A stretch of 64,000 bases of DNA from Candidatus Tayloriibacteriota bacterium. GTDB lineage: Bacteria > Patescibacteriota > Minisyncoccia > Phycocordibacterales > PALSA-1337. The notes under the pieces are model-generated. The model was not told the origin of the DNA and did not search any database. It saw only the letters and a list, made by a program, of their open reading frames with translations. This document shows positions 1 to 64,000 of the stretch, piece by piece. The position numbers and the translations under genes are program-made. Location of the stretch: contig PLXZ01000001.1 of NCBI GenBank assembly GCA_003151615.1, positions 3,795 through 67,794 on the forward strand. Reading direction: 5' to 3'. Positions within the stretch are counted from its first letter, which is position 1, and every line of letters starts with the position of its first letter.

Positions 1-1416
1 TTGACCGTAATTATCGCTTATTACCGCAGGAACAGAACTAACCGGCCCAAAATAAATCACCGACTGCGAATTTGCAAAGCCTTGAGATCCGTCGGCATTG
101 TTATAGAAGGTTCCGCCGGCATTATTCTTGTAGACATTTACACCCTGACTTCCCCCGTTTACCGTGACATTGAAAGTACCCGTAAGCAGAGACTCCTGCC
201 GTTTCGAATTATATGACAATTGCAGAGTCGGATAGTTGGCGACGGAAGCCGAAGCAGGCACGTTCGTAACGGGCGTTGAAGTTGCAATCGGAGCAGTTAT
301 CCAATTCGAATTGCCACAAGGGCCAATCGAGGATGTTCTCCATGCTGTATTATTTGCCATCGAATTCGAAAGCGCCGTCACTTTGCCGGCGGCGGTGGAC
401 CATGCAATACCCGTCAATTGAACGGCGCAGACATCCGCATTCGTTCCTGCGCTCAGGAATTGATATGTCACCGGAATGGTTACACTCTGATTCTGGGCGA
501 TAGTAAATGATGCGCCGTCACTCGAGAGCGTCGTATTCGACGGCTGTGAATAGCCTGCGACAAGATTAGGGCCGGAGATCACGGGTGCGCCGTCTCGATA
601 CACCTGAGCGAGATTCGTAGGCGTCGCTGAATTGCCGAAAGCAGGAGAAGTCGAATTAGGCAATCCAAGTGTTACATTCTGACCGATAGCCTGAACATTA
701 ACGTTGAAAGTAGCCCTATTTAGAATGACGCTGCTCGTAGCATTACCGAGAGGAGTTATATTTGTCGTCGTAATAGTCGGTGTTCCGGCAAGCGAAAACG
801 CGGGACCCGGGCCGGCGACGGTAATGGCATTTCCGTTTGCGGAACCGGTAAGCGCCGTAACTGCATTGTCTCTCGAATCGTATACGGCGAGATACCCTGC
901 CGCATTCGACATTGAAGCGGTTACAACCTCTTGCGAACCTGGCGTTGTCAGACCTGAGACGTCAACCTTAACCGTGAAAGGAACCGTCGTATTGATAGGA
1001 ATAGTTGCGCCTGCCGCATTGTCGCTGATCCGGAATGTAGCGACATTATTGACTACCGCGGACGACGCAATAGGCGTAGAGCCCTGATAGAGGTACGCGG
1101 CATTCACTGTTCCATTACCTGAAGGAAATATACTTACAAGAACATTGTGAAGATGAAGAGTGTCGCCCTGTGCATTAACGTCAAACACCAAAACTGGTAG
1201 ACCGAGATACTGGCCCTGTGCCGTGTTTGTTACCGGCACCGTATCTGAAAGAGGGCTTGATCCGTCGAGTGACAAAGTTGCTGAAGATGCCGAAACCGGA
1301 GTTATCGGAGTACATACCCAACCTGCCGGACAAACGACTGTCTGTGCGGAAGCCACAATCGGCGAAAATTGAAAGACGGCAAGTACGGAAAATGCTGAAA
1401 TAAGAAATCGTTTCAT
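1..1416 (-). CDS. Secreted surface/S-layer-like protein, partial (runs off the left edge; absent from the ORF track); paralog of 9177..11135
   Basis: Open frame from ATG 1416 (MKRFLISAFSVLAVFQFSPIVASAQ, signal peptide) to base 1 with no stop. Shares SLDGSSPL, QGQYLGLPV, GDTLHLH, AAYLYQGSTPI, NTTVPFTVKVDVSGLT and AQNQSVTIPVTY with the 671-aa ORF. Confidence 0.85.
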   Translation of the reverse strand, partial: MKRFLISAFSVLAVFQFSPIVASAQTVVCPAGWVCTPITPVSASSATLSLDGSSPLSDTVPVTNTAQGQYLGLPVLVFDVNAQGDTLHLHNVLVSIFPSGNGTVNAAYLYQGSTPIASSAVVNNVATFRISDNAAGATIPINTTVPFTVKVDVSGLTTPGSQEVVTASMSNAAGYLAVYDSRDNAVTALTGSANGNAITVAGPGPAFSLAGTPTITTTNITPLGNATSSVILNRATFNVNVQAIGQNVTLGLPNSTSPAFGNSATPTNLAQVYRDGAPVISGPNLVAGYSQPSNTTLSSDGASFTIAQNQSVTIPVTYQFLSAGTNADVCAVQLTGIAWSTAAGKVTALSNSMANNTAWRTSSIGPCGNSNWITAPIATSTPVTNVPASASVANYPTLQLSYNSKRQESLLTGTFNVTVNGGSQGVNVYKNNAGGTFYNNADGSQGFANSQSVIYFGPVSSVPAVISDNYGQ

Positions 1417-1451
1417 TTGTATTATTTTCTATAATTAATTGTAATAGCGTC

Positions 1452-1505
1452 ATTATACCCCCCCCGCACAAGTCCATCCACAACTTATCCCCAGTTATAT
1501 CCACA
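1452..1505. promoter_or_regulatory. Divergent promoter region with a minus-strand -10 box, a C8 tract and three DnaA-box-like 9-mers
   Basis: TATAAT on the minus strand at 1452-1457; C8 at 1458-1465; CCATCCACA 1474-1482, TTATCCCCA 1485-1493 and ATATCCACA 1497-1505 versus consensus TTATCCACA. Confidence 0.45.
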
Positions 1506-1528
1506 AAAATGCTATAGTTAAGCCATAT

Positions 1529-2416
1529 ATGCCCCGAAATAAGACTTTTATGAAGAAAATACTAACTATAATTGTCTGTATTTTTGCTGTTATCGGTTTT
1601 GTTTTGGTCGCCGTTTATGCCGCGGTCGAGCTCGGATGGACGCGAACGCCCGGAATCATCGACAATCAGCACGATTTTTTCAAAAATCAGGTTCTGAGTT
1701 CATCCTCGTCGGCTCCAACGTCATCGACGGCGACAACTGAAAACGATTCTACTTGGATTCAGTCGCCGCAATGGCAAGTTCTCAAAGTCGCCATCGCAAA
1801 AGACGCGAACGCCATCAATTTGGCCGCCAGTTCCACCGGGATTCCGGCTCGAATGATAGTGGCGCCGCTCGTTGTCGAACAATTGCGTCTTTTTTACACC
1901 GACCGCGAAGTTTTCAAGGAAGTGTTCGCGCCACTGCAGATTCTCGGCAACCAGAGTCAATTTTCCTGGGGTGTTATGGGCATAAAACAGGATACTGCCG
2001 TAGAAATTGAAAATAATCTGAAAAATCCGCAGTCTCCATACTATTTGGGAACTGATTATGAACATATTCTCGATTATACGCCTCAAAATATGACTACCGC
2101 GAGTACCTCAACCGATCCAGATACCGAACGATTCTACCGTTTGACCGACGAACATAACCGTTACTATTCATATTTATATGCGGCAGTAATGATAAAAGAG
2201 CTCGAAACCCAATGGCAAAACGCGGGCGACCCAATTGCCGACCGGCCAGACATCGTCTCTACCCTCTTCAACATCGGTTTTGAAAATTCGCATCCAAATG
2301 CCAACCCCCGGGTCGGCGGTGCGGAAATCGACATTGGTTCAACTACATTTAGTTTTGGCGGACTAGCCGGAAGTTTTTATACCTCAGACGAATTGACAAA
2401 TATTTTTCCGAGGTAA
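1529..2416 (+). CDS. Membrane-anchored hypothetical protein, possibly lysozyme/transglycosylase-like
   Basis: 295-aa ORF with an N-terminal TM helix, Ser/Thr linker and globular domain (VVEQ..., WGVMGIK, TLFNIG). Start may be 1550. Confidence 0.6.
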   Translation: MPRNKTFMKKILTIIVCIFAVIGFVLVAVYAAVELGWTRTPGIIDNQHDFFKNQVLSSSSSAPTSSTATTENDSTWIQSPQWQVLKVAIAKDANAINLAASSTGIPARMIVAPLVVEQLRLFYTDREVFKEVFAPLQILGNQSQFSWGVMGIKQDTAVEIENNLKNPQSPYYLGTDYEHILDYTPQNMTTASTSTDPDTERFYRLTDEHNRYYSYLYAAVMIKELETQWQNAGDPIADRPDIVSTLFNIGFENSHPNANPRVGGAEIDIGSTTFSFGGLAGSFYTSDELTNIFPR

Positions 2417-2439
2417 GGCACGCAAATCTACTTAATACT

Positions 2440-2494
2440 AAAACGCGCGGGTGCATGTCGCAGAGGAACTCTCAGACATGCACCCGCGCGTTTT
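2440..2494. terminator. Long perfect inverted repeat, probable bidirectional terminator
   Basis: 20-bp arms AAAACGCGCGGGTGCATGTC (2440-2459) and GACATGCACCCGCGCGTTTT (2475-2494) between convergent genes. Confidence 0.75.
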
Positions 2495-2504
2495 GTGTAT
2501 CGTG

Positions 2505-2888
2505 CTATTTATATTCCACTTTTCCGCCCGCTGTTTCGATCTGTTTCTTAACAACGTCGGCATCTTCTTTCTTCATGCCTTCCTTGATGAGAGACGGAGC
2601 TGCGTCAACGAGGTCCTTCGCTTCCTTGAGGCCGAGTCCGAGGACTTCCTTGACTACCTTGATGACTGCAATTTTCTGGGCGCCTGCATCAGCGAGATGG
2701 ATGCTCACCGTGCTCTTTTCCTCAGTTGCCGCTGCCGCCGCAGGAGCCGCCGCGACCGTAGCCGCCGCTGACACTCCGAACTTGCCTTCGAGGAACTTTA
2801 CGAGTTCGTTGAGGTCAAGCACTGACATTTTTTCAATCGCCTCGACGACTGATTTGAATTTTGCTGGAATTTCTGCGTGTTCTGACAT
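2505..2888 (-). CDS. rplL: 50S ribosomal protein L7/L12
   Basis: KFGVSAAA hinge, [19 protein letters not shown] motifs. Confidence 0.97.
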
Positions 2889-2940
2889 GTTTTTTATAAA
2901 TTAAATTGATAAATAATAAGTTTGTGATTGTAGACCGCGA

Positions 2941-3432
2941 TTACGCCGTCTTTTTCTTCGCAATCTGATCGAGAGCGACGACAAATCCCTGAATCGGAGA
3001 ATTGATGACGTTGAGGAACATACCCCGGAGAGTATCGAGAGAGGGAATAAGCGCAATGCCTTCCATCTCTGCCTTTGTCATGAATTTTCCTTCAAAGACC
3101 CCGCCGACAATCGAAACACCCTGCTTGAATTTCTTCTGGAACGCGTATATTTCGCGGGCCGGAGCGATGAGATCGATTCCGTAAGCGATGCCCACTTCCC
3201 CTTCAAGGACCGGCATTTCACCGGTTATTTTCTTTCCCTCGAGAGCCTTGCGGGTGATGCTTTTCTTCGCAACGAAATAGCCGATGCCTTCGCTTTTCAG
3301 TTTTCTGCGGACTTCCGTCGCGCCGGAAACCTTCAAGCCGTGGAAATTGACGAAGACGAGGGACTGCGAATCATCCGCAATCTTGCTCACCTTGTCCAGA
3401 ATTTCCTTCTTCTGTACTTTTGTTCGTGCCAT
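2941..3432 (-). CDS. rplJ: 50S ribosomal protein L10
   Basis: FHGLKV..., VAKKS, LPS/IPSLDTL pattern; directly upstream of rplL; likely start MARTK at 3432. Confidence 0.95.
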   Translation of the reverse strand: MARTKVQKKEILDKVSKIADDSQSLVFVNFHGLKVSGATEVRRKLKSEGIGYFVAKKSITRKALEGKKITGEMPVLEGEVGIAYGIDLIAPAREIYAFQKKFKQGVSIVGGVFEGKFMTKAEMEGIALIPSLDTLRGMFLNVINSPIQGFVVALDQIAKKKTA

Positions 3433-3439
3433 TATTTGA

Positions 3440-3590
3440 TTGTTATGCGCCATGCAAAATGCACGGCGCTTCTGATAAAACTTGTGAACGACCTTTTATA
3501 AAGGCGAGTAGTGTGTCGAACGAAGCCGACTAACCTGGAAAGGACTTGTTCGCCGTCGTTTCGACGACGATGCCTTTCTTCTCGGGCCTT
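3440..3590 (-). promoter_or_regulatory. Putative structured leader of rplJ (possible L10 leader)
   Basis: Several hairpins on the minus strand (CGTCGTCGAAACGACGGCG; GCGCCGTGCATTTTGCATGGCGC) in the rplJ 5' UTR; family not confirmed. Confidence 0.4.
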
Positions 3591-3631
3591 ATGCGATATA
3601 ACATATCATAGGTGCGTTTTTTGGGCAAATA

Positions 3632-6562
3632 TTATTGCGCCGTATCGACATCGTCGATAAACGCCTCGAATATATCCTCGAGTTTTTGTTTGCGGGTTGA
3701 ATCCAGATTTTTGAACACCCAATGCTGGTTCTGCAAATCGGCAATAGCCTTCTGCGCCCCGGCAATCGCCTGTTTGTTTGGATTCTTCACCTCTTTAATC
3801 GGCTTTTTCTTTCTCAAGCAATCAATGATGGAATCAAGTTTGTCATGCATCATTTTTTCCTTGTACGGAGAGAGACCGAGCGAAGAAACAATTGACTGAT
3901 ATGATTCCATGTCGAGAACCGGATCATATTCGTCGTGCGGGGTCGAGGTTGCGTCTGTCGTTCCGTCGCCATTGAAATCAAACAGCATCATTTGCGTTGT
4001 TGATGCCGTCGTCGAAGTCGCGGAAAACCGCGTCGTTGTCGCCAAAACAAGTTCGGCTTTCAAAAGCGGCGTCACCGGCATATCCGCGAACATCGTATTG
4101 GTCGCATCGACGCCGTTGACGTCATGCTCCGTATCAACTTCGAACGAACCCATTCCCGTTCCGGTAAATGTCACGCGATAATCCGTTCCGTACGGAACTC
4201 TGACATAGGTATCTTCGTCATTAGGAACGTAATCACTGCCCGGAATGCCCGTTTCAAACATCCCAAGATCCGATCCGGGAATGGGATTCGGTATTGGACC
4301 GGTATGATTACCCCTACTGTCGTAGACATTTAATTCGACGGGAGAATGGATCGAGATAACGAGAGCATCCTCGTGCACATCCGCCATGGTAGGAGCCCTG
4401 TTAGAAATATATGGCGGTAATGTTTCATCTTGGTCTCCCGGCGTAGAATTAGTCGATGACGCAACTAACTTTTCCTTCACGAATGCGACTCCTGAATCCG
4501 TGCTCAAGATATCAGCATGATCATCGCCAATGATTTTGCCTTTGCTTTCCGAGCCAAGATCGAAATAATAGTCGGACGAACTGGAAATCGCGGCCGCGGC
4601 GCTCTGCAATATCACGGTTCCGTCGCCAAAGATTGTCGTGGATGCCGAATGCTCAAGGGCATTTGTGCATGTCGGGGTTGTGCCAAAAAATACCGTCATG
4701 GCGCTGTCAGAGCAAACTTTTTTTGCATAGTAGGATATTCCGGAGAGCGTTGGATTGCCCCATCCCGCGAGAATGATTGCCTTGGTCGTCGAAGCGAACG
4801 AAAAAGTATCGATCGTATCGTGGATTTTTTGCGCAGCATCAATCATTGCGGTATGAAGAATTGCCGGCAAATCCGTATCGCCGGCGGACGGTTCGGCGCG
4901 GTGATCCGAAATACCCGTCAAAAAACTGCGCAAGGCGTCATAACCGGAAACCGTCTGTTTTTCGCCTGCCAAATTGAAGTCGGCAATCGCAGACGACGTA
5001 AACGAAACGATCGAACCGAACAGACTGCTCGTGGCGTTTGAAAAATATCCGCGCGACGGCAGCAATCCGTATCCGCCCGGCATATTGTCGCCAAGTTCCC
5101 GCGCAATGCCCTGCGTTGTTATTGCTCCTCCCAGAATGCTCTGATTATCGCCGTGAAGAAGTCCGGCAATCGCTTGCGGCGTGCCCAGTTGTGGCACTGC
5201 CACCAGAATCACTTTATCAAGCAAACCTGATTCGCCTTTGTCGGCGAGAGCTTTCGCCAAGACTTTTGCAACCAAGCCGCCATTGCTATGCGCGACAATG
5301 GTAACTTTTCCTGTTTTTGAAGTGGATGCGAGCGATTGAATTGTCTGAATCAATTTTTGCGAAACCGCTGCAGTGACGTCAAAGCGCCAGTCATAAGGAT
5401 ACGCCGTCCACGAATTGATAGTCTTGTCCGCAACCACGCCATTCATCATGGCGATAAAACCTTTATAAATCGGAAACAAGCCGAGAGCGCTGTCGATAAT
5501 ATCCTTCGTATATATTCCTGAATTGACGCTCTGCCCCGTCGGCGTCATGAAAAGCTTTTGCACGTCGGCGTTTCTGTTGGGTTCCCACAATTCATTCGTC
5601 GACGTTCCAAAGAGCGATTTTTGGTCAAGATAAAGCCTACTTGATTCGATACCGGGCAAGAACAAGACATTTGAACAGCATGCGGCCGATTGCGCGTGAA
5701 TTACCGTATCCTGCGTAAGCCATGGCGCATAATCGACGTTACCGAAAATCGCGGCGCCGGTCGCGCTCGCGGGCCCTGCCGAACTTCCCCACCAATTGTT
5801 TTCGGCACTGATCGGATTATCAATTGAATTATAAATGCCGTATAAACTATTGTTCGTGATTGAACTGCTTGAAATGACAATATTGTTCACAGCCGGAGGC
5901 GTCGGAATTGTCAGGGCATGCGCTATCTCCGGCGCAAAAAGTGCCCTAAAAAATCGGGACGCGAAACCTGCGCGGGGCGTGCCGAAAGTATTTTCAAAAG
6001 TGTTTCCAGGGGTGTTTACCGCCTGAAACACCGGCGGCGGCATGGGACGTGAATATATGCCGTACCTGTTTCCGGAAATGACACTGTCGGTGATAGTGAT
6101 TGAACTTCCCTGCGCGTCAACAGCCGTGTCAGCATCGGTTATGGTGGTCGAGGAAATCCAGACATTGCTTTGGGTAATGCCCAATCCCGTCGGCACGTCA
6201 ATATGCGCATTCGAAAATGTCGACGTCGCAAACGAAATCCAAAAACCCGTCAAATTATTCAGGATTACCGGCTGGCTCGCCGTTCCGTTTACGGATAAGG
6301 TTCCACCGACGGAAAGCGAACCGGGACTGGACGAAGACGTCGTGACAGTTACGCCCGGCCCAATCGAAAGAAAAACTCCGAACGGAATATAAATATCAGC
6401 GTCGAGAATATAGGGACTGCCCGTCTTGGTCCAACTCACAGTTTGGCCAAATGCCGTGTCGGCCGTGATATGCGTCTCGGCATGGACGACCGGGGCGATA
6501 AAAATAAACGTCGCAAAAACAACAGAAACAAAAACGCGAAAAAGATTCTTCATATGATGCAA
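3632..6562 (-). CDS. Large secreted alpha/beta-hydrolase (LCAT/lipase-like) with an N-terminal beta-helix region
   Basis: Signal peptide; AENNWWG beta-helix motif; VLFLPGI..SRL, YDWR, nucleophile elbow VAHSNGGL, GTPQA, GDGTV and late His (DHADIL). Confidence 0.85.
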   Translation of the reverse strand: MHHMKNLFRVFVSVVFATFIFIAPVVHAETHITADTAFGQTVSWTKTGSPYILDADIYIPFGVFLSIGPGVTVTTSSSSPGSLSVGGTLSVNGTASQPVILNNLTGFWISFATSTFSNAHIDVPTGLGITQSNVWISSTTITDADTAVDAQGSSITITDSVISGNRYGIYSRPMPPPVFQAVNTPGNTFENTFGTPRAGFASRFFRALFAPEIAHALTIPTPPAVNNIVISSSSITNNSLYGIYNSIDNPISAENNWWGSSAGPASATGAAIFGNVDYAPWLTQDTVIHAQSAACCSNVLFLPGIESSRLYLDQKSLFGTSTNELWEPNRNADVQKLFMTPTGQSVNSGIYTKDIIDSALGLFPIYKGFIAMMNGVVADKTINSWTAYPYDWRFDVTAAVSQKLIQTIQSLASTSKTGKVTIVAHSNGGLVAKVLAKALADKGESGLLDKVILVAVPQLGTPQAIAGLLHGDNQSILGGAITTQGIARELGDNMPGGYGLLPSRGYFSNATSSLFGSIVSFTSSAIADFNLAGEKQTVSGYDALRSFLTGISDHRAEPSAGDTDLPAILHTAMIDAAQKIHDTIDTFSFASTTKAIILAGWGNPTLSGISYYAKKVCSDSAMTVFFGTTPTCTNALEHSASTTIFGDGTVILQSAAAAISSSSDYYFDLGSESKGKIIGDDHADILSTDSGVAFVKEKLVASSTNSTPGDQDETLPPYISNRAPTMADVHEDALVISIHSPVELNVYDSRGNHTGPIPNPIPGSDLGMFETGIPGSDYVPNDEDTYVRVPYGTDYRVTFTGTGMGSFEVDTEHDVNGVDATNTMFADMPVTPLLKAELVLATTTRFSATSTTASTTQMMLFDFNGDGTTDATSTPHDEYDPVLDMESYQSIVSSLGLSPYKEKMMHDKLDSIIDCLRKKKPIKEVKNPNKQAIAGAQKAIADLQNQHWVFKNLDSTRKQKLEDIFEAFIDDVDTAQ

Positions 6563-6670
6563 AAATTAAATTACTAATAATTGCACCTACGATATCAGAG
6601 TGCGATAAAATCCTGATAAAATTATCGCGATAAATTATTTCCGAGATTTTGTAAAGAGAAACGAGAAAAA

Positions 6671-7114
6671 CTACTGTATCGTAAAAGCCTGAGTTCCGAC
6701 CAAAACATGATTATTAGCCGAATTAACGAAATAGATTTGATAATTGGTTTTTGGGAATGTATTCGAAGGCACTTTGAAAGTAAAGCTCTGCTGGGTCGAT
6801 GTTGCCGTCCCGAGAACCTGTCCGATGTAAAAGCCCTTGTTTGTGACAAATTCCAAATCGAGAATGTACTTTATGGCATTCGGGTTTTTATTCTTCCACG
6901 TAAGGGTATACATCTGACCGGCGTGCAAAACAGTGGAACCGATGGCGGAGGTAATGACCGGCGGAAGCCGCAGATCGTCGGAAATAAAGGTCGACGACGC
7001 CGAAATGGATGACGAAGCAACGGCCGAAATATTCGCGGGAGTATGAATCGCAGGCGAATAGACCCCGAATAGTGTTCCGAGATAAATCAATATTGTTGCA
7101 AAAAGTGATTTCAT
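6671..7114 (-). CDS. Secreted hypothetical protein with a small Ig-like domain
   Basis: N-terminal hydrophobic helix, Ser-rich linker, beta-rich domain (GQMYTLTW...YQIYF). Confidence 0.6.
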   Translation of the reverse strand: MKSLFATILIYLGTLFGVYSPAIHTPANISAVASSSISASSTFISDDLRLPPVITSAIGSTVLHAGQMYTLTWKNKNPNAIKYILDLEFVTNKGFYIGQVLGTATSTQQSFTFKVPSNTFPKTNYQIYFVNSANNHVLVGTQAFTIQ

Positions 7115-7279
7115 AAAAGTATGTGGTTCGAAATTATCTACTTCAGATATACCTGTGAAGCATACATGACGGCGAAACTCATTGCAAGAATGAGCGTGAA
7201 GCCGATGAAAAACTTGAAAAACGTGCGATCAAAAGGGTTTACCATTGACGTAAGTATACACCGAAATTAAAACTATATC

Positions 7280-9016
7280 CTATATTCCCTTGTTGAGAAG
7301 CGCTCGAGTCGCGGGACCAACGACGCCCAATTGATCAAGGCTGTGTTTTTTCTGATACGCCTTCACGCCAGCTTCGGTTAAATCGCCGAATGTTCCCGTT
7401 ATAGGCCCTGAATAAACACCGTCGGCGGTAAGTCGTTTCTGAAGGGCCGTCACCTGCGCCCCGGTCGAGCCGTTATACAAATATTGCGTGAATACAATCG
7501 ATCCCGCGGAAGAGGAAACATCCGACGACACGTTCGAAGAAGGCGTCGCCGCGGCATTTCCAACCCAGAAGTAGGCGCTTGCGGCGCTTCCCGCCGGATT
7601 TGAGAATGTTATTGAAACCGGCATTGGCATGCTTTCATTTCCCGTCATTGAGTAACTTGCCATATACGGGCCGTTGCCGTTCCCTGTAATCGAAACAGCC
7701 GCGCCCGCAACGAGCATCGACGGAATGCTGATGCTTTGATTCGCCGTGAACGTCAGCGTCAAGGCATTCCCCGCTCCGAGAAACTGCCCGTTTTGATCAT
7801 TTGAAGAAACCGAAAACGAAGTTATGGCCGGAGCGACCGTCGTACCCGAAACCGTCGTTGTTGAACCGTTCGCGGTCGTCAACGGCAATGTCGAAACATA
7901 CGCATAGAGAATTCCGCACTGACCGTTAATTGAACAAATCTGGATATTATCTCCACCGAACGCGAGACCCGTTACGGCAACACTCGTACCGTTTACATTT
8001 GCCGTCGCAACCCCTCCGGCGGAATTAGTTGAAACATAATAAGGGCTCGTTCCACCGAGAATTGAAACGGATTGGCTCTGCCCGACTGTCAAAGTGAGAT
8101 TCGACGGACTGAAAGTGAGCGTTGTGGTTGTATTCGTCGTCACCGCAGAAGTATTCGATTGCGACACACTGACGTTTACCTGACCACACGAAGTGCTGTT
8201 ATTAGCCGAGGAACACACGCTAATAAGCGATGAACCGGGATTGACGCCCCCAACCGTTAAAATCGAACCGCTTAAATTCGCCGACACGAAACCGGAATTA
8301 GCATTGGATGAAATATAATAATTCCCCGAACCTGTTATAGCCACGGTTTGACTCTTCCCTACCACAACATTTACCGTACTCTGACTGAAGGAAATGTTCG
8401 CCGCCGAAGCCGCTGATGTCTGCACCGTAACCTGTATCGTAGCGCATCCCAACCCCGACGCACAAATCGTCAAATTCGTCGTACCCGTATTGAATGCCGT
8501 CACGGTAATTTGGTTCCCGGAAATTGAAGCGGTAGCTATCGAAGGATTTGTATTGGTCGAGAGAGTTAGAGGAGCGGAAACTGATGCGGAAATAGTCGAC
8601 GATTGTCCCGATGTCATAATGAGATTCGTCTGGCTCAATGGCAACGTTCCGGAGCTCGTAAAGCTCGGCCATGCGGAGGCCGCAGAAGCCTGACCGTCAA
8701 CCATCACATAAACTAACGCACCCGACGTTATGCCATAGGTACTAGCATCAACAGTCGTCGTCAAATAACCGCTTGAATTAGTCGTGCCGATATTGGTCGA
8801 ACTAAGGGATGATGCACCGGGATAATACAAAAGGGTCGAAGCATTCGGATCAGCCCCGTAAACCGTAATCTGCACCTGGCTACTGCCGGATGTCACCGTA
8901 TAGAGCGACATAGTCGGAATATTGGCGGCATAGGCGGGAATGGCAACTAAACCCGCGATTACAGCGACACCAATAGTTCGCAAAAAATTACGTATCATAG
9001 TTTGATATATGTTCAT
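7280..9016 (-). CDS. Surface protein with repeated Ig-like domains and a C-terminal peptidoglycan-binding domain
   Basis: Signal peptide; three repeats LSQ..V....GQS..V.I.G...YY...N....VA.A...G; C-terminal GSTGAQVTALQ...GTFGDLT...VKAYQ...GVVGPATRA. Confidence 0.85.
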   Translation of the reverse strand: MNIYQTMIRNFLRTIGVAVIAGLVAIPAYAANIPTMSLYTVTSGSSQVQITVYGADPNASTLLYYPGASSLSSTNIGTTNSSGYLTTTVDASTYGITSGALVYVMVDGQASAASAWPSFTSSGTLPLSQTNLIMTSGQSSTISASVSAPLTLSTNTNPSIATASISGNQITVTAFNTGTTNLTICASGLGCATIQVTVQTSAASAANISFSQSTVNVVVGKSQTVAITGSGNYYISSNANSGFVSANLSGSILTVGGVNPGSSLISVCSSANNSTSCGQVNVSVSQSNTSAVTTNTTTTLTFSPSNLTLTVGQSQSVSILGGTSPYYVSTNSAGGVATANVNGTSVAVTGLAFGGDNIQICSINGQCGILYAYVSTLPLTTANGSTTTVSGTTVAPAITSFSVSSNDQNGQFLGAGNALTLTFTANQSISIPSMLVAGAAVSITGNGNGPYMASYSMTGNESMPMPVSITFSNPAGSAASAYFWVGNAAATPSSNVSSDVSSSAGSIVFTQYLYNGSTGAQVTALQKRLTADGVYSGPITGTFGDLTEAGVKAYQKKHSLDQLGVVGPATRALLNKGI

Positions 9017-9098
9017 AGAATATTTAAGTTAAAACCTCTATGCAGATATTATACACCCAGAAAGGTTATTTTGTGACATGTTTTTAACATATTTAACC

Positions 9099-9138
9099 AA
9101 ACAAAAAACCACCCTTTTGAGGGGGTGGTTTTTTGTTT
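9099..9138. terminator. Rho-independent terminator downstream of the 9177..11135 gene
   Basis: AAACAAAAAACCACCC / GGGTGGTTTTTTGTTT arms. Confidence 0.85.
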
Positions 9139-9176
9139 TTCAGACTAACCTAGCGAAGTCGAAGACTTCGTTAAGA

Positions 9177-11135
9177 CTAGAGAGAAGGTGTTCTCCACGC
9201 TGTCTGACCTCGCATGAACGTCGCTGACGACGTACCTGTGAAGCTAGCAGTAGACCAATTGATACCAGTGAGCTGAACAGCATACTGACCTGCAGTTGGA
9301 CCATTTACCAAGAACGAGTAAGTAACTGGAATAGTTACACTCTGGTTCTGAGCAAGAATGAAGTAATTACCGTCTGACGACAATGTTGTATTCGTAGGCT
9401 GTGAATAACCAACCTGTAATCCAGTAAGATTCTGTTGAAGAACTCCGCCGAGATAGACTGCAGCGCTGCTTGTTGCAGTACTTGAGCTACCAAACGCATT
9501 ATTTACAACTGAAGGAAGACCGAACGCTACGCCTTCACCAATAGCAGTAGCATTGATGTTGAATGTTGCTATGTACTTGATTGTTGAAGTTCCAGCAGTT
9601 GTATTGTTCGAAACAACCGTGTTTGTAATCGTAGGTGTTCCAGAAAGAGCAAACACTGGACCCTGACCGAATACATTCTGAGTGTTAGCTATCGCACCGC
9701 CAGAAATAGAAGCATTGCTGTCAATCGATGTGTAAATCGATAGATCTGCGCTTCCTGTTGTAGAAGCAGTGATAATCGCTGGGGATGTAACTGTAGATGT
9801 CAAACCAGAAACATCAACCTTAACCGTGAAAGGAACGGTTGTGTTAACTGGAATAGATGCACCCGGTGTACCATCGCTGATGTTCAAGAATGTAGCAACA
9901 CCACTTGTGTTAACTGAAGCTGAAGAGATAGGTGTTGAACCCTGGTAGAGGTAAGCAGCACCAACTGTTCCGCTTCCGCTGTTAGCAATGTGTACTGTTA
10001 CGCTATGAAGATGAAGCGTATCACCGTTAGCGTTAACATCGAATACCATGACTGGAAGGCCGAGGTACTGACCCTGTGTAGTGTTTGTAACACCAACAGA
10101 ACCTTGAAGAGGGCTCGAACCATCGAGAGATACGTTAGCCTGAGCACTTGTTATTAAGCTCTGACCAATAATCATTGTCTGATTGATACTTAGGTCACCT
10201 CCATAGAGATTGACACCAGCACCATCAACCGCTCGAACACCAAGATTAGCTACACTGACAGTGTAAGCACCCGTACCTGCTGTCGGCGTACCTGTCTGAC
10301 AACCTAAGGTACATCCACTTGTGTACTGAGTATTAATTTGGTTGTAAAGGTTTGCCTCAACAACGAGATCTTTGTATGTTCCCTTTGGAACGATGAAGCT
10401 GAATCCTGCGAGACCTACAACATAGTTAGAACCGTTCTGAACTACTGTTGAATTATTCAAAGGAACAGTCGTGAGGACTGCGCCTGTTGAAGGATCAACG
10501 AGTGAAACAGAGCTGTAAACGAAGTTGTAAACTGCTGTTGAAGAACCGAGAACGAGCTGCATGCTCTGGACTGAAACGTCAGAGTACTGAGCCTGAACGC
10601 GGACATCGAGGATAGGAACATTAGACTGACCGGCATTTGCAACTGAAGTAGAAACTGGACCCTGTGTTACAGAGATGATTCCCTGTACGCCTGGAGTCGT
10701 GATTCCCGTCTGAGTTCCGGTCGTTGTCGTAACTGTCGTTCCTCCCGTGATTGCAGGAGCTGTACATGTCCAACCTGTAGGACATGCGAATCCTGTCGGT
10801 GCCATTGCTGTGCCAGTTACTCCGGCATTCAATTTTGCAACTGTAAGAGGACCTACATATCCTGTGTTAGGAAGACCTACGCTTGTCTGATAAGCAACAA
10901 CTGCTGCCTTTGTGAGGCTACCGAAGTATCCTTCAGCAACGCCTGCTGGCATTGTAAGGAAGCCCTGTGATACCAACCAAGACTGGAGAGCTACAACCTC
11001 TGCACCTGTGCTGCCTACTGAAAGGTAACCAGTGAAAGTGTATCCTGTAGCTGCGTTTGCGCTTCCGATTGTCATCGCGAATGAACCGATGGCAAGAGCT
11101 GAAGCCGCGAGACTTGCGATTAATGCTTTCTTCAT
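9177..11135 (-). CDS. Major surface (S-layer-like) protein with an N-terminal peptidoglycan-binding domain
   Basis: Likely start MKKALIAS at 11135; signal peptide; LSVGSTGAEVVALQ...GYFGSLTKAAV..YQ...GYVGPLT; Thr/Gly/Val-rich beta domains; codons strongly biased to A/T endings; long leader and strong terminator. Confidence 0.8.
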   Translation of the reverse strand: MKKALIASLAASALAIGSFAMTIGSANAATGYTFTGYLSVGSTGAEVVALQSWLVSQGFLTMPAGVAEGYFGSLTKAAVVAYQTSVGLPNTGYVGPLTVAKLNAGVTGTAMAPTGFACPTGWTCTAPAITGGTTVTTTTGTQTGITTPGVQGIISVTQGPVSTSVANAGQSNVPILDVRVQAQYSDVSVQSMQLVLGSSTAVYNFVYSSVSLVDPSTGAVLTTVPLNNSTVVQNGSNYVVGLAGFSFIVPKGTYKDLVVEANLYNQINTQYTSGCTLGCQTGTPTAGTGAYTVSVANLGVRAVDGAGVNLYGGDLSINQTMIIGQSLITSAQANVSLDGSSPLQGSVGVTNTTQGQYLGLPVMVFDVNANGDTLHLHSVTVHIANSGSGTVGAAYLYQGSTPISSASVNTSGVATFLNISDGTPGASIPVNTTVPFTVKVDVSGLTSTVTSPAIITASTTGSADLSIYTSIDSNASISGGAIANTQNVFGQGPVFALSGTPTITNTVVSNNTTAGTSTIKYIATFNINATAIGEGVAFGLPSVVNNAFGSSSTATSSAAVYLGGVLQQNLTGLQVGYSQPTNTTLSSDGNYFILAQNQSVTIPVTYSFLVNGPTAGQYAVQLTGINWSTASFTGTSSATFMRGQTAWRTPSL

Positions 11136-11398
11136 AATTATGATTTGATAAATTAATAAAACGAAACTAATAATGTTACTAATAATTTTCAACTATCCTC
11201 CCTGCCCAATTGTTTTCGACGCTGGCCAAGGAAGTTAGCTTGCGAGAGTGAGAACCGAATTCAGCCGTTATCAACCGTGAAGGAAAAAGGCGTGGCGGAA
11301 TGATATGACCTAATGGAATCTATTGAGTTGTCAAAGTTCGGGCAAATACCGAATATGGCCATTATACCCTTGCCATAAAATCGGTGCAAAAAGCCCAA

Positions 11399-11407
11399 TG
11401 TGGATAA
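11399..11407 (-). promoter_or_regulatory. Perfect DnaA box
   Basis: TGTGGATAA (reverse complement of TTATCCACA), upstream of a minus-strand TATAAT at 11361-11366. Confidence 0.5.
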
Positions 11408-11528
11408 CTCTGGGCCTTATGGCGTTTAATACTATACTAAGGCCATATTTATGTCAATTTCAGGCCCTTACCAGGCTCTACCTGCAGGTACAGACGTATA
11501 AATGAGGGAATTTTGACAAATGGCGGCT

Positions 11529-12302
11529 CTATTTGAGCGAGTAGGTACTCCAACGCCGCTCCCCTTCTTTTTTCACTATTCCCTTATCAACAAGATCCAA
11601 AAGTTCCCGCTGTATGGTTTTTTCACTGCATCCGCTGATGGCTTTCGCAAAGTCCTTTATAGTGAGGTTCGACTGCTTCTTGAGAAGTTCTATGATAGCA
11701 GTCTTTCGACTGTCCTTTTTGTCCTTTACGGCAATTTTTGGCTTCAACTCTGTTTTATCTTTCCTAGTGCTTTTATCTGATTGATTTGGACGATCATTTG
11801 TCCTTGAAAAAAGAGAACGGTCCTGAGAAGGTATTTCATCTGTCCTTGAAGATTCTGTCTTAAAAAATGAATCGGACAAAACATAACCGGCGCGGGCTGC
11901 GTCTTCAAAGACTTTTGTTTTCAACAACATCACCACCCCTTCTATTTCATCCTTCAAAACCGAGTGATTCATTTCAGAAACAAGTCCGGCAACATGCGCT
12001 ACCCTCAAAAGAGAAAGGGTTTCCAGGGAGGCCGAAAAAAAAGTGTGAATGTCGGTATTTCGATCGCGCGGTTCAATACCGTTCATCGACAATGCCGAGG
12101 ACAAAAGACTGATGCCTTTTTCACGCAACTCCCATTTGATCGGTTCCGTGTCCTTTATAAGGCTGGAGACGAGGTAGAGAGCTGAAGTTATTTTTTCAGT
12201 CTTTTTGAATGTAAAAGCCAGGTGGCCTTCGCCGTTAAAGAAACCTATGGATTTCCATATATTATTAGCCTCGTTATTAGGTTGTCCTATATCGTTATTC
12301 AT
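11529..12302 (-). CDS. DNA-binding protein with a C-terminal DeoR-like winged helix and an N-terminal helical domain
   Basis: C-terminus RKTAIIELLK...LTIKDFA...CSEKTIQREL..LV.KG.V.KEGERRWSTY. Confidence 0.8.
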   Translation of the reverse strand: MNNDIGQPNNEANNIWKSIGFFNGEGHLAFTFKKTEKITSALYLVSSLIKDTEPIKWELREKGISLLSSALSMNGIEPRDRNTDIHTFFSASLETLSLLRVAHVAGLVSEMNHSVLKDEIEGVVMLLKTKVFEDAARAGYVLSDSFFKTESSRTDEIPSQDRSLFSRTNDRPNQSDKSTRKDKTELKPKIAVKDKKDSRKTAIIELLKKQSNLTIKDFAKAISGCSEKTIQRELLDLVDKGIVKKEGERRWSTYSLK

Positions 12303-12363
12303 AATGTCTTTTACAAAAAATACCCGAAAATTCCTAAAGGACGATAAAAAATATTATGTCCAT
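11711..12363. repeat. Dispersed TGTCCTT/AAGGACA motif cluster
   Basis: Exact copies at 11711, 11720, 11799, 11841 and 12149; near copies at 11651, 12097 (rc), 12283, 12305, 12337 (rc) and 12357. Confidence 0.6.
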
Positions 12364-12424
12364 TATATAGGGAGTGTCGCCTAAAAGTAAAGCTTCACGC
12401 CATTTATGATATGATTATCGAATC

Positions 12425-14728
12425 ATGGCAAGAAACAAGGAAAAGAACAAAGACGCGCCCGAAAAGAAGAAACAAAAAAGCCTCTGGGGGGATGTAAAGA
12501 CGGAAACCGTGCAGGCGGTCCTCGCCATCATTTCATTCATTATCGCATTGCTCGCAATACTGGCATCCATCAAAAGCGCAGGGCCGGTTGGCGCAATTGT
12601 ATACGCCGGTTTGGATGCCCTGCTCGGAGTCGGATATTTTCTTTTGCCTATCCTTTTCCTGATGCTCGGCGGATCCTTTTTGCGCGGCCTCGAGAGGCGT
12701 TTTCAGATCTCAAAAACACTCGGTTCGCTTCTCTTTTTTATTTCAGCGCTCGGCCTCATCAATATGTTCCCGGGCGGACACGGCGGCATACTCGGACACT
12801 TCATATCTGCGCCTTTGGTTCACCTGTTCGGACCATACGCGACTGCCGTCCTTCTTGTTGCGGGCGTGGCAATTTCGATATTGATTATTTTTGAAACGCA
12901 TTTCACTCTTGAGAGCCTGATGTTCTGGAAACGATTCGGGACGGAAGAAAAAACTTCAAAAAAACCGGCCGAGCTTTCCGCGAAAGAGGAAGCGGCAATG
13001 GATGACGCCGTCGAAGGTGCCGCATTGGCCGCCGCAATTGAGGAAAAGAAAAAGACAGACGCGGAGAAATTTGCTAAGGAAAAAGACAATACAAAAAAGC
13101 CGCCGGAGAGGAAACCTCAGCAACCGGCACTCACCCAATCCGAAGACGACGGTTTTGTCCCGGCCGGCATTGCCAGACCTCGCCGCGAAACGGCAAGCGG
13201 CAAACCTTTCGTCCCTCCCCCGCTTGTGCTTCTTGAAAAGGACAGCGGCAAACCGGAAACCGGCGACATAAAAGCCAACGCAAACATAATCAAGCGCACA
13301 CTCCAAAACTTCGGCATCAATGTCGAAATGGATGAGATTTCAATTGGGCCGTCGGTAACGCGGTATGCATTGAAACCGGCGGAAGGCGTAAAGCTTTCGA
13401 AAATCGTCGCTCTTAATAATGACCTTGCTCTCGCATTGGCGGCCCACCCTATCCGCATTGAGGCTCCAATTCCCGGCAAATCGCTCGTCGGTATCGAAAT
13501 TCCAAACTCAACGAAGACGACGGTTGGTCTGGCGACATTGCTTGGCTCCGAAGAATACCAGAAGTCGGATAAACCCCTTCTCGTTTCGCTCGGCAAAGGA
13601 GTCACCGGCAAGTCATACTTCGCAAACCTGGCGAAAGCTCCCCACATGCTGATTGCCGGCGCTACCGGTTCGGGAAAATCGGTCACCATTCACGCAGTCA
13701 TCAATTCCCTGCTTTTCAGAAACTCTCCTGAAAACCTGAAATTCATCATGATCGACCCAAAACGCGTCGAATTAACCCTTTACAACAACATTCCTCACCT
13801 TCTGACGCCTGTCATTACCGACCCAAAGAAAGCCATTCTTGCATTGAAATGGGCCGCGAAGGAAATGAGCCGACGATACGACATATTGGAACAAAGCAAG
13901 GTGCGCGATATTGATTCGTACCATAAGGCTGCTTTAGCGGCAGTTGCAAAGGGAGCAAAGACAGATGACATTCCTGAAACAATGCCATATATAGTGGTGA
14001 TTATTGATGAGCTGGCCGATATCATGCAAACATACCCGCGCGAGTTGGAAAGCGCCATCGTGCGCCTCGCCCAAATGAGCCGTGCAATCGGCATACACCT
14101 TATTATCTCCACGCAGAGGCCGTCGGTGAATGTCATCACGGGTCTCATCAAAGCGAACATCCCTACCCGCGTCGCATTGCAGGTGTCCTCGCAAATTGAT
14201 TCACGCACCATTTTGGACGCTCCGGGCGCCGAAAAACTTCTGGGAGCCGGAGACATGCTCTATTTGGGCGGCGAAATGGCAAAACCTGCCCGCCTTCAGT
14301 CTGCCTTCATTTCGGAAAGCGAAGTCAAGAAAGTGGTCAAATATCTTGTTGCGGAATACAAGGACGAGGTCATGGGCGAAATCAATCTGACGAATTCGAA
14401 TGGACCGCAGGGTGCGGGTGCTCCGGGTGAATTGGCGCGTGACGCTATATTTTCAGCCGATGTCGGAAGCGATGATGACATGAACGAGGAAGACGACATG
14501 TATGATGCGGCGAAAGAGGCTGTCATATCGGCCGGGAAGGCTTCGACCTCATATATTCAGCGAAAGCTTGGCGTTGGATACTCGCGTGCCGCAAAACTGA
14601 TGGACATGCTTGAAGAAAAAGGTGTTATCGGACCGGCAAACGGTTCGAAGCCGCGGGAAGTAATGGGCGGAAGCGATACCGCAGGAGCCGCTCCGGAAGC
14701 TGCTGAACAAAAAGAGCCGAACCTATAG
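12425..14728 (+). CDS. ftsK: DNA translocase FtsK/SpoIIIE
   Basis: N-terminal TM domain; PHMLIAGATGSGKS, MIDPKRVEL, IIDELAD, GAEKLLG.GDML; C-terminal gamma domain (STSYIQRKLGVGYSRAA). Confidence 0.97.
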   Translation: MARNKEKNKDAPEKKKQKSLWGDVKTETVQAVLAIISFIIALLAILASIKSAGPVGAIVYAGLDALLGVGYFLLPILFLMLGGSFLRGLERRFQISKTLGSLLFFISALGLINMFPGGHGGILGHFISAPLVHLFGPYATAVLLVAGVAISILIIFETHFTLESLMFWKRFGTEEKTSKKPAELSAKEEAAMDDAVEGAALAAAIEEKKKTDAEKFAKEKDNTKKPPERKPQQPALTQSEDDGFVPAGIARPRRETASGKPFVPPPLVLLEKDSGKPETGDIKANANIIKRTLQNFGINVEMDEISIGPSVTRYALKPAEGVKLSKIVALNNDLALALAAHPIRIEAPIPGKSLVGIEIPNSTKTTVGLATLLGSEEYQKSDKPLLVSLGKGVTGKSYFANLAKAPHMLIAGATGSGKSVTIHAVINSLLFRNSPENLKFIMIDPKRVELTLYNNIPHLLTPVITDPKKAILALKWAAKEMSRRYDILEQSKVRDIDSYHKAALAAVAKGAKTDDIPETMPYIVVIIDELADIMQTYPRELESAIVRLAQMSRAIGIHLIISTQRPSVNVITGLIKANIPTRVALQVSSQIDSRTILDAPGAEKLLGAGDMLYLGGEMAKPARLQSAFISESEVKKVVKYLVAEYKDEVMGEINLTNSNGPQGAGAPGELARDAIFSADVGSDDDMNEEDDMYDAAKEAVISAGKASTSYIQRKLGVGYSRAAKLMDMLEEKGVIGPANGSKPREVMGGSDTAGAAPEAAEQKEPNL

Positions 14729-14734
14729 TATTGT

Positions 14735-15124
14735 ATGAACATGACCCGGGAAACGACAAAGCGCGCAATCACCATAGGAACAATTATTTTTGTCATCCTG
14801 GTTATTATCGGATATGCATATATTACATCCCATAGCCTCATAAGCGGACCGAGCATTGTCGTAACAAATATTTCCGGCACGGCTGCGCCGGCTCCAGTAA
14901 AAGGCGTTATTTACGGATCATTCGCAACATCGACCGTAACGATAACGGGAGTTGCGTTGCGAATACAGTCAATAAGCCTTAACGGATCCCCTATCGAAAT
15001 CGACGAGGCTGGTAACTTCTCCCAGATAATAGCGCTCTTTCCTGGTTTCAACGCCGAGACGCTGATTGGAAAGGATGCTTTTGGCCATACAACGCAGGTT
15101 GAACTTGACCTAAACCGAGAATAG
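14735..15124 (+). CDS. Membrane-anchored hypothetical protein with an Ig-like domain
   Basis: TM helix then beta-rich domain (V.ITG...LNG..I.ID..GNF....L.PG.N). Confidence 0.7.
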   Translation: MNMTRETTKRAITIGTIIFVILVIIGYAYITSHSLISGPSIVVTNISGTAAPAPVKGVIYGSFATSTVTITGVALRIQSISLNGSPIEIDEAGNFSQIIALFPGFNAETLIGKDAFGHTTQVELDLNRE

Positions 15125-15168
15125 TTTTCGAGCACTTAATTTATCGAAATTTTAGAACTTTTTTAGAG

Positions 15169-15182
15169 GAATTTCATAACCG
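15169..15182 (+). promoter_or_regulatory. 14-bp motif GAATTTCATAACCG upstream of recA
   Basis: Identical to 23317-23330; followed by the extended -10-like TGTTAGAAT. Confidence 0.5.
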
Positions 15183-15259
15183 TTTGTTAGAATAGTCAGG
15201 TGAACGAATTGCCCAAATCGGGTGTAATAGTATATAATTAGCAGATAAAAAATAAATAC

Positions 15260-16369
15260 ATGGCCAAAAAAACAAACAAAAAATTTCCAGAAGCCCCAAA
15301 GGAAACCGTCTCGGCGAAAGTAGCGAGCATCGCCCCGCCGCGCGCGCCATCGGGACGCGAAGCCAAAAAAGACGATAACCGAAAGGATCCTTCAGTAAAT
15401 ATAAAAGATACTTTGGATGCCATCCGAATGAAATTCGGTGACGATTCAATTATGAAGCTCGGTGAGAAACCAAAGGTCAACGTCAATGCGATTCCAACGG
15501 GATCTATCGGCCTGGACGCGGCACTCGGTGTCGGCGGTATTCCCCGCGGCCGCATCATTGAAATCTTCGGTCCTGAATCATCGGGCAAAACTACACTTTC
15601 GCTCCATATAATTGCCGAAGCTCAAAAAACAAACGGCATTTGCGCTTTTATTGACGCCGAACACGCAATGGATCCGGAATATGCGAAACGAATCGGAGTG
15701 CGTACCGACGAACTTCTCATTTCACAGCCTGATACTGGAGAGCAAGCCTTGGAAATTGTTGAATCGCTCGTCCGATCCGGCAAAATGGACGTTATTGTTA
15801 TCGACTCTGTCGCGGCGTTGACGCCAAAAGACGAAATCGAAGGTGATATGGGTGCCCATCACGTCGGCAAGCAGGCTCGTCTGATGTCCCAGGCTCTCCG
15901 CAAACTCACAGCCATCGTGGCAAAGAGCAAAACCGTGGTTATTTTCATCAACCAAATCCGCATGCAGATTGGAGTCATGTTCGGAAATCCGGAAACAACG
16001 CCGGGAGGAAAAGCTCTCAAATTCTACACATCCGTACGTCTCGACATCCGTCGCATCGCCCAAATTAAAAAAGGCGAAGAAGTCATGGGTGGCCGCGTCC
16101 GCGTAAAGGTGGTAAAAAACAAAGTCGCCGCTCCTTTCCGTCAGACGGAATTCGATCTCATGTACAACGAAGGCATTTCACAGGAAGGCGAAATCATCGC
16201 ACTCGGCGAAAAAATGGAACTTATCAAAAAATCGGGTAACTCATACGAATACGGCAGCACGAAACTCGGCAGAGGTTACGATGCGACGCGGCAGTTTTTG
16301 AAGGAAAATGAACCGATACGCGAGGAAATTCTCGCAAAGATCCGTGAAAAACTGAGTGAGGGTCTCTAG
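15260..16369 (+). CDS. recA: Recombinase RecA
   Basis: [43 protein letters not shown]. Confidence 0.99.
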
Positions 16370-16435
16370 TCCTCTTTTGGCCAAAATAGGCCTAAAGTTG
16401 CGTCTTTTCCGGACTTCGTATAGAATGTCCCCACT

Positions 16436-17008
16436 ATGGCAATGCTTGAATATAACGAAGTTGTTGAGCGAAAGTTTATCGTAATGGACGGACAACCGTA
16501 CGAAGTTCTCGCTTCGCATGTTTTCCGCAAACAGCAGCGAAAACCGGTCAATGCGACGAAGCTGAAAAACCTCATCACAGGCAAAGTTACTGAATATTCC
16601 TTTCACCAGTCCGAAAAAGTGGTCCAGGCCGAGATTGAAAGCCGCGAGGTTAAATATCTATACAATAACCGCGGCGAATACTGGTTCTGCGAAGTGAGCG
16701 ACCCGAGCAAGCGTTTCTCCGTCACTGGGGAAAATATCGGACCTCAGGCAAAATATTTGAAGACAAATGCAGTTGTCACGCAGTTGACATTCGATGAAAA
16801 ACCGATGGGCTTTAAATTGCCGATCACGGTTGATCTCAAAGTGACCGAAGCTCCGCCGAACGTAAAAGGCGACAGCGCCACTTCAGGCGGAAAAGTTGTC
16901 GTCCTTGAAACTGGTGCGACAATAACAGCCCCCCTCTTCGTCAATGTGGGCGATGTCATTCGCATCAACACAGAAACTGACGAGTATCGAGAACGCGTGG
17001 GCAAGTAG
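16436..17008 (+). CDS. efp: Elongation factor P
   Basis: KLKNLITG, P.VKGDSA, LETGA.I.APLFV..GD.IRINT...Y.ER. Confidence 0.93.
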   Translation: MAMLEYNEVVERKFIVMDGQPYEVLASHVFRKQQRKPVNATKLKNLITGKVTEYSFHQSEKVVQAEIESREVKYLYNNRGEYWFCEVSDPSKRFSVTGENIGPQAKYLKTNAVVTQLTFDEKPMGFKLPITVDLKVTEAPPNVKGDSATSGGKVVVLETGATITAPLFVNVGDVIRINTETDEYRERVGK

Positions 17009-17009
17009 C

Positions 17010-17039
17010 ACAAAAAAACCGCAGATGCGGTTTTTTTGT
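17010..17039. terminator. Bidirectional terminator between efp and rpsR
   Basis: ACAAAAAAACCGCA / TGCGGTTTTTTTGT arms. Confidence 0.85.
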
Positions 17040-17044
17040 TGTGA

Positions 17045-17245
17045 CTATCTCGCGACGAACGGCAAGAGACCGATATAACGAGCGCGCTTGACTGCTTCTG
17101 CGAGCTGGCGCTGGCTTTTTGCGGAAACGCCCGTCTTCTTGCGGCTGATCATGCGGGCATGGGGATTGAGAAATTTCTTGAGGATTTCTGTATCCTTGTA
17201 GTCGATGTGCTTTATATTGTTTTCAGAAAAGTAACACTGTTTCAT
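17045..17245 (-). CDS. rpsR: 30S ribosomal protein S18
   Basis: IDYKD...L.KF, TG..AK.QR.LA.AVKRAR..GLLPF; in rpsF-ssb-rpsR order. Confidence 0.97.
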   Translation of the reverse strand: MKQCYFSENNIKHIDYKDTEILKKFLNPHARMISRKKTGVSAKSQRQLAEAVKRARYIGLLPFVAR

Positions 17246-17311
17246 TTTTTTATATTTTGTAATTGATTTTGCTAATTTGTTTGATTTTTTTTCGAACGAT
17301 TTGGCGTTTAA

Positions 17312-17833
17312 CTAGAACGGGATGTCGTCGGGATTTATTTCTTCTTCGGGATACGCGATGGCATCCGCCGGAGGAACATCCTTGTCGGACGGAGCGTTGT
17401 CGAACTTTGTCGCGCCGTCGGCACCGCCGAACGAGCCTGCTGAAGCGCTGTTGGCGCCTGCCCCTGACGGACCTCCGCCCACTCCTGATCCCGCGCCCGC
17501 ACCGCCTGCGCGATTGCCGAACTGGACGCGGTCAGCAACGATTTCAGTGCGGTATTTCTTGGTACCGTCCTGAGCGTCCCATGACCGGGTCTGCATGCGG
17601 CCTTCGACGAGGGCACTGGAACCTTTTTTGAGGTACTGCGCCGTTGTTTCCGCCTGGCGGCCGAAAACGACGATATTGTGATAATCGGCGCTTTCCTGGC
17701 GAGCACCGTTTTTATCCTTCCAGACACGATTTGTGGCAAGGCTGAAGGTGCAAACCTTTATACCCGAGGGAAGAGCCCGCATTTCCGGATCCCGTGTCAG
17801 ATTCCCTATGACTAATGCTTTGTTTAGATACAT
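17312..17833 (-). CDS. ssb: Single-stranded DNA-binding protein
   Basis: LNK..IGNLTRDPE, YLKKGS..LVEGR.QTRSW, Gly-rich linker, DDIPF tail. Confidence 0.98.
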   Translation of the reverse strand: MYLNKALVIGNLTRDPEMRALPSGIKVCTFSLATNRVWKDKNGARQESADYHNIVVFGRQAETTAQYLKKGSSALVEGRMQTRSWDAQDGTKKYRTEIVADRVQFGNRAGGAGAGSGVGGGPSGAGANSASAGSFGGADGATKFDNAPSDKDVPPADAIAYPEEEINPDDIPF

Positions 17834-17878
17834 ATGTATATTGTATTAAACTGATAATGCCTCGGAAACAGCCATGCG

Positions 17879-18412
17879 CTACGCCCCCTTTACCATCGCG
17901 TCGATGCTCTTGTCCATGTCCTCCACGTTCGCGGCTGCAACGACTACGGGTTCGCCTGATTTTTCAATCGCGGCATCCACGGCCGGAACAGGAGCCGCGC
18001 CTTCCGGAGCGATCATTCCCATATCCCGTGCGGCAACCGTAAACGTAGGCGCGCGCTTGCCGAGATACGTGTTTTCCTTTACGGTCGTCACGAGAATGTG
18101 ACGGAGAATATTTTCTGTCGCATCAAGTGACTTTTTGACTGATTCGATTGCCTTCGAAGGAAGTTCGAACTTTACCCATCCGAAATACGCCTCATCGAAG
18201 CGCTGATACGAACCGTTGATTTTCTTTGTCATCTGATACGCGAGCGTAATGAGCTCGGGATTTTCTTCACCGATGATAACTGCGCCGGCTTTCGCGAGCA
18301 CATCTTTCAAAGAAGCCGTTTCAGCGGCCACTTTTTCCTTCGGAATCGAGGACAGAAACAGATAGCCTATTTCATATACCTTAACCCCTTCTTCATGAGT
18401 ATTATTTTGCAT
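17879..18412 (-). CDS. rpsF: 30S ribosomal protein S6
   Basis: YEIGY..., LAY...K, ILRH; upstream of ssb and rpsR. Confidence 0.85.
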   Translation of the reverse strand: MQNNTHEEGVKVYEIGYLFLSSIPKEKVAAETASLKDVLAKAGAVIIGEENPELITLAYQMTKKINGSYQRFDEAYFGWVKFELPSKAIESVKKSLDATENILRHILVTTVKENTYLGKRAPTFTVAARDMGMIAPEGAAPVPAVDAAIEKSGEPVVVAAANVEDMDKSIDAMVKGA

Positions 18413-18418
18413 AATAAG

Positions 18419-18595
18419 TGGTGAACAGTAATCCGCCCAAATAGCGGAGCGAGGCAGTGCGAGCCTGGACTGGTCACGTAATTAATTAATAAGTTGCACT
18501 CACTAGAAACTATCATATATGTTCCCGAGGCGCAAGGCGTGGGCTTTTTATGGCCCTCATACCCTGCCATTCCACTATACGGCCTGGATGATAGA
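18419..18595 (-). ncRNA. Candidate structured RNA(s) or leader upstream of rpsF
   Basis: A three-way junction (18419-18478) and a long irregular hairpin closed by CTATCAT/ATGATAG (about 18510-18594); family unknown. Confidence 0.35.
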
Positions 18596-18628
18596 GAAAC
18601 ACATAAGATTTCCTAAAATTTTGATAAA

Positions 18629-19435
18629 TTAAACGCTGAAAAACTTTTTTGCGTTTTTGACAAGGGCTGAGAGGATAACTGAAGGGTCTTCGCCTTCCTT
18701 TTGGCGAATTTTAGCTATTTTCTTGGCCACTTCTATGACATATGCCGGTTCATTACGCTTGCCGCGATGCGGTGTTGGTGAGACAAACGGAGCATCAGTT
18801 TCGGACATAATCCGGTCAAGCGGAACCGTTTTGACGAGTTCATCGTAATCACGGACAAAAGTAATGACGCCGGTAAATGAAACGCTCCCTCCGGCATCAA
18901 TGATATTTTTCAAATCAACCGCTGTTCCCGCGAAAAAATGAAAATCAAAAGGGACTTTGGCATGTTCCCTCAAAATTGCAACTGCTTCTTCGTAGGCATT
19001 TCCGGTGGCTCCGGCAATGCCGGTTTTTTTGGCATTGCGCACGTGGAGCATAAGAGGTTTTTTGACTTCGTTGGCGAGCTTGATGTGTTGTATGAAAATT
19101 TCGCGCTGGCGGCCGGCGTCAAAGGGCGCATGAAAATAATCCAGACCGCATTCGCCGATGGCGACGACTTTCGGATGAAGCGCGAGCTTTTTGAAGGCGT
19201 CATAATCAAAAATAGCGCCGATATTCGATTCATTTGCGTCGACCGGGTGCAATCCAACCACAGCCCACATGTTTTCGTGTTTCTCGGCAAGAGCGATGGC
19301 TTTGGTCGAAGATTCGAGGTCGGTGCCGACTGTGATTACGCCGACATCGGCATCGCGTGCGCGGGAAATCGCTTCTTCCCTATCGGCATCATAATCTGGA
19401 AAATAAACGTGGCTGTGGATGTCTATGTATTTCAT
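18629..19435 (-). CDS. tatD: TatD family deoxyribonuclease
   Basis: IDIHSH, GLHP, AIGECGLDY, ETDAPF..P.PHRGKRNEP. Confidence 0.95.
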   Translation of the reverse strand: MKYIDIHSHVYFPDYDADREEAISRARDADVGVITVGTDLESSTKAIALAEKHENMWAVVGLHPVDANESNIGAIFDYDAFKKLALHPKVVAIGECGLDYFHAPFDAGRQREIFIQHIKLANEVKKPLMLHVRNAKKTGIAGATGNAYEEAVAILREHAKVPFDFHFFAGTAVDLKNIIDAGGSVSFTGVITFVRDYDELVKTVPLDRIMSETDAPFVSPTPHRGKRNEPAYVIEVAKKIAKIRQKEGEDPSVILSALVKNAKKFFSV

Positions 19436-20877
19436 TATTTACGCATGAAAAGCGGAGCGACGAGCACGATATCGCGAACGGCAAGGGCGATTTTTTCCGA
19501 AGTCTCCGGCATGATTGGTGCAAGAATAGCGCCAATACCGGCTACTTCGCCCAACAGATAAGAAATATCGGCTTTGCCCGCGGCCGGATCCGTTTTCACT
19601 TTCTTGAACGGCTCGTTTTCCTGGACAAATTTGTCGGCGGCGGCGATTTTTTTCCAAATTTCGTCGCAGACTTTGTTAAGCTCAAACTTTTCGTAGTATT
19701 CTGAAAAAAGTGAAACCATGCCTGAAACATTTGTCTTTTCGCCGGCACCGTCAGGCAAGGAAACCCCGTTTGTCTGGGCCATTTTAATGACGCGGGAAAC
19801 CAGATTGCCGAGGCCGTTGGCCAGATTGGCATTGTAGGCCTCCTTGAATTTTTCCATAGTGAAATCGCTGTCCTCAAACGGATGAATATGCCGCGCGAGA
19901 TAATAGCGCAGAGCATCGGTGCCGTATTCAGCGACCACAGCCAAAGGATCCACGACATTGCCCAGGCTTTTGCTCATTTTCTGGCCGTCGCTTGTGATGA
20001 AACCGTGAATAACAATGCCTCGCGAAGGTTCGCCCGCGCCTGCTGACATGAGCATAGCTTGCCACATCGCTGCCTGCTGACGAATCTGGTCCTTGCCGGC
20101 AAACTGCAAGACCGGCCAGTAGCGTTCGAAACTTTTCATGTCGATCGGCCATCCAATCGTCGAAATATAATTGACGAAAGCATCGAACCAGACATACATT
20201 ACATGATCGGAATCATCAGGGACATCGACACCCCAGGGCATTTTGCTTTTCAGGCGGGAAATGCTGAAATCCTCGAGTCCCCTTTCGACAAAAGCCTTGA
20301 TTTCGTTGAAACGAAAATCGGGGACGACCAAGTCCGGACGCTTTGCGTACAAATCAAGCAGCGGTTTTTGATATTTTGAAAATTTGAAGAAATAATTTTC
20401 CTCGTCGATCACTTCAATGGCCAAATTCGGATGGATTGGACATTTTCCGTCGACAAGTTCCGAATCGGTTTTTTCTAACTCGCAGCCAACACAGTATTTG
20501 ACCTGATAATTTTTTTTGTAAATGTCACCTGCTTTCAAACAGCGTCTCCAAAATTCCTGGACGGCGGCCTTATGCTTTGGATCCGTCGTACGAATAAAAT
20601 GAATGTCGGACGACAAACCGAGCGGTTCGCGCAAGTTCCTGAATTTTTCAGCATACATGTCGACATACGCCTGCGGGTCCATTTTCTGGTCGAGGGCATT
20701 GCGGTAAATTTTAATGCCATGCTCGTCGGAACCGGTGCTGAAAAAAACGTCGAAGCCCATGGCTTTTTTATAGCGCGCGAAAATATCCGCCTGAACGATT
20801 TCAAGGGCAAAACCGATATGCGGATCGGCATTCACGTACGGAATGGTCGTTGTTATGTAGAAAGGCTTTTTTTCCAT
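19435..20877 (-). CDS. metG: Methionine--tRNA ligase (short form without the C-terminal tRNA-binding domain)
   Basis: YITTTIPYVNADPHIG, GSDEHG, YVWFDA, KMSKSLGN. Confidence 0.97.
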   Translation of the reverse strand: MEKKPFYITTTIPYVNADPHIGFALEIVQADIFARYKKAMGFDVFFSTGSDEHGIKIYRNALDQKMDPQAYVDMYAEKFRNLREPLGLSSDIHFIRTTDPKHKAAVQEFWRRCLKAGDIYKKNYQVKYCVGCELEKTDSELVDGKCPIHPNLAIEVIDEENYFFKFSKYQKPLLDLYAKRPDLVVPDFRFNEIKAFVERGLEDFSISRLKSKMPWGVDVPDDSDHVMYVWFDAFVNYISTIGWPIDMKSFERYWPVLQFAGKDQIRQQAAMWQAMLMSAGAGEPSRGIVIHGFITSDGQKMSKSLGNVVDPLAVVAEYGTDALRYYLARHIHPFEDSDFTMEKFKEAYNANLANGLGNLVSRVIKMAQTNGVSLPDGAGEKTNVSGMVSLFSEYYEKFELNKVCDEIWKKIAAADKFVQENEPFKKVKTDPAAGKADISYLLGEVAGIGAILAPIMPETSEKIALAVRDIVLVAPLFMRK

Positions 20878-20892
20878 AATGCGCAGAGTCGA

Positions 20893-21936
20893 TTAGGCCG
20901 TCGGAACGTGCTTGCCCTTTTCGACATCATGAACAAATTCCATGAGGGCGGCGGCAATCGGAACGGCAAGAATAGCGCCCAAGACGCCCGCCAATTTCAA
21001 GCCGATAACGATTGCGAGAATGACCAGAATCGGCGAAATGCCGACGATTTTTTTGACCACGAGAGGATAGAGCAAATTATTTTCAAACTGATGGATGATG
21101 AGGTAGAGACCCGCAATGACAAGGGCTTTGGTGAAACCGCTGGCGCCGAATACCAAAAGTACGGCCGGAATGGCGGAAAGAATCGGACCGAAAACGGGAA
21201 TGATTTCAAACGCTCCGGCAATGAAGGCCAAAAGAAGCGCGTGCTGGACCTGCAAAATCATCAAACCAAGATATACCAAAACGCCGATCATGACGCCCAG
21301 AAGAAGCTGGCCCTGAAGCCAATGGCCGATCTTGCTTTGCGAACGTTTCCAGAGATCCGTGACATAGGCATGGCTTTTGACCGGACTTATGAGGCGCAGA
21401 AAGTTGCCGACTCCGTCTTCCTGCACGGCGAGATAAAACGACAATACAATGATAAGGAAAAGCGACAGTGCTCCTCCGAATAAAACGCTGGCCGCCTGGA
21501 ACGCACCGCCCGTGCTTCCGGAAATAAAACCGCGCAGGCCATTGACCGCATCCTGCAATGAGAACGAGGAGCTTGTCAGGAAACCGCTGTCCTTCAGAGG
21601 GTTCCAGAAATCGGAAAGATTGATGGTCGCCGGAATATTATTAAGGAAATTCAGAAGTTGGGTGACGAGCGACGGCACGAAGAAAATGAAAAAAGAAGCA
21701 AGTATCAATATAAGAACAATATAGACGAAAACAGTCGCGGGCAGGCGTTTTATTTTGTATTTGCCGAACCATTTTATCGCAGGTTCGATAGCGGAAGCGA
21801 TGACAACAGCCGCGAGCACCACTACAACAATGTCACGGATATAATAGAGAAAAAGGAGCAGGACGACAAAAAGAATGCCCCGAATGATGGAACCCGATGT
21901 AATGCTTATGTATACTTTGCCATTTTCCTTGTTCAC
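20893..21936 (-). CDS. AI-2E family transporter (PerM-like)
   Basis: Multi-TM; W..GQL, IPVFGP, HQFENNLLYP..., GVLGAILAVP. Confidence 0.9.
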   Translation of the reverse strand: MNKENGKVYISITSGSIIRGILFVVLLLFLYYIRDIVVVVLAAVVIASAIEPAIKWFGKYKIKRLPATVFVYIVLILILASFFIFFVPSLVTQLLNFLNNIPATINLSDFWNPLKDSGFLTSSSFSLQDAVNGLRGFISGSTGGAFQAASVLFGGALSLFLIIVLSFYLAVQEDGVGNFLRLISPVKSHAYVTDLWKRSQSKIGHWLQGQLLLGVMIGVLVYLGLMILQVQHALLLAFIAGAFEIIPVFGPILSAIPAVLLVFGASGFTKALVIAGLYLIIHQFENNLLYPLVVKKIVGISPILVILAIVIGLKLAGVLGAILAVPIAAALMEFVHDVEKGKHVPTA

Positions 21937-23198
21937 AAATGCAGTATAGCACGCAGGTCCTCTTCTTTGAAGCGTCCAACGAGGGCCAGATTCAGCCGTT
22001 CATTGGTGAAAATGTTGTTGGCGATTTTTTGGATGTTTTCGGCAGTTACGGCTTCTATTTGGGCGGTGAGTTCGTCGGGATTTTTTACCTGCTTCTTCAT
22101 TATTTCCTGGCCCGCGCAGAATTCAGCGCGTGAATCGGAAGATTCGAGGGAAAGCATGAGCGAACCCTTGAAATGGTCTTTTACTTTACGCAGTTCTTCT
22201 GGTGAAATTTTTTCTTCTTTCAATTTCCTGAATTCGCCGAGAATCGCCGCGATGACTTCAGCCACGCGCGAATTATCGACTCCGGTCGATACCGCAAAGA
22301 CACCGTGATCCGTGGAAGGGTCATTATCCGCGCTGACATAATAGCCGACACCCATTTCATCGCGAAGTTTCTGGAAAAGGCGCGAGCTCATGCCTCCGCC
22401 GAGGATATCCGCGAGCACGCTGAGCGTCGGAGTTTCCGGAGAAAGAATCGGGAATGACCGAACGCCTAAAACAAGATGTGTCTGGTCAGTTTCCTTGAAG
22501 TGGGCTTTTATAGCAGGCTCTTTTTGCGATTCGGATACCGATGTCTTCCCCGCTTTCGGGGTCTGCGGCAGATTTGCAAATGTTTTTTCGATTTTCGCAA
22601 TCGTTTCAGCTTCGTCAAAATCTCCTGCCACGACAACAACCGTCGCATCGGCTACATAATGCTGTCCACGATATTTCAAAAAATCAGCACGCGAAAAACC
22701 TTTTACATTTGCCTCCGTTCCGGCAATGTTCCATCCGGCAGGCTGATCTCCATAGAGAAGTTCAATGAACAGGTTTTGGACATGACGCTGAGGCATGTCC
22801 TGATACATGCGAATTTCTTCGACGATAACACCTTTTTCTTTCGAGATTTCGGCTTCATCAAAAAGTGGATTCAAATACATGTCAGAAACAACGTCGAGGG
22901 CCGTATCTAATTTACGCGCATCCACTTTCGCATAGTAACCGGTATATTCCTGACCCGTAAAAGCGTTATATTGAGCGCCAATTGAATCAAGCTCGCGCGA
23001 AATGTCGATGGCTTTCGGCCTCCGAGGCGTGCCTTTGAAGACCATGTGCTCGAGAAAATGCGAGATGCCGTTGGAGGACTTATCCTCGTATTTCGAGCCG
23101 GTTTCAACCATGACCAAAACCGTCACCGCCGGATTATCCTTCATCGGTATCGTTATGACGCGCAAGCCGCTTTTTAAAGTCGTTTTTTTGAATTGCAT
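21933..23198 (-). CDS. M16 family zinc peptidase
   Basis: GISHFLEHM (HxxEH), NAFTG.E.T.Y, LGGGMSSRLFQ.LR; likely start MQFKK at 23198. Confidence 0.93.
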   Translation of the reverse strand: MQFKKTTLKSGLRVITIPMKDNPAVTVLVMVETGSKYEDKSSNGISHFLEHMVFKGTPRRPKAIDISRELDSIGAQYNAFTGQEYTGYYAKVDARKLDTALDVVSDMYLNPLFDEAEISKEKGVIVEEIRMYQDMPQRHVQNLFIELLYGDQPAGWNIAGTEANVKGFSRADFLKYRGQHYVADATVVVVAGDFDEAETIAKIEKTFANLPQTPKAGKTSVSESQKEPAIKAHFKETDQTHLVLGVRSFPILSPETPTLSVLADILGGGMSSRLFQKLRDEMGVGYYVSADNDPSTDHGVFAVSTGVDNSRVAEVIAAILGEFRKLKEEKISPEELRKVKDHFKGSLMLSLESSDSRAEFCAGQEIMKKQVKNPDELTAQIEAVTAENIQKIANNIFTNERLNLALVGRFKEEDLRAILHL

Positions 23199-23316
23199 AA
23201 TGTGTTTTTTATTTTTGAGACGTTTGTGCGCGCCATTATGCGCTCCCATGTTGCCTGATTGTAGCAAATTATGGCTTAAATAGAAAATTGAACAAAATTT
23301 TAACTTTTCTTTATCA

Positions 23317-23330
23317 GAATTTCATAACCG
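23317..23330 (+). promoter_or_regulatory. 14-bp motif GAATTTCATAACCG upstream of the MazF-like gene
   Basis: Identical to 15169-15182; followed by TGGTACAGT. Confidence 0.5.
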
Positions 23331-23348
23331 GTCTGGTACAGTGAAAAT

Positions 23349-23777
23349 ATGTCACCCGAATATATAAAAAGCTTTGACGTATGGAATGAGAAAATGAAAC
23401 TGCTCGAAAAAAGAATCCTGCCGGATGATTTCTTTTTCTTAGAAGGAGAAATTTGGTGGGTAGCCCTCGGGGTCAATATAGGTCATGAAATAGACGGCAA
23501 AAATGATATGTTTGAAAGACCTGTCGTTGTGCTGAAAAGAATTACAGACGATCTATTATGGGCCATACCAATTACGAGCACCATCAAATCAAGTGTTGAT
23601 TTTCAATTGATGAAACACTCGGGTAAACAACAAACGATTCTTGTATCTCAAATAAAATTAATAAGTAATAAGCGTCTATTACGACTCATCTTCAGAATGA
23701 AACAAAGCGAATTTTCTCTCATAAAAGAGAGTATAATTGATAAGGTTTCCTGCATAAAAACGATTCCCTCCGATTAA
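23349..23777 (+). CDS. PemK/MazF-family toxin-like endoribonuclease with no adjacent protein antitoxin
   Basis: GEIWWVALG.NIG.EIDGK...RPVVVL..., IPITS, SQIK.IS.KRL; AT-rich. Confidence 0.8.
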   Translation: MSPEYIKSFDVWNEKMKLLEKRILPDDFFFLEGEIWWVALGVNIGHEIDGKNDMFERPVVVLKRITDDLLWAIPITSTIKSSVDFQLMKHSGKQQTILVSQIKLISNKRLLRLIFRMKQSEFSLIKESIIDKVSCIKTIPSD

Positions 23778-23787
23778 GGAGGGAATC
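23756..23787 (-). terminator. Hairpin over the toxin stop codon, with a U-tract on the minus strand
   Basis: GATTCCCTCC / GGAGGGAATC arms (23762-23787); A-run at 23756-23760. Confidence 0.65.
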
Positions 23788-23868
23788 TCGATGGACGTAA
23801 CCGTAGTGTGAGTCTATTGTACCTTTCAGAAAAATAATTGCAAGACTTTACAAGATTGAAAAAATAAA

Positions 23869-24048
23869 TTATTTCGAAAATTCTGTAAGTGCGCGCATGA
23901 GCGGAACACCGAGGGAAATGGCAAGCAAAGAGAAACTTGCAGCCCATCCATATGAACATATTCCCGAAGCATTCGCGACCAAGATTCCCGCTGCGACTAT
24001 CGAAACCGTCCAAACAAACAGCAACATTTTTCTTCGTGTTAATTTCAT
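23869..24048 (-). CDS. Small 59-aa two-TM membrane protein (not in the ORF track)
   Basis: ATG 24048 MKLTRRKMLLFVWTVSIVAAGILV...LLAISLGVPLMRALTEFSK stop; starts 21 bp after the GlyRS stop. Confidence 0.5.
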   Translation of the reverse strand: MKLTRRKMLLFVWTVSIVAAGILVANASGICSYGWAASFSLLAISLGVPLMRALTEFSK

Positions 24049-24068
24049 TTTATTTTTTGGCTACATTT

Positions 24069-25484
24069 TTATAACTTAATCCTCTTTAACAGATCCTTGA
24101 TCGCCACCCTCTCCTGTTTGCCGAAGTCGCGGTCACGGACAGTTACCGTCGGTCCAGTTTTTTCGTCAACTTTTTCAATGGTTTCGAAGTCGACGGTGAC
24201 GCAATACGGCGTACCGATTTCGTCCTGGCGGCGGTAGCGCTTGCCGATATTGCCGTTGTCGTCGAACTCAATACCGTGGATGCCGATTGCACCGAGCTCT
24301 TTTTTGAGCATTGCGTAAATTTCGCGGGCTTTTTCGACGAGCACTGGCTTGTTTTTGAGCAAAGGAAAAACGGCAACTTTTATCGGCGCGACTTTCGGAG
24401 AAAATTTCAGATAGACGCGGGTTTCTTCCGTTGCCGCTTCGCCATCCTTTCCGACTTCACCTTTTATTATCTCTTCATGATATGCATCCGACAAAATAGC
24501 CAAAACGGTACGGTCGACGCCGAATGAAGGCTCGATGCAGTGCGGAATAAAACGCTCCTTTGTTTCTTCATCAAAATATGAAAGATCAGTGCCGGAAGCG
24601 GTCGAATGCTGGCGCAGGTCGAAATCGGTGCGATATGCGAGACCGTAGAGTTCCTTGCGGCCGAACGGGTAATCGAACTCAAAATCGATGGTGCGCTTTG
24701 AATAATGAGCTCGGTCGCCGTCGGCTACTTCCAATTCGTGGACTTTCGCCTTCGGGAGACCAAGGTCCTGCTCCGTAAAATCATGCATTTGCTCGCGAAA
24801 ATGATTGAAGACGTATTTCCAGCCGCCTTCCTTGTCCGCGTCAACGTTCGGATTGACGAAATATTCGATTTCCATCTGCTCCAGTTCGCGCAAACGGAAA
24901 ATGAAATCGCGCGGAGCAATTTCATTTCGGAAAGCTTTTCCAATCTGCGCCAAACCGAACGGCAGTTTTGGATGAAGCGAATCGAGCACATTTTTATAAT
25001 TCACGAACATGCCTTGCGCCGTTTCCGGACGCAAATATGAAATTGCTTCGTCCCCTTCCGACGCACCTACATGCGTTTTGAACATCATGTTGAACTGCTT
25101 CTCCGGACCAAGCTCGCCGCCGCAATCGGGGCATTTCTTGCTGCCGTCCTTTCCTGCCTCAATATGATCCGAACGAAAACGATGATGACATTTCTTGCAC
25201 TCGACGAGAGGGTCGGAGAAACCGCCGACATGTCCGCTCGCCTTCCAGACATTCTGATTCATTAGAATTGCGGCGTCGACGCCGTACATGTCCTCGCGGT
25301 CCTCGACAAAACGCTTCCACCACAATGTCTTGATGTTATTTTTGAGGGCGACGCCGAGAGGGCCGAAGTCGTACGTGCCAGCCAAGCCGCCGTAAATTTC
25401 GGAACCTTGATAGATGAAACCGCGGCGCTTTGCGAGCGACACTATTTTTTCCATCACGTCTGTGTTTTTTTCTGTGGTTTTCAT
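24069..25484 (-). CDS. glyQS: Glycine--tRNA ligase (homodimeric alpha2 type)
   Basis: KRRGF....EIYGG, LRPETAQG, GKAFRNEI, IEPSFGVDR, IGKRYRRQDEIGTP. Confidence 0.97.
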   Translation of the reverse strand: MKTTEKNTDVMEKIVSLAKRRGFIYQGSEIYGGLAGTYDFGPLGVALKNNIKTLWWKRFVEDREDMYGVDAAILMNQNVWKASGHVGGFSDPLVECKKCHHRFRSDHIEAGKDGSKKCPDCGGELGPEKQFNMMFKTHVGASEGDEAISYLRPETAQGMFVNYKNVLDSLHPKLPFGLAQIGKAFRNEIAPRDFIFRLRELEQMEIEYFVNPNVDADKEGGWKYVFNHFREQMHDFTEQDLGLPKAKVHELEVADGDRAHYSKRTIDFEFDYPFGRKELYGLAYRTDFDLRQHSTASGTDLSYFDEETKERFIPHCIEPSFGVDRTVLAILSDAYHEEIIKGEVGKDGEAATEETRVYLKFSPKVAPIKVAVFPLLKNKPVLVEKAREIYAMLKKELGAIGIHGIEFDDNGNIGKRYRRQDEIGTPYCVTVDFETIEKVDEKTGPTVTVRDRDFGKQERVAIKDLLKRIKL

Positions 25485-25508
25485 ATGTTTAGTTTCGCGC
25501 GCCTTTGC

Positions 25509-27464
25509 CTACTGCCCGACAATTTCATCGCCGGCGACGAACGTCGGATCGGTGCTGAAGCTCGTGGTCATCTGTTCAATTGTGCTCTGCAAATTAGCTC
25601 CCGTAAAGTCGTCGCGCGCCGTCAGCGTCGCCTGCCCTACTGTCGTCGGCGTCTGGCCGACGAAATTGACGCCCGGATTGACCCCAATCTGGAAATCAAC
25701 CTGCTGTTGGTTCGCACTGCTGCCCGTCTGTGCCTGTAGATTACCAAGATTCCAGGTGATTTGTCCATTGACCGGGTTATAGGTGATATTTGCCGTGGAA
25801 GGACTGATTTGTCCGAGCCAGCCGACGTACGGAGGCAATGTTGCGCTGACGGTGACGCCATCAACGGTCGAAGAAGTATTGTAGACAGTCCATATGACCG
25901 TGTACGTCGTCGTGGCCTGGGCTTTCGGAGGTATTGGACCGCTGTTGGCGAAAGGTCCCGTCGAACGAACAAGGCTTCCCGCCAATTGAATATTGGACGA
26001 AACCTGCACCTGACGCTGTACGGTCGAATCCACTTCCTCAGGCACATTTGTTTGCGAAATGCGGTTGGCTTTCGCGGACACGGCAACCATAATGTTCGGA
26101 TCGTTTATGGGATTTGCCTGAGTGCTCAAATTTCGCGGAGTGAAAGAGAAAGAAAGCGTCCCGCCGGCGCCGGCCGCAATGGAAGCAAGTTCCGGATTGG
26201 TAACCGTATTCCAGACGATCTCCTTATTTGTCGAATCATAATATCCCTGATTCGGATTTACCGAAGCGAGATCAAATGCATTGCCTGAAAGCTTCACGTC
26301 AACTTCGCCGTTAATGACCGCGTCGGAAGTATTGTTGAAATAGGAGACGGTCGCCGAAACAGGTTTGTTGAAAGATCCGACGTACGGACCGGTGCTGTTG
26401 TCGTTGCCCAAACTGAGAGCAAGAGAGACGAACGGCTGGGCGATTGCAACCTGCTGTGTCGTCGAAATATATTGGGTGCTGATGGTTTGCCGGGAAATAT
26501 TGGTTGATGCGTCGGAAGCAGGCACTCCGACATTGAATGAAAAGGTGCTGGTCGCCGCGTTTTGTCCCTGAAGCGTTCCTTTTATATGTATCGTGGCCGA
26601 TCCCCCGGGCGCGATGTTGCCGATATTCCAGATTGAATTGGCGCTGTCGACCGGAGCCGGCGTTGCGGAAGTGAATGTGTAGCCGAACGGATAGACTGCC
26701 TGCAGTAAAAGATCGTTGAGCGTTTCCTTCGAATTCGAAGAGACCTTGACGTCCATTTCGAAAGCTTGTCCCGAAGTGACTTGCGTAAACGAGTCGACGG
26801 AGACCGCCAGAGGCGAAGATGTTATGAGAAGGTTAAAGGCTTCCTGTTTTGAAAAAGTGGCATTCGATCCCGCGACCCGGTAATTGACCGTGACCTCGAC
26901 TGTTTTCTGGCTGTTGGTCTCTCCGAAAAATACGGCATTGATTGCCTGCTGTCCGATGCCGCCCGGCGCAATGTCGGGCAAGGTCTGCTGAAGCTCCTTC
27001 AGCTGTTCGGTCGGATTATTCGGATTTGCCGTTCCCGAAGGAAAATCGACAGTGACATCGACGACTTGAAGGGCGACGCTGTTTTTATTCTGAATCTGAA
27101 CCGTGAAATTTTCCGGAGTTCCCCCTTCCACCGATACCGGACCGGCGAGATTAATGGCAATGTTGTCGGCAGAGACGATGTCATTTCCCTTCAGCACCAA
27201 GTAGACTCCGGCCGAAACGCAGACAATGAAAAAGACCACCGAAGCGATGAGCACTTTCTTGAAAAAAGACATGCCAGGCTTTTTGTATCTCTCATTAAGC
27301 CCTTCCTCATCGCCAAAATCGTCGGCGGGATGCTGCCAGTCGGACTGGACCTCATATTGTTCGGGCTTCAGGCGAAGATGATGTCCGGCATGGACATCCG
27401 GCGCGTTTCGGGAATAAAGGTTTTCCTGCAGTTCATCTATTTTACTTTCCTCGCCATTATTCAT
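25509..27464 (-). CDS. Membrane-anchored protein with multiple extracellular Ig-like domains
   Basis: Likely start MNNGEES at 27464; single TM then beta-rich repeats (W.IGNIAPG, GPIPPKA...TYTV.W). Confidence 0.75.
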   Translation of the reverse strand: MNNGEESKIDELQENLYSRNAPDVHAGHHLRLKPEQYEVQSDWQHPADDFGDEEGLNERYKKPGMSFFKKVLIASVVFFIVCVSAGVYLVLKGNDIVSADNIAINLAGPVSVEGGTPENFTVQIQNKNSVALQVVDVTVDFPSGTANPNNPTEQLKELQQTLPDIAPGGIGQQAINAVFFGETNSQKTVEVTVNYRVAGSNATFSKQEAFNLLITSSPLAVSVDSFTQVTSGQAFEMDVKVSSNSKETLNDLLLQAVYPFGYTFTSATPAPVDSANSIWNIGNIAPGGSATIHIKGTLQGQNAATSTFSFNVGVPASDASTNISRQTISTQYISTTQQVAIAQPFVSLALSLGNDNSTGPYVGSFNKPVSATVSYFNNTSDAVINGEVDVKLSGNAFDLASVNPNQGYYDSTNKEIVWNTVTNPELASIAAGAGGTLSFSFTPRNLSTQANPINDPNIMVAVSAKANRISQTNVPEEVDSTVQRQVQVSSNIQLAGSLVRSTGPFANSGPIPPKAQATTTYTVIWTVYNTSSTVDGVTVSATLPPYVGWLGQISPSTANITYNPVNGQITWNLGNLQAQTGSSANQQQVDFQIGVNPGVNFVGQTPTTVGQATLTARDDFTGANLQSTIEQMTTSFSTDPTFVAGDEIVGQ

Positions 27465-27483
27465 GGAAAATAGTATAACACGT

Positions 27484-28761
27484 TTATTCGCCGGTGATTT
27501 TCGTAATATCCCGAGGAAAAAACACCGCGAGACTCCATTCAAACATGATGCGAACGCGCTTTTTGAAGGAGGCGAATTTAAAAAGATACACCGTGCGCCA
27601 GAGCCACCAGGTCAACCGTCCGCTGATTTTAAGCGAGAAAATTTCGCCGATTGCGAACCATTGGCCGAGCGAAACCATGCTGCCTTTTGAATTGTAAATA
27701 AATCCTGAAAGCGGTCTGCCGGCAATTGAAGCGAGAAGATTGCTCGCCACGACTTTCGCCTGATTTTCGGCGACTTGGGCAAGCATTGGAACGGGAGTCG
27801 GATATCCCGCGGCGTCGCCAAGGACAAAAATAGTATTGAAAGTATTCGAAGCGGATGCGTCCGTCAAAACAAAATGATTGTCCACGGTCATTCGGCCTTT
27901 TACAAGAACAGGCTGCGTTCCCTCAAATTTTGGAATGATGGCCTTCACGCCGGCGGACCAGATAACGGTTGCGGCGGGAATGCTTATGTTGCCGGAAAGC
28001 GTCAAGCCGTCAGCCGAAACGGACGTGACCGAAGAATTCATGTGAAGCGCGACGCCTTCCTTTTGAAGATGCTTCATCGCGGTCTTGCGCAATTTTGGCG
28101 CAAACATTTGAAGAAGTTCCGGACCGGTGTCGACGATTGAAATTTGAACTTCGTCGGCGGGCCAGTTCATTTCGCGATAGTAACGCTTGGCAATGGCTTC
28201 GGCAAATTCGGAAAGTTCAGCAGCCATTTCAACGCCGGTTGCTCCCCCGCCGACAACGGCAAATGAAAGCAGCCGCGCGCGTTCCGCCGGATCATTCGAC
28301 AAAGCCGCTTTTTCAAAAGAATCAATCACGCGTGAACGGATCCGCGCGGCGTCAAGAAGATTTTTGAGCGGGAGCGAAAATTTTTCAGCTCCGGAGATGC
28401 CGTAATAATTCGTTTCGGCTCCGGTGGCAATGACGAGATAGTCATACAAAATCGGAGTCCCGGAAATAGTTGCGGTTTTTTTGGCGGCATCAATCGAATC
28501 GATATTCCCTTGGATGACCTGAACATTTGTTTTATGGAAAACTTCGCGGAGAGGCTCGGCGACCGATCCGGGCGTCAATGCTCCCGTCGCCACTTCATGC
28601 AAAAGAGGCGTAAAGAGAAAATAGTTTGTGCGATTGACGATTGTCAGGTCAATTTTCCCGGCGCGGACCTGCTTGAGCAAGCGCTTCGCGACGTACACCC
28701 CGCCGAAACCGGCGCCGAGAATGAGAATATGGGGTTTTGACTGCGGCATTTCTTTTGACAT
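27484..28761 (-). CDS. ndh: Type II NADH dehydrogenase (FAD-dependent oxidoreductase)
   Basis: ILGAGFGG, FTPLLHEVATG, YDYLVIATG, VVGGGATGVEMAAEL, FVLGD, W.LWR..YL. Confidence 0.9.
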   Translation of the reverse strand: MSKEMPQSKPHILILGAGFGGVYVAKRLLKQVRAGKIDLTIVNRTNYFLFTPLLHEVATGALTPGSVAEPLREVFHKTNVQVIQGNIDSIDAAKKTATISGTPILYDYLVIATGAETNYYGISGAEKFSLPLKNLLDAARIRSRVIDSFEKAALSNDPAERARLLSFAVVGGGATGVEMAAELSEFAEAIAKRYYREMNWPADEVQISIVDTGPELLQMFAPKLRKTAMKHLQKEGVALHMNSSVTSVSADGLTLSGNISIPAATVIWSAGVKAIIPKFEGTQPVLVKGRMTVDNHFVLTDASASNTFNTIFVLGDAAGYPTPVPMLAQVAENQAKVVASNLLASIAGRPLSGFIYNSKGSMVSLGQWFAIGEIFSLKISGRLTWWLWRTVYLFKFASFKKRVRIMFEWSLAVFFPRDITKITGE

Positions 28762-28773
28762 GCGAACAGTGTA

Positions 28774-29397
28774 TCACAAATGGCTCTCCTGCAAAGCGGT
28801 ATTGATTTCCTTGATTGCTTTTGTTTTCATGCCGGGCATCGCCATAGTTTTAAAAAGTTCCGGAGTAAACGAATTGTTAGTTAAAAACGGAGCAAGGTCG
28901 GGTATGAGTCGAACATATCCCAGATGATGGAGGATGCGCAGCATAATAATCGGTTCGGCGACGTCAACGGAATCTTTTGCTTCGGGCGTGTCCAAAAATT
29001 GACATGCTGCATCGACGGCTTCGAACAACGTGGCGTTTTTTTCTTCGCCCTGCAACAGACGCGACAAGACTGAAAACATTCGGACGCGCAACGCATATGC
29101 GGGAGTGGACGTTGGAACCGATGTTGAAACAGTTTGCGACTGCCGGTCTTTCATCGGCTCTTTCATCGGCTCCGCGCCGACGACACGCCAGAAATCTTTG
29201 CCGCGAACGAGGGAAAAATTTGCCATGGAATAATCCTGGGCGTGATAGCGCAATTTCGACTTCGAAAGGCGTATTCCTTGCGCGATTGAAGATACCTGAC
29301 CAAGCTCCTGCGTGAAAATAAAGAGAATTTTTCCGCCCTCGCCGTGAGGCCGGCTCCCGACGACAAATCCGGGTGTTGTGTAAATGCGGTGCGACAT
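28774..29397 (-). CDS. recO: DNA repair protein RecO
   Basis: N-terminal OB fold: GE....IFT.ELG.V...AQGIR..KSKL; IL..LGY. Confidence 0.8.
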   Translation of the reverse strand: MSHRIYTTPGFVVGSRPHGEGGKILFIFTQELGQVSSIAQGIRLSKSKLRYHAQDYSMANFSLVRGKDFWRVVGAEPMKEPMKDRQSQTVSTSVPTSTPAYALRVRMFSVLSRLLQGEEKNATLFEAVDAACQFLDTPEAKDSVDVAEPIIMLRILHHLGYVRLIPDLAPFLTNNSFTPELFKTMAMPGMKTKAIKEINTALQESHL

Positions 29398-29420
29398 AAT
29401 GGAAATGTTTAAGAAACTAC

Positions 29421-32400
29421 CTACGAAATCGACAGCCCAAAACGATACGAGTCGACGGCAATTTCCTCTCCGCCGAAAAATTCAACGGAACACGTGATGC
29501 CGGAAAGTCCCGTCGTTTTCATCAGTTCGGTTTTGTTGCGCTCGATGAAGGCTTTGCCCGTTTCGTCGGTCATGACCTTGAGTTCGGCCATATCGGATAT
29601 CGTCAAATTTTCCTTTTTGCGGAGATCCTGAATCGCGCGGATGAGTTCGCGGACATTTCCCTCTTCCTTCAATTCCTGCGTCATCGTCGTGTCGAGTTCG
29701 ATTTCATTTTCCGATGCCGCAACCGCCGACAATGAATCGACCACGCCGACCGCTTTCACGTTTATTTCATCGAGAATAAGATTCAAAAATTCCTGAGTAA
29801 GTGCGGAAGACGCCGGCGTTTTTTTGATTGAAAGTTTTGCGAGCGGCTGGCGAACATTTATTTTCGCCTTCATGCGCGCTTCAAGCGCGACAGACGCCAA
29901 GCGCCGCGTCTCGGCCATATTTTTCAGCACATTTGCGTCGATTTTTCCGGCAGAAGGCCATTGCTCGAGATGCACACTTTCTTTGATTGAATTGTGTCCG
30001 TCATTTTGCGACACATTACCCTTCACGCGCTGATATATGTCTTCGGCAAGAAACGGCATGAATGGGGCAAGCAGCTTCGCGGTCTGGAGAAGAATGTGCC
30101 GGGTCGTCGCGAGAGCCGCTTCTTTTTCCGGACCATCTTCCTTGAACCTGTCGCGCGAACGGCGAAGATACCAGGTCGAAAGGTCATCGATGAAATCGGC
30201 AAACGGACGGGCTGCGCGATCCAATTCATACGCTTCCAACCCGCGCGTAACTTCGTCGGTCAATTGCGCAAGGCGCGCCATGATCCAGCGGTCGAGAACA
30301 TGCGGCGAATCGGCAGTCGACTTGTTGTTCGCTGCAGATTCACCGGACGCCGCGGAAACATACATTTCATAAAAAGTGACAACATTTGCCAGACGGCCAA
30401 TGTGTTTTTTCGCCACTTCGTCCACGCCGCGCTCCGCAAAGGCAAATTCTTGTGCGCGGACGAGCGGTGATGCGAGCAAATAGAAACGCAATGCATCCGC
30501 GCTGTATTTTTCAACGACTGGCATCAAATCCGGATAATTCTTCTTCGACTTTGAAAGTTTTTGGCCGTCTTCGGCAAGAACGATTCCGTTGACGATGACA
30601 TTTTTGTACGGCGACTTGCCAAACAGCGCGACGCCCAAAACAAGCATCGAATAAAACCAGCCGCGCGTCTGGTCCTGGCCTTCGGCGATAAAATCGGCCG
30701 GAAAGCCTTTTGATTTTTTGAAGAGGCCGGATTTCGGTTGGAACATTCCACGCTCAGCCGGGGCCGCAGTCGCATCATTGCAAAACGGGTAATGTGCCTC
30801 GCCAAACGGCATCGAACCGGATTCGAACCAGCAATCAAAAACTTCTTCGATGCGGAGCAGGTCCCGGCCATCGGCTGTTTTCATTTTGAAATCGTCGATG
30901 TACGGTCGATGCAGATCGAGCTCGTATTCTTCATTGTGCGGAAGCGGAGTGAAATCGATACGGAACGGCTTTGCATTGAAAATAAAATGATCGGTATGTC
31001 CGCGCACATCAATAGTCTGGGCACGATTGAGACCTTGCGATGCCGCAACCAAAAGAGCAAGCGGCGAATCGTGCGAGACGATCAAAATGCGCTTGCCGAA
31101 ATATTTTTTTTCCAAATCATAAATGAAGTCGCCCATGCGCTTCTTCAAACCGACATAGTTTTCGCCATGCGGCAGCTGCGTGTCAAAGCGTTCCCCAAAT
31201 TTAAATTTTTTGAGAAATTCCTGAAATTCCATTCCGTTATAATCCCCCGCATTAAGTTCGCCAATGCGCGGGTCGACAATGATGCGGTCGGCCGGGATGC
31301 CGATTTTTTTGGCTATGATTTCAGCGGTCTCGCGCGTGCGAAGAAACGGCGATACATATATATAGTCAAATGCCTTTTTGACATTTTGCGCGGCGAGCCA
31401 TTCAGCGGCTTCAGCCACTTGTTTGCGACCGGTTTCGGTGAGATGATGCGGATTTTCGGCTTTCGAACTGATGATTCCTTTCGTATTATTTTCTGCCTCG
31501 CCGTGGCGGACCGCAAAATATTCGTTGACCGGTTTGCTGTATTTTTTGAGGTCGGCAAGAGAACCAATGACCACCGTTTCGGGCTTTTCTCCGGCCGGTA
31601 AATCACTTTCCTTCGTTCTCCACACCGGCAGAGGCGCACCCCAAAATCGCGACCGTGAAATCGCCCAATCACGCGAACCCAGAAGCCAGTTGCCGAAACG
31701 GCCCTCCCCCACTTCCTGCGGAACCCAATTCACTTTTTTATTTTCCGAAACCAATTTGTCGGTCAATTTCGAAACGGTAACAAACCACGACGAGGTGGCG
31801 TAATTCAGAAGCGGAGTTTCGCAACGCCAGCAATGCGGATACGAGTGCACGATTTTTTCCTTCGCAAACAGCGCCGGACCGAGCTTTTTGATTATCTCGA
31901 CATCGCCTTTCTGATGAGCGTCTTTTTCTTCAGGAGACGATTTTGGCTTCACCATGATGCCCGCGAAATCTGTGACTTCCTTTTTGAAGCGGCCGTCCAT
32001 GCCGACATGCTGAACGAATGGCAAATTATATTTTTTACCAAGCTCCATATCGTCTGCGCCAAATGCCGGAGCAATGTGCACGATACCACTGCCGTCAGTC
32101 GTCGTAACGAAATCAGCCGCATATATTTTCCATCCATTTTCGCGATTTTTGAGAGTTGCGTCTTTTGAATAATAACTGAAAACAGGTTTGTATGATTTCC
32201 CGGCGAGTTCGGAACCTTTCATTGTTGTGATAATTTCATGGGGCATATCCTTCAACACATGCGCCATCCGATCCTTTGCCAAAATGAATATGCCTTTTTC
32301 GGTTTTCACTTTTACATATTCAACGTCGGCGCCGACTGCCAATGCGACATTCCCCGGCAGTGTCCACGGCGTCGTCGTCCATGCAATCAGATAAACAGGC

Positions 32401-33086
32401 TGCTCCCCTAGCGTGCCTTTTTCCGCAAATTCGAATTTCGCATACACAGAAATGTCAGTGATGTCCTTGAAACCTTGATTCACTTCAAAATTGGCGAGTG
32501 TCGTTTCGCAATGCGGACAGATTTGCATAGCCTTGAAGCTTTCCGAAATCAGATTTTTGTCGTAAAGATTTTTAAAAGCCCACCAGACCGATTCGGTGTA
32601 GGTCGCGTCCATCGTGCGGTAGTCGTCCTCCATATCAACCCAGCGTCCGAGGCGTGGAATAATGGTCTTCCAATCCTGCGCATACCGCAAAACACTGTCG
32701 CGGGCGGCGGAATTGAAACGTCCGATGCCGTAATCAATGATGTCTTTTTTTGTCTTGAGACCGAGCTCTTTTTCAATCAGATTTTCTACCGGCAAGCCGT
32801 GGCAATCCCAGCCCCAGCGGCGGCGCACCCGAAAGCCCTGCATTGTCTTGTAACGCGGAATCGCATCCTTTATCGAAGTCGGCAGGACGTGGCCGAAGTG
32901 CGGCAAACCGGTCGCAAACGGCGGCCCGTCATAAAAGACAAAATCGCCCCGCGGTTTTTGAAGCGAAGCCGGCGTCTCCACCGATTTCCGGAAAATATCC
33001 TTTTCGTTCCAGAATTTCAGGATTTTTTCTTCGCGTTCGGCGTGGGCGGATTTTGGAACGGCTTGTTTTTTGTTCTCTTCGGCCAT
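29421..33086 (-). CDS. ileS: Isoleucine--tRNA ligase (type 2) with an inserted histidine-phosphatase domain
   Basis: DGPPFATGLPHFGH, GWDCHGLP, WTTTPWTLP, DWAISRSRFWG, EGQDQTRGWF, KLSKS; insert with RHGE, SP..RT.ET and VSH at about 30960-31530. Confidence 0.96.
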   Translation of the reverse strand: MAEENKKQAVPKSAHAEREEKILKFWNEKDIFRKSVETPASLQKPRGDFVFYDGPPFATGLPHFGHVLPTSIKDAIPRYKTMQGFRVRRRWGWDCHGLPVENLIEKELGLKTKKDIIDYGIGRFNSAARDSVLRYAQDWKTIIPRLGRWVDMEDDYRTMDATYTESVWWAFKNLYDKNLISESFKAMQICPHCETTLANFEVNQGFKDITDISVYAKFEFAEKGTLGEQPVYLIAWTTTPWTLPGNVALAVGADVEYVKVKTEKGIFILAKDRMAHVLKDMPHEIITTMKGSELAGKSYKPVFSYYSKDATLKNRENGWKIYAADFVTTTDGSGIVHIAPAFGADDMELGKKYNLPFVQHVGMDGRFKKEVTDFAGIMVKPKSSPEEKDAHQKGDVEIIKKLGPALFAKEKIVHSYPHCWRCETPLLNYATSSWFVTVSKLTDKLVSENKKVNWVPQEVGEGRFGNWLLGSRDWAISRSRFWGAPLPVWRTKESDLPAGEKPETVVIGSLADLKKYSKPVNEYFAVRHGEAENNTKGIISSKAENPHHLTETGRKQVAEAAEWLAAQNVKKAFDYIYVSPFLRTRETAEIIAKKIGIPADRIIVDPRIGELNAGDYNGMEFQEFLKKFKFGERFDTQLPHGENYVGLKKRMGDFIYDLEKKYFGKRILIVSHDSPLALLVAASQGLNRAQTIDVRGHTDHFIFNAKPFRIDFTPLPHNEEYELDLHRPYIDDFKMKTADGRDLLRIEEVFDCWFESGSMPFGEAHYPFCNDATAAPAERGMFQPKSGLFKKSKGFPADFIAEGQDQTRGWFYSMLVLGVALFGKSPYKNVIVNGIVLAEDGQKLSKSKKNYPDLMPVVEKYSADALRFYLLASPLVRAQEFAFAERGVDEVAKKHIGRLANVVTFYEMYVSAASGESAANNKSTADSPHVLDRWIMARLAQLTDEVTRGLEAYELDRAARPFADFIDDLSTWYLRRSRDRFKEDGPEKEAALATTRHILLQTAKLLAPFMPFLAEDIYQRVKGNVSQNDGHNSIKESVHLEQWPSAGKIDANVLKNMAETRRLASVALEARMKAKINVRQPLAKLSIKKTPASSALTQEFLNLILDEINVKAVGVVDSLSAVAASENEIELDTTMTQELKEEGNVRELIRAIQDLRKKENLTISDMAELKVMTDETGKAFIERNKTELMKTTGLSGITCSVEFFGGEEIAVDSYRFGLSIS

Positions 33087-33123
33087 AAGAATATGGCTAT
33101 TCTAGCATATTATCGGGAATAAT

Positions 33124-33151
33124 TTGACGGGAAAATCGGATGTGCTAGAAT
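33124..33151 (+). promoter_or_regulatory. Sigma70-type promoter for the riboswitch-sat-cysH unit
   Basis: TTGACG, 16-bp spacer, TG-extended TAGAAT. Confidence 0.6.
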
Positions 33152-33168
33152 TGAAACACAACAGAATA

Positions 33169-33268
33169 CATATCAAGAGTACAGGGAGGGACCTAGCCCG
33201 ATGAACTGTCAGCAACCCTTGCGAAAGCGAGAAGGTGCTACCACTAGCCCGGCAACGGGAATGATAGT
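33169..33268 (+). ncRNA. SAM-I (S-box) riboswitch
   Basis: TATCAAGAG...GAGGGAC..GCCCGATGAA...GCAACC...AAGGTGCTA...TGATA matches the S-box consensus; upstream of sulfur genes. Confidence 0.9.
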
Positions 33269-33279
33269 TTCATCTCCAC

Positions 33280-33312
33280 AAACTCGCATTCCCGCCGGAA
33301 GCGGGTTTTGTT
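33280..33312 (+). terminator. Riboswitch expression-platform terminator
   Basis: AACTCGC ATTCC CGCC GGAA GCGGGTT followed by TTGTTGTT. Confidence 0.65.
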
Positions 33313-33340
33313 GTTATTAGCAGAGTTAACAAAAAATGAT

Positions 33341-34426
33341 ATGTCAAAAGTAAAAAACAGCATTACGCTCACCGAGCGGCAGCTCTACGATCTGGAGCTC
33401 ATAGCAAACGGAGGATTCGCTCCCCTCTCCGGTTTTCTCAACAAGGACGATTACGAAAATGTGGTCAGCGACAGCCGATTGAAAAACGGCGAACTGTGGC
33501 CAATTCCGGTTGTTCTCGATGTCGATAGCGAAATATTTGCTTCAAAAGTCGGCGATATAATCGATCTTAAAAATAGCCGGGGCAAAAAACTGGCGACACT
33601 TACGATCGAATCAATATTCGTGCCGGATAAAAAAGTCGAAGCGAAAAATGTATACGGCACGACGGATATTTCGCATTTCGGCGTAGATTATCTCTTCAAC
33701 AGGACAAAAGACACTTACGTCGGCGGAAAAATTACGGTCACCGAAAAACCGGAGCATGCGGACTTCGCGCACATAAGAAAAAGTCCGGCCGAATTAAAGA
33801 AAATTTTCGTGGAGAAAGGTCTGAAATCGGTCATCGCCTTCCAAACGAGAAATCCGATTCATCGAGCGCATTTTGAAGTAATTACGCGCTCTGCAAAAAA
33901 GCATAATGCGCATATTCTGATTCACCCCGCCGTCGGACCGACAAAGGACGGCGACATTGATTATCCGACTCGCGTGCGGAGCTATGAAAAATTGGTCGCG
34001 CAACGCCTTCCCGATGCGACACTCTCGCTTCTGCCGATAGCAATGAGAATGGCTGGCCCGCGCGAAGCCCTCTGGCATGCAATCATCAGAAAAAATTACG
34101 GTGCGACGCATTTCATCATAGGACGCGACCATGCCAGTCCGGGAAAAGACCTCGCGGGCAAGGCTTTTTATGGCCTGACCGAAGCCCAGGAATTCGCGAT
34201 ACAATACGCCCGGGAAATTGGCATTGAAATCGTCACTTCGCCTGAACTTGTGTATGACGAAAGCCAGAACGAGTACATATCGCCGGAAGACGCGAAAGCC
34301 GTTTCAAAAATCGTCTCGATTTCCGGAACGGAATTCCGGCGGCGCCTGCGCGAAGGAGAAGAAATACCCGGCTGGTTTTCTTTTCCCGAAGTGATTGAAG
34401 AATTAAGCAAAAATAAAATAAATTAA
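33341..34426 (+). CDS. sat: Sulfate adenylyltransferase (ATP sulfurylase)
   Basis: GGFAPL.GF, AFQTRNPIHRAH, MRMAGPREALWHAIIRKNYG.THFIIGRDHA; start MSKV at 33341; no C-terminal APS kinase domain. Confidence 0.95.
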   Translation: MSKVKNSITLTERQLYDLELIANGGFAPLSGFLNKDDYENVVSDSRLKNGELWPIPVVLDVDSEIFASKVGDIIDLKNSRGKKLATLTIESIFVPDKKVEAKNVYGTTDISHFGVDYLFNRTKDTYVGGKITVTEKPEHADFAHIRKSPAELKKIFVEKGLKSVIAFQTRNPIHRAHFEVITRSAKKHNAHILIHPAVGPTKDGDIDYPTRVRSYEKLVAQRLPDATLSLLPIAMRMAGPREALWHAIIRKNYGATHFIIGRDHASPGKDLAGKAFYGLTEAQEFAIQYAREIGIEIVTSPELVYDESQNEYISPEDAKAVSKIVSISGTEFRRRLREGEEIPGWFSFPEVIEELSKNKIN

Positions 34427-34432
34427 AAAAAT

Positions 34433-35098
34433 ATGATACAAAAAGAAATAGAAAAAATCAATGCGGAACTGAAAGATAAATCCCCTCTTGAAATAATTGA
34501 ATGGGCGGTCGCGCATGCGGACGGCAATGCCATTGTTTCCACAAATTTCCGGCCTTTTGAAGCGGTAATCCTGCATCTCGTCACAAAAATAAAGCCTGAC
34601 ATTCCGGTTTTATGGGCTGACCATGGATATAACCGACCCGCGACATACAGACACGCGGAGGCTCTGAAAAAATTGTTAGGGCTCAATATAAAAGCCTATG
34701 TTCCACGCATAACCGCGGCCCACCGCGACGCAATCGACGGGCCGATTCCTACTCCGGAAAATGAAGCGGAATTGAAAAAATTCAGCACCATATTCAAGTT
34801 GGAACCTTTTCAGCGCGGCATGAAGGAACTGGCACCCAAAGTTTGGATCACCGCCCTTCGCAAAGATCAAAACCCAAACCGCGCCGAAATGGATATCGTC
34901 AGCGACGACAAAAATTTCGGAGTTTTGAAGGTGAATCCCCTTTTTTACTGGAACAATCAGGATCTAGAAAAATATTTGAAGGAAAATAACCTCCCGAACG
35001 AATGGAGTTATTTCGATCCGGCCAAAGCCGACGAAAAACGCGAGTGCGGACTTCACGCCGCATGGGGCGGTGATGCAATTGCGAAAACGGAAAAATAA
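34433..35098 (+). CDS. cysH: PAPS/APS reductase family protein
   Basis: DHGY, KLEP, WITALR.DQ..R, KVNPL..W, C-terminal ECGLH; no CC/CxxC cluster ligands. Confidence 0.9.
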   Translation: MIQKEIEKINAELKDKSPLEIIEWAVAHADGNAIVSTNFRPFEAVILHLVTKIKPDIPVLWADHGYNRPATYRHAEALKKLLGLNIKAYVPRITAAHRDAIDGPIPTPENEAELKKFSTIFKLEPFQRGMKELAPKVWITALRKDQNPNRAEMDIVSDDKNFGVLKVNPLFYWNNQDLEKYLKENNLPNEWSYFDPAKADEKRECGLHAAWGGDAIAKTEK

Positions 35099-35111
35099 TC
35101 GGCGGAAAAAA

Positions 35112-36809
35112 TCACATCCTCTCCGGCACGGGAATACCGAGCAATGTCAGGCCGTTGCGCATGACGATTTCGAAGGCATGCGTCAAAGCCACGCGATATG
35201 GCGAGAACTCATCATCGGCGGCCACGATTTTATTATTCGCATAATAATTGTTGAAGAGAGCCGAAACAACGATAAGATACGTCGCGATATAGTGCGGCTC
35301 GCATTTTCGCGCGGAATATTCGACGATTTCGGGGAATCGATACAGAACGCGCTCAATGTCGGAGGCTTCGTCCGGATATGAATTGAATTTTTTGACGATT
35401 CCGGCAGCTGCGGCTTTTTCGCGGATCGATTTGGCCCGGACGGTTGCGTATTGCAAATAGGGGCCAGAATCACCTTCGAGAGAAACTGATTTCGTGACGT
35501 CATAAATAATGTCCTCGTCGCTTCCCTGACGGAGAATTGAATATTTAATGGCGCCGATGGCGACTTCTTCGGCAATTGTGTCGGACATTTTTTTGGCGGA
35601 ATCGCCCGTGCCCACTTTTTCCATGATTGCTTTCTTCGTATCCTCAATCAGCGACTCACCGGAAATGATGCCGCCCTTTCGCGAGGACATTTTTCCCGTC
35701 GACAGACGCAGCATGCCGTGCGGAATGTGCTGAATTTTTTTGATGTGCGAATCGGTAAATATTTTGTCGACGGCATCCATCAATACGCGGAAATAATCCC
35801 TGATTTCATTGCCGGTGATGACCACCGACAAATCATAATGGTATGTTTCAAATTTTTTCTTGACCAGGCCGAGTTCCTTCGCCTCATATGTCGGCAAACC
35901 TTCGGAATTAATGAAAACACGCGTATGGAGACCGCGATCTTCGTCGCCTTTGAAAACAATCGCACCTTCGCTTTTTTCAAAAATACCCTTATTCAAGCCT
36001 TCCTCGACAAGTTTCGCCCCGATCGGCGCAGTCTCGCTTTCGAAAAAATAATAGTCGAATTTCGTGCCGAGTCTTTTATACATTGATTCAAAACCGTTGA
36101 GCGAATCCTCCCTTCCCTTCGCGTAAATCTCATTTATTTTCGGATCTTCCTTGGAATATATTTTTTTGTTTATCGCAATTATTTCCTTTTTCGCCTCTTC
36201 ACTTTCGTCATATGCCGCGGCGCCGGCGACATAATATTCGCCGAAATGCGCGCCGGGAGTTCCTTGCAAATATCCCCAAATCGCCTTCGCAACATGCAGA
36301 CCAACATCACCTTGATAACAGGCGCGCTTGACTTCGGCTCCGGAAACATGAATGATACGCGCAATCGATTCGCCAATCGTGTTGCTCATCAAGTGGCCGA
36401 TGTGGAATTCCTTGAACGGATTAGGGTCGGTGTATTCTACGATGACTTTTTTTACGCCTGATTTTGAATATAATTCGTTGTGCCCGAATTTTTTGTCGGC
36501 GGAAATAATGTCGGAGACGCTTTGCGAGAAAAACTCGCGGGAAATGAAAAAGTTGATGAAACCGGGACCGGCGATTTCGACTTTTTTTACGTGATTGATT
36601 TGTGCCAATTGTCCGGCGATTTTTTCAGCCAACGCGCGCGGAGACATTCCGGCCTTCCGGGCGTACACAAGGGCCACATTGGTCATATAATCTCCATGTG
36701 ACAATTCTTCCGGATGTTCAACGGTAAAGGTCGCCGCATCGCCGATCGTTTCGATGCCGAGATTGCCCAATGCCTGGATGATATTTCTCTCGAGAAGCTG
36801 GCGTATCAT
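35112..36809 (-). CDS. argS: Arginine--tRNA ligase
   Basis: HGDY.TN.A, AGPGFINF, EYTDPNPFKEFHIGH, KMSSRKG, GDSGPYLQYA, LGI.VPERM; start MIRQ at 36809. Confidence 0.97.
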   Translation of the reverse strand: MIRQLLERNIIQALGNLGIETIGDAATFTVEHPEELSHGDYMTNVALVYARKAGMSPRALAEKIAGQLAQINHVKKVEIAGPGFINFFISREFFSQSVSDIISADKKFGHNELYSKSGVKKVIVEYTDPNPFKEFHIGHLMSNTIGESIARIIHVSGAEVKRACYQGDVGLHVAKAIWGYLQGTPGAHFGEYYVAGAAAYDESEEAKKEIIAINKKIYSKEDPKINEIYAKGREDSLNGFESMYKRLGTKFDYYFFESETAPIGAKLVEEGLNKGIFEKSEGAIVFKGDEDRGLHTRVFINSEGLPTYEAKELGLVKKKFETYHYDLSVVITGNEIRDYFRVLMDAVDKIFTDSHIKKIQHIPHGMLRLSTGKMSSRKGGIISGESLIEDTKKAIMEKVGTGDSAKKMSDTIAEEVAIGAIKYSILRQGSDEDIIYDVTKSVSLEGDSGPYLQYATVRAKSIREKAAAAGIVKKFNSYPDEASDIERVLYRFPEIVEYSARKCEPHYIATYLIVVSALFNNYYANNKIVAADDEFSPYRVALTHAFEIVMRNGLTLLGIPVPERM

Positions 36810-36923
36810 AGGAAAACTATAGCATTTTTTGGTGAGTTGGCCAAAAGAAGTCCGCGCTGTCCAAGAAAAAGCGCATCGGTTATTGAAACCGACGCGCTCA
36901 TGAAAAACCACAGGGCGAAAAAA

Positions 36924-37322
36924 TCAAACGAGAAGAAACTGTTCGGGCAGAATCGCCTGGCCGTTAACCAGAACGCTCGTCAGACCGAAATTGTTTCCTG
37001 CGGCAAAGTCCGCCTGACTGCCGGCGAAAAAGAACTTCCGATGAACGTCATGCTCCATGCAAATCAGACGGATCAAATTGGCCAAGAGACGGAAACAATC
37101 ATCCCGCGATTGGGTGGTCGAAATGCAATGGCCTAAAAATAAGGTGCGCGAGCCGAGCATGAAAACTTTGGGCCATTCAAAACACGGTTCGCTGTCCGAA
37201 GCTATGAACACTTTCAAGACTTTCTCGGAATCGAGAATCGGATCGGCCCATGAAGCGATAGCTGAACTGTCGGGCGTGAACAGCGTGTCAAATCCGAAAA
37301 CGACAAGATTCTTTTTTGCCAT
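36924..37322 (-). CDS. Hypothetical protein (weakly HAD-like)
   Basis: 132-aa ORF co-oriented with its neighbours; N-terminal VVFGFDTL loosely resembles a degenerate HAD motif. Confidence 0.45.
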   Translation of the reverse strand: MAKKNLVVFGFDTLFTPDSSAIASWADPILDSEKVLKVFIASDSEPCFEWPKVFMLGSRTLFLGHCISTTQSRDDCFRLLANLIRLICMEHDVHRKFFFAGSQADFAAGNNFGLTSVLVNGQAILPEQFLLV

Positions 37323-37433
37323 GTGAAAATCCTCCCGGTTGGTTGAATTGTTGACTGTTGAGTTTCGAAAACTGCGACAAACTACCCTGCACTACTGCGC
37401 TCATTGTACCACGTCCGTAAGCTACGTAAAATA

Positions 37434-38669
37434 TTAGCCCCGCAAAATCGAATCTATTTTTTTGGCCAGTTTGACGAAGTCTTTTTCAAGTTTCCCGCGC
37501 GTCGTTTCTGCGGCGGAACCGAGGCGAATACCGGATGGGTCGGTCGGAGGGCGCTTGTCAAAAGGAATTGCATTTTTATTGACGATGATGCCGGCTTTTT
37601 CCAATTTATCACTCGCCTCCTTGCCTGAAACCGCGCCGGCTCCCTTCGCATTTTTCTGACCGTTCATCCATGTGTCAACGAGAACCAAATGCGAATCCGT
37701 TCCGCCGGAAATGATTTTCCACCCGCGTTTCGTCAATTCGCCGGCAAGAGCCGTAGCATTTTTCTTGACCTGTTTCGCATATTTTTTGAAAGCCGGAGCG
37801 GCTGCTTCTTTCAAAGCCACCGCGACAGCGGCAATTTGATTGATGTGAGGACCGCCCTGGAGACCAGGAAAAACAGCCTTGTCGATTTTTGATGAAATCG
37901 AAACCGGACCATTGGTGCCATCGACATGCCGGTCGAGCCGGCTGAAAATCATAGCCGCGCGCGGACCGCGCAGTGTTTTGTGGACCGTTGTCGTGACGAT
38001 ATCAGCATATTCAAAAGGCGACGGATATTCCTTCCCCGCAACGAGTCCGGCAAAGTGCGACATATCCACCATCAAAAGCGCGGACTGACCCGTTTCATTT
38101 TTCGCCGCGTCGGCAATGTCGCGGAATTTTTTGAAATCAATGGCGCGCGGATATGCCGTAAATCCGGCGACAATGATGACCGGTTTCTCCCGCATCGCAA
38201 TTTCGCGCAATTCCCCGTAATTGAGCTGCTCCAATTTCGCATCAACACCATATGGAACCTGAACCCAGAATTTTCCGGTAGCGGAAACTTTGTGACCGTG
38301 GGTCAAATGACCTCCATGGTCGAGCGACATGCCCATGATTTTTCCTCCGGGCGGAACGAGTGCTGTGTAAACGGCCAAGTTGGCCGGCGAACCCGACAAA
38401 GGCTGCACATTCACATGCCATTTATCAGCCGACAAACCGAAAGCTTTCAATGCACGCTCAATCGCCAACATCTCGATTTTATCCACCACTTCATTGCCGC
38501 CATAGTAGCGCTTGCCCGCATACCCTTCCGCATATTTATTCGTCAGTTCCGAGCCGAGCGCATCCAAAACATCCTGCGACACATAGTTTTCCGACGCAAT
38601 CAGATTCACGACTTTTTTCTGCCGCTTTTTCTCCGCATCAATCAGTTTTTTAATGGCGGCGTCTTTCAT
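37434..38669 (-). CDS. glyA: Serine hydroxymethyltransferase
   Basis: LIASEN, NKYAEGY..KRYYGG, GGHLTHG, TTTVHKTLRGPR, VFPGLQGGP. Confidence 0.98.
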   Translation of the reverse strand: MKDAAIKKLIDAEKKRQKKVVNLIASENYVSQDVLDALGSELTNKYAEGYAGKRYYGGNEVVDKIEMLAIERALKAFGLSADKWHVNVQPLSGSPANLAVYTALVPPGGKIMGMSLDHGGHLTHGHKVSATGKFWVQVPYGVDAKLEQLNYGELREIAMREKPVIIVAGFTAYPRAIDFKKFRDIADAAKNETGQSALLMVDMSHFAGLVAGKEYPSPFEYADIVTTTVHKTLRGPRAAMIFSRLDRHVDGTNGPVSISSKIDKAVFPGLQGGPHINQIAAVAVALKEAAAPAFKKYAKQVKKNATALAGELTKRGWKIISGGTDSHLVLVDTWMNGQKNAKGAGAVSGKEASDKLEKAGIIVNKNAIPFDKRPPTDPSGIRLGSAAETTRGKLEKDFVKLAKKIDSILRG

Positions 38670-39633
38670 GTGAATAGCTTATCATATTTTTAATCTTGAA
38701 AGTATTTCCGTGCGTTAACATACCCAAATAAGATGCAACAGTTTCTATCTTAGGCTGATGATCAAGATTCTTAAACATTCTCTTCTTTGTAGCCGTTCTT
38801 AGAACTCTATGGTCAGGAAAATGTATCCACCCAAGGAAATCGACACCTGACGAGAACGTTTTAATGAAAACTTTATCGGGATGAAGTTTCAGGGCCAGTT
38901 TTTCTTCCAAAAATAGTGACATTTTCGGCAATATATCGAGAAGCCAATCCTTGTTCCCGCTCATCACCACAAAATCATCGGCGTATCGGATATAGTATTT
39001 TGCTTTAATCGTGTGCTTCATAAAATGGTCAAAAGCATTCATGTAGACGTTAACCAGAAGCTGCGAGGTGAGATTGCCAAGCGGTAATCCCTTTCCGTCT
39101 ACTGTACTGTGGAAACTTTTAGCCACACGTCCGATAAGCCAAATGACATCAGGATCGGTAATGTACTTTCCTACAGTATCAAGGAGTATTTTTTGATCGA
39201 TTGAAGCAAAAAACTTCCGAATATCGCACTTTAAAATCCAAAGCGTCTTTGTGTTATTCTTGCTCTCCTTTAAAGCAAAATGCTTGAATCGTTCCACTGC
39301 TCGATGTGTACCCCGTAGCTTACGGCATGAGTATGAATCATAAATAAAAGTGCGGTCAAAAAAAGGATAAAGTTCGCGATAGATTGCATGATGCAAAAGT
39401 CTGTCTCGCACACTTGCCTTATGGATATTTCGTGGCTTTGGATCAGAGATATTAAAGGCATAGTAGCCTCCATGGGTATAAGTTTTATTTTTTAAATCAG
39501 TATGTAAATCAAGAATGTTATCGGATAAACGATATTGAAACTCCTGCACATCTTTCTTGCTTCGCTTCCCTTTTAGGAATTCTTTCCACGCTTCGAGCAA
39601 ATTTTCCATAGAAATGATATTGTTGTACATCAT
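38650..39633 (-). CDS. DGR reverse transcriptase
   Basis: K.R.I....VRDR..H, SYSCR...GTH, LKCDIRKFF.SI, GLPLGNLTSQ, YIRYADDFV, GVDFLG; no maturase or endonuclease domain; overlaps the glyA start by 20 bp. Confidence 0.95.
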   Translation of the reverse strand: MMYNNIISMENLLEAWKEFLKGKRSKKDVQEFQYRLSDNILDLHTDLKNKTYTHGGYYAFNISDPKPRNIHKASVRDRLLHHAIYRELYPFFDRTFIYDSYSCRKLRGTHRAVERFKHFALKESKNNTKTLWILKCDIRKFFASIDQKILLDTVGKYITDPDVIWLIGRVAKSFHSTVDGKGLPLGNLTSQLLVNVYMNAFDHFMKHTIKAKYYIRYADDFVVMSGNKDWLLDILPKMSLFLEEKLALKLHPDKVFIKTFSSGVDFLGWIHFPDHRVLRTATKKRMFKNLDHQPKIETVASYLGMLTHGNTFKIKNMISYSHERRRH

Positions 39634-39665
39634 GATTGATACAAAAATTAAGACTGATAAAGTAG

Positions 39666-39674
39666 CCCCCCCCC
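39666..39674 (+). repeat. C9 homopolymer between the likely avd ATG and the avd coding frame
   Basis: The frame of ATG 39632 stops at 39683; one extra C joins it to the 39697 ORF (MIDTKIKTDKVAPPPQRLIPVVLKLKD). Confidence 0.7.
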
Positions 39675-39696
39675 GCAGAGATTAATACCTGTTGTT

Positions 39697-40047
39697 TTGA
39701 AGCTCAAGGACACCTATGCCATATGGCAGGACTATTTAACCCATTTTCCCAAAGCTAACCGTTTTACGATTGGTTCAAAGATAGATATCCTCTTCCTCGA
39801 AGCGATCGAATACGCTTTCATCGCAAGCTATACCCATACGGCCGACAAGCATATATTCTTAAATAAAAGCATCTCTAAAGTGGATCTCATTAAGCTCCTT
39901 CTACAACTTTCGTGGGAGATAAAAGCACTCGATAACAAGAAATATATCGTGCTGTCAGAAAAATTCTCTGAAATCGGTAAGATGCTTGGAGGCTGGAAAA
40001 AGCAATTACTTAGCAAAACTCCTGAGACAAAATCTCAGGAGAAATAA
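39697..40047 (+). CDS. avd: Avd-like four-helix-bundle accessory protein, antisense to the rest of the DGR
   Basis: FPK..RFTIG.KI, L.L.......LD..KY......EIGKMLGGW; next to TR and RT; true start probably upstream across the C9 tract. Confidence 0.85.
   Translation: MKLKDTYAIWQDYLTHFPKANRFTIGSKIDILFLEAIEYAFIASYTHTADKHIFLNKSISKVDLIKLLLQLSWEIKALDNKKYIVLSEKFSEIGKMLGGWKKQLLSKTPETKSQEK
40019..40041. other. Perfect 9-bp hairpin just 3' of TR
   Basis: CTCCTGAGA CAAAA TCTCAGGAG, 14 nt beyond the TR end and inside the avd 3' end. Confidence 0.6.
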
Positions 40048-40055
40048 TGATAGTG

Positions 40056-40181
40056 GCGAACAGCCAGGAAACGATAGTTGGCATTCCAATCACCGTCCCA
40101 GTTGTTGAGGTTGAGGTTCCGCTTGGAATCGTCCTTGTTGAGGTTCGGCACGTTGCGGTTGCCATTGACCTTACCAACGGA
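40056..40181 (-). repeat. DGR template repeat (TR), 126 bp
   Basis: In the VR frame it reads SVGKVNGNRNVPNLNKDDSKRNLNLNNWDGDWNANYRFLAVR; 33 adenines, none at third codon positions; 11 AAY codons. Confidence 0.95.
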
Positions 40182-40425
40182 CCTTGTGTGAAAAACCACC
40201 CATGGCACTGCTCCCCGATAGCTTCGCGAAAGCTGCATCGAATTCGTGACATTAATCTATCACTTGGTTTCTCACACCAACTGTCTCTCTATTTTTTGAG
40301 ATCAATCCTCGAAATACTCTTTGGAAAACCTTGGTCTTCCAAACTCTCATTCCGAGGGTTGCGGACAAATTACCCAAAGCCGTGACCTTGGATTTATCAC
40401 TTGTCACTTTTCATTATATATGAAA

Positions 40426-40467
40426 ATAAAAAACCTCGCGCGACACAACTTGTGTACAACGCGAGGT
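40426..40467 (-). terminator. Stem-loop plus U-tract downstream of the DGR target
   Basis: ACCTCGCG (40433-40440) / CGCGAGGT (40460-40467) with inner ACACA/TGTGT; followed by TTTTTATTTT on the minus strand. Confidence 0.6.
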
Positions 40468-40529
40468 CTGAATTTGATGCGACCAAGGGTCCAAGATTCC
40501 AAGTGGCAAAGCGCAAGCGATGCCGATGA

Positions 40530-41288
40530 TCAAGAAACCGAGATCTGAGAGACTTTTTTGCGAACAGCCAGGAAACGATAGCTGGCACCCCAACCACCGT
40601 CCCAGCGGATGAGGTCGAGGTCCCGCCCGGAAACGCCCTCGTAGAGGTAAGGCACGTGGCGGCCGAGGCGGAGGTGCCGCTCGGAAACGTCCTTGTTGAG
40701 GTACGGCACGCAGCGGAAGCCATAGACCTTACCAACGGAGCCCAACGCAACGATCGGATACTTCCGCTGTTCTTCAGGGTTATTTTTCCCGTAAGTCAGC
40801 AGATGCTCGATCGCGGCCGGTTGCCATGGATTGGCAGTATCGTCGGTTGTAATGCCACTGACGGCATTTTCCGACGAGATGGAGCGATCGAAATGGAACA
40901 TTTTAAATTCCCACTCGTCCGCGCCGGTGTTCTTCAATGGAAATCGCTTCGCAGTGATGTCGCTGTTAGTCCAGTCGTAATTGCCGGCCTTGATCATCTC
41001 TTCGAGAGACAAGGTGCAGTCTACGACATAGACCACGATTGCGCCGACGACGGCATTGACAGTGTTCGTCACCCAGCAGGGCTCCTTGCGCAGAAATTTT
41101 TTGAGCATTTCCCACCAGGTGTTTCCGTCCTTGCCGTTCAATTTGGCGAAGAGGTCCTTGAGGACGCCGATTGCGGATTGGGCTTCTTCATTGACAATCT
41201 GGTCGAGTGATTCGAGCAGATTCAGTAACAGTCCGAGCATGATTTTCATGGTCAGTTTCCTTTCATCGCCGACTTTAGAAGTCAGCAT
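40530..41288 (-). CDS. DGR target protein with a C-terminal variable region (probably C-type-lectin-like)
   Basis: VR at the 3' end ending YRFLAVR; no clear signal peptide; alternative start at 41249. Confidence 0.9.
   Translation of the reverse strand: MLTSKVGDERKLTMKIMLGLLLNLLESLDQIVNEEAQSAIGVLKDLFAKLNGKDGNTWWEMLKKFLRKEPCWVTNTVNAVVGAIVVYVVDCTLSLEEMIKAGNYDWTNSDITAKRFPLKNTGADEWEFKMFHFDRSISSENAVSGITTDDTANPWQPAAIEHLLTYGKNNPEEQRKYPIVALGSVGKVYGFRCVPYLNKDVSERHLRLGRHVPYLYEGVSGRDLDLIRWDGGWGASYRFLAVRKKVSQISVS
40560..40739 (-). repeat. DGR variable region (VR), 180 bp, containing a 54-bp tandem duplication
   Basis: Aligns to TR in two blocks with 31 mismatches, 30 at TR adenines and 1 synonymous G>T at 40650. 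Confidence 0.95.
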
Positions 41289-41318
41289 TTGTTTTTTGTT
41301 GAGCTAGAGGGCTACCTT

Positions 41319-41372
41319 ATCGCCATAGCTTAGAGACGCCCATCTTTTTGAGCAGCTTTAAGCTATGGCGAT
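41319..41372. promoter_or_regulatory. 14-bp perfect inverted repeat in the leader of the DGR target
   Basis: ATCGCCATAGCTTA (41319-41332) / TAAGCTATGGCGAT (41359-41372). Confidence 0.65.
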
Positions 41373-41402
41373 CGTTCGCAAAATCAAAGAACTTACAGGT
41401 GT

Positions 41403-41432
41403 ATTGTACACCATTAGTATGGCATCTGTCAA
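41403..41432 (-). promoter_or_regulatory. Sigma70-type promoter of the DGR target gene
   Basis: TTGACA-N18-TACAAT on the minus strand; the palindrome GGTGTA-TTG-TACACC overlaps the -10. Confidence 0.65.
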
Positions 41433-41439
41433 TGGTAAG

Positions 41440-41467
41440 AAAAAAGCCCTTAATGAAGGGCTTTTTT
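41440..41467. terminator. Terminator after rplE
   Basis: AAAAAAGCCCTT AATG AAGGGCTTTTTT. Confidence 0.9.
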
Positions 41468-41490
41468 GATTAAAAACGCTTTTTTATAGT

Positions 41491-42063
41491 CTATTTCGCC
41501 TTTCCTGCCTTCACCTCTTCTTTCTTGAACGGAAAACCGAGATGTTCCAAAAATGCGAGTGTCTGAACCTTGTCGTTTGATGAAGTCACGACCGTGAGAG
41601 CCATTCCGAAAACATCGCGGAGATCTTCGTCTGATGTTTCAGCGAAAATGGTGTGCTCGCGGATGCCGAGGGTGTAATTGCCCATTTCGTCGACTGCGGT
41701 TCGCGTTATGCCGCGGAAGTCCTTTGTGCGGGGCAATGAAATGTGGACAAGCCGGTCAAGAAAATCATTCATGCGTTTGCCGCGGAGGGTTATCTGGAAA
41801 CCAACAGGGTCGCCGGTGCGGACCTTGAATGTTGCGATCGATTTCTTCGCGCCGCGAAGAGCAGGCTTTTGGCCCGTGATTTTCGCCAATCGGTCTGCGA
41901 CGAGTTCGATTTTCTTTTTGTCCTTGATCGAGCCGATACCCGCGGAAACGACGACTTTCAAAAGTCGAGGCGACTGCATTGGATTTGTATAGCCGAATTT
42001 CGGCTGAAGCGTTTTGTATGCGCTCTTTTCCAAATCTTTGATTGTTGTGTGTGATGTTTTCAT
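41491..42063 (-). CDS. rplE: 50S ribosomal protein L5
   Basis: ITGQKP....AKKSIA.FK.R.G, LPR.KDFRG, GNYTLGI.EH.IF. Confidence 0.98.
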   Translation of the reverse strand: MKTSHTTIKDLEKSAYKTLQPKFGYTNPMQSPRLLKVVVSAGIGSIKDKKKIELVADRLAKITGQKPALRGAKKSIATFKVRTGDPVGFQITLRGKRMNDFLDRLVHISLPRTKDFRGITRTAVDEMGNYTLGIREHTIFAETSDEDLRDVFGMALTVVTSSNDKVQTLAFLEHLGFPFKKEEVKAGKAK

Positions 42064-42064
42064 A

Positions 42065-42283
42065 TTATTTCTTCAGCGCGACGTTTGAAACGTCAATCGG
42101 CATAGCCTGGTCGACAACCTGACCTTTCTGGCCTTCCTTGCGGGGTCGCATATGCTTTTTGACGAGGTTAAGACCTTCGACGATGACTTTGCCGTCGCGA
42201 GGAAAAGACTTCGAGACCTTTCCCGTCTTGCCCTTGTCCTTTCCCGTAAGGATTATTACATTGTCGTTTTTCTTGATGGTCAT
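42065..42283 (-). CDS. rplX: 50S ribosomal protein L24 (short, 72 aa)
   Basis: KOW motif [33 protein letters not shown]. Confidence 0.95.
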
Positions 42284-42289
42284 AAATTT

Positions 42290-42661
42290 TTATACAATCT
42301 CCGGCGCTTTTGAGGCGATGGTCTGGTAACCGCGTTCCGACAATTCGCGAGGAATCGGGCCGAAGATGCGTCCGGCAATCGGCTCCTTCGTACCCTTTGT
42401 CAAAATGACGACTGAGTTTTCATCGAATCGCACGTATGATCCGTCCTTGCGGCGGAATGGCTTGCGCTGGCGGACGACGACGGCCTGGAGAACATCCTTC
42501 TTTTTGATGGTCTTGCGGGGTTCGGCCTTCTGAACGGAGAGGACCACGAGATCGCCGATTTCAGCATAGCGCTTCTTCGAAGAGCCAAGCACCTTGAAAA
42601 TACGGCCGATTTTGGCGCCGCAGTTGTCAGTTATTCGTACGATTGAGCGTGGCTGTATCAT
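42290..42661 (-). CDS. rplN: 50S ribosomal protein L14
   Basis: MIQ...DN.GAK, RR.DGS.VRFDEN, RIFGP. Confidence 0.98.
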   Translation of the reverse strand: MIQPRSIVRITDNCGAKIGRIFKVLGSSKKRYAEIGDLVVLSVQKAEPRKTIKKKDVLQAVVVRQRKPFRRKDGSYVRFDENSVVILTKGTKEPIAGRIFGPIPRELSERGYQTIASKAPEIV

Positions 42662-42665
42662 AAAT

Positions 42666-42941
42666 TTATTCTGCTATTTTAAAAGACTTGTGTCGTGAAA
42701 TAGGTCGGCATGATTCGATCGTAACCTTGTCCCCCACCTTTTTGGTGTTTCCGGGATTGTGGACCTTGTAGCGCTTCGAAAGATTCATGAACTTGTGATA
42801 TTTCTCGTTTTTCACATAGCGTTCGACCAAAACAACAACCGTATCCTTCATTTTGTCGGACACGACAACGCCACTCAAAGTTTTTCGCTTTGGAGCTTCC
42901 GCCTGCACGGTCGTTTTTGTTGTCTTTTTAGTGTCAGTCAT
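42666..42941 (-). CDS. rpsQ: 30S ribosomal protein S17
   Basis: G.VVSDKM.DTVVV.VER, GD.V.I..CRPIS..K. Confidence 0.97.
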   Translation of the reverse strand: MTDTKKTTKTTVQAEAPKRKTLSGVVVSDKMKDTVVVLVERYVKNEKYHKFMNLSKRYKVHNPGNTKKVGDKVTIESCRPISRHKSFKIAE

Positions 42942-42982
42942 TGGTGTTGATTTATATCACGTATCCTCTATCTATTCAAGTT

Positions 42983-43420
42983 TTACGCTCCCATTACCGC
43001 TCGGTTGATAATTTTCGTCTTGACGGAAATTTTCGTGCCGGCCTTTCGCAATGCTTCCAACGCCGTTTTGTCGTCCACGCCGTCGATTTCAAAAAGAATT
43101 CGGCCGGCCTTTACCGGAGCAACGAATCCGACCGGATCTCCCTTACCCTTTCCGAGCTTTACTTCGGCTGGTTTCTGGGTGAATGGTCGGTCCGGAAAGA
43201 CGCGAACCCATACTTTTCCGGACTTTGTGGCATATCGAGCCATGACTTTTCGCGCAGCTTCGATTTCATTCGACGACAAACGTCCGTACGCGAGAGCCTT
43301 CAATCCGAATGATCCGAACGAGAGGTGCGTACCACGCGTTTCAACAGCCACCGCGAGTTTCTTCGCGTTCTTGCGGCCGGTATGCCATTTTCGGAATTTT
43401 ACTTTTTTAGGGAATAACAT
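42983..43420 (-). CDS. rplP: 50S ribosomal protein L16
   Basis: MLFPKKVKFRK, IEAAR, RVFPD.P.T.KP.EV.LG.GKG. Confidence 0.98.
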   Translation of the reverse strand: MLFPKKVKFRKWHTGRKNAKKLAVAVETRGTHLSFGSFGLKALAYGRLSSNEIEAARKVMARYATKSGKVWVRVFPDRPFTQKPAEVKLGKGKGDPVGFVAPVKAGRILFEIDGVDDKTALEALRKAGTKISVKTKIINRAVMGA

Positions 43421-43440
43421 GGTAGTGATTTATATGAAAA

Positions 43441-44163
43441 TTATTTGAATTTTTGCGTCGGAGCGGCACCTGTTTGCGTCGTTTTCGCGAGATTCGCAGC
43501 CATGTCCTTCGCGAAAATCTCTCCTTTATATATCCAGACCTTTATACCGATGTCGCCGTAGGTCATGTGGGCCTTTTCGCGTGCGAATTCGATGTCTGCA
43601 CGCATTGTTTGAAGAGGAATACGACCCTTTTTGAGGTCTTCCTGACGTGCCATTTCAGCACCACCGAGTCGTCCCGACAATTTGATGCGGGCACCCTGGA
43701 CTTCGCGGTTTGCCATGACTTTCTCCAATGCCTGCTTCACAACGCGGCGGAATGGAAGGCGCTTTTCGAGACCTTCAGCGACCATCAAACCGACGATAGC
43801 CGAGTTTGCTTCAGGATTTCGGACTTCCTCGATGTCCATCTTCAATTCTTGGCCTGAGAGGTCAACTCCTCGCTTTTTGAGCTGCTTCATGACTTTCTCG
43901 CGGAGCTTTACGATACCGTCACCCGCGCGGCCGATGATCATACCCGGTCGTGATGAACGGATAATGATGCGGAGGGCCTTCTGATTTCGCTCGATTGCAA
44001 TGTCGGAAAGATAGAATGCGCGCAATTCCTTCGTCAAAAACTCACGGATAACAATGTCAGCCTTCAAATAGTTGCGGTATTGCTTGTCCACGCCGAACCA
44101 GCGGCTCTTCCAGTCGCGAATGATTCCAAGTCTATGTGCATATGGGTGTACGGAGTGTGACAT
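43441..44163 (-). CDS. rpsC: 30S ribosomal protein S3
   Basis: RLGI..DW.SRWF, RPG.IIG, SGRLGGAE.AR, PLQT.RADI, GIKVWIY.GE. Confidence 0.98.
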   Translation of the reverse strand: MSHSVHPYAHRLGIIRDWKSRWFGVDKQYRNYLKADIVIREFLTKELRAFYLSDIAIERNQKALRIIIRSSRPGMIIGRAGDGIVKLREKVMKQLKKRGVDLSGQELKMDIEEVRNPEANSAIVGLMVAEGLEKRLPFRRVVKQALEKVMANREVQGARIKLSGRLGGAEMARQEDLKKGRIPLQTMRADIEFAREKAHMTYGDIGIKVWIYKGEIFAKDMAANLAKTTQTGAAPTQKFK

Positions 44164-44164
44164 G

Positions 44165-44566
44165 TTATTTTTTTTGTGTTTTTTCTGTTTTTACAATCGC
44201 CGGTCGTCCCCATCGTCGGAGCTTCGCGGGCTTTTCAGCAATCGGAGCGAGAGTGATCATGACGTTGCTTGAACGCTTGTTGATTCGTGAAGCACTGCCG
44301 CGTGCTCGTGGCATCGATCGCTTCAACGTAACTCCCCCGTCAACGCGGATTTCCTTTATAAAAAGACCGGCTGATTCGATATTAAAATTGTTTTTTGCGT
44401 TGGCGATTGCCGATGCGAGGAGCGCGCCGAGAGGACCGGTTGCCTTCTTCGGAAGGAATTTAAGCATGCTCGCCGCCTCGACGACTGATTTGCCGCGCAT
44501 GAGGTTAGCCGTGCCGCGGACCTTGCGGGGAGACTGTCGATAGTTGTGGAGTGATGCTGTGATCAT
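44165..44566 (-). CDS. rplV: 50S ribosomal protein L22
   Basis: RQSPRKVR, SAIANA..N, LKR.MPRARG.A..I.KR.S; start MITAS at 44566. Confidence 0.96.
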   Translation of the reverse strand: MITASLHNYRQSPRKVRGTANLMRGKSVVEAASMLKFLPKKATGPLGALLASAIANAKNNFNIESAGLFIKEIRVDGGVTLKRSMPRARGSASRINKRSSNVMITLAPIAEKPAKLRRWGRPAIVKTEKTQKK

Positions 44567-44579
44567 ATATATATATAAA

Positions 44580-44948
44580 TTATTTGGCGCCAGGCTTAGC
44601 TGTCGCACCCGGTGCGGATCCGGCCGCTTCCTTCGCTGATTTTGCGGCATTGATTTCAGCTTCCTTCTGCTTCATTTCCAATTCCTTCTGCATCTTTCCT
44701 CCGTGTCGGTTGAATTTGCGCGTAGGCGAAAATTCACCGAGGCGGTGTCCAACCATGTCCTCGGTGATCAAAACTTCCAAATGTTGTCGTCCGTTATACA
44801 CGCCGAATGTGAACCCAATCATTTCCGGCGCAATCTGGGATCGGCGATACCATGTTTTAATAACCCCTGTTTCCAGAGGTTTTTTGCCTGAAATCTTTTT
44901 GAGGAGTCGTTCTTCAACGAACGGACCCTTATACAGTGAACGTGACAT
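44580..44948 (-). CDS. rpsS: 30S ribosomal protein S19 with a C-terminal extension
   Basis: [33 protein letters not shown]. Confidence 0.98.
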
Positions 44949-45079
44949 TTTATATTAAAGCCTATTTTCCTTTAGTATCCTGTGTTTATAAATGCCCGTG
45001 GAATCGGCAGAAGACCGGCTCGCACTCAGACAAAATCCAAACACTGGTTAAAAAGGAACTCGTTAGAGCTTGGTTATCC

Positions 45080-45107
45080 ATACTAGCAGACCTGTGTTTA
45101 AAGTCAA
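45080..45107 (-). promoter_or_regulatory. Putative promoter for the rpsS-rplE block
   Basis: TTGACT-N16-TAGTAT with a TG extension on the minus strand, about 130 nt upstream of rpsS. Confidence 0.5.
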
Positions 45108-45111
45108 CATT

Positions 45112-46716
45112 TTATGCAGAAATCCCGACGTTTGCCGGAAACTCGACATAAAACTGCGACCCCTTCCCCGCACCCTGCGATTCGGCCCAGACTTTGCCGC
45201 CGTGCGCGTCGACGATATTCTTTGCGAAGAAAAGTCCGTAGCCGGTGCTGTGCACGTTGACCTTGACCGATTCCTTGCCGCGGCCACCTTCGGTGAACAG
45301 ATGTGACATGTCCTCGGGAGTGATGCCGACGCCGGTGTCTTTTATCGAAAGAAGTACGACAGATTTCGCGGCCTTTAAATTTTTAGGATCCTTGATTCCG
45401 CCGAGCAAAATGACGGTGACGCTTCCTGACGGCGTGTAGCGGATGGAATTGTCGACCAAATTGCGGATGACATGCTGGACAATTTTCTCGCGATCGCCGT
45501 CAATCGTGTAATTCACGCCCCCGGGAATTTCTATGTTCAATGCAAGTCCCTTTTTCTGCGCTTCGGACATCAATGACGCGACGACTTCTTCCGTTGCCAC
45601 CTTCATATCAAAAGGTTTCTTGTACATTGCGAGCGTGCCATTTTTCGCATTCGAGGAATTCAAAATATCCATGACCATTTCCACCGTATGTTTCGTACTG
45701 TCATCCGCAACCGCGACTATTTTCTTCATCGGTTCCGTTGCCTCGCCCAAATCCCCTTCCAAAATCGCCGCGAACGCATCACGGTTTTTTCCAAGCGCAC
45801 CCTTGACTTCATGACTGACCAAATGCACCAGGCTGTCGAGCTGTTTGGCGAGCGACTCGATTTTTTCGCGCTGTTTGACTTCCCGGTAAACCGTCTTTAT
45901 CAAAAGAACGCCGAAAATCATGGTGAGAATCAGAACAATGCCGCTGATTATCTGGTCCTCAATATTTTGGGCGAGAACCGTTCGAAACAAGAGAATAATC
46001 CACAACGTACCCGTCAGGAATTCTGTCGCAACAATCTTCACGTTAAACAAACTGTACTTCAGCATCGCATACGCGATGATGAGCGGATAGAATGAGAAAA
46101 GAACAATCGGAAACGGATAAATAGGAACATTGAATGTCAAAAAGAAAACACTGCCGCCGCCGAGAAATCCGGCGATCGATGAGAGAAGGACAAATCGGAG
46201 CCTGATTGCGTCGCTTTTCTCGGACCTGCGAATTTGCATGAAAAGTATGACCAAGGAAAAGATGACAATGCCAAAAAAATAGGCTGTGAAATAAATGTAA
46301 AGGGGGCCAGCGTCAGGCGCAAAATTAAACGGCCCCTTTTGAAAAACATCTCGGACAAAAGCGGGCAAAGGGCTGACGACCAAGAAAAACAAGCCCGCCA
46401 CTGAAAACGTATAGAAAAAATCCTTGTATTTCTGATAAACTTTTGTCAGAGATATTATGAAAAGAAAATAAAAAATTGGAATAAGTATCGCTCCAACATG
46501 CAAAGTTTCGTCACTAAAGACTGCAAGGCCTTTTGTGTTTGAAATACTCATAAGCTGGTAGCCAAAGCTCCATATTGCAGTCGAAAAGTTCAAAAGAAGC
46601 CATGCAATATTTTCGCGTTTCTTCGAATCATCCAAAAAGACAAAAAGTCCCGCAAACAATGACACAACCCCACCCAAGAACAATGACAGACTGTAATAAT
46701 TGATTACGAACGACAT
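45112..46716 (-). CDS. Sensor histidine kinase with an N-terminal multi-TM (7TM-type) domain
   Basis: Many TM helices; H-box VSHEVK, N-box NLVDNSIRYT, DTGVGI, GYGLF, HGGKVW..S.G.GKGSQF. Confidence 0.93.
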   Translation of the reverse strand: MSFVINYYSLSLFLGGVVSLFAGLFVFLDDSKKRENIAWLLLNFSTAIWSFGYQLMSISNTKGLAVFSDETLHVGAILIPIFYFLFIISLTKVYQKYKDFFYTFSVAGLFFLVVSPLPAFVRDVFQKGPFNFAPDAGPLYIYFTAYFFGIVIFSLVILFMQIRRSEKSDAIRLRFVLLSSIAGFLGGGSVFFLTFNVPIYPFPIVLFSFYPLIIAYAMLKYSLFNVKIVATEFLTGTLWIILLFRTVLAQNIEDQIISGIVLILTMIFGVLLIKTVYREVKQREKIESLAKQLDSLVHLVSHEVKGALGKNRDAFAAILEGDLGEATEPMKKIVAVADDSTKHTVEMVMDILNSSNAKNGTLAMYKKPFDMKVATEEVVASLMSEAQKKGLALNIEIPGGVNYTIDGDREKIVQHVIRNLVDNSIRYTPSGSVTVILLGGIKDPKNLKAAKSVVLLSIKDTGVGITPEDMSHLFTEGGRGKESVKVNVHSTGYGLFFAKNIVDAHGGKVWAESQGAGKGSQFYVEFPANVGISA

Positions 46717-46717
46717 A

Positions 46718-48364
46718 TTATTTATAGAGATACAGGTATTTATTACCGAGAACTGATATTTGTGGATTATTCCTTAACAAATGGGCCAGATCGGTTATCG
46801 AAGTAAAGTTGATGTTTGTTCCGTGATGCGGCTCTATGTGCACGTCACCATTATACTCCATATTATCCGCAAAGGCTTTTTCAAAGATATTCAGCTTTCC
46901 GTCAAGGGCAAATATGGCCGACTGGGCCGTCGAACAGGCAACGTGAGGATTCAAATTTCCATGGAAAAGCCAACCTTTCGGAAGATACTCGGGATTGAAG
47001 TAACCATGCCAATGGGCAATGCCGAAACCTTTTTCCTTTGCCTGCTTGGCATAGCCAGAAGCAGGTTTTACATGTTCCAAAATTGAGGCGGAGATGGCAT
47101 TCCCCACCGCATGCGCCAAAATCACCTTCGTGTCGAATGACGGACGGTAATCTTTCGTCAATTTCATTCCTCGCGGCATTTGCAAATACATTTTTCCATC
47201 AACGAGACCGAGCTTTAATATATCAGTTTCAGGATGAACGTTCGTCTTGTCGGACCCGGATTTCTGGCTCAACACCCATATAGGAGGAACTTTCATGCAG
47301 AATTTTTTGCCGTTCAATTCAATGACAATAAAGAGTTTTCCGCCGGACCAAAAATAATCTTTTCCGGAAGAAATTTCAGGATATTGTTTCATGGCTGATT
47401 CGATTGGCACAAGTTTTTCAATTTCAACCGGCATTTGTTTCGCGAGAAATCCGTAACTCATGCCGCTTCTGTTATCCAAATGAATTTTGCCAATCCATCT
47501 GTAAAATCCGTTACGGAAAGGCATATCGGCAATTTTCTTGCCTTTCGGATACAAACCGGTGGCATCAAAAGCTTTCGCGCCAATCACGATGTCGGCGATC
47601 TGCGACTGATAGTCCTTCGCGGTAACGTCAAAATGCTCGTCGAGGACCACAAATTCGGTAAATTTATGCGGACGTATCGGTGCAACAATTTTTGGCACAA
47701 GGGCATCAAGAACATGTTCTTTGAAATCTTCATCAATTGAATACACGGGATGCGAAGCGTTGAAGTTATACAGAATCCATTCCTTTTTACTGACCAAAAT
47801 GACAATCTGGGTCATATGATACGAGAAAAGATCCATCGCCGTGTCAAAATGCTTTTGAAACTCGCTTTTTTCATCGATATCCTTTGGCTGGTCCAAAATG
47901 GTTATGATGGAATTCTGCGTAAAGCTCGAAGTGTAATCAATCGGCAATTTCCAGGTCTTGTTTTTTCCGAGGGCAATTACGGATATTCCCCTCTTGATGC
48001 GCCACCTTTTCAAAAGATTCCTCAACGCCGAAAAATTAATGAAATAATACGGATGTTCTTTTCTAAAAAGCTCATAGACTGCAAACAGAAAATTATTGGC
48101 AATGATATTAAAAAAACGTTTTGCAATTTTGCGGAAAGGAACTTTTTCCAAAGTATCGGCATATGGGACGACAGATACGCCGAGTTCATGAAATGTCTTC
48201 GTCAATTTTTCCGCGAAAACCTGAATTTCCGGACTTATATTCGCTGTATCATAGGGAAAAAAAGAGACTTTCATCATGGTCGCCATTTCACGGGGTGAAA
48301 GACATGTCTTTTCCTTTATACCGAGTATTTCCTGAATGGCGTCTTGACTGAGCATATGTGCCAT
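46718..48364 (-). CDS. Hypothetical protein with a possible C-terminal class II aldolase/MtnB-like metal-binding domain
   Basis: SGSDK, PSFDT, HWH and HHG occur in the order of class II aldolase motifs (SG.DK, PS.E, HxH, xHG). Confidence 0.55.
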   Translation of the reverse strand: MAHMLSQDAIQEILGIKEKTCLSPREMATMMKVSFFPYDTANISPEIQVFAEKLTKTFHELGVSVVPYADTLEKVPFRKIAKRFFNIIANNFLFAVYELFRKEHPYYFINFSALRNLLKRWRIKRGISVIALGKNKTWKLPIDYTSSFTQNSIITILDQPKDIDEKSEFQKHFDTAMDLFSYHMTQIVILVSKKEWILYNFNASHPVYSIDEDFKEHVLDALVPKIVAPIRPHKFTEFVVLDEHFDVTAKDYQSQIADIVIGAKAFDATGLYPKGKKIADMPFRNGFYRWIGKIHLDNRSGMSYGFLAKQMPVEIEKLVPIESAMKQYPEISSGKDYFWSGGKLFIVIELNGKKFCMKVPPIWVLSQKSGSDKTNVHPETDILKLGLVDGKMYLQMPRGMKLTKDYRPSFDTKVILAHAVGNAISASILEHVKPASGYAKQAKEKGFGIAHWHGYFNPEYLPKGWLFHGNLNPHVACSTAQSAIFALDGKLNIFEKAFADNMEYNGDVHIEPHHGTNINFTSITDLAHLLRNNPQISVLGNKYLYLYK

Positions 48365-48423
48365 GATTATAGCAGAAAAAAGACCTACTCATGCGTTTGA
48401 AACGCACTTTCGGTCTTGTGTTA

Positions 48424-48642
48424 CTACCACGATCGTGCCGTGATTGTAATATGGGGCAGACAACAGCTCCAGCCCGGTTTTGCAATTGTTGCGTCCGAGC
48501 CGGAAACAGGAATCAGTTTCCCGTTATTGCACACTGGGCAGCACCTATCGTCCGCTGATTTTCCGCTGATGGAATCAACTCGAGGAATTCCTGCCGTCCG
48601 AATGTCGCATTTCGGGCAAAAATACAAAGAATTACCACGCAT
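48424..48642 (-). CDS. Possible small Cys-rich (zinc-ribbon-like) protein
   Basis: CPKC and CPVC pairs; short and otherwise unsupported. Confidence 0.3.
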   Translation of the reverse strand: MRGNSLYFCPKCDIRTAGIPRVDSISGKSADDRCCPVCNNGKLIPVSGSDATIAKPGWSCCLPHITITARSW

Positions 48643-48943
48643 GCCAGGGACAGTCCCGTTCTTTAAAGAAAGCGCCCAAGCCTCCACGCGACAACTTCTT
48701 TTGCCTGACTTTTTCGGTCAGGAGATGCGGTCGCGTGGCGTAAAATTCGCGGTTCTTCCGCCGTTCGTCGGCTTTTTGAGTGCGATATGTTTCAACACAA
48801 ACCCATTCGCCGGTGCCGGAACTGGAAACGCAAAAAATAAGCTCTTCCAGTCCGCCGGCATCATTACGCCTCCAACCTGCAATTCCTTTTTTTTCCAAAG
48901 CCGGAGTCGTCATTGCCTTTGAAGCAAACACTGTTGATTTCAT
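48632..48943 (-). CDS. Possible hypothetical protein
   Basis: About 103-aa ORF from MKSTVF after an A-rich leader; no recognisable motifs. Confidence 0.35.
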   Translation of the reverse strand: MKSTVFASKAMTTPALEKKGIAGWRRNDAGGLEELIFCVSSSGTGEWVCVETYRTQKADERRKNREFYATRPHLLTEKVRQKKLSRGGLGAFFKERDCPWHAW

Positions 48944-49199
48944 TGCTGTCCTTTCTCTTTTGTTTTTGTTGTTACTGTTTGTACTGTCGTTACCCATTCG
49001 TCCACAAGGACGATATAACGAAAAACGAGCCCTGGATTTGTTCCAAGACTCGTTTTTGAGATATTTTCCGTTTACTTACCGGGAGAAAATCGCAAAGCCA
49101 GCCTTGGAACTTTTGGTCCAGAGCCAGATAAAGACGCTCACGTTTATTGCCTGCAATGATGTATGCGTTTTTTGCATGCGAATAGTATAGATTGAAACT

Positions 49200-49895
49200 T
49201 TATGCAATGCAATCCCTCACTTTCCCCATGATATATTCGGCTTCTTCTTTATAAACATTGCCGCCAGGTTCGACGCTACGCGCAACATTTTCGTGGAGTT
49301 CGGTGACAGTGATAGAGGGGCCAAATGTTATTTTGATGTGCCGACGGCGAAGAAAAAAATCGCTGAATTTCATTTTATGCGCGCCGGAAATGCCGACGGG
49401 AATGACTGGCGCGCCGGTGCGTTCCGCGAGATAACCGACTCCGCCGCGTGCGGTCTGGATTGTGCCATCGGGAGTAACCCCGCCTTCCGGAAAAACGAAA
49501 ACGCTTTTGCCCGCTTCGACGATTTTCACGTGATTGACGAGCGATTTTTCATAGTCTTTTTTGCCAGTCATGACCCGGTGTGCACCCCACAATTGAAAGA
49601 TGAACCCTCCGTATATGAGCTGGAGAATGCCGCTCGTGTCATAGAATTTTTTCTCGCGCGACGTGTAGAAAATCGGCATGAACCGCGACAAAAACGGCAA
49701 ACCGGCGGGCAAAAGTATCGCATCAAGCTCGCTTGTATGGTTTGAAGCAAAGATAGCGCCTTTTTTTGTCGAAACGGGCGTCAGGTGTTCGAGACCATGT
49801 ACTTCAAAATGGCCGAAAACTTTCAGAAGCAAACGCGTTCCCGGCCAAATAAAGGTCTGGAGAATGAGCGGGGAAATTAAAAAGAAGGGATTCAT
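49200..49895 (-). CDS. plsC: 1-acyl-sn-glycerol-3-phosphate acyltransferase family protein
   Basis: NHTSELD (HxxxxD), VFPEG, PVIPVGI. Confidence 0.85.
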   Translation of the reverse strand: MNPFFLISPLILQTFIWPGTRLLLKVFGHFEVHGLEHLTPVSTKKGAIFASNHTSELDAILLPAGLPFLSRFMPIFYTSREKKFYDTSGILQLIYGGFIFQLWGAHRVMTGKKDYEKSLVNHVKIVEAGKSVFVFPEGGVTPDGTIQTARGGVGYLAERTGAPVIPVGISGAHKMKFSDFFLRRRHIKITFGPSITVTELHENVARSVEPGGNVYKEEAEYIMGKVRDCIA

Positions 49896-49933
49896 ATTAT
49901 TTTGTGGAAATAACTGCGCGGTATGAGAATTGA

Positions 49934-51226
49934 TTACGGATTGAGCCGCTTTACGTCGCGCGGCAAATAGGTAGCCTCGCGCACGTTCGGAAGGTCGAGA
50001 ATTTTCATGATCAAACGTCCGGGACCGATGCCAGCGCCGCCGTGCGCCGGAACTCCGTAGCGGAAAAAGTTCAAATAATCATGGAGTGATTCGAGGTTCA
50101 TGCCTTTTTCTTTCGCCTGCTTTTCCAAAATGTCGATGCGATGCTCGCGCTGGGCAAGCGTCGTTACTTCGATTCCGCGATAAATGAGATCAGCGCGTCG
50201 CGAACGGTCATTGTCCTCGGGATGACGCATATGATAGAAGGCGCTTTTTGATTTGTGATAGTCGGTTATGAAAACGAAATCGTGATTGTGCGTTTTTTTG
50301 ACGTATTCCGAAATAGCACGCTCTTCCTCGGGCGACAAATCATGTTCTTCGCCGCTCGCAACGCCTTCCTTCGCCAAAATTTTCTTGGCTTCAACCATTG
50401 AAATTCGCGGAAACGGTCGCGAAGGAATTTCGATGTTCACGTCGGGAAATTTTAACGGAGCATCTTCTTTCAACTGAGTGAAAGCAGATACAAGCATTGC
50501 CTCCTCCGCATCCATCAAATCGTGATGGTCATTGATGTCGGAAATTTCGAAGTCGAAGCCGGTGAATTCGGTGAGATGACGCGTCGTGAATGATTCCTCG
50601 GCTCTGAATACTGGACCAGCGATGAAGACCTTGCCAAAGCCCGACGCCATGGCCATCTGCTTGTAGAATTGCGGCGACTGGGCGAGGTACGCTTTTTTAT
50701 CGAAATATTTAACCTCGAAAACTTCGGCACCGGTTTCCGACGGAGTGCTCATGAATGATGGAGAATAAATCTGGATGTAATCATTTTCATTCCAGTATTT
50801 GCGAAGGCCTTTTTCAAATGAAGTCCAGACTTTGAAAATTTTCGCCTTTTCCGGCTTTCGTAGATCGATCCAACGATAGTCGAAGCGGACGGGGGCTTCG
50901 GTGTCTTCCCCTCCTTTAATGGTGACAACAGGAATGGCCAATTCAGGAAGAGCCGCGCTCACTATTTCCATTTTCGCGACCTGAATTTCGACGCCGCCCG
51001 GCGCCTGTTTCGCCGCCACCAGTTTTCCTTCGACCGAAACATACGATTCCGTGCTAATTTTCTTGAGCTCGCCAATCAGAGCCTCGCCCAAAAATACGCA
51101 TTGCACCATGCCGGTGATATTGCGTAGGGTAATAAAGCCGACCTTTCCCTGAGCGCGGACGGATTGCACGAAGCCTTTGACCGAAACGTCCTTGTCGATA
51201 TGTGATGGTAAATCGTTGATTTTCAT
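49934..51226 (-). CDS. aspS: Aspartate--tRNA ligase (archaeal-like/non-discriminating type)
   Basis: R.DYRWIDLR, AYLAQSPQFYKQ, GPVFRAE.S.T.RHL.EF, HGG.GIG, PRD..RL.P; no GAD insert. Confidence 0.93.
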   Translation of the reverse strand: MKINDLPSHIDKDVSVKGFVQSVRAQGKVGFITLRNITGMVQCVFLGEALIGELKKISTESYVSVEGKLVAAKQAPGGVEIQVAKMEIVSAALPELAIPVVTIKGGEDTEAPVRFDYRWIDLRKPEKAKIFKVWTSFEKGLRKYWNENDYIQIYSPSFMSTPSETGAEVFEVKYFDKKAYLAQSPQFYKQMAMASGFGKVFIAGPVFRAEESFTTRHLTEFTGFDFEISDINDHHDLMDAEEAMLVSAFTQLKEDAPLKFPDVNIEIPSRPFPRISMVEAKKILAKEGVASGEEHDLSPEEERAISEYVKKTHNHDFVFITDYHKSKSAFYHMRHPEDNDRSRRADLIYRGIEVTTLAQREHRIDILEKQAKEKGMNLESLHDYLNFFRYGVPAHGGAGIGPGRLIMKILDLPNVREATYLPRDVKRLNP

Positions 51227-51233
51227 TTGTTTG

Positions 51234-51914
51234 TTACGGAAATAGTATCATTTTCCAGACAATATCCAAAACTTCACGCTGAACCTCGGCGATTGGCCGA
51301 TGGCCGTCAACGACAACGCTTTTTATTTCCTTGTTGCCAAAAAATTTCTTGTAGCCGTCTCTGACCGAATTATGAAAAGCGATTGCACGGTTGTCAAAAT
51401 GATTTCCGTCGAGAAGCGACTGGTTGCGCGAGTTTGCCCGGCGAAGGCCTTCCTCGGAACTGACATCTATATATATGTACAGGTCGGGTAATACATTGAG
51501 TTGTTTTCGCAAATGCCAGAAAACTTCCTCAAGCGCGCCTTCGGACTGCGCGATAACGTTGTATGCAAACGAAGAGCCGTCAAAACGATCGGTTATGACC
51601 GATTTTCCCGATTTCATCGCGGGCAGTATGGTTTTCGCAACATGCTCAAAACGCGACGCGAACATCAGGGAGAGCATCGTTTGCGGCAAAGCCCCTTCCG
51701 CCAAAGGGTCTTTCAGTGCGGTGTTTCGTATGACCTCCGCAAAAGGCGATCCGCCCGGTTCGCGGGTCGTGACAACGGCATCGCCCAAGGCTTCCCGGAG
51801 CGCAATCAGAACGGACGATTTCCCCGAGCCTTCCCCGCCCTCGAGGACGATGAATTTTGGCTGCGGCTTGGGCTTTATTTTCACTTCTGATTTTTTTGCA
51901 GTGTTTTTTTGCAT
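51234..51914 (-). CDS. tmk: Thymidylate kinase
   Basis: FIVLEGGEGSGKS, TREPGG, VITDRF..S..AY, PDL. Confidence 0.95.
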   Translation of the reverse strand: MQKNTAKKSEVKIKPKPQPKFIVLEGGEGSGKSSVLIALREALGDAVVTTREPGGSPFAEVIRNTALKDPLAEGALPQTMLSLMFASRFEHVAKTILPAMKSGKSVITDRFDGSSFAYNVIAQSEGALEEVFWHLRKQLNVLPDLYIYIDVSSEEGLRRANSRNQSLLDGNHFDNRAIAFHNSVRDGYKKFFGNKEIKSVVVDGHRPIAEVQREVLDIVWKMILFP

Positions 51915-51915
51915 A

Positions 51916-52407
51916 CTATCTTTTGAATTGTTCGGTTGCACCTTCGACCAAATAGACATTTCGGATGCCGCCGGCAATCATGCTGTCCCAGCAGGGCTTG
52001 CAACACCACCAATGTCCCCAGTGATACAAATCAGAACCTGAAATATCGCCGATTTTATTTTGAGCGTCTTTTACAGCACGCGGCTCCGAATGCATTTTGG
52101 AAGAAGCACATCCGGGACACAAATAATATTTCGTTCCCGACTTTATATGAAACATTTTTCTGATGCAAAATTTGTTGTGGAGATTTTTCAGCCATTGTTT
52201 ACGAAGCCTTGATTGGTTCGCGCCGTACCCGATTATTTTTCCGTCTTTGACAACCGTCGCTCCCGTAGGCTGTTTGCTGTCGGTCGAAAATTCCAAAGTG
52301 TACCTTTTGGTTTCAGCCATAAAGGGATTACTGACTGGTACGTATATGAATTTTCTTCCTTCGGGAAGATATGGGTAGGGGTGAGTCATTATGAAAGTAT
52401 ACGACAA
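51916..52407 (-). CDS. Zinc-dependent CMP/dCMP-type deaminase
   Basis: GATVVKDG.IIG.G.N, HSE, CCKPC, GI..VY; start may be 52389. Confidence 0.8.
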   Translation of the reverse strand: MSYTFIMTHPYPYLPEGRKFIYVPVSNPFMAETKRYTLEFSTDSKQPTGATVVKDGKIIGYGANQSRLRKQWLKNLHNKFCIRKMFHIKSGTKYYLCPGCASSKMHSEPRAVKDAQNKIGDISGSDLYHWGHWWCCKPCWDSMIAGGIRNVYLVEGATEQFKR

Positions 52408-52427
52408 TTATATATAATTAGGGGACT

Positions 52428-53288
52428 ATGACCAAATTTGATGAAATCTACCAGGGAATGGTCGAAAAAATAATGACCGAGGGACTGGAGGAGGTTAACC
52501 AGAGCAAGCAGGCCGGCAGCGAACGCTCGACTTACCTAACCAAGGCTATCCCCGGAATGCATTTTTCCATTGATATAGAAAAGGACGGCTTCCCTCTTTT
52601 GACTCTCAGAAAAATACCGGTGAAGGGAATGGTTGCGGAACAAGCATGGTTCATCATGGGTTCACGAAAACCGGAAGATTTTCTTCGGAGTTATACAAAA
52701 ATTTGGGACGCTTTCACCAATCCTGGCGATGTAGTCACCGTCGCCTACGGATACCGCTGGAGAAAACATTTCGGCCGCGATCAGTTAAAACTTCTCATCG
52801 ACTTACTCAAGAAAGAACCCGGTTCGCGGCACGGTGTTGTACTTGCCTGGGATCCAAGTCAGGACGGACTCTCGCTTCAGAAAAAGAAAAATGTTCCGTG
52901 CCCATATAGTTTCACCGTGAATATCATAGGTGGACGGTTGCACTTGCATAATATAGTGCGTTCAAATGACGTGATGCTCGGCGTGCCCTATGACGTTGCA
53001 GGATTCGCGCTCCTTCAATGCTTGCTCGCGCAAGAGCTCGGGGTAAAACCGGGAATATACAGCCATTCGATTTCAAACGCACATATATATGACACGCATT
53101 ACGAAGCGGCAAAGGAAATTTTGAAGCGAAAAAATGATCATGCAAAAATTACCGTCGTCTTGCCCGAAAAATCGTATGAAAATATCGAAAACAGGAAATA
53201 TGAAGTGGTCGACGCGATAATAAAAAACATTTCCGACCAGTATCAGCCGATGGAGCCGATACAGGGAATAAAAATAGTCGCCTACTGA
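52428..53288 (+). CDS. thyA: Thymidylate synthase
   Basis: FPLLT.RK, YGY.WR, DQL, SR, VPCP, RSND..LGVPYD, AHIY..H. Confidence 0.95.
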   Translation: MTKFDEIYQGMVEKIMTEGLEEVNQSKQAGSERSTYLTKAIPGMHFSIDIEKDGFPLLTLRKIPVKGMVAEQAWFIMGSRKPEDFLRSYTKIWDAFTNPGDVVTVAYGYRWRKHFGRDQLKLLIDLLKKEPGSRHGVVLAWDPSQDGLSLQKKKNVPCPYSFTVNIIGGRLHLHNIVRSNDVMLGVPYDVAGFALLQCLLAQELGVKPGIYSHSISNAHIYDTHYEAAKEILKRKNDHAKITVVLPEKSYENIENRKYEVVDAIIKNISDQYQPMEPIQGIKIVAY

Positions 53289-53327
53289 TGACTACTCAAG
53301 AGCGCCGCCTTAGTTTATAATTCCCCT

Positions 53328-53972
53328 ATGTCAATTATCACTAAACAAGAAATCATCGAGCGCGTGAAATCCGGTTCGATTGTGTTCAAACCAAACCTCG
53401 ACAAGTTCCAGCTCCAAGGACACTCGGTTGATTTGCGGTTGGGTTTTACCTTTATGATTCCGAAAATGTGGCATATGACGCCGAAGGGCCGCGAAACGCT
53501 CGACATAACGCATTTCGACAAGCGCAATCAGGATTATTTCGAAGTAATCGAGCTGGAACAAGGTCAGTACTTCGATCTGCTTCCCCAGGAATACATTCTC
53601 ATTTCGACTTTTGAATCGATGAAAATACCGAAAGACCTCATGGCTGTTCTCTATCCGCGTTCGTCGACAAATCGAAAAGGTCTTTCTCTCGACCTTACCG
53701 GAATAGTTGACGCGGGCTATGAAGGCCAGCTCATCCTGCCTGTTCGAAACAATACTCGCTCGCAGACAGTGCGTCTCTATCCCGGCGAACGCCTCTGCCA
53801 GATAGTGTTTGAAGAATTGAAACAGCCGGTTCCTGACGAAACTCGCGCGAGCAAGTATCATAAAAAAGACATCGTCGACGGAGTATACATGGAGAAAAAA
53901 GACGAGGTTGACCTCCTCATGTCCGGAGACATAAAAAAATTGAAAGCCGACTACGACATTTTGAAGGACTAA
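53328..53972 (+). CDS. dcd: dCTP deaminase
   Basis: SVDLRLG, RSS..R.GL, G.VDAGYEG.L.L, LYPGER.CQI.F. Confidence 0.9.
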   Translation: MSIITKQEIIERVKSGSIVFKPNLDKFQLQGHSVDLRLGFTFMIPKMWHMTPKGRETLDITHFDKRNQDYFEVIELEQGQYFDLLPQEYILISTFESMKIPKDLMAVLYPRSSTNRKGLSLDLTGIVDAGYEGQLILPVRNNTRSQTVRLYPGERLCQIVFEELKQPVPDETRASKYHKKDIVDGVYMEKKDEVDLLMSGDIKKLKADYDILKD

Positions 53973-53997
53973 TTAGGAATCAAAAATTTTAAAAATT

Positions 53998-54507
53998 ATG
54001 AATTGCTTCATCATAGCCGCCATAACAGCCGACGGATATATAGCGCAGAACGAAAGCCAGACTTCTTTTCTCTGGACAAGCAAGGAGGACAAGAAGCGTT
54101 TTATCGAACTGACAAAGCGCGCCGGTGTTATCGTAATGGGAAGCACCACGTATGCCAGCCTTCCGAAGCCGCTCAAAGACCGCGTAAATATTGTATACAG
54201 CCGGTCAAAAAATTTTGAAGGGGCGGAAACCACCCAGGATGCGCCGGCCGAATTATTGAAGAAACTCGAAACACGAGGCTTCAAGGAAGTCGCCATTTGC
54301 GGCGGCGCGCACATTTACAGCCTTTTCATGAATGCAAAAGTCGTGAACAAAATTTTTCTCACAATAGAACCTCTCGTATTCGGAAGCGGAATAAAACTTT
54401 TCAGTGAAGAATCACCCTTCAAATTAAAACTACTGAACATGGAAAAAACGGAATCGGGAACTCTGCTTCTCGAATATGAAGTTGACTATTTGAATCCCGT
54501 AAAATAA
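53998..54507 (+). CDS. folA: Dihydrofolate reductase
   Basis: IAA...DG.I, W...ED...F, VMG..TY.SL.KPL..R.NIV, ICGGA.IY; adjacent to thyA. Confidence 0.88.
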   Translation: MNCFIIAAITADGYIAQNESQTSFLWTSKEDKKRFIELTKRAGVIVMGSTTYASLPKPLKDRVNIVYSRSKNFEGAETTQDAPAELLKKLETRGFKEVAICGGAHIYSLFMNAKVVNKIFLTIEPLVFGSGIKLFSEESPFKLKLLNMEKTESGTLLLEYEVDYLNPVK

Positions 54508-54581
54508 ATTGACAAACCCGTTTTAAAAAGGTAAAAAGACGGAAGCAAAGAACAAACCGCAACAACCAACCCAAGGTATGT

Positions 54582-55226
54582 ATGGCCACGACCAAGGTCT
54601 CCCGAAATCCGGAAGAGGTCATCGTGCCTCGTCAGGAAATCGTCGGCATGCTCGAAAAGCATCAGGTGCCCTGGAAATCATGGGGCGCCCCCGGCACGAC
54701 AAGCAGAACTTTACACGATTTTTTCAAATATCACGAAACGGATCGCCTGTATTTGCGCAATGGCGCCCACGGTAAAAACGGTTCATCGGACAAATTCATA
54801 ATTGACGTGCACGCAGCGATCGTCATCGTCATGCACCGGATCAACCGGAAATGGCTTGAACTGTATGAAGACCGGCAGGTATTCGATGACAATCCGGAGC
54901 CTTTGATCAGAAGCGGCTTCAACGGAATCGCCGAAACAGCCAAACGGACGGAAACAATGAGTGAAACGGCAAAGCGATGCGTTACCGAAGAACTCAAATT
55001 CGCCGACCCGTCCAAATACGAAATGTCGGAATGTGTCAAAATCGAGCACCGTGAAATTGCGCCGTCGGAAAAATGGCCTGGAGTTTGGGCGGCATATCAC
55101 CGGCACATTTTCGAATGCGTCATATCCCGTCAATTGTTTCTTCCCGACGGGTATGTCGAACGGGAAGGCATCCGCACCATTTACTTCAAATGGAAGCAGC
55201 TCAATCAGTCCGAGCTTCGGGTTTGA
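54582..55226 (+). CDS. Hypothetical protein with a degenerate Nudix-like box
   Basis: GIAETAKRTETMSETAKRCVTEELK resembles Gx5Ex7REUxEE. Confidence 0.55.
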   Translation: MATTKVSRNPEEVIVPRQEIVGMLEKHQVPWKSWGAPGTTSRTLHDFFKYHETDRLYLRNGAHGKNGSSDKFIIDVHAAIVIVMHRINRKWLELYEDRQVFDDNPEPLIRSGFNGIAETAKRTETMSETAKRCVTEELKFADPSKYEMSECVKIEHREIAPSEKWPGVWAAYHRHIFECVISRQLFLPDGYVEREGIRTIYFKWKQLNQSELRV

Positions 55227-55244
55227 TACCCCAGTTTCCCCATC

Positions 55245-55277
55245 AAGGCTCCCGCACGAAAATTGCGGGGCTTTTTT
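55245..55277 (+). terminator. Rho-independent terminator
   Basis: AAGGCTCCCGCA...TGCGGGGCTTTTTT. Confidence 0.7.
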
Positions 55278-55341
55278 AATTACTTGTCTACAATTAGTCA
55301 CTGGGGTAGTATTTTTTCGTCTGAAGGTGTATATATACTAT

Positions 55342-56427
55342 ATGAAAATAAAAAACCTATTTATAGCCTTTATTCTCGCCGCGACCAGTGTTCTGGTTGT
55401 TGCTTCGCACGCCTCTGCCTCGACAATACCAACCCTCACCCTCAGCGTTCAAAACACCGGCTCTACCCAGATTACGGTATATGGGGATCCGAACTCGGCT
55501 GTTCTTCTCTATTACAATAATTCGACAATCGGGGGAACCGAAACGGAAACCACGGGATCGCTTGGAAGTACAAACGCGTATGGATATTTTTCAACGACGA
55601 TTAATAATGGAACATACAATATTCCCTACAATACTCTGGTATATGTGACGGTCGATGGGCAAAATTCCGCGCAGACCACGTGGCCGAATTATTTCGGCGG
55701 AACAACCATAGGTCCGGTCACGACTGGTGGAGTCGGAATTGCAAACGGACTTTCACTCAGCCAGACGAATATAAATCTTCAGGTCGCCCAAACCACAGCC
55801 GTAACACCCCTTTCTGGAGGCAATTACACAAATGGCTACAATTATCCTTACGGCTCTTACTATGGAAACTACGGGACGCTTGTTGTACAAAATAATACAA
55901 ACCCGACAGCAGTTTCGACAGCCATAGTCGGCAATCAGGTCAACATAACGGGAGTAAACAATGGATCAGCGATTATAACCATTTGCGAATCGGGAATAAA
56001 TCTCTGCGGCACCGTATATGTAACCGTTGGGTCACAGACAACTTTTCCTTACCCATCTTATCCGTCCTACCCTTCATATCCAACATATCCTACGTACCCG
56101 TCTTATCCTTACCCGGCATCATCTCCGGTATCTTTCGGGACAAATGGAAATAATGTTTCGGTCAATGCTGGCGCATCAAAAAACATCACTTTGTACGGTT
56201 CGGGAAATTATTATATCTATCAGAACTCAAATCCGGCAGTTGTGACCGCGACGCTCAATGGAAACTGGCTTTCTGTGCAAGGTATCCAGGCCGGAACATC
56301 CAATATAACTGTCTGTGAGAATAATGGGACCGCTTCCTGCGCGCAACTTTTTGTCGATGTCATCGCAAACCAACAGAGTTTCTACCAGCAATTTTCTTAC
56401 ATGTATCCCTATTCTTATCCTTGGTAA
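55342..56427 (+). CDS. Secreted Ig-like repeat protein, paralog of 7280..9016, with a (YPS/YPT)n tract
   Basis: Start MKIKNLF at 55342; signal peptide; IPT.TL...QITVYG.DPN...LLYY and VYV.VDGQ....WP shared with 7280..9016. Confidence 0.8.
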   Translation: MKIKNLFIAFILAATSVLVVASHASASTIPTLTLSVQNTGSTQITVYGDPNSAVLLYYNNSTIGGTETETTGSLGSTNAYGYFSTTINNGTYNIPYNTLVYVTVDGQNSAQTTWPNYFGGTTIGPVTTGGVGIANGLSLSQTNINLQVAQTTAVTPLSGGNYTNGYNYPYGSYYGNYGTLVVQNNTNPTAVSTAIVGNQVNITGVNNGSAIITICESGINLCGTVYVTVGSQTTFPYPSYPSYPSYPTYPTYPSYPYPASSPVSFGTNGNNVSVNAGASKNITLYGSGNYYIYQNSNPAVVTATLNGNWLSVQGIQAGTSNITVCENNGTASCAQLFVDVIANQQSFYQQFSYMYPYSYPW

Positions 56428-56461
56428 TTGATGCAGAAGCGCTCTAACCGCGCTTAAAAAA

Positions 56462-56824
56462 TCAGTACGCGCCCATGTCGGCATTGATAGCGCTTACCGA
56501 TGACTGTATTTCCTGCTGGGTCCAATAAATGGCATACCAAATGGTAAAGACGGTCGAAAGCAGGAGCAGCCCGCAGGCAATCATGCCGATTTTCTTTGTC
56601 TTCGGATCGGCTGACTTGTAATATTTGAATCCCTGCCATTTTGTGACGGCCAAATAGCAGATCATTGGGAGAATCAAGCTGAAGAAATAAAGCCAGGCCT
56701 GCGCGCCAATTGAAGTGGAAAGAGGCGGCGCATTGAGCTTCGCCCCGCAATTCGGGCAAAAATAGTAGCTCGGCAAAACCGTCTGGTGGCAGGTTGGGCA
56801 CATTGTGGTTTGCGCGATTTCCAT
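56462..56824 (-). CDS. Zinc-ribbon membrane protein
   Basis: CPTC...FCPNCG followed by two TM helices. Confidence 0.75.
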   Translation of the reverse strand: MEIAQTTMCPTCHQTVLPSYYFCPNCGAKLNAPPLSTSIGAQAWLYFFSLILPMICYLAVTKWQGFKYYKSADPKTKKIGMIACGLLLLSTVFTIWYAIYWTQQEIQSSVSAINADMGAY

Positions 56825-56889
56825 ATATTTATATCATCCCATGTAACCATTTCAGTGCCAAGTCGTCCTAAATGGTGTAAAATAAACAT

Positions 56890-57882
56890 ATGAAACAAAA
56901 CAATACATCGCAAACGGGTCTTATCATGGTAATCGTCATAATAATCCTGATCGCGGCATATATATCGAGCATCGTCTTGAAACAGCCGGCGCCGGCCGCA
57001 ACATCGCCGGTGGCCACAACGACTATGCCGGTCGCAACTTCAACAATCAGCGCGACAACAACGCCTGTCGCTTCAACAACAACGGTAACGCCTCCGCCGA
57101 CATCAACGGGTCCGGCAATGATCTCGACCACGACTGCGGGAGTCTTTTACAAATATCCAGCGACGCTTTCCACAAATTACATCCAAACTGTCAATTGGCC
57201 GCCAATAGTGGTCGCAACCGACAATCAATTCATCTGCACGCAAACGGGATCGGCGACCGGACCAAACGGTAAAACTTCCCTTGTCACCATTAACACCAAT
57301 CCCTACTGCGTAACAGTGGAGGGCGACGGCGCGGCCGGTAGCAGCTATTACCAATACACATATGAATTTCCGAAAAGCGGCAAGACAATGGTGCTGACAT
57401 TTACACTCCGCTATCCGGTGTGCGAAAATTATGACCAGCCGAAATCGACCGAATGTACAAACGAAGAATCGACATTCAACGTAAACACAATCGGCGCTGA
57501 AATCGCGCAAAGCGTGCGCTACAATGTTCCTTTTGTTTCGTCACAGCCCGCGCCTGCGCCCGCCGGAGTGGTAATCAATTCCATTTCGCCCGGCTCCGGA
57601 CCGGTAGGAACCTCAATCACAATTACGGGAACAGGCTTCAACGCTTCCAATAAAGTCCTTTTTGACAACAGCGTGGCGGCTGCGAACGTGCCGCTCTCCG
57701 CGGCTTCATCCAATGGAGTGCTGGGTCTCACTTTCACGCTTCCATCGGGGATGGGTCCCGACTGCAAAGCCAACGAAGCCTGCCCAATGTATGAACTTCT
57801 CGTATCACCCGGCACCTATACCGTCACCGTCGAAAATACTGCCGGCGTAAGCAATGCGATTTCATTCGTCGTGACGAAATAA
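56890..57882 (+). CDS. Membrane-anchored protein with a C-terminal IPT/TIG domain
   Basis: TM helix, Thr/Pro linker, I.SISP.SGPVGT.ITITGTGF...PGTY.VTV.N..G.SN...F.V. Confidence 0.8.
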   Translation: MKQNNTSQTGLIMVIVIIILIAAYISSIVLKQPAPAATSPVATTTMPVATSTISATTTPVASTTTVTPPPTSTGPAMISTTTAGVFYKYPATLSTNYIQTVNWPPIVVATDNQFICTQTGSATGPNGKTSLVTINTNPYCVTVEGDGAAGSSYYQYTYEFPKSGKTMVLTFTLRYPVCENYDQPKSTECTNEESTFNVNTIGAEIAQSVRYNVPFVSSQPAPAPAGVVINSISPGSGPVGTSITITGTGFNASNKVLFDNSVAAANVPLSAASSNGVLGLTFTLPSGMGPDCKANEACPMYELLVSPGTYTVTVENTAGVSNAISFVVTK

Positions 57883-57905
57883 AAAGGGAATAATTACTTA
57901 GCGTG

Positions 57906-57977
57906 TGTTCCCGGTAGGAATCGAACCTACATCAAGACCTTAGAAGAGTCCTGTTCTATCCATTGAACTACGGGAAC
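57906..57977 (-). tRNA. tRNA-Arg (anticodon TCT), no encoded CCA
   Basis: GTTCCCG/CGGGAAC acceptor stem, D-loop AATGGATA, anticodon loop CT-TCT-AA, T-arm GTAGG TTCGATT CCTAC. Confidence 0.95.
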
Positions 57978-58015
57978 GTGAAAAAACTATAGCAGACCAG
58001 GGGTAAAATGCCAGC

Positions 58016-58372
58016 TTATAAGGAAGGGTCTGCCGGACCGGGATAACCATGTTCGTATTGCAAAGCCGCTGATGATTTTTCAGACTGGACAGTAATGACC
58101 TTCTGAAGGTTTGCCGTATCGAGAGAAGGTTCCGAGACCGTTGAGGCGGCGGATGAAACATCCGAAGAATTAAGGGGTCCCGCGCTGACGATATGCCAGA
58201 GGGCAAAAGCAAAAGAAACGCACAGTACGGCGATGGCGATAAACAGTGCCAAAATGACCGTCCAGTCGAAATAAGGATCTTTGCCGAAGCGCATGCGGTG
58301 CGCAGCGGCTGAATTTTTCGCCGCGCGCGATTTTTTCATGAAAGGAAGTTTTAATTTGAATTTTGTTTCCAT
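58016..58372 (-). CDS. Single-TM hypothetical protein at the end of the pilM operon
   Basis: Follows the pilO-like gene after 4 bp; P..DW...TM; ends DPSL. Confidence 0.65.
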   Translation of the reverse strand: METKFKLKLPFMKKSRAAKNSAAAHRMRFGKDPYFDWTVILALFIAIAVLCVSFAFALWHIVSAGPLNSSDVSSAASTVSEPSLDTANLQKVITVQSEKSSAALQYEHGYPGPADPSL

Positions 58373-58376
58373 ATAA

Positions 58377-58922
58377 CTATTCGTGAACCAACACGGCCGT
58401 CAGGTCAAAGCCGATCGTCCATTCTTTTGACGAAGCCGGCGACGCCCGAACGTTGTTGATGCTTTCCCCGTACGGCAGACTTTCGACCAGATGGAATGCG
58501 CGCATGGCGTCGGGCCATGTCCCCTGTATGTTGATATGCGCGTGTATGCTTCCGGTCGTACCCATGGCGGCGGCCGACAAATCATCGTCCGATATCGACG
58601 CTATCGTAACGGTTGCCTTGCCCGCTTCTTTTCCGACATTTTCGATCTGGCTTATGAATCCGACCGTCTGGGCGTCGCTGACGAAGAAAGAACTCAGAAG
58701 ATCGCGTTCGACCTGCGTATCGGAAAGAGTGTCGACGATCTGGCGAGCCTGGACTTCCTGCAGTTGAGCCTGGGCTATCTGGCCGTAGGCGGCGGAACTG
58801 TTCCTCATCTGCACTCCGACCTGGCCGTAAACAAACCAAAACGCAAGGACGCTGCAGATAAAAATACAGCCGGAAACGGCGAGTGCGAGATAATGGTTTG
58901 AATTGACGATTGCTTTTTTCAT
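58377..58922 (-). CDS. PilO-like pilus assembly protein
   Basis: TM, coiled coil, FISQIE, GTW......L.VESLPY; third gene after pilM. Confidence 0.65.
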   Translation of the reverse strand: MKKAIVNSNHYLALAVSGCIFICSVLAFWFVYGQVGVQMRNSSAAYGQIAQAQLQEVQARQIVDTLSDTQVERDLLSSFFVSDAQTVGFISQIENVGKEAGKATVTIASISDDDLSAAAMGTTGSIHAHINIQGTWPDAMRAFHLVESLPYGESINNVRASPASSKEWTIGFDLTAVLVHE

Positions 58923-59458
58923 TGAATTCCCGTAATGCTTATGCTGAAACTTATGTTGGTATCCGACGCCAAATCCCCTACCGGCAAATCGACCTTTGAA
59001 AAACGGCTGTCCGACGCCAGGTTATTTTTAAAGGAAACAAGGGCGTCGCGGCTTGCGGCCTTTCCCTGAATGACAATGACGGTGCCGGCGGCTCCGCTGC
59101 GGCTGATTTCAAAATCAGTTATGGTCACTCCCGGAACGCGGCGGGAAGATATGTCTTCAATGATTGAAGAAATCATAAGCGTGTCCTGGCTTTTCTGGAG
59201 AGTCGTCACCGCTGAATTTGCCGCGCCGATTTGGGCGATCGCCGCAGTCGTGCTGGCAGATCGCGCGGTCTGTTCCACCGTACCGGCTTCCGCAAGAGCT
59301 CTTTTTTCCTGCGTCACGGAAATGACATATGAGGGGAAAAGCGTCACGATGCCAATCCATACGCCCAGCGACATGAAAAGCAATGCGAGAATGAACACGC
59401 GGATGCGGTATTCTTTTTTTAAATATGCGGCGGATTGTTCGGGGATGAGCGTATACAT
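58919..59458 (-). CDS. PilN-like pilus assembly protein
   Basis: L(I)P N-terminus, TM, I.G.A.SR..L..F...L....FS.V.LP. Confidence 0.7.
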   Translation of the reverse strand: MYTLIPEQSAAYLKKEYRIRVFILALLFMSLGVWIGIVTLFPSYVISVTQEKRALAEAGTVEQTARSASTTAAIAQIGAANSAVTTLQKSQDTLMISSIIEDISSRRVPGVTITDFEISRSGAAGTVIVIQGKAASRDALVSFKNNLASDSRFSKVDLPVGDLASDTNISFSISITGIQ

Positions 59459-59462
59459 ATGT

Positions 59463-60455
59463 TTATGGATATTGGACGGGAAGGGCGAGACCTGCGGCGA
59501 CGGAATAATCCAACGAATCCCCGGCGGCTATCGGCGACACAAAATCTTCCGGCGAGAAAGCGTTGCCCCAGACGTTCGCAATTTCAACGCGGACGCCGGG
59601 CTCGGGCGAAATCCTCTCGACCAAATCCGCCGAAAGGGCGTCGCTTCCGGAAATGACGATGCGGTCTATTTCCTTTCGCCCTTCCCCGCGCTCCGCCCAG
59701 TAGTCGCTGATTTTTTTCGTTTCGGCGACGATTGTTTCGGCCACATTTTCGCCGCGCGAGATGGTTGACGTAAAGCAAGCGACTCCGTCATACACCATGT
59801 ACATGCCGATTTTGCGCTTAAATATATGGACGATGAGAACGGTTTCATGATCCGATTTTGCGACACGATTTTTTTGTATGAACGCGCGCGCCAATGCCCG
59901 GGCCTGCATTTCAAACGAGATGACCGTCAGCCCGGCATTGTTGAGTACCTCCAGATATGTCTCGACGACTTTCCGCGGCGCGACCGCGACGCTGGCGGAA
60001 ATAGTTCCCGCCGCCGGCACCTCTGTTCCCGGAATGGTGTCGAAATAAAAAATGGCGTTTGCCGGGGAAAGTGGCACATTTTCCTCCAGCCTGAACTCGA
60101 TATTTTGGGCCATCGTCTTCCTGTCCTTGTGCGCCGGGACCTGGGTTTTGAAAATATACATCTCTTCCTCGGGCAAGGAAGCCCGCACCCGCTCAATATT
60201 CAGTTCGCGGACCAATTCGGCGACAGTTGCCGTCAATTTCTCCTTTTCCTTCACAAAACCGGCTTCCACGATTCCCTGCACCAGCGGCCGCATGCCAAAT
60301 TTAGCAATGACGAGTCCGCCGTTCCTGCCGAATGTTCCCGGACCGCGCGCAAACTGTATGCAATGAACGGCACTGTCGGAAATATCAATCCCGGCATAGG
60401 GTTCGTCCAGAAATTTCGGCGGAGGAAAGAGCTTGAAGAAAGTCTTCGTAAACAT
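59463..60455 (-). CDS. pilM: Type IV pilus assembly protein PilM
   Basis: GIDISD..V, LPEE..Y, Y.EVL..AGL......E...ALARA, A.GLAL. Confidence 0.85.
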   Translation of the reverse strand: MFTKTFFKLFPPPKFLDEPYAGIDISDSAVHCIQFARGPGTFGRNGGLVIAKFGMRPLVQGIVEAGFVKEKEKLTATVAELVRELNIERVRASLPEEEMYIFKTQVPAHKDRKTMAQNIEFRLEENVPLSPANAIFYFDTIPGTEVPAAGTISASVAVAPRKVVETYLEVLNNAGLTVISFEMQARALARAFIQKNRVAKSDHETVLIVHIFKRKIGMYMVYDGVACFTSTISRGENVAETIVAETKKISDYWAERGEGRKEIDRIVISGSDALSADLVERISPEPGVRVEIANVWGNAFSPEDFVSPIAAGDSLDYSVAAGLALPVQYP

Positions 60456-60476
60456 GCGCCCATTATACTATAATTT

Positions 60477-61127
60477 TCAATTTGTTTCCCTGCGTTCATG
60501 GCGTTCCCGTACAAGATGAAAGACGGCGGGAATGAATGAAACTAAGATGATGAATACGACCAGCGGCGTAATATAGTTTTCAGCATTTGGTATGGTCTTG
60601 CCGAGAAAAAAACCGAGAAAAACGGTAAGCGCCGTCCATATGACTGCCCCGATTATATTGTATGAAAAAAACGTCCGGTAATTCATGGAGCCGACTCCCG
60701 CAATGATCGGGGCGAACGTCCGTACGATCGGCACGAAGCGCGCGAAGATAATCGTCTTTTTGCCGTGTCGGTCGTAAAATTTCTGCGCCGAGACCGGATA
60801 TTTTTTATCAAAAAAAAGCGAATCCTTTTTTGTGAAAATGGCCGGGCCGATTTTACGGCCGAACAGGAAACCGACGTTGTCTCCGGCAATGGCCGCGATA
60901 AGGGCTCCGATAAAAAGCACAATCACCGGAGGAACAATATGCCAAAGGGAAAAAGAAGGGAAAAAATTCTGCGAAGCCAGAAAGCCGGCGGTGAACAGAA
61001 GCGAATCCCCCGGCAGAAAAAAACCGAAAAAAAGTCCCGACTCGGCAAAGACAATGAGCCAAACTCCAACAAGGCCGACGGCGCCAATAATCGTGACGGG
61101 ATTTAAAATATCGTGGATGAGGTTCAT
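60477..61127 (-). CDS. DedA (VTT domain) membrane protein
   Basis: FAESGL..GFFLPGDSLLF.AG, ARFVPIVRTFAP..AG...M.Y..F..YN. Confidence 0.95.
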   Translation of the reverse strand: MNLIHDILNPVTIIGAVGLVGVWLIVFAESGLFFGFFLPGDSLLFTAGFLASQNFFPSFSLWHIVPPVIVLFIGALIAAIAGDNVGFLFGRKIGPAIFTKKDSLFFDKKYPVSAQKFYDRHGKKTIIFARFVPIVRTFAPIIAGVGSMNYRTFFSYNIIGAVIWTALTVFLGFFLGKTIPNAENYITPLVVFIILVSFIPAVFHLVRERHERRETN

Positions 61128-61147
61128 GAAATTATTTACTGAGCAAT

Positions 61148-61534
61148 TTATTTCGCGCGCGTTCCCGGTGGAATGCCGGGACCCGGTTCAAGAAGCGAGA
61201 ATGCCCCGGCGACGCCTGCGATTACCCCATCGGTTCCGGCTTGTACCGGCGCGGGCGTCGAAACAGCAAACAGCATGCCGTTGCTTTCATATCCGCGGAT
61301 GGCCCGCGGTTCCAAATTCGTCACGAACATCGCAGTGCGTCCGACAAGCGCGGCCGGATCCGGAAAATACATTGCTATTCCTGAAACAATTTGCCGCGGC
61401 GCGGCTTCCGCAAAATCAACCGATAATTTCAGCAGTTTATCGGTATCAGGAATTTTTTCCGCGGATAGTATTTTGCCGGCTTTTATTTCTACTTTCGCGA
61501 AATCGTCGTAGGTGATTCTTTGGTTTTCATTCAT
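61148..61534 (-). CDS. Stand-alone tRNA-binding OB-fold protein (MetRS C-terminal domain/CsaA-like)
   Basis: DDFAKVEI.AG.I, DKLLKL.VD, RQIVSGIA, NL.PR...G.ESNGM. Confidence 0.9.
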   Translation of the reverse strand: MNENQRITYDDFAKVEIKAGKILSAEKIPDTDKLLKLSVDFAEAAPRQIVSGIAMYFPDPAALVGRTAMFVTNLEPRAIRGYESNGMLFAVSTPAPVQAGTDGVIAGVAGAFSLLEPGPGIPPGTRAK

Positions 61535-61548
61535 ATTTGAAGTATATA

Positions 61549-61989
61549 TTAGGCTTTCTTTTTATCCAAAAAACTTTGCAAAATAATGGCGGCGGCTGAT
61601 GCGTCAATCAATGCGGCGTCGCCTTTCAATCCTTCCATTTTTTCGCGCGGATTTCCGCGCGGCTTCCCTCCTGCTGACGGCTGGGACGCCTGCGCGCTGG
61701 TCATGAACTCAAGCTGGAAATGAACCGGCACTTTTATTTCTTCCTGCAGAACGACTGAAAAACTTTCGATTTCCTTCATGATTTCATTCGGCCTGTCGTG
61801 ATAGTCGCGCGAGTCGCCGATGACAATTTCATCGACTTTTTCTGCCGAGCACAATTCGCGAATTTCCCCGACCAAAGCCGCAATGCCTTTATTCGCAATG
61901 ACTTTTTTCGGAAACGCCATGGTGCCGCCGGAATCCGACAATGCGACACCTACCCTTTTCGAACCATAATCGATGCCGAGGTATTTCAT
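61549..61989 (-). CDS. ruvX: YqgF/RuvX family RNase H-like nuclease
   Basis: LGIDYG.KRVGVA.SD, E..TS..A, D..AA.IILQ.FL; start MKYL at 61989. Confidence 0.9.
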   Translation of the reverse strand: MKYLGIDYGSKRVGVALSDSGGTMAFPKKVIANKGIAALVGEIRELCSAEKVDEIVIGDSRDYHDRPNEIMKEIESFSVVLQEEIKVPVHFQLEFMTSAQASQPSAGGKPRGNPREKMEGLKGDAALIDASAAAIILQSFLDKKKA

Positions 61990-62095
61990 CGTTCCAGTGT
62001 ACTTTAAGTTGAATGTTTGGGCAAAATGTGAGACTATGTCCACGGAATATATCTGATGAAGTTTTTGACATTGATTTTATGGTAAAATTGATTTA

Positions 62096-62605
62096 ATGTC
62101 AGAAAATTATACGAGAAAGCCAAATACAAAATGTTCAATATGCGATAAGCTTGTATATAAAAGACCCTCTCAAATTAAAAGGGGTGTTGAGAGAATATTT
62201 TGTAGCATGGCTTGCTACGGTGTTTCGTGCAGAAAAGAAATACCCTGTGTAGTTTGCGAAAAATTAATTTTATCGGGGAAAAACAGGAGGACCTGTAGCA
62301 GAAGTTGTGCAAATATAAACAGAGCCGGTATTCGTTATAAAATCAACAGTCCGCGTGATAAAGCGAAATCACAAAAGACGCTTAAAATCAGATTGCTCAG
62401 CACAAGAGAAAGGAAATGTGAACGATGTTCGTATGAAAATTATCACATACTGCAAGTTCATCACAAAGACAGGAATCGAAACAACAATAGTATTAATAAT
62501 TTGGAATTAATTTGTCCAAATTGCCACTGCGAGGAGCATTATGGACAAAAAGCAATACAAGGTGTACTATTGACAAAATCAGGGATGGGTGTCGGAGTGG
62601 TCTAA
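62096..62605 (+). CDS. HNH endonuclease with N-terminal zinc-finger repeats
   Basis: CxxC/FCS..C repeats; CERC...LQVHHKD.N..NN...NL..ICPNCH..H; AT-rich; stop codon lies inside tRNA-Ser. Confidence 0.9.
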   Translation: MSENYTRKPNTKCSICDKLVYKRPSQIKRGVERIFCSMACYGVSCRKEIPCVVCEKLILSGKNRRTCSRSCANINRAGIRYKINSPRDKAKSQKTLKIRLLSTRERKCERCSYENYHILQVHHKDRNRNNNSINNLELICPNCHCEEHYGQKAIQGVLLTKSGMGVGVV

Positions 62606-62672
62606 CGAAGCAGTCTTGAAAACTGCCGTCCTCGCAAGGGGACCGTGAGTTCGAATCTCACCCCATCCGCCA
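62583..62672 (+). tRNA. tRNA-Ser (anticodon TGA) with encoded CCA
   Basis: GGATGGG/CCCATCC acceptor stem, G discriminator plus CCA, anticodon stem GCAGT/ACTGC with loop CT-TGA-AA, long variable arm, TTCGAAT T-loop. Confidence 0.96.
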
Positions 62673-62741
62673 ACACGGTAACAAAAAAGCTCCGGAATAA
62701 TCCGAAGCCTTGATATAAATGTGCCGCAGTCATAGCATTCT

Positions 62742-63203
62742 TCAATCCCAGTCTCCGCGTTCCAGTTCATAGCGGAAATCGGGATCAAGCGCGGCGCGCA
62801 GTTCGAGACTGAATGTCCGCCACTTCATTAGGAGCGACCAAAATTCCGGTCGCTGCGTGCTGCAATATTCGGCGAAAAACATGGTGCCGTCGGGCAAGTC
62901 ATCGGTCCACACTCTTCCATGAGGCCGATGTCTTCGCCGCGCCTGCTGTGTTTCCAGCATCATGTTGTTCGGAATCGTTTCCGTCATTTTCTCGTCGAAT
63001 GCAATGACTCGTTCGAGAGCCGCGCGCCGATCGGCGTCGCGGTCTATTTTTGTCAAAAGCCGTTCGATGTAGGAGGGCGGATACGGGCGATGACCGTAAA
63101 GGCCGTCGGCGGAACCGTCGTCCCGCCACTTCCCCGGAAACAACTCGTCCTGCCGGGTGAAATCGCACGGCGGTTCAAAGATGTCCACAAGTGAAGCGCT
63201 CAT
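62742..63203 (-). CDS. Hypothetical protein
   Basis: 153-aa ORF with a minus-strand TTGACA-N17-TATTAT promoter at about 63259-63288. Confidence 0.55.
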   Translation of the reverse strand: MSASLVDIFEPPCDFTRQDELFPGKWRDDGSADGLYGHRPYPPSYIERLLTKIDRDADRRAALERVIAFDEKMTETIPNNMMLETQQARRRHRPHGRVWTDDLPDGTMFFAEYCSTQRPEFWSLLMKWRTFSLELRAALDPDFRYELERGDWD

Positions 63204-63305
63204 ATGGTTAGGTTTTTATTTCGATAAACATCAAATTACAAAAATCTTTACTGGAAATATAATACATTTTATATCGTATTTTGTCAATAAAAACACTATC
63301 GCCTG

Positions 63306-64000
63306 TCACGCGATAGTGGTTGTTTTGAGACTTTTTAAGGAAGTGCCTTTGCGGCGTTTTCTTTCGCGGAACGCGGCGATTGCCGGTTCGACGAACGTGT
63401 CAAAATAACGGATGAGCGCAAAACGCGGTCGAGGCACCAATAAATCGGCAGCCGTCACGGGCTTGCCGTTCACGGGAATATCCGTCGAAAGCTTCAACGT
63501 TCCGAACAGCCAGTCCGCCAGAGGCAAACCACAGACGAACCCGCTGACCGCTTCATTGCATTTGATATGCGCATGGTGAAAAACGTGAAAGGAATAAACT
63601 TTTTTCGCGAAATTCTCCATCCGAAACCGGCGGGCTATTCTGAAAATATTGTCTTCCCAGAATATTTTTTCGTCCCGATGCTCGACGGCGTGGATGAGCT
63701 CGTATGATACGAGCGACCATCCGATTGATCCGACCATGACGACTGCGATCGGCCACGTCGGCAGAAGCCATTGGAGCGAGACGATGATCGGCGAACAAAC
63801 GACGACAAATCCGATATACGAATATGACGGAAAGAATGATGCCGGATATTGCCGGAAATGCACGATGGCAAACTTGTTCAGCCAATGCGTCGGATTGTCC
63901 TTCGGCACCGCATTGATCGGAGTCAGATTGTGGTGCACATCGTGATGCTGTTTGAAGAGACGGCCTAAACCCGGAACCACGGGAGCATGCAGGACATACC
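63306..64000 (-). CDS. Membrane protein of the fatty acid hydroxylase/sterol desaturase type, partial (starts beyond the right edge)
   Basis: Frame open to the window end (..YVLH); His boxes HHDVHH, HAVEH and HVFHH; D.LFGT. Confidence 0.65.
   Translation of the reverse strand, partial: YVLHAPVVPGLGRLFKQHHDVHHNLTPINAVPKDNPTHWLNKFAIVHFRQYPASFFPSYSYIGFVVVCSPIIVSLQWLLPTWPIAVVMVGSIGWSLVSYELIHAVEHRDEKIFWEDNIFRIARRFRMENFAKKVYSFHVFHHAHIKCNEAVSGFVCGLPLADWLFGTLKLSTDIPVNGKPVTAADLLVPRPRFALIRYFDTFVEPAIAAFRERKRRKGTSLKSLKTTTIA

Follow-up and report, generated by a model that had tools for sequence, protein, structure and literature searches.

Two separately mutated copies of a template segment in the variable region of a Patescibacteria diversity-generating retroelement

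A diversity-generating retroelement (DGR) ordinarily rewrites the end of a gene letter for letter, without a change in length; the DGR described here belongs to an ultra-small bacterium. The closest described systems are the CPR/Patescibacteria DGRs of architecture B3, which make up 90% of the CPR collection in the text of Wu 2018 (PMC5758913); these combine a reverse transcriptase (RT), avd on the opposite strand, a template repeat (TR), and one neighbouring target whose C-terminus holds the variable region (VR), and their TR/VR differences are adenine-specific. Two departures from the simple substitution of letters are already in print. First, the same paper gives TR/VR length differences in 25 of 372 DGRs, of which 14 are in frame, with 74% beside AAC; the in-frame rows that we retrieved from its Table S1, by 'N bp' strings that may miss entries written otherwise, are 3 bp, except for 24 and 30 bp in Prosthecochloris (NC_011061). 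Second, cryptic integration is documented for BPP-1: according to the text of Guo 2011 (PMC3240598), integration of the 5' end of the cDNA depends on homology only, for which at least 8 bp suffices, and cryptic sites are used once the 5' end of the VR is deleted. How DGR cDNA enters its target is presented as an open question in PMC5703328.

The window that we analysed is a stretch of 64,000 nucleotides from a host genome of 923 kb (5 contigs). Its open reading frames (ORFs) and profile searches identify a complete DGR, with the RT, avd, TR, and target ORF together:

38650..39633, (-) strand: DGR-type reverse transcriptase, 327 aa, an open frame with LGNLTSQ and YADD motifs (RVT_1, E = 5.5e-24)
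39632..40047, (+) strand: avd, divergent from the RT (bAvd, E = 7.4e-12, 46.1 bits against a cut-off of 40)
40056..40181, (-) strand: TR, 126 bp, with 33 adenines and with codons 9-26 once
40530..41288, (-) strand: target ORF, 252 aa, or 239 aa from the ATG at 41249, the start used by close relatives

The organization is that of the B3 DGRs: the RT lies beside the repeats, the TR and VR differ almost solely at TR adenines, the VR is at the 3' end of an ORF, and avd is present; the SQ dipeptide is a DGR mark according to a section heading of PMC3521204. The target ORF has N-terminal helices and a predicted C-type-lectin-like domain, has no Pfam match, and its named relatives are mostly Patescibacteria records. 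On one side of the DGR, glyA (37434-38669) overlaps the RT stop by 20 nt; on the other side are apparent ribosomal protein operon genes, including an ORF (41491-42063) that we take to be rplE-like. Between the TR and the target, 50-60 nt of the stretch 40345-40405 recur, with 3-8 differences, in other organisms' contigs from four runs, hinting at a conserved element upstream of the TR. Elsewhere in the window, 464-1272 and 9319-10130 are linked by three pairs of repeats, 91-125 nt long at 72-76% identity and with a spacing of about 8.85 kb; these suggest two large paralogues, probably surface proteins.

The VR of this DGR, unlike the constant-length product of a DGR, is not colinear with its TR, that is, it contains a 54-nt tandem copy:

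40560..40739, (-) strand: VR, 180 bp, 60 codons, TR codons 1-26 followed by codons 9-42 (TR nt 1-78 followed by nt 25-126)
40662..40715, (-) strand: copy 1 of TR codons 9-26, RCVPYLNKDVSERHLRLG, 10 of 18 TR adenines changed
40608..40661, (-) strand: copy 2 of TR codons 9-26, RHVPYLYEGVSGRDLDLI, 11 of 18 TR adenines changed and one G>T
40659..40665, (-) strand: join, 7 nt (C GGC CGC) that fit either register
40711..40717, (-) strand: TCCGCTG, left flank of copy 1, partly made by adenine changes
40603..40609, (-) strand: TCCGCTG, right flank of copy 2, matching its left counterpart in the 54-nt register
40560..40581, (-) strand: likely 3' integration (IMH) side, the 22 nt of TR after the last changed adenine, its role assigned from the BPP-1 work in the text of PMC3240598

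The duplication is in frame and makes the VR 54 bp longer than the TR. In a codon-wise comparison the TR and VR have 31 mismatches, 30 of them at TR adenines; the sole non-adenine mismatch (CCG>CCT in codon 12 of copy 2) is unremarkable, given that 91 of 18,626 non-A positions differ over the 209 TR/VR pairs described below. Both ends of the VR match the TR perfectly, over 15 nt and 22 nt. The first register is unbroken to VR nt 81 and the second begins at nt 75, so the join lies inside 7 nt; it maps onto AAC codons 8 and 26-27, and the TR has CAAC at both positions. A sequence-only reading of this DNA had described the VR as TR codons 1-26 followed by codons 9-42, with 30 of 31 mismatches at adenines; we reproduced that description exactly, including both peptides. 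Its double reading of the junction, GGC CGC, is borne out as well, with both registers holding over C GGC CGC (40659-40665), as is its core, that DGR-derived sequence was joined out of register with each copy separately adenine-mutated. Prediction of DNA folds gave no clear GC-rich hairpin of the BPP-1 type directly after the VR/IMH; the clearest predicted hairpin is ~90 nt downstream of the VR (about 40433-40469), before a T run, and is terminator-like.

A trivial explanation is that the assembler strung two different 126-bp alleles together, or that amplification of the library fused them. The low depth (about 3-4) speaks for it, and the four Logan datasets behind the contig check (X1-X4) are one sample, probably the source, represented by assembled contigs and not by raw reads. 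Nevertheless, one separately assembled contig (X2 record 11, probably from the source sample at a depth of about 3.6) covers 40089-40729, crossing both copies with 0 other letters and 0 gaps and extending over 31 letters past the join in either direction; a second (X3 record 17, 40646-40854, 0 differences) also crosses it, with a short side of only 13-20 letters that falls below our bridging rule of 31 letters per side; a piece from X1 (record 5) agrees with part of copy 2, and X4 contributes nothing at the join. Colinear alleles of this TR can have at most 9 nt in common at offset 54, and 22 of the 150 31-mers in the VR are impossible from any colinear allele; thus, a k-mer assembler (k=31 for the Logan assembly, we assume) cannot create the join. 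The exact 252-aa protein is present on two contigs (NCBI and ENA), the longest of which is 562,931 nt vs 416,837 nt here; a second assembly thus concurs. The reading frame is kept across the join, and neither a 126-bp allele of this strain nor any alternative VR allele is among the listed low-depth contig pieces. The join is uncovered in four other studies: one (X5) has four identical 151-nt pieces of the locus, all outside the VR, and X6-X8 have no piece across the join, so X5-X8 give no information either way on the allele. The listed holders of the locus include no RNA dataset. Assembler concatenation, which the sequence-only reading had named as its undoing, is contradicted by X2 record 11 and by the 31-mer and offset analysis; we regard an artefact of either kind as very improbable, and the VR duplication is confirmed as real and not an assembler join.

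We collected 314 loci and found TR/VR matches in 214; filtering for a minimum of 5 A changes, non-A changes no more than 35% of these, and a core of 60 nt or more left 209 distinct pairs, and subtracting this locus and two Prosthecochloris pairs leaves 206. The screen for VRs with tandem TR segments recovered the present duplication as a positive control. In a difference from the B3 DGRs, the VR here exceeds its TR by 54 bp of tandem TR codons, and such a duplication occurs in 0 of the 206 other pairs; the rule of three gives an upper bound of about 1.5%, with the reservation that kin are not independent. Internal indels occur in 9 of the 206 pairs, all of 1-3 nt and all at or beside TR adenines. 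An off-diagonal scan of the 209 pairs for shorter extra TR segments gave nothing beyond this locus and Prosthecochloris; four off-diagonal matches at a threshold of 11-12 non-A positions were judged to be chance. The Prosthecochloris locus (L096, plasmid NC_011061.1 43500-49500), the 'extreme' length difference of Wu 2018, was rejected as a precedent: both of its VRs carry sequence that the TR lacks, which reads as a deletion on the TR side with both VRs keeping the older, longer form, whereas the 54 bp gained at the present locus are TR-templated in their own right and mutagenised.

The span from LGS to FLAVR, followed through relatives P0001-P0144, is 44 residues in 128 proteins and 42-46 in 10 more (138 measurable relatives, range 42-46; five frameshifted proteins are unmeasurable); only here is it 62. 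A region search for other duplicated VRs gave six candidates, recovering the query itself and no other. A phmmer search with the 69-aa VR against 1.84 billion representatives, a weak search because 50% clusters hide variants, gave 29 matches, none spanning both copies in one stretch; its top repeat proteins, P0146 and P0149, proved unrelated on inspection. The same-register junction pattern had 0 matches in viral contigs, and a DNA search of 41 relatives gave single-copy pieces only. A 96-aa protein (P0155) reads as TR translation followed by VR and probably came from TR and target being collapsed in assembly; proteins of this type are a trap for protein-level duplication screens. Also, ungapped TR/VR finders would give two partial matches for a VR like this one, so such duplications may be under-counted.

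The published length differences (Wu 2018, text and Table S1 of PMC5758913) resemble this one in being in-frame changes at AAC codons of a DGR target; the adjacency to AAC is shared with the small slippage indels, but the size is not (54 nt vs a few nt). A full-text literature search, with most subscription papers and Guo 2008 outside its scope, turned up no description of TR segments repeated in tandem within a VR; the passages covered from PMC3521204, PMC10907252, PMC12875486, PMC7826257, PMC5703328, 10.1101/2024.11.15.621889, and 10.1101/2025.03.24.644984 (supplements outside scope) do not describe a duplicated VR segment, and the word 'duplication' is absent from the main text of Guo 2011 (PMC3240598), figure sequences being outside that search. 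The natural VR with a tandem template segment seen here is a well-defined variant, apparently without precedent in print, from an ordinary CPR-type DGR. The duplication is rare; we read it as a probable side product of homing and do not claim it as a routine activity. The earlier proposal that the DGR varied the length of its target as well as the sequence probably holds for this single case; the 206 other pairs show no such duplication, and small length changes were already published.

We then asked what the mutations say about the history of the two copies. At the 18 adenines the copies have three shared changes (P≥3 = 0.44) and seven identical positions (P≥7 = 0.54) in simulations using the spectrum of 1,861 AAY sites from related pairs. 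With sharing at this chance level, the copies look like the products of two separate rounds of mutagenesis, that is, they look independently mutated. We therefore rejected the shared changes as a sign of common descent, including codon 13 TAC and codon 18 GTT, in which the sequence-only reading had seen support for duplication followed by re-mutagenesis. A different feature does favor that order of events, weakly: TCCGCTG occurs on both outer flanks of the duplication in exact 54-nt register, with a chance probability of 0.016 (spectrum from 19 pairs) or 0.009 (larger spectrum), for a match that was noticed post hoc. In such a DNA-level route, replication slippage or unequal crossover between mutagenesis-made TCCGCTG sequences (codons 8-10 and 26-28) would duplicate 54 bp, and later DGR patches would re-mutate the interior. 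Relatives offer a possible parallel for the patches: the alleles of one cluster (P0125/P0127 and P0007/P0136/P0137) differ in small internal patches with both ends common, a pattern that may reflect patchy conversion or assembly mosaics. Set against the flank repeat, the join itself reads GCCGCCA, so both of its sides would need rewriting with the right flank spared; homing anchored at the 3' end, as in the text of PMC3240598, would overwrite the right flank, so this route takes two atypical events or more; sharing between the copies stays at chance level; and the flank test was made only after the match was seen. We consider this route unlikely.

The join was probably made by the DGR machinery, either by integration of cDNA or by re-alignment of the RT. 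Integration, specifically that of the 5' end of a cDNA out of register into an older, diversified allele, is the likeliest route and in our estimate only slightly short of an even bet. A mutagenised cDNA, anchored at its 3' end, would integrate its other end 54 nt out of register, the old allele supplying codons 1-26/27 and the cDNA codons 8/9-42 (an order and route that we infer); the joining would proceed via no more than 7 overlapping nt, C GGC CGC, which adenine mutation of AAC codons could create. The appearance of two independent mutagenesis rounds and the position of the join on AAC codons 8 and 26 are as expected for this route. Cryptic integration in BPP-1, as presented in the text of Guo 2011 (PMC3240598), is similar in that the 5' cDNA end enters at non-standard sites via short homology; it differs in using an engineered VR without its first 20 bp, whereas here the VR is natural and intact and the gain is in frame.

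Several observations weigh against integration. The overlap is at most 7 nt, compared with at least 8 bp in the text of Guo 2011 (PMC3240598). The double reading of 7 nt is automatic from the TR sequence, so an overlap is not observable in the product; the 'earlier AAC>CGC microhomology' of the sequence-only reading is therefore unreadable, the more so as 7 nt is below 8 bp and RT re-alignment gives the same product. Exact runs of at least 7 nt between old allele and cDNA occur in ~0.9% of simulated pairs at offset 54, compared with 13-19% at offsets 27, 36, 33, and 6; 54 nt is thus not the expected size unless favored by selection. Finally, out-of-register integration does not account for the TCCGCTG flank repeat.

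The other DGR-based route is re-alignment of the RT: the nascent cDNA, having passed codon 8/9, would slip back 54 nt to codons 26-27 and recopy codons 26 to 1, and the resulting 180-nt cDNA would integrate normally via its intact ends. Under this route a single event would mutate the two copies independently, with no need for a pre-existing overlap; the cDNA end, C GGC CGC, would pair with codons 26-27 at every non-A position; CAAC is present at both join positions in the TR; and the VR ends are perfect over their 15 and 22 nt. The text of Wu 2018 (PMC5758913) puts AAC-adjacent VR indels down to the RT losing register, an explanation echoed in PMC12875486, and 9 of 9 indels in our screen lie at or beside TR adenines. 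The slips found, in our screen or in the published material cited here, are 1-3 nt, though, and longer adenine-blind matches were available elsewhere (18 nt at offset 36 and 14 nt at offset 45, vs 9 nt at offset 54). A TR RNA hairpin uniting the join sites would have helped this route; the predicted fold has none and leaves the two sites unpaired with each other. The flank repeat is left unaccounted for here too. RT re-alignment is, in our judgment, a doubtful source of the duplication, on a level with the DNA-level route.

Whatever its origin, full-length in-register homing would erase the insert and restore 126 bp. Persistence of the allele is probably explained by the state of avd, in which one further feature is relevant:

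39666..39674, (+) strand: C9 run, by which the likely ATG and the avd body fall into different frames

The likely ATG (39632) overlaps the RT start, its frame stops at 39683-39685, and the Avd body is open from 39697. In a close relative (L021), avd is in frame at the same place; the C9 run region is identical in a 151-nt contig of another study (X7 record 8). We surveyed 255 loci with an avd match and scored 233 distinct ones: 94 carry a C run (18 in frame, 75 out of frame, 1 lacking an ATG), a GA run occurs in 9, and the other 130 show neither kind; five of the 75 out-of-frame loci have a later in-frame ATG. This distribution suggests that the C run is a phase-variable switch. An OFF state of avd would freeze the duplicated allele; Avd could still be made, from a TTG at 39697 or by slippage.

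The same genome contains a second DGR, outside the window (L001 8269-11020, G000:C5 about 74.3-77.0 kb), with an RT, avd, TR, and a 267-aa target; its VR is colinear with 15 A changes, and a frameshift at a (GA)13 run, which may be a further slippage switch, divides its RT. In the close relative L021 (3467-3605; the same locus as L038, G056), one nucleotide is missing from the VR at a TR adenine pair; the frameshifted C-terminus is found in five of the six members of its cluster, one with further downstream changes, so the frameshifted target has persisted and seems to have been re-mutated.

The consequence for the protein was modelled with and without the 18-aa insert. In AlphaFold2 models built from 107-108 aligned sequences, a single-copy relative used as control (P0004) has a hairpin of strands E178-187/E190-197 with a two-residue turn (mean pLDDT 91.3); in the duplicated protein the predicted hairpin is E178-187/E208-215, its first strand from copy 1 and its second from copy 2, with a 20-residue loop (mean pLDDT 88.2), in a model that is steered by gap placement in the alignment. 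The two 10-residue blocks of the loop (188-207) have pLDDT 54 and 72. Both models match C-type-lectin folds equally in VIA-align, control and duplicated protein having Z scores of 8.8/8.6 for Bd2740, 6.7/6.9 for Mtd, and 6.5/6.6 for TvpA; the best match is the C-terminal domain of Bd2740 (Z 8.8, rmsd 2.9, 102 aligned), the alignment with Mtd (1yu0) has rmsd 2.8 over 111 aligned residues, and most of the 50 listed matches are CLec/FGE-type folds (Z 5.8-8.8, with predicted models as the query). Foldseek against 'pdb' gave no match at E≤0.001 for either model. Predicted residues about 69-235 thus resemble the CLec-fold variable proteins Mtd (1yu0) and TvpA (2y3c), with the VR as the last strands; the predicted protein differs from them in a Z of only 6.5-6.9, a hairpin loop that is longer by 18 residues, and an N-terminus made of helices. 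The duplicated target is predicted to keep the C-type-lectin-like fold with a binding loop widened to 20 residues; the duplicated unit is one whole hairpin, and this may be why it is tolerated.

A broader proposal is that DGRs have a second, low-frequency mode, in which overlaps made by adenine mutation let out-of-register cDNA add template-derived modules, with antibody-like variation in loop length in the binding site, and that this 18-residue extension was selected and then locked by avd switched off at poly-C; we think this rather improbable. The present evidence is one case in one low-depth sample with no recurrence in 206 pairs. Within these bounds, two differently mutated copies of one template segment are a footprint of the cDNA integration step, and the duplicated VR separates the three routes by predictions at the level of reads. 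If the allele is real and functional, a DGR scaffold whose length hardly varies can accommodate 18 extra loop residues, and this tolerance would bear on DGR-based engineering.
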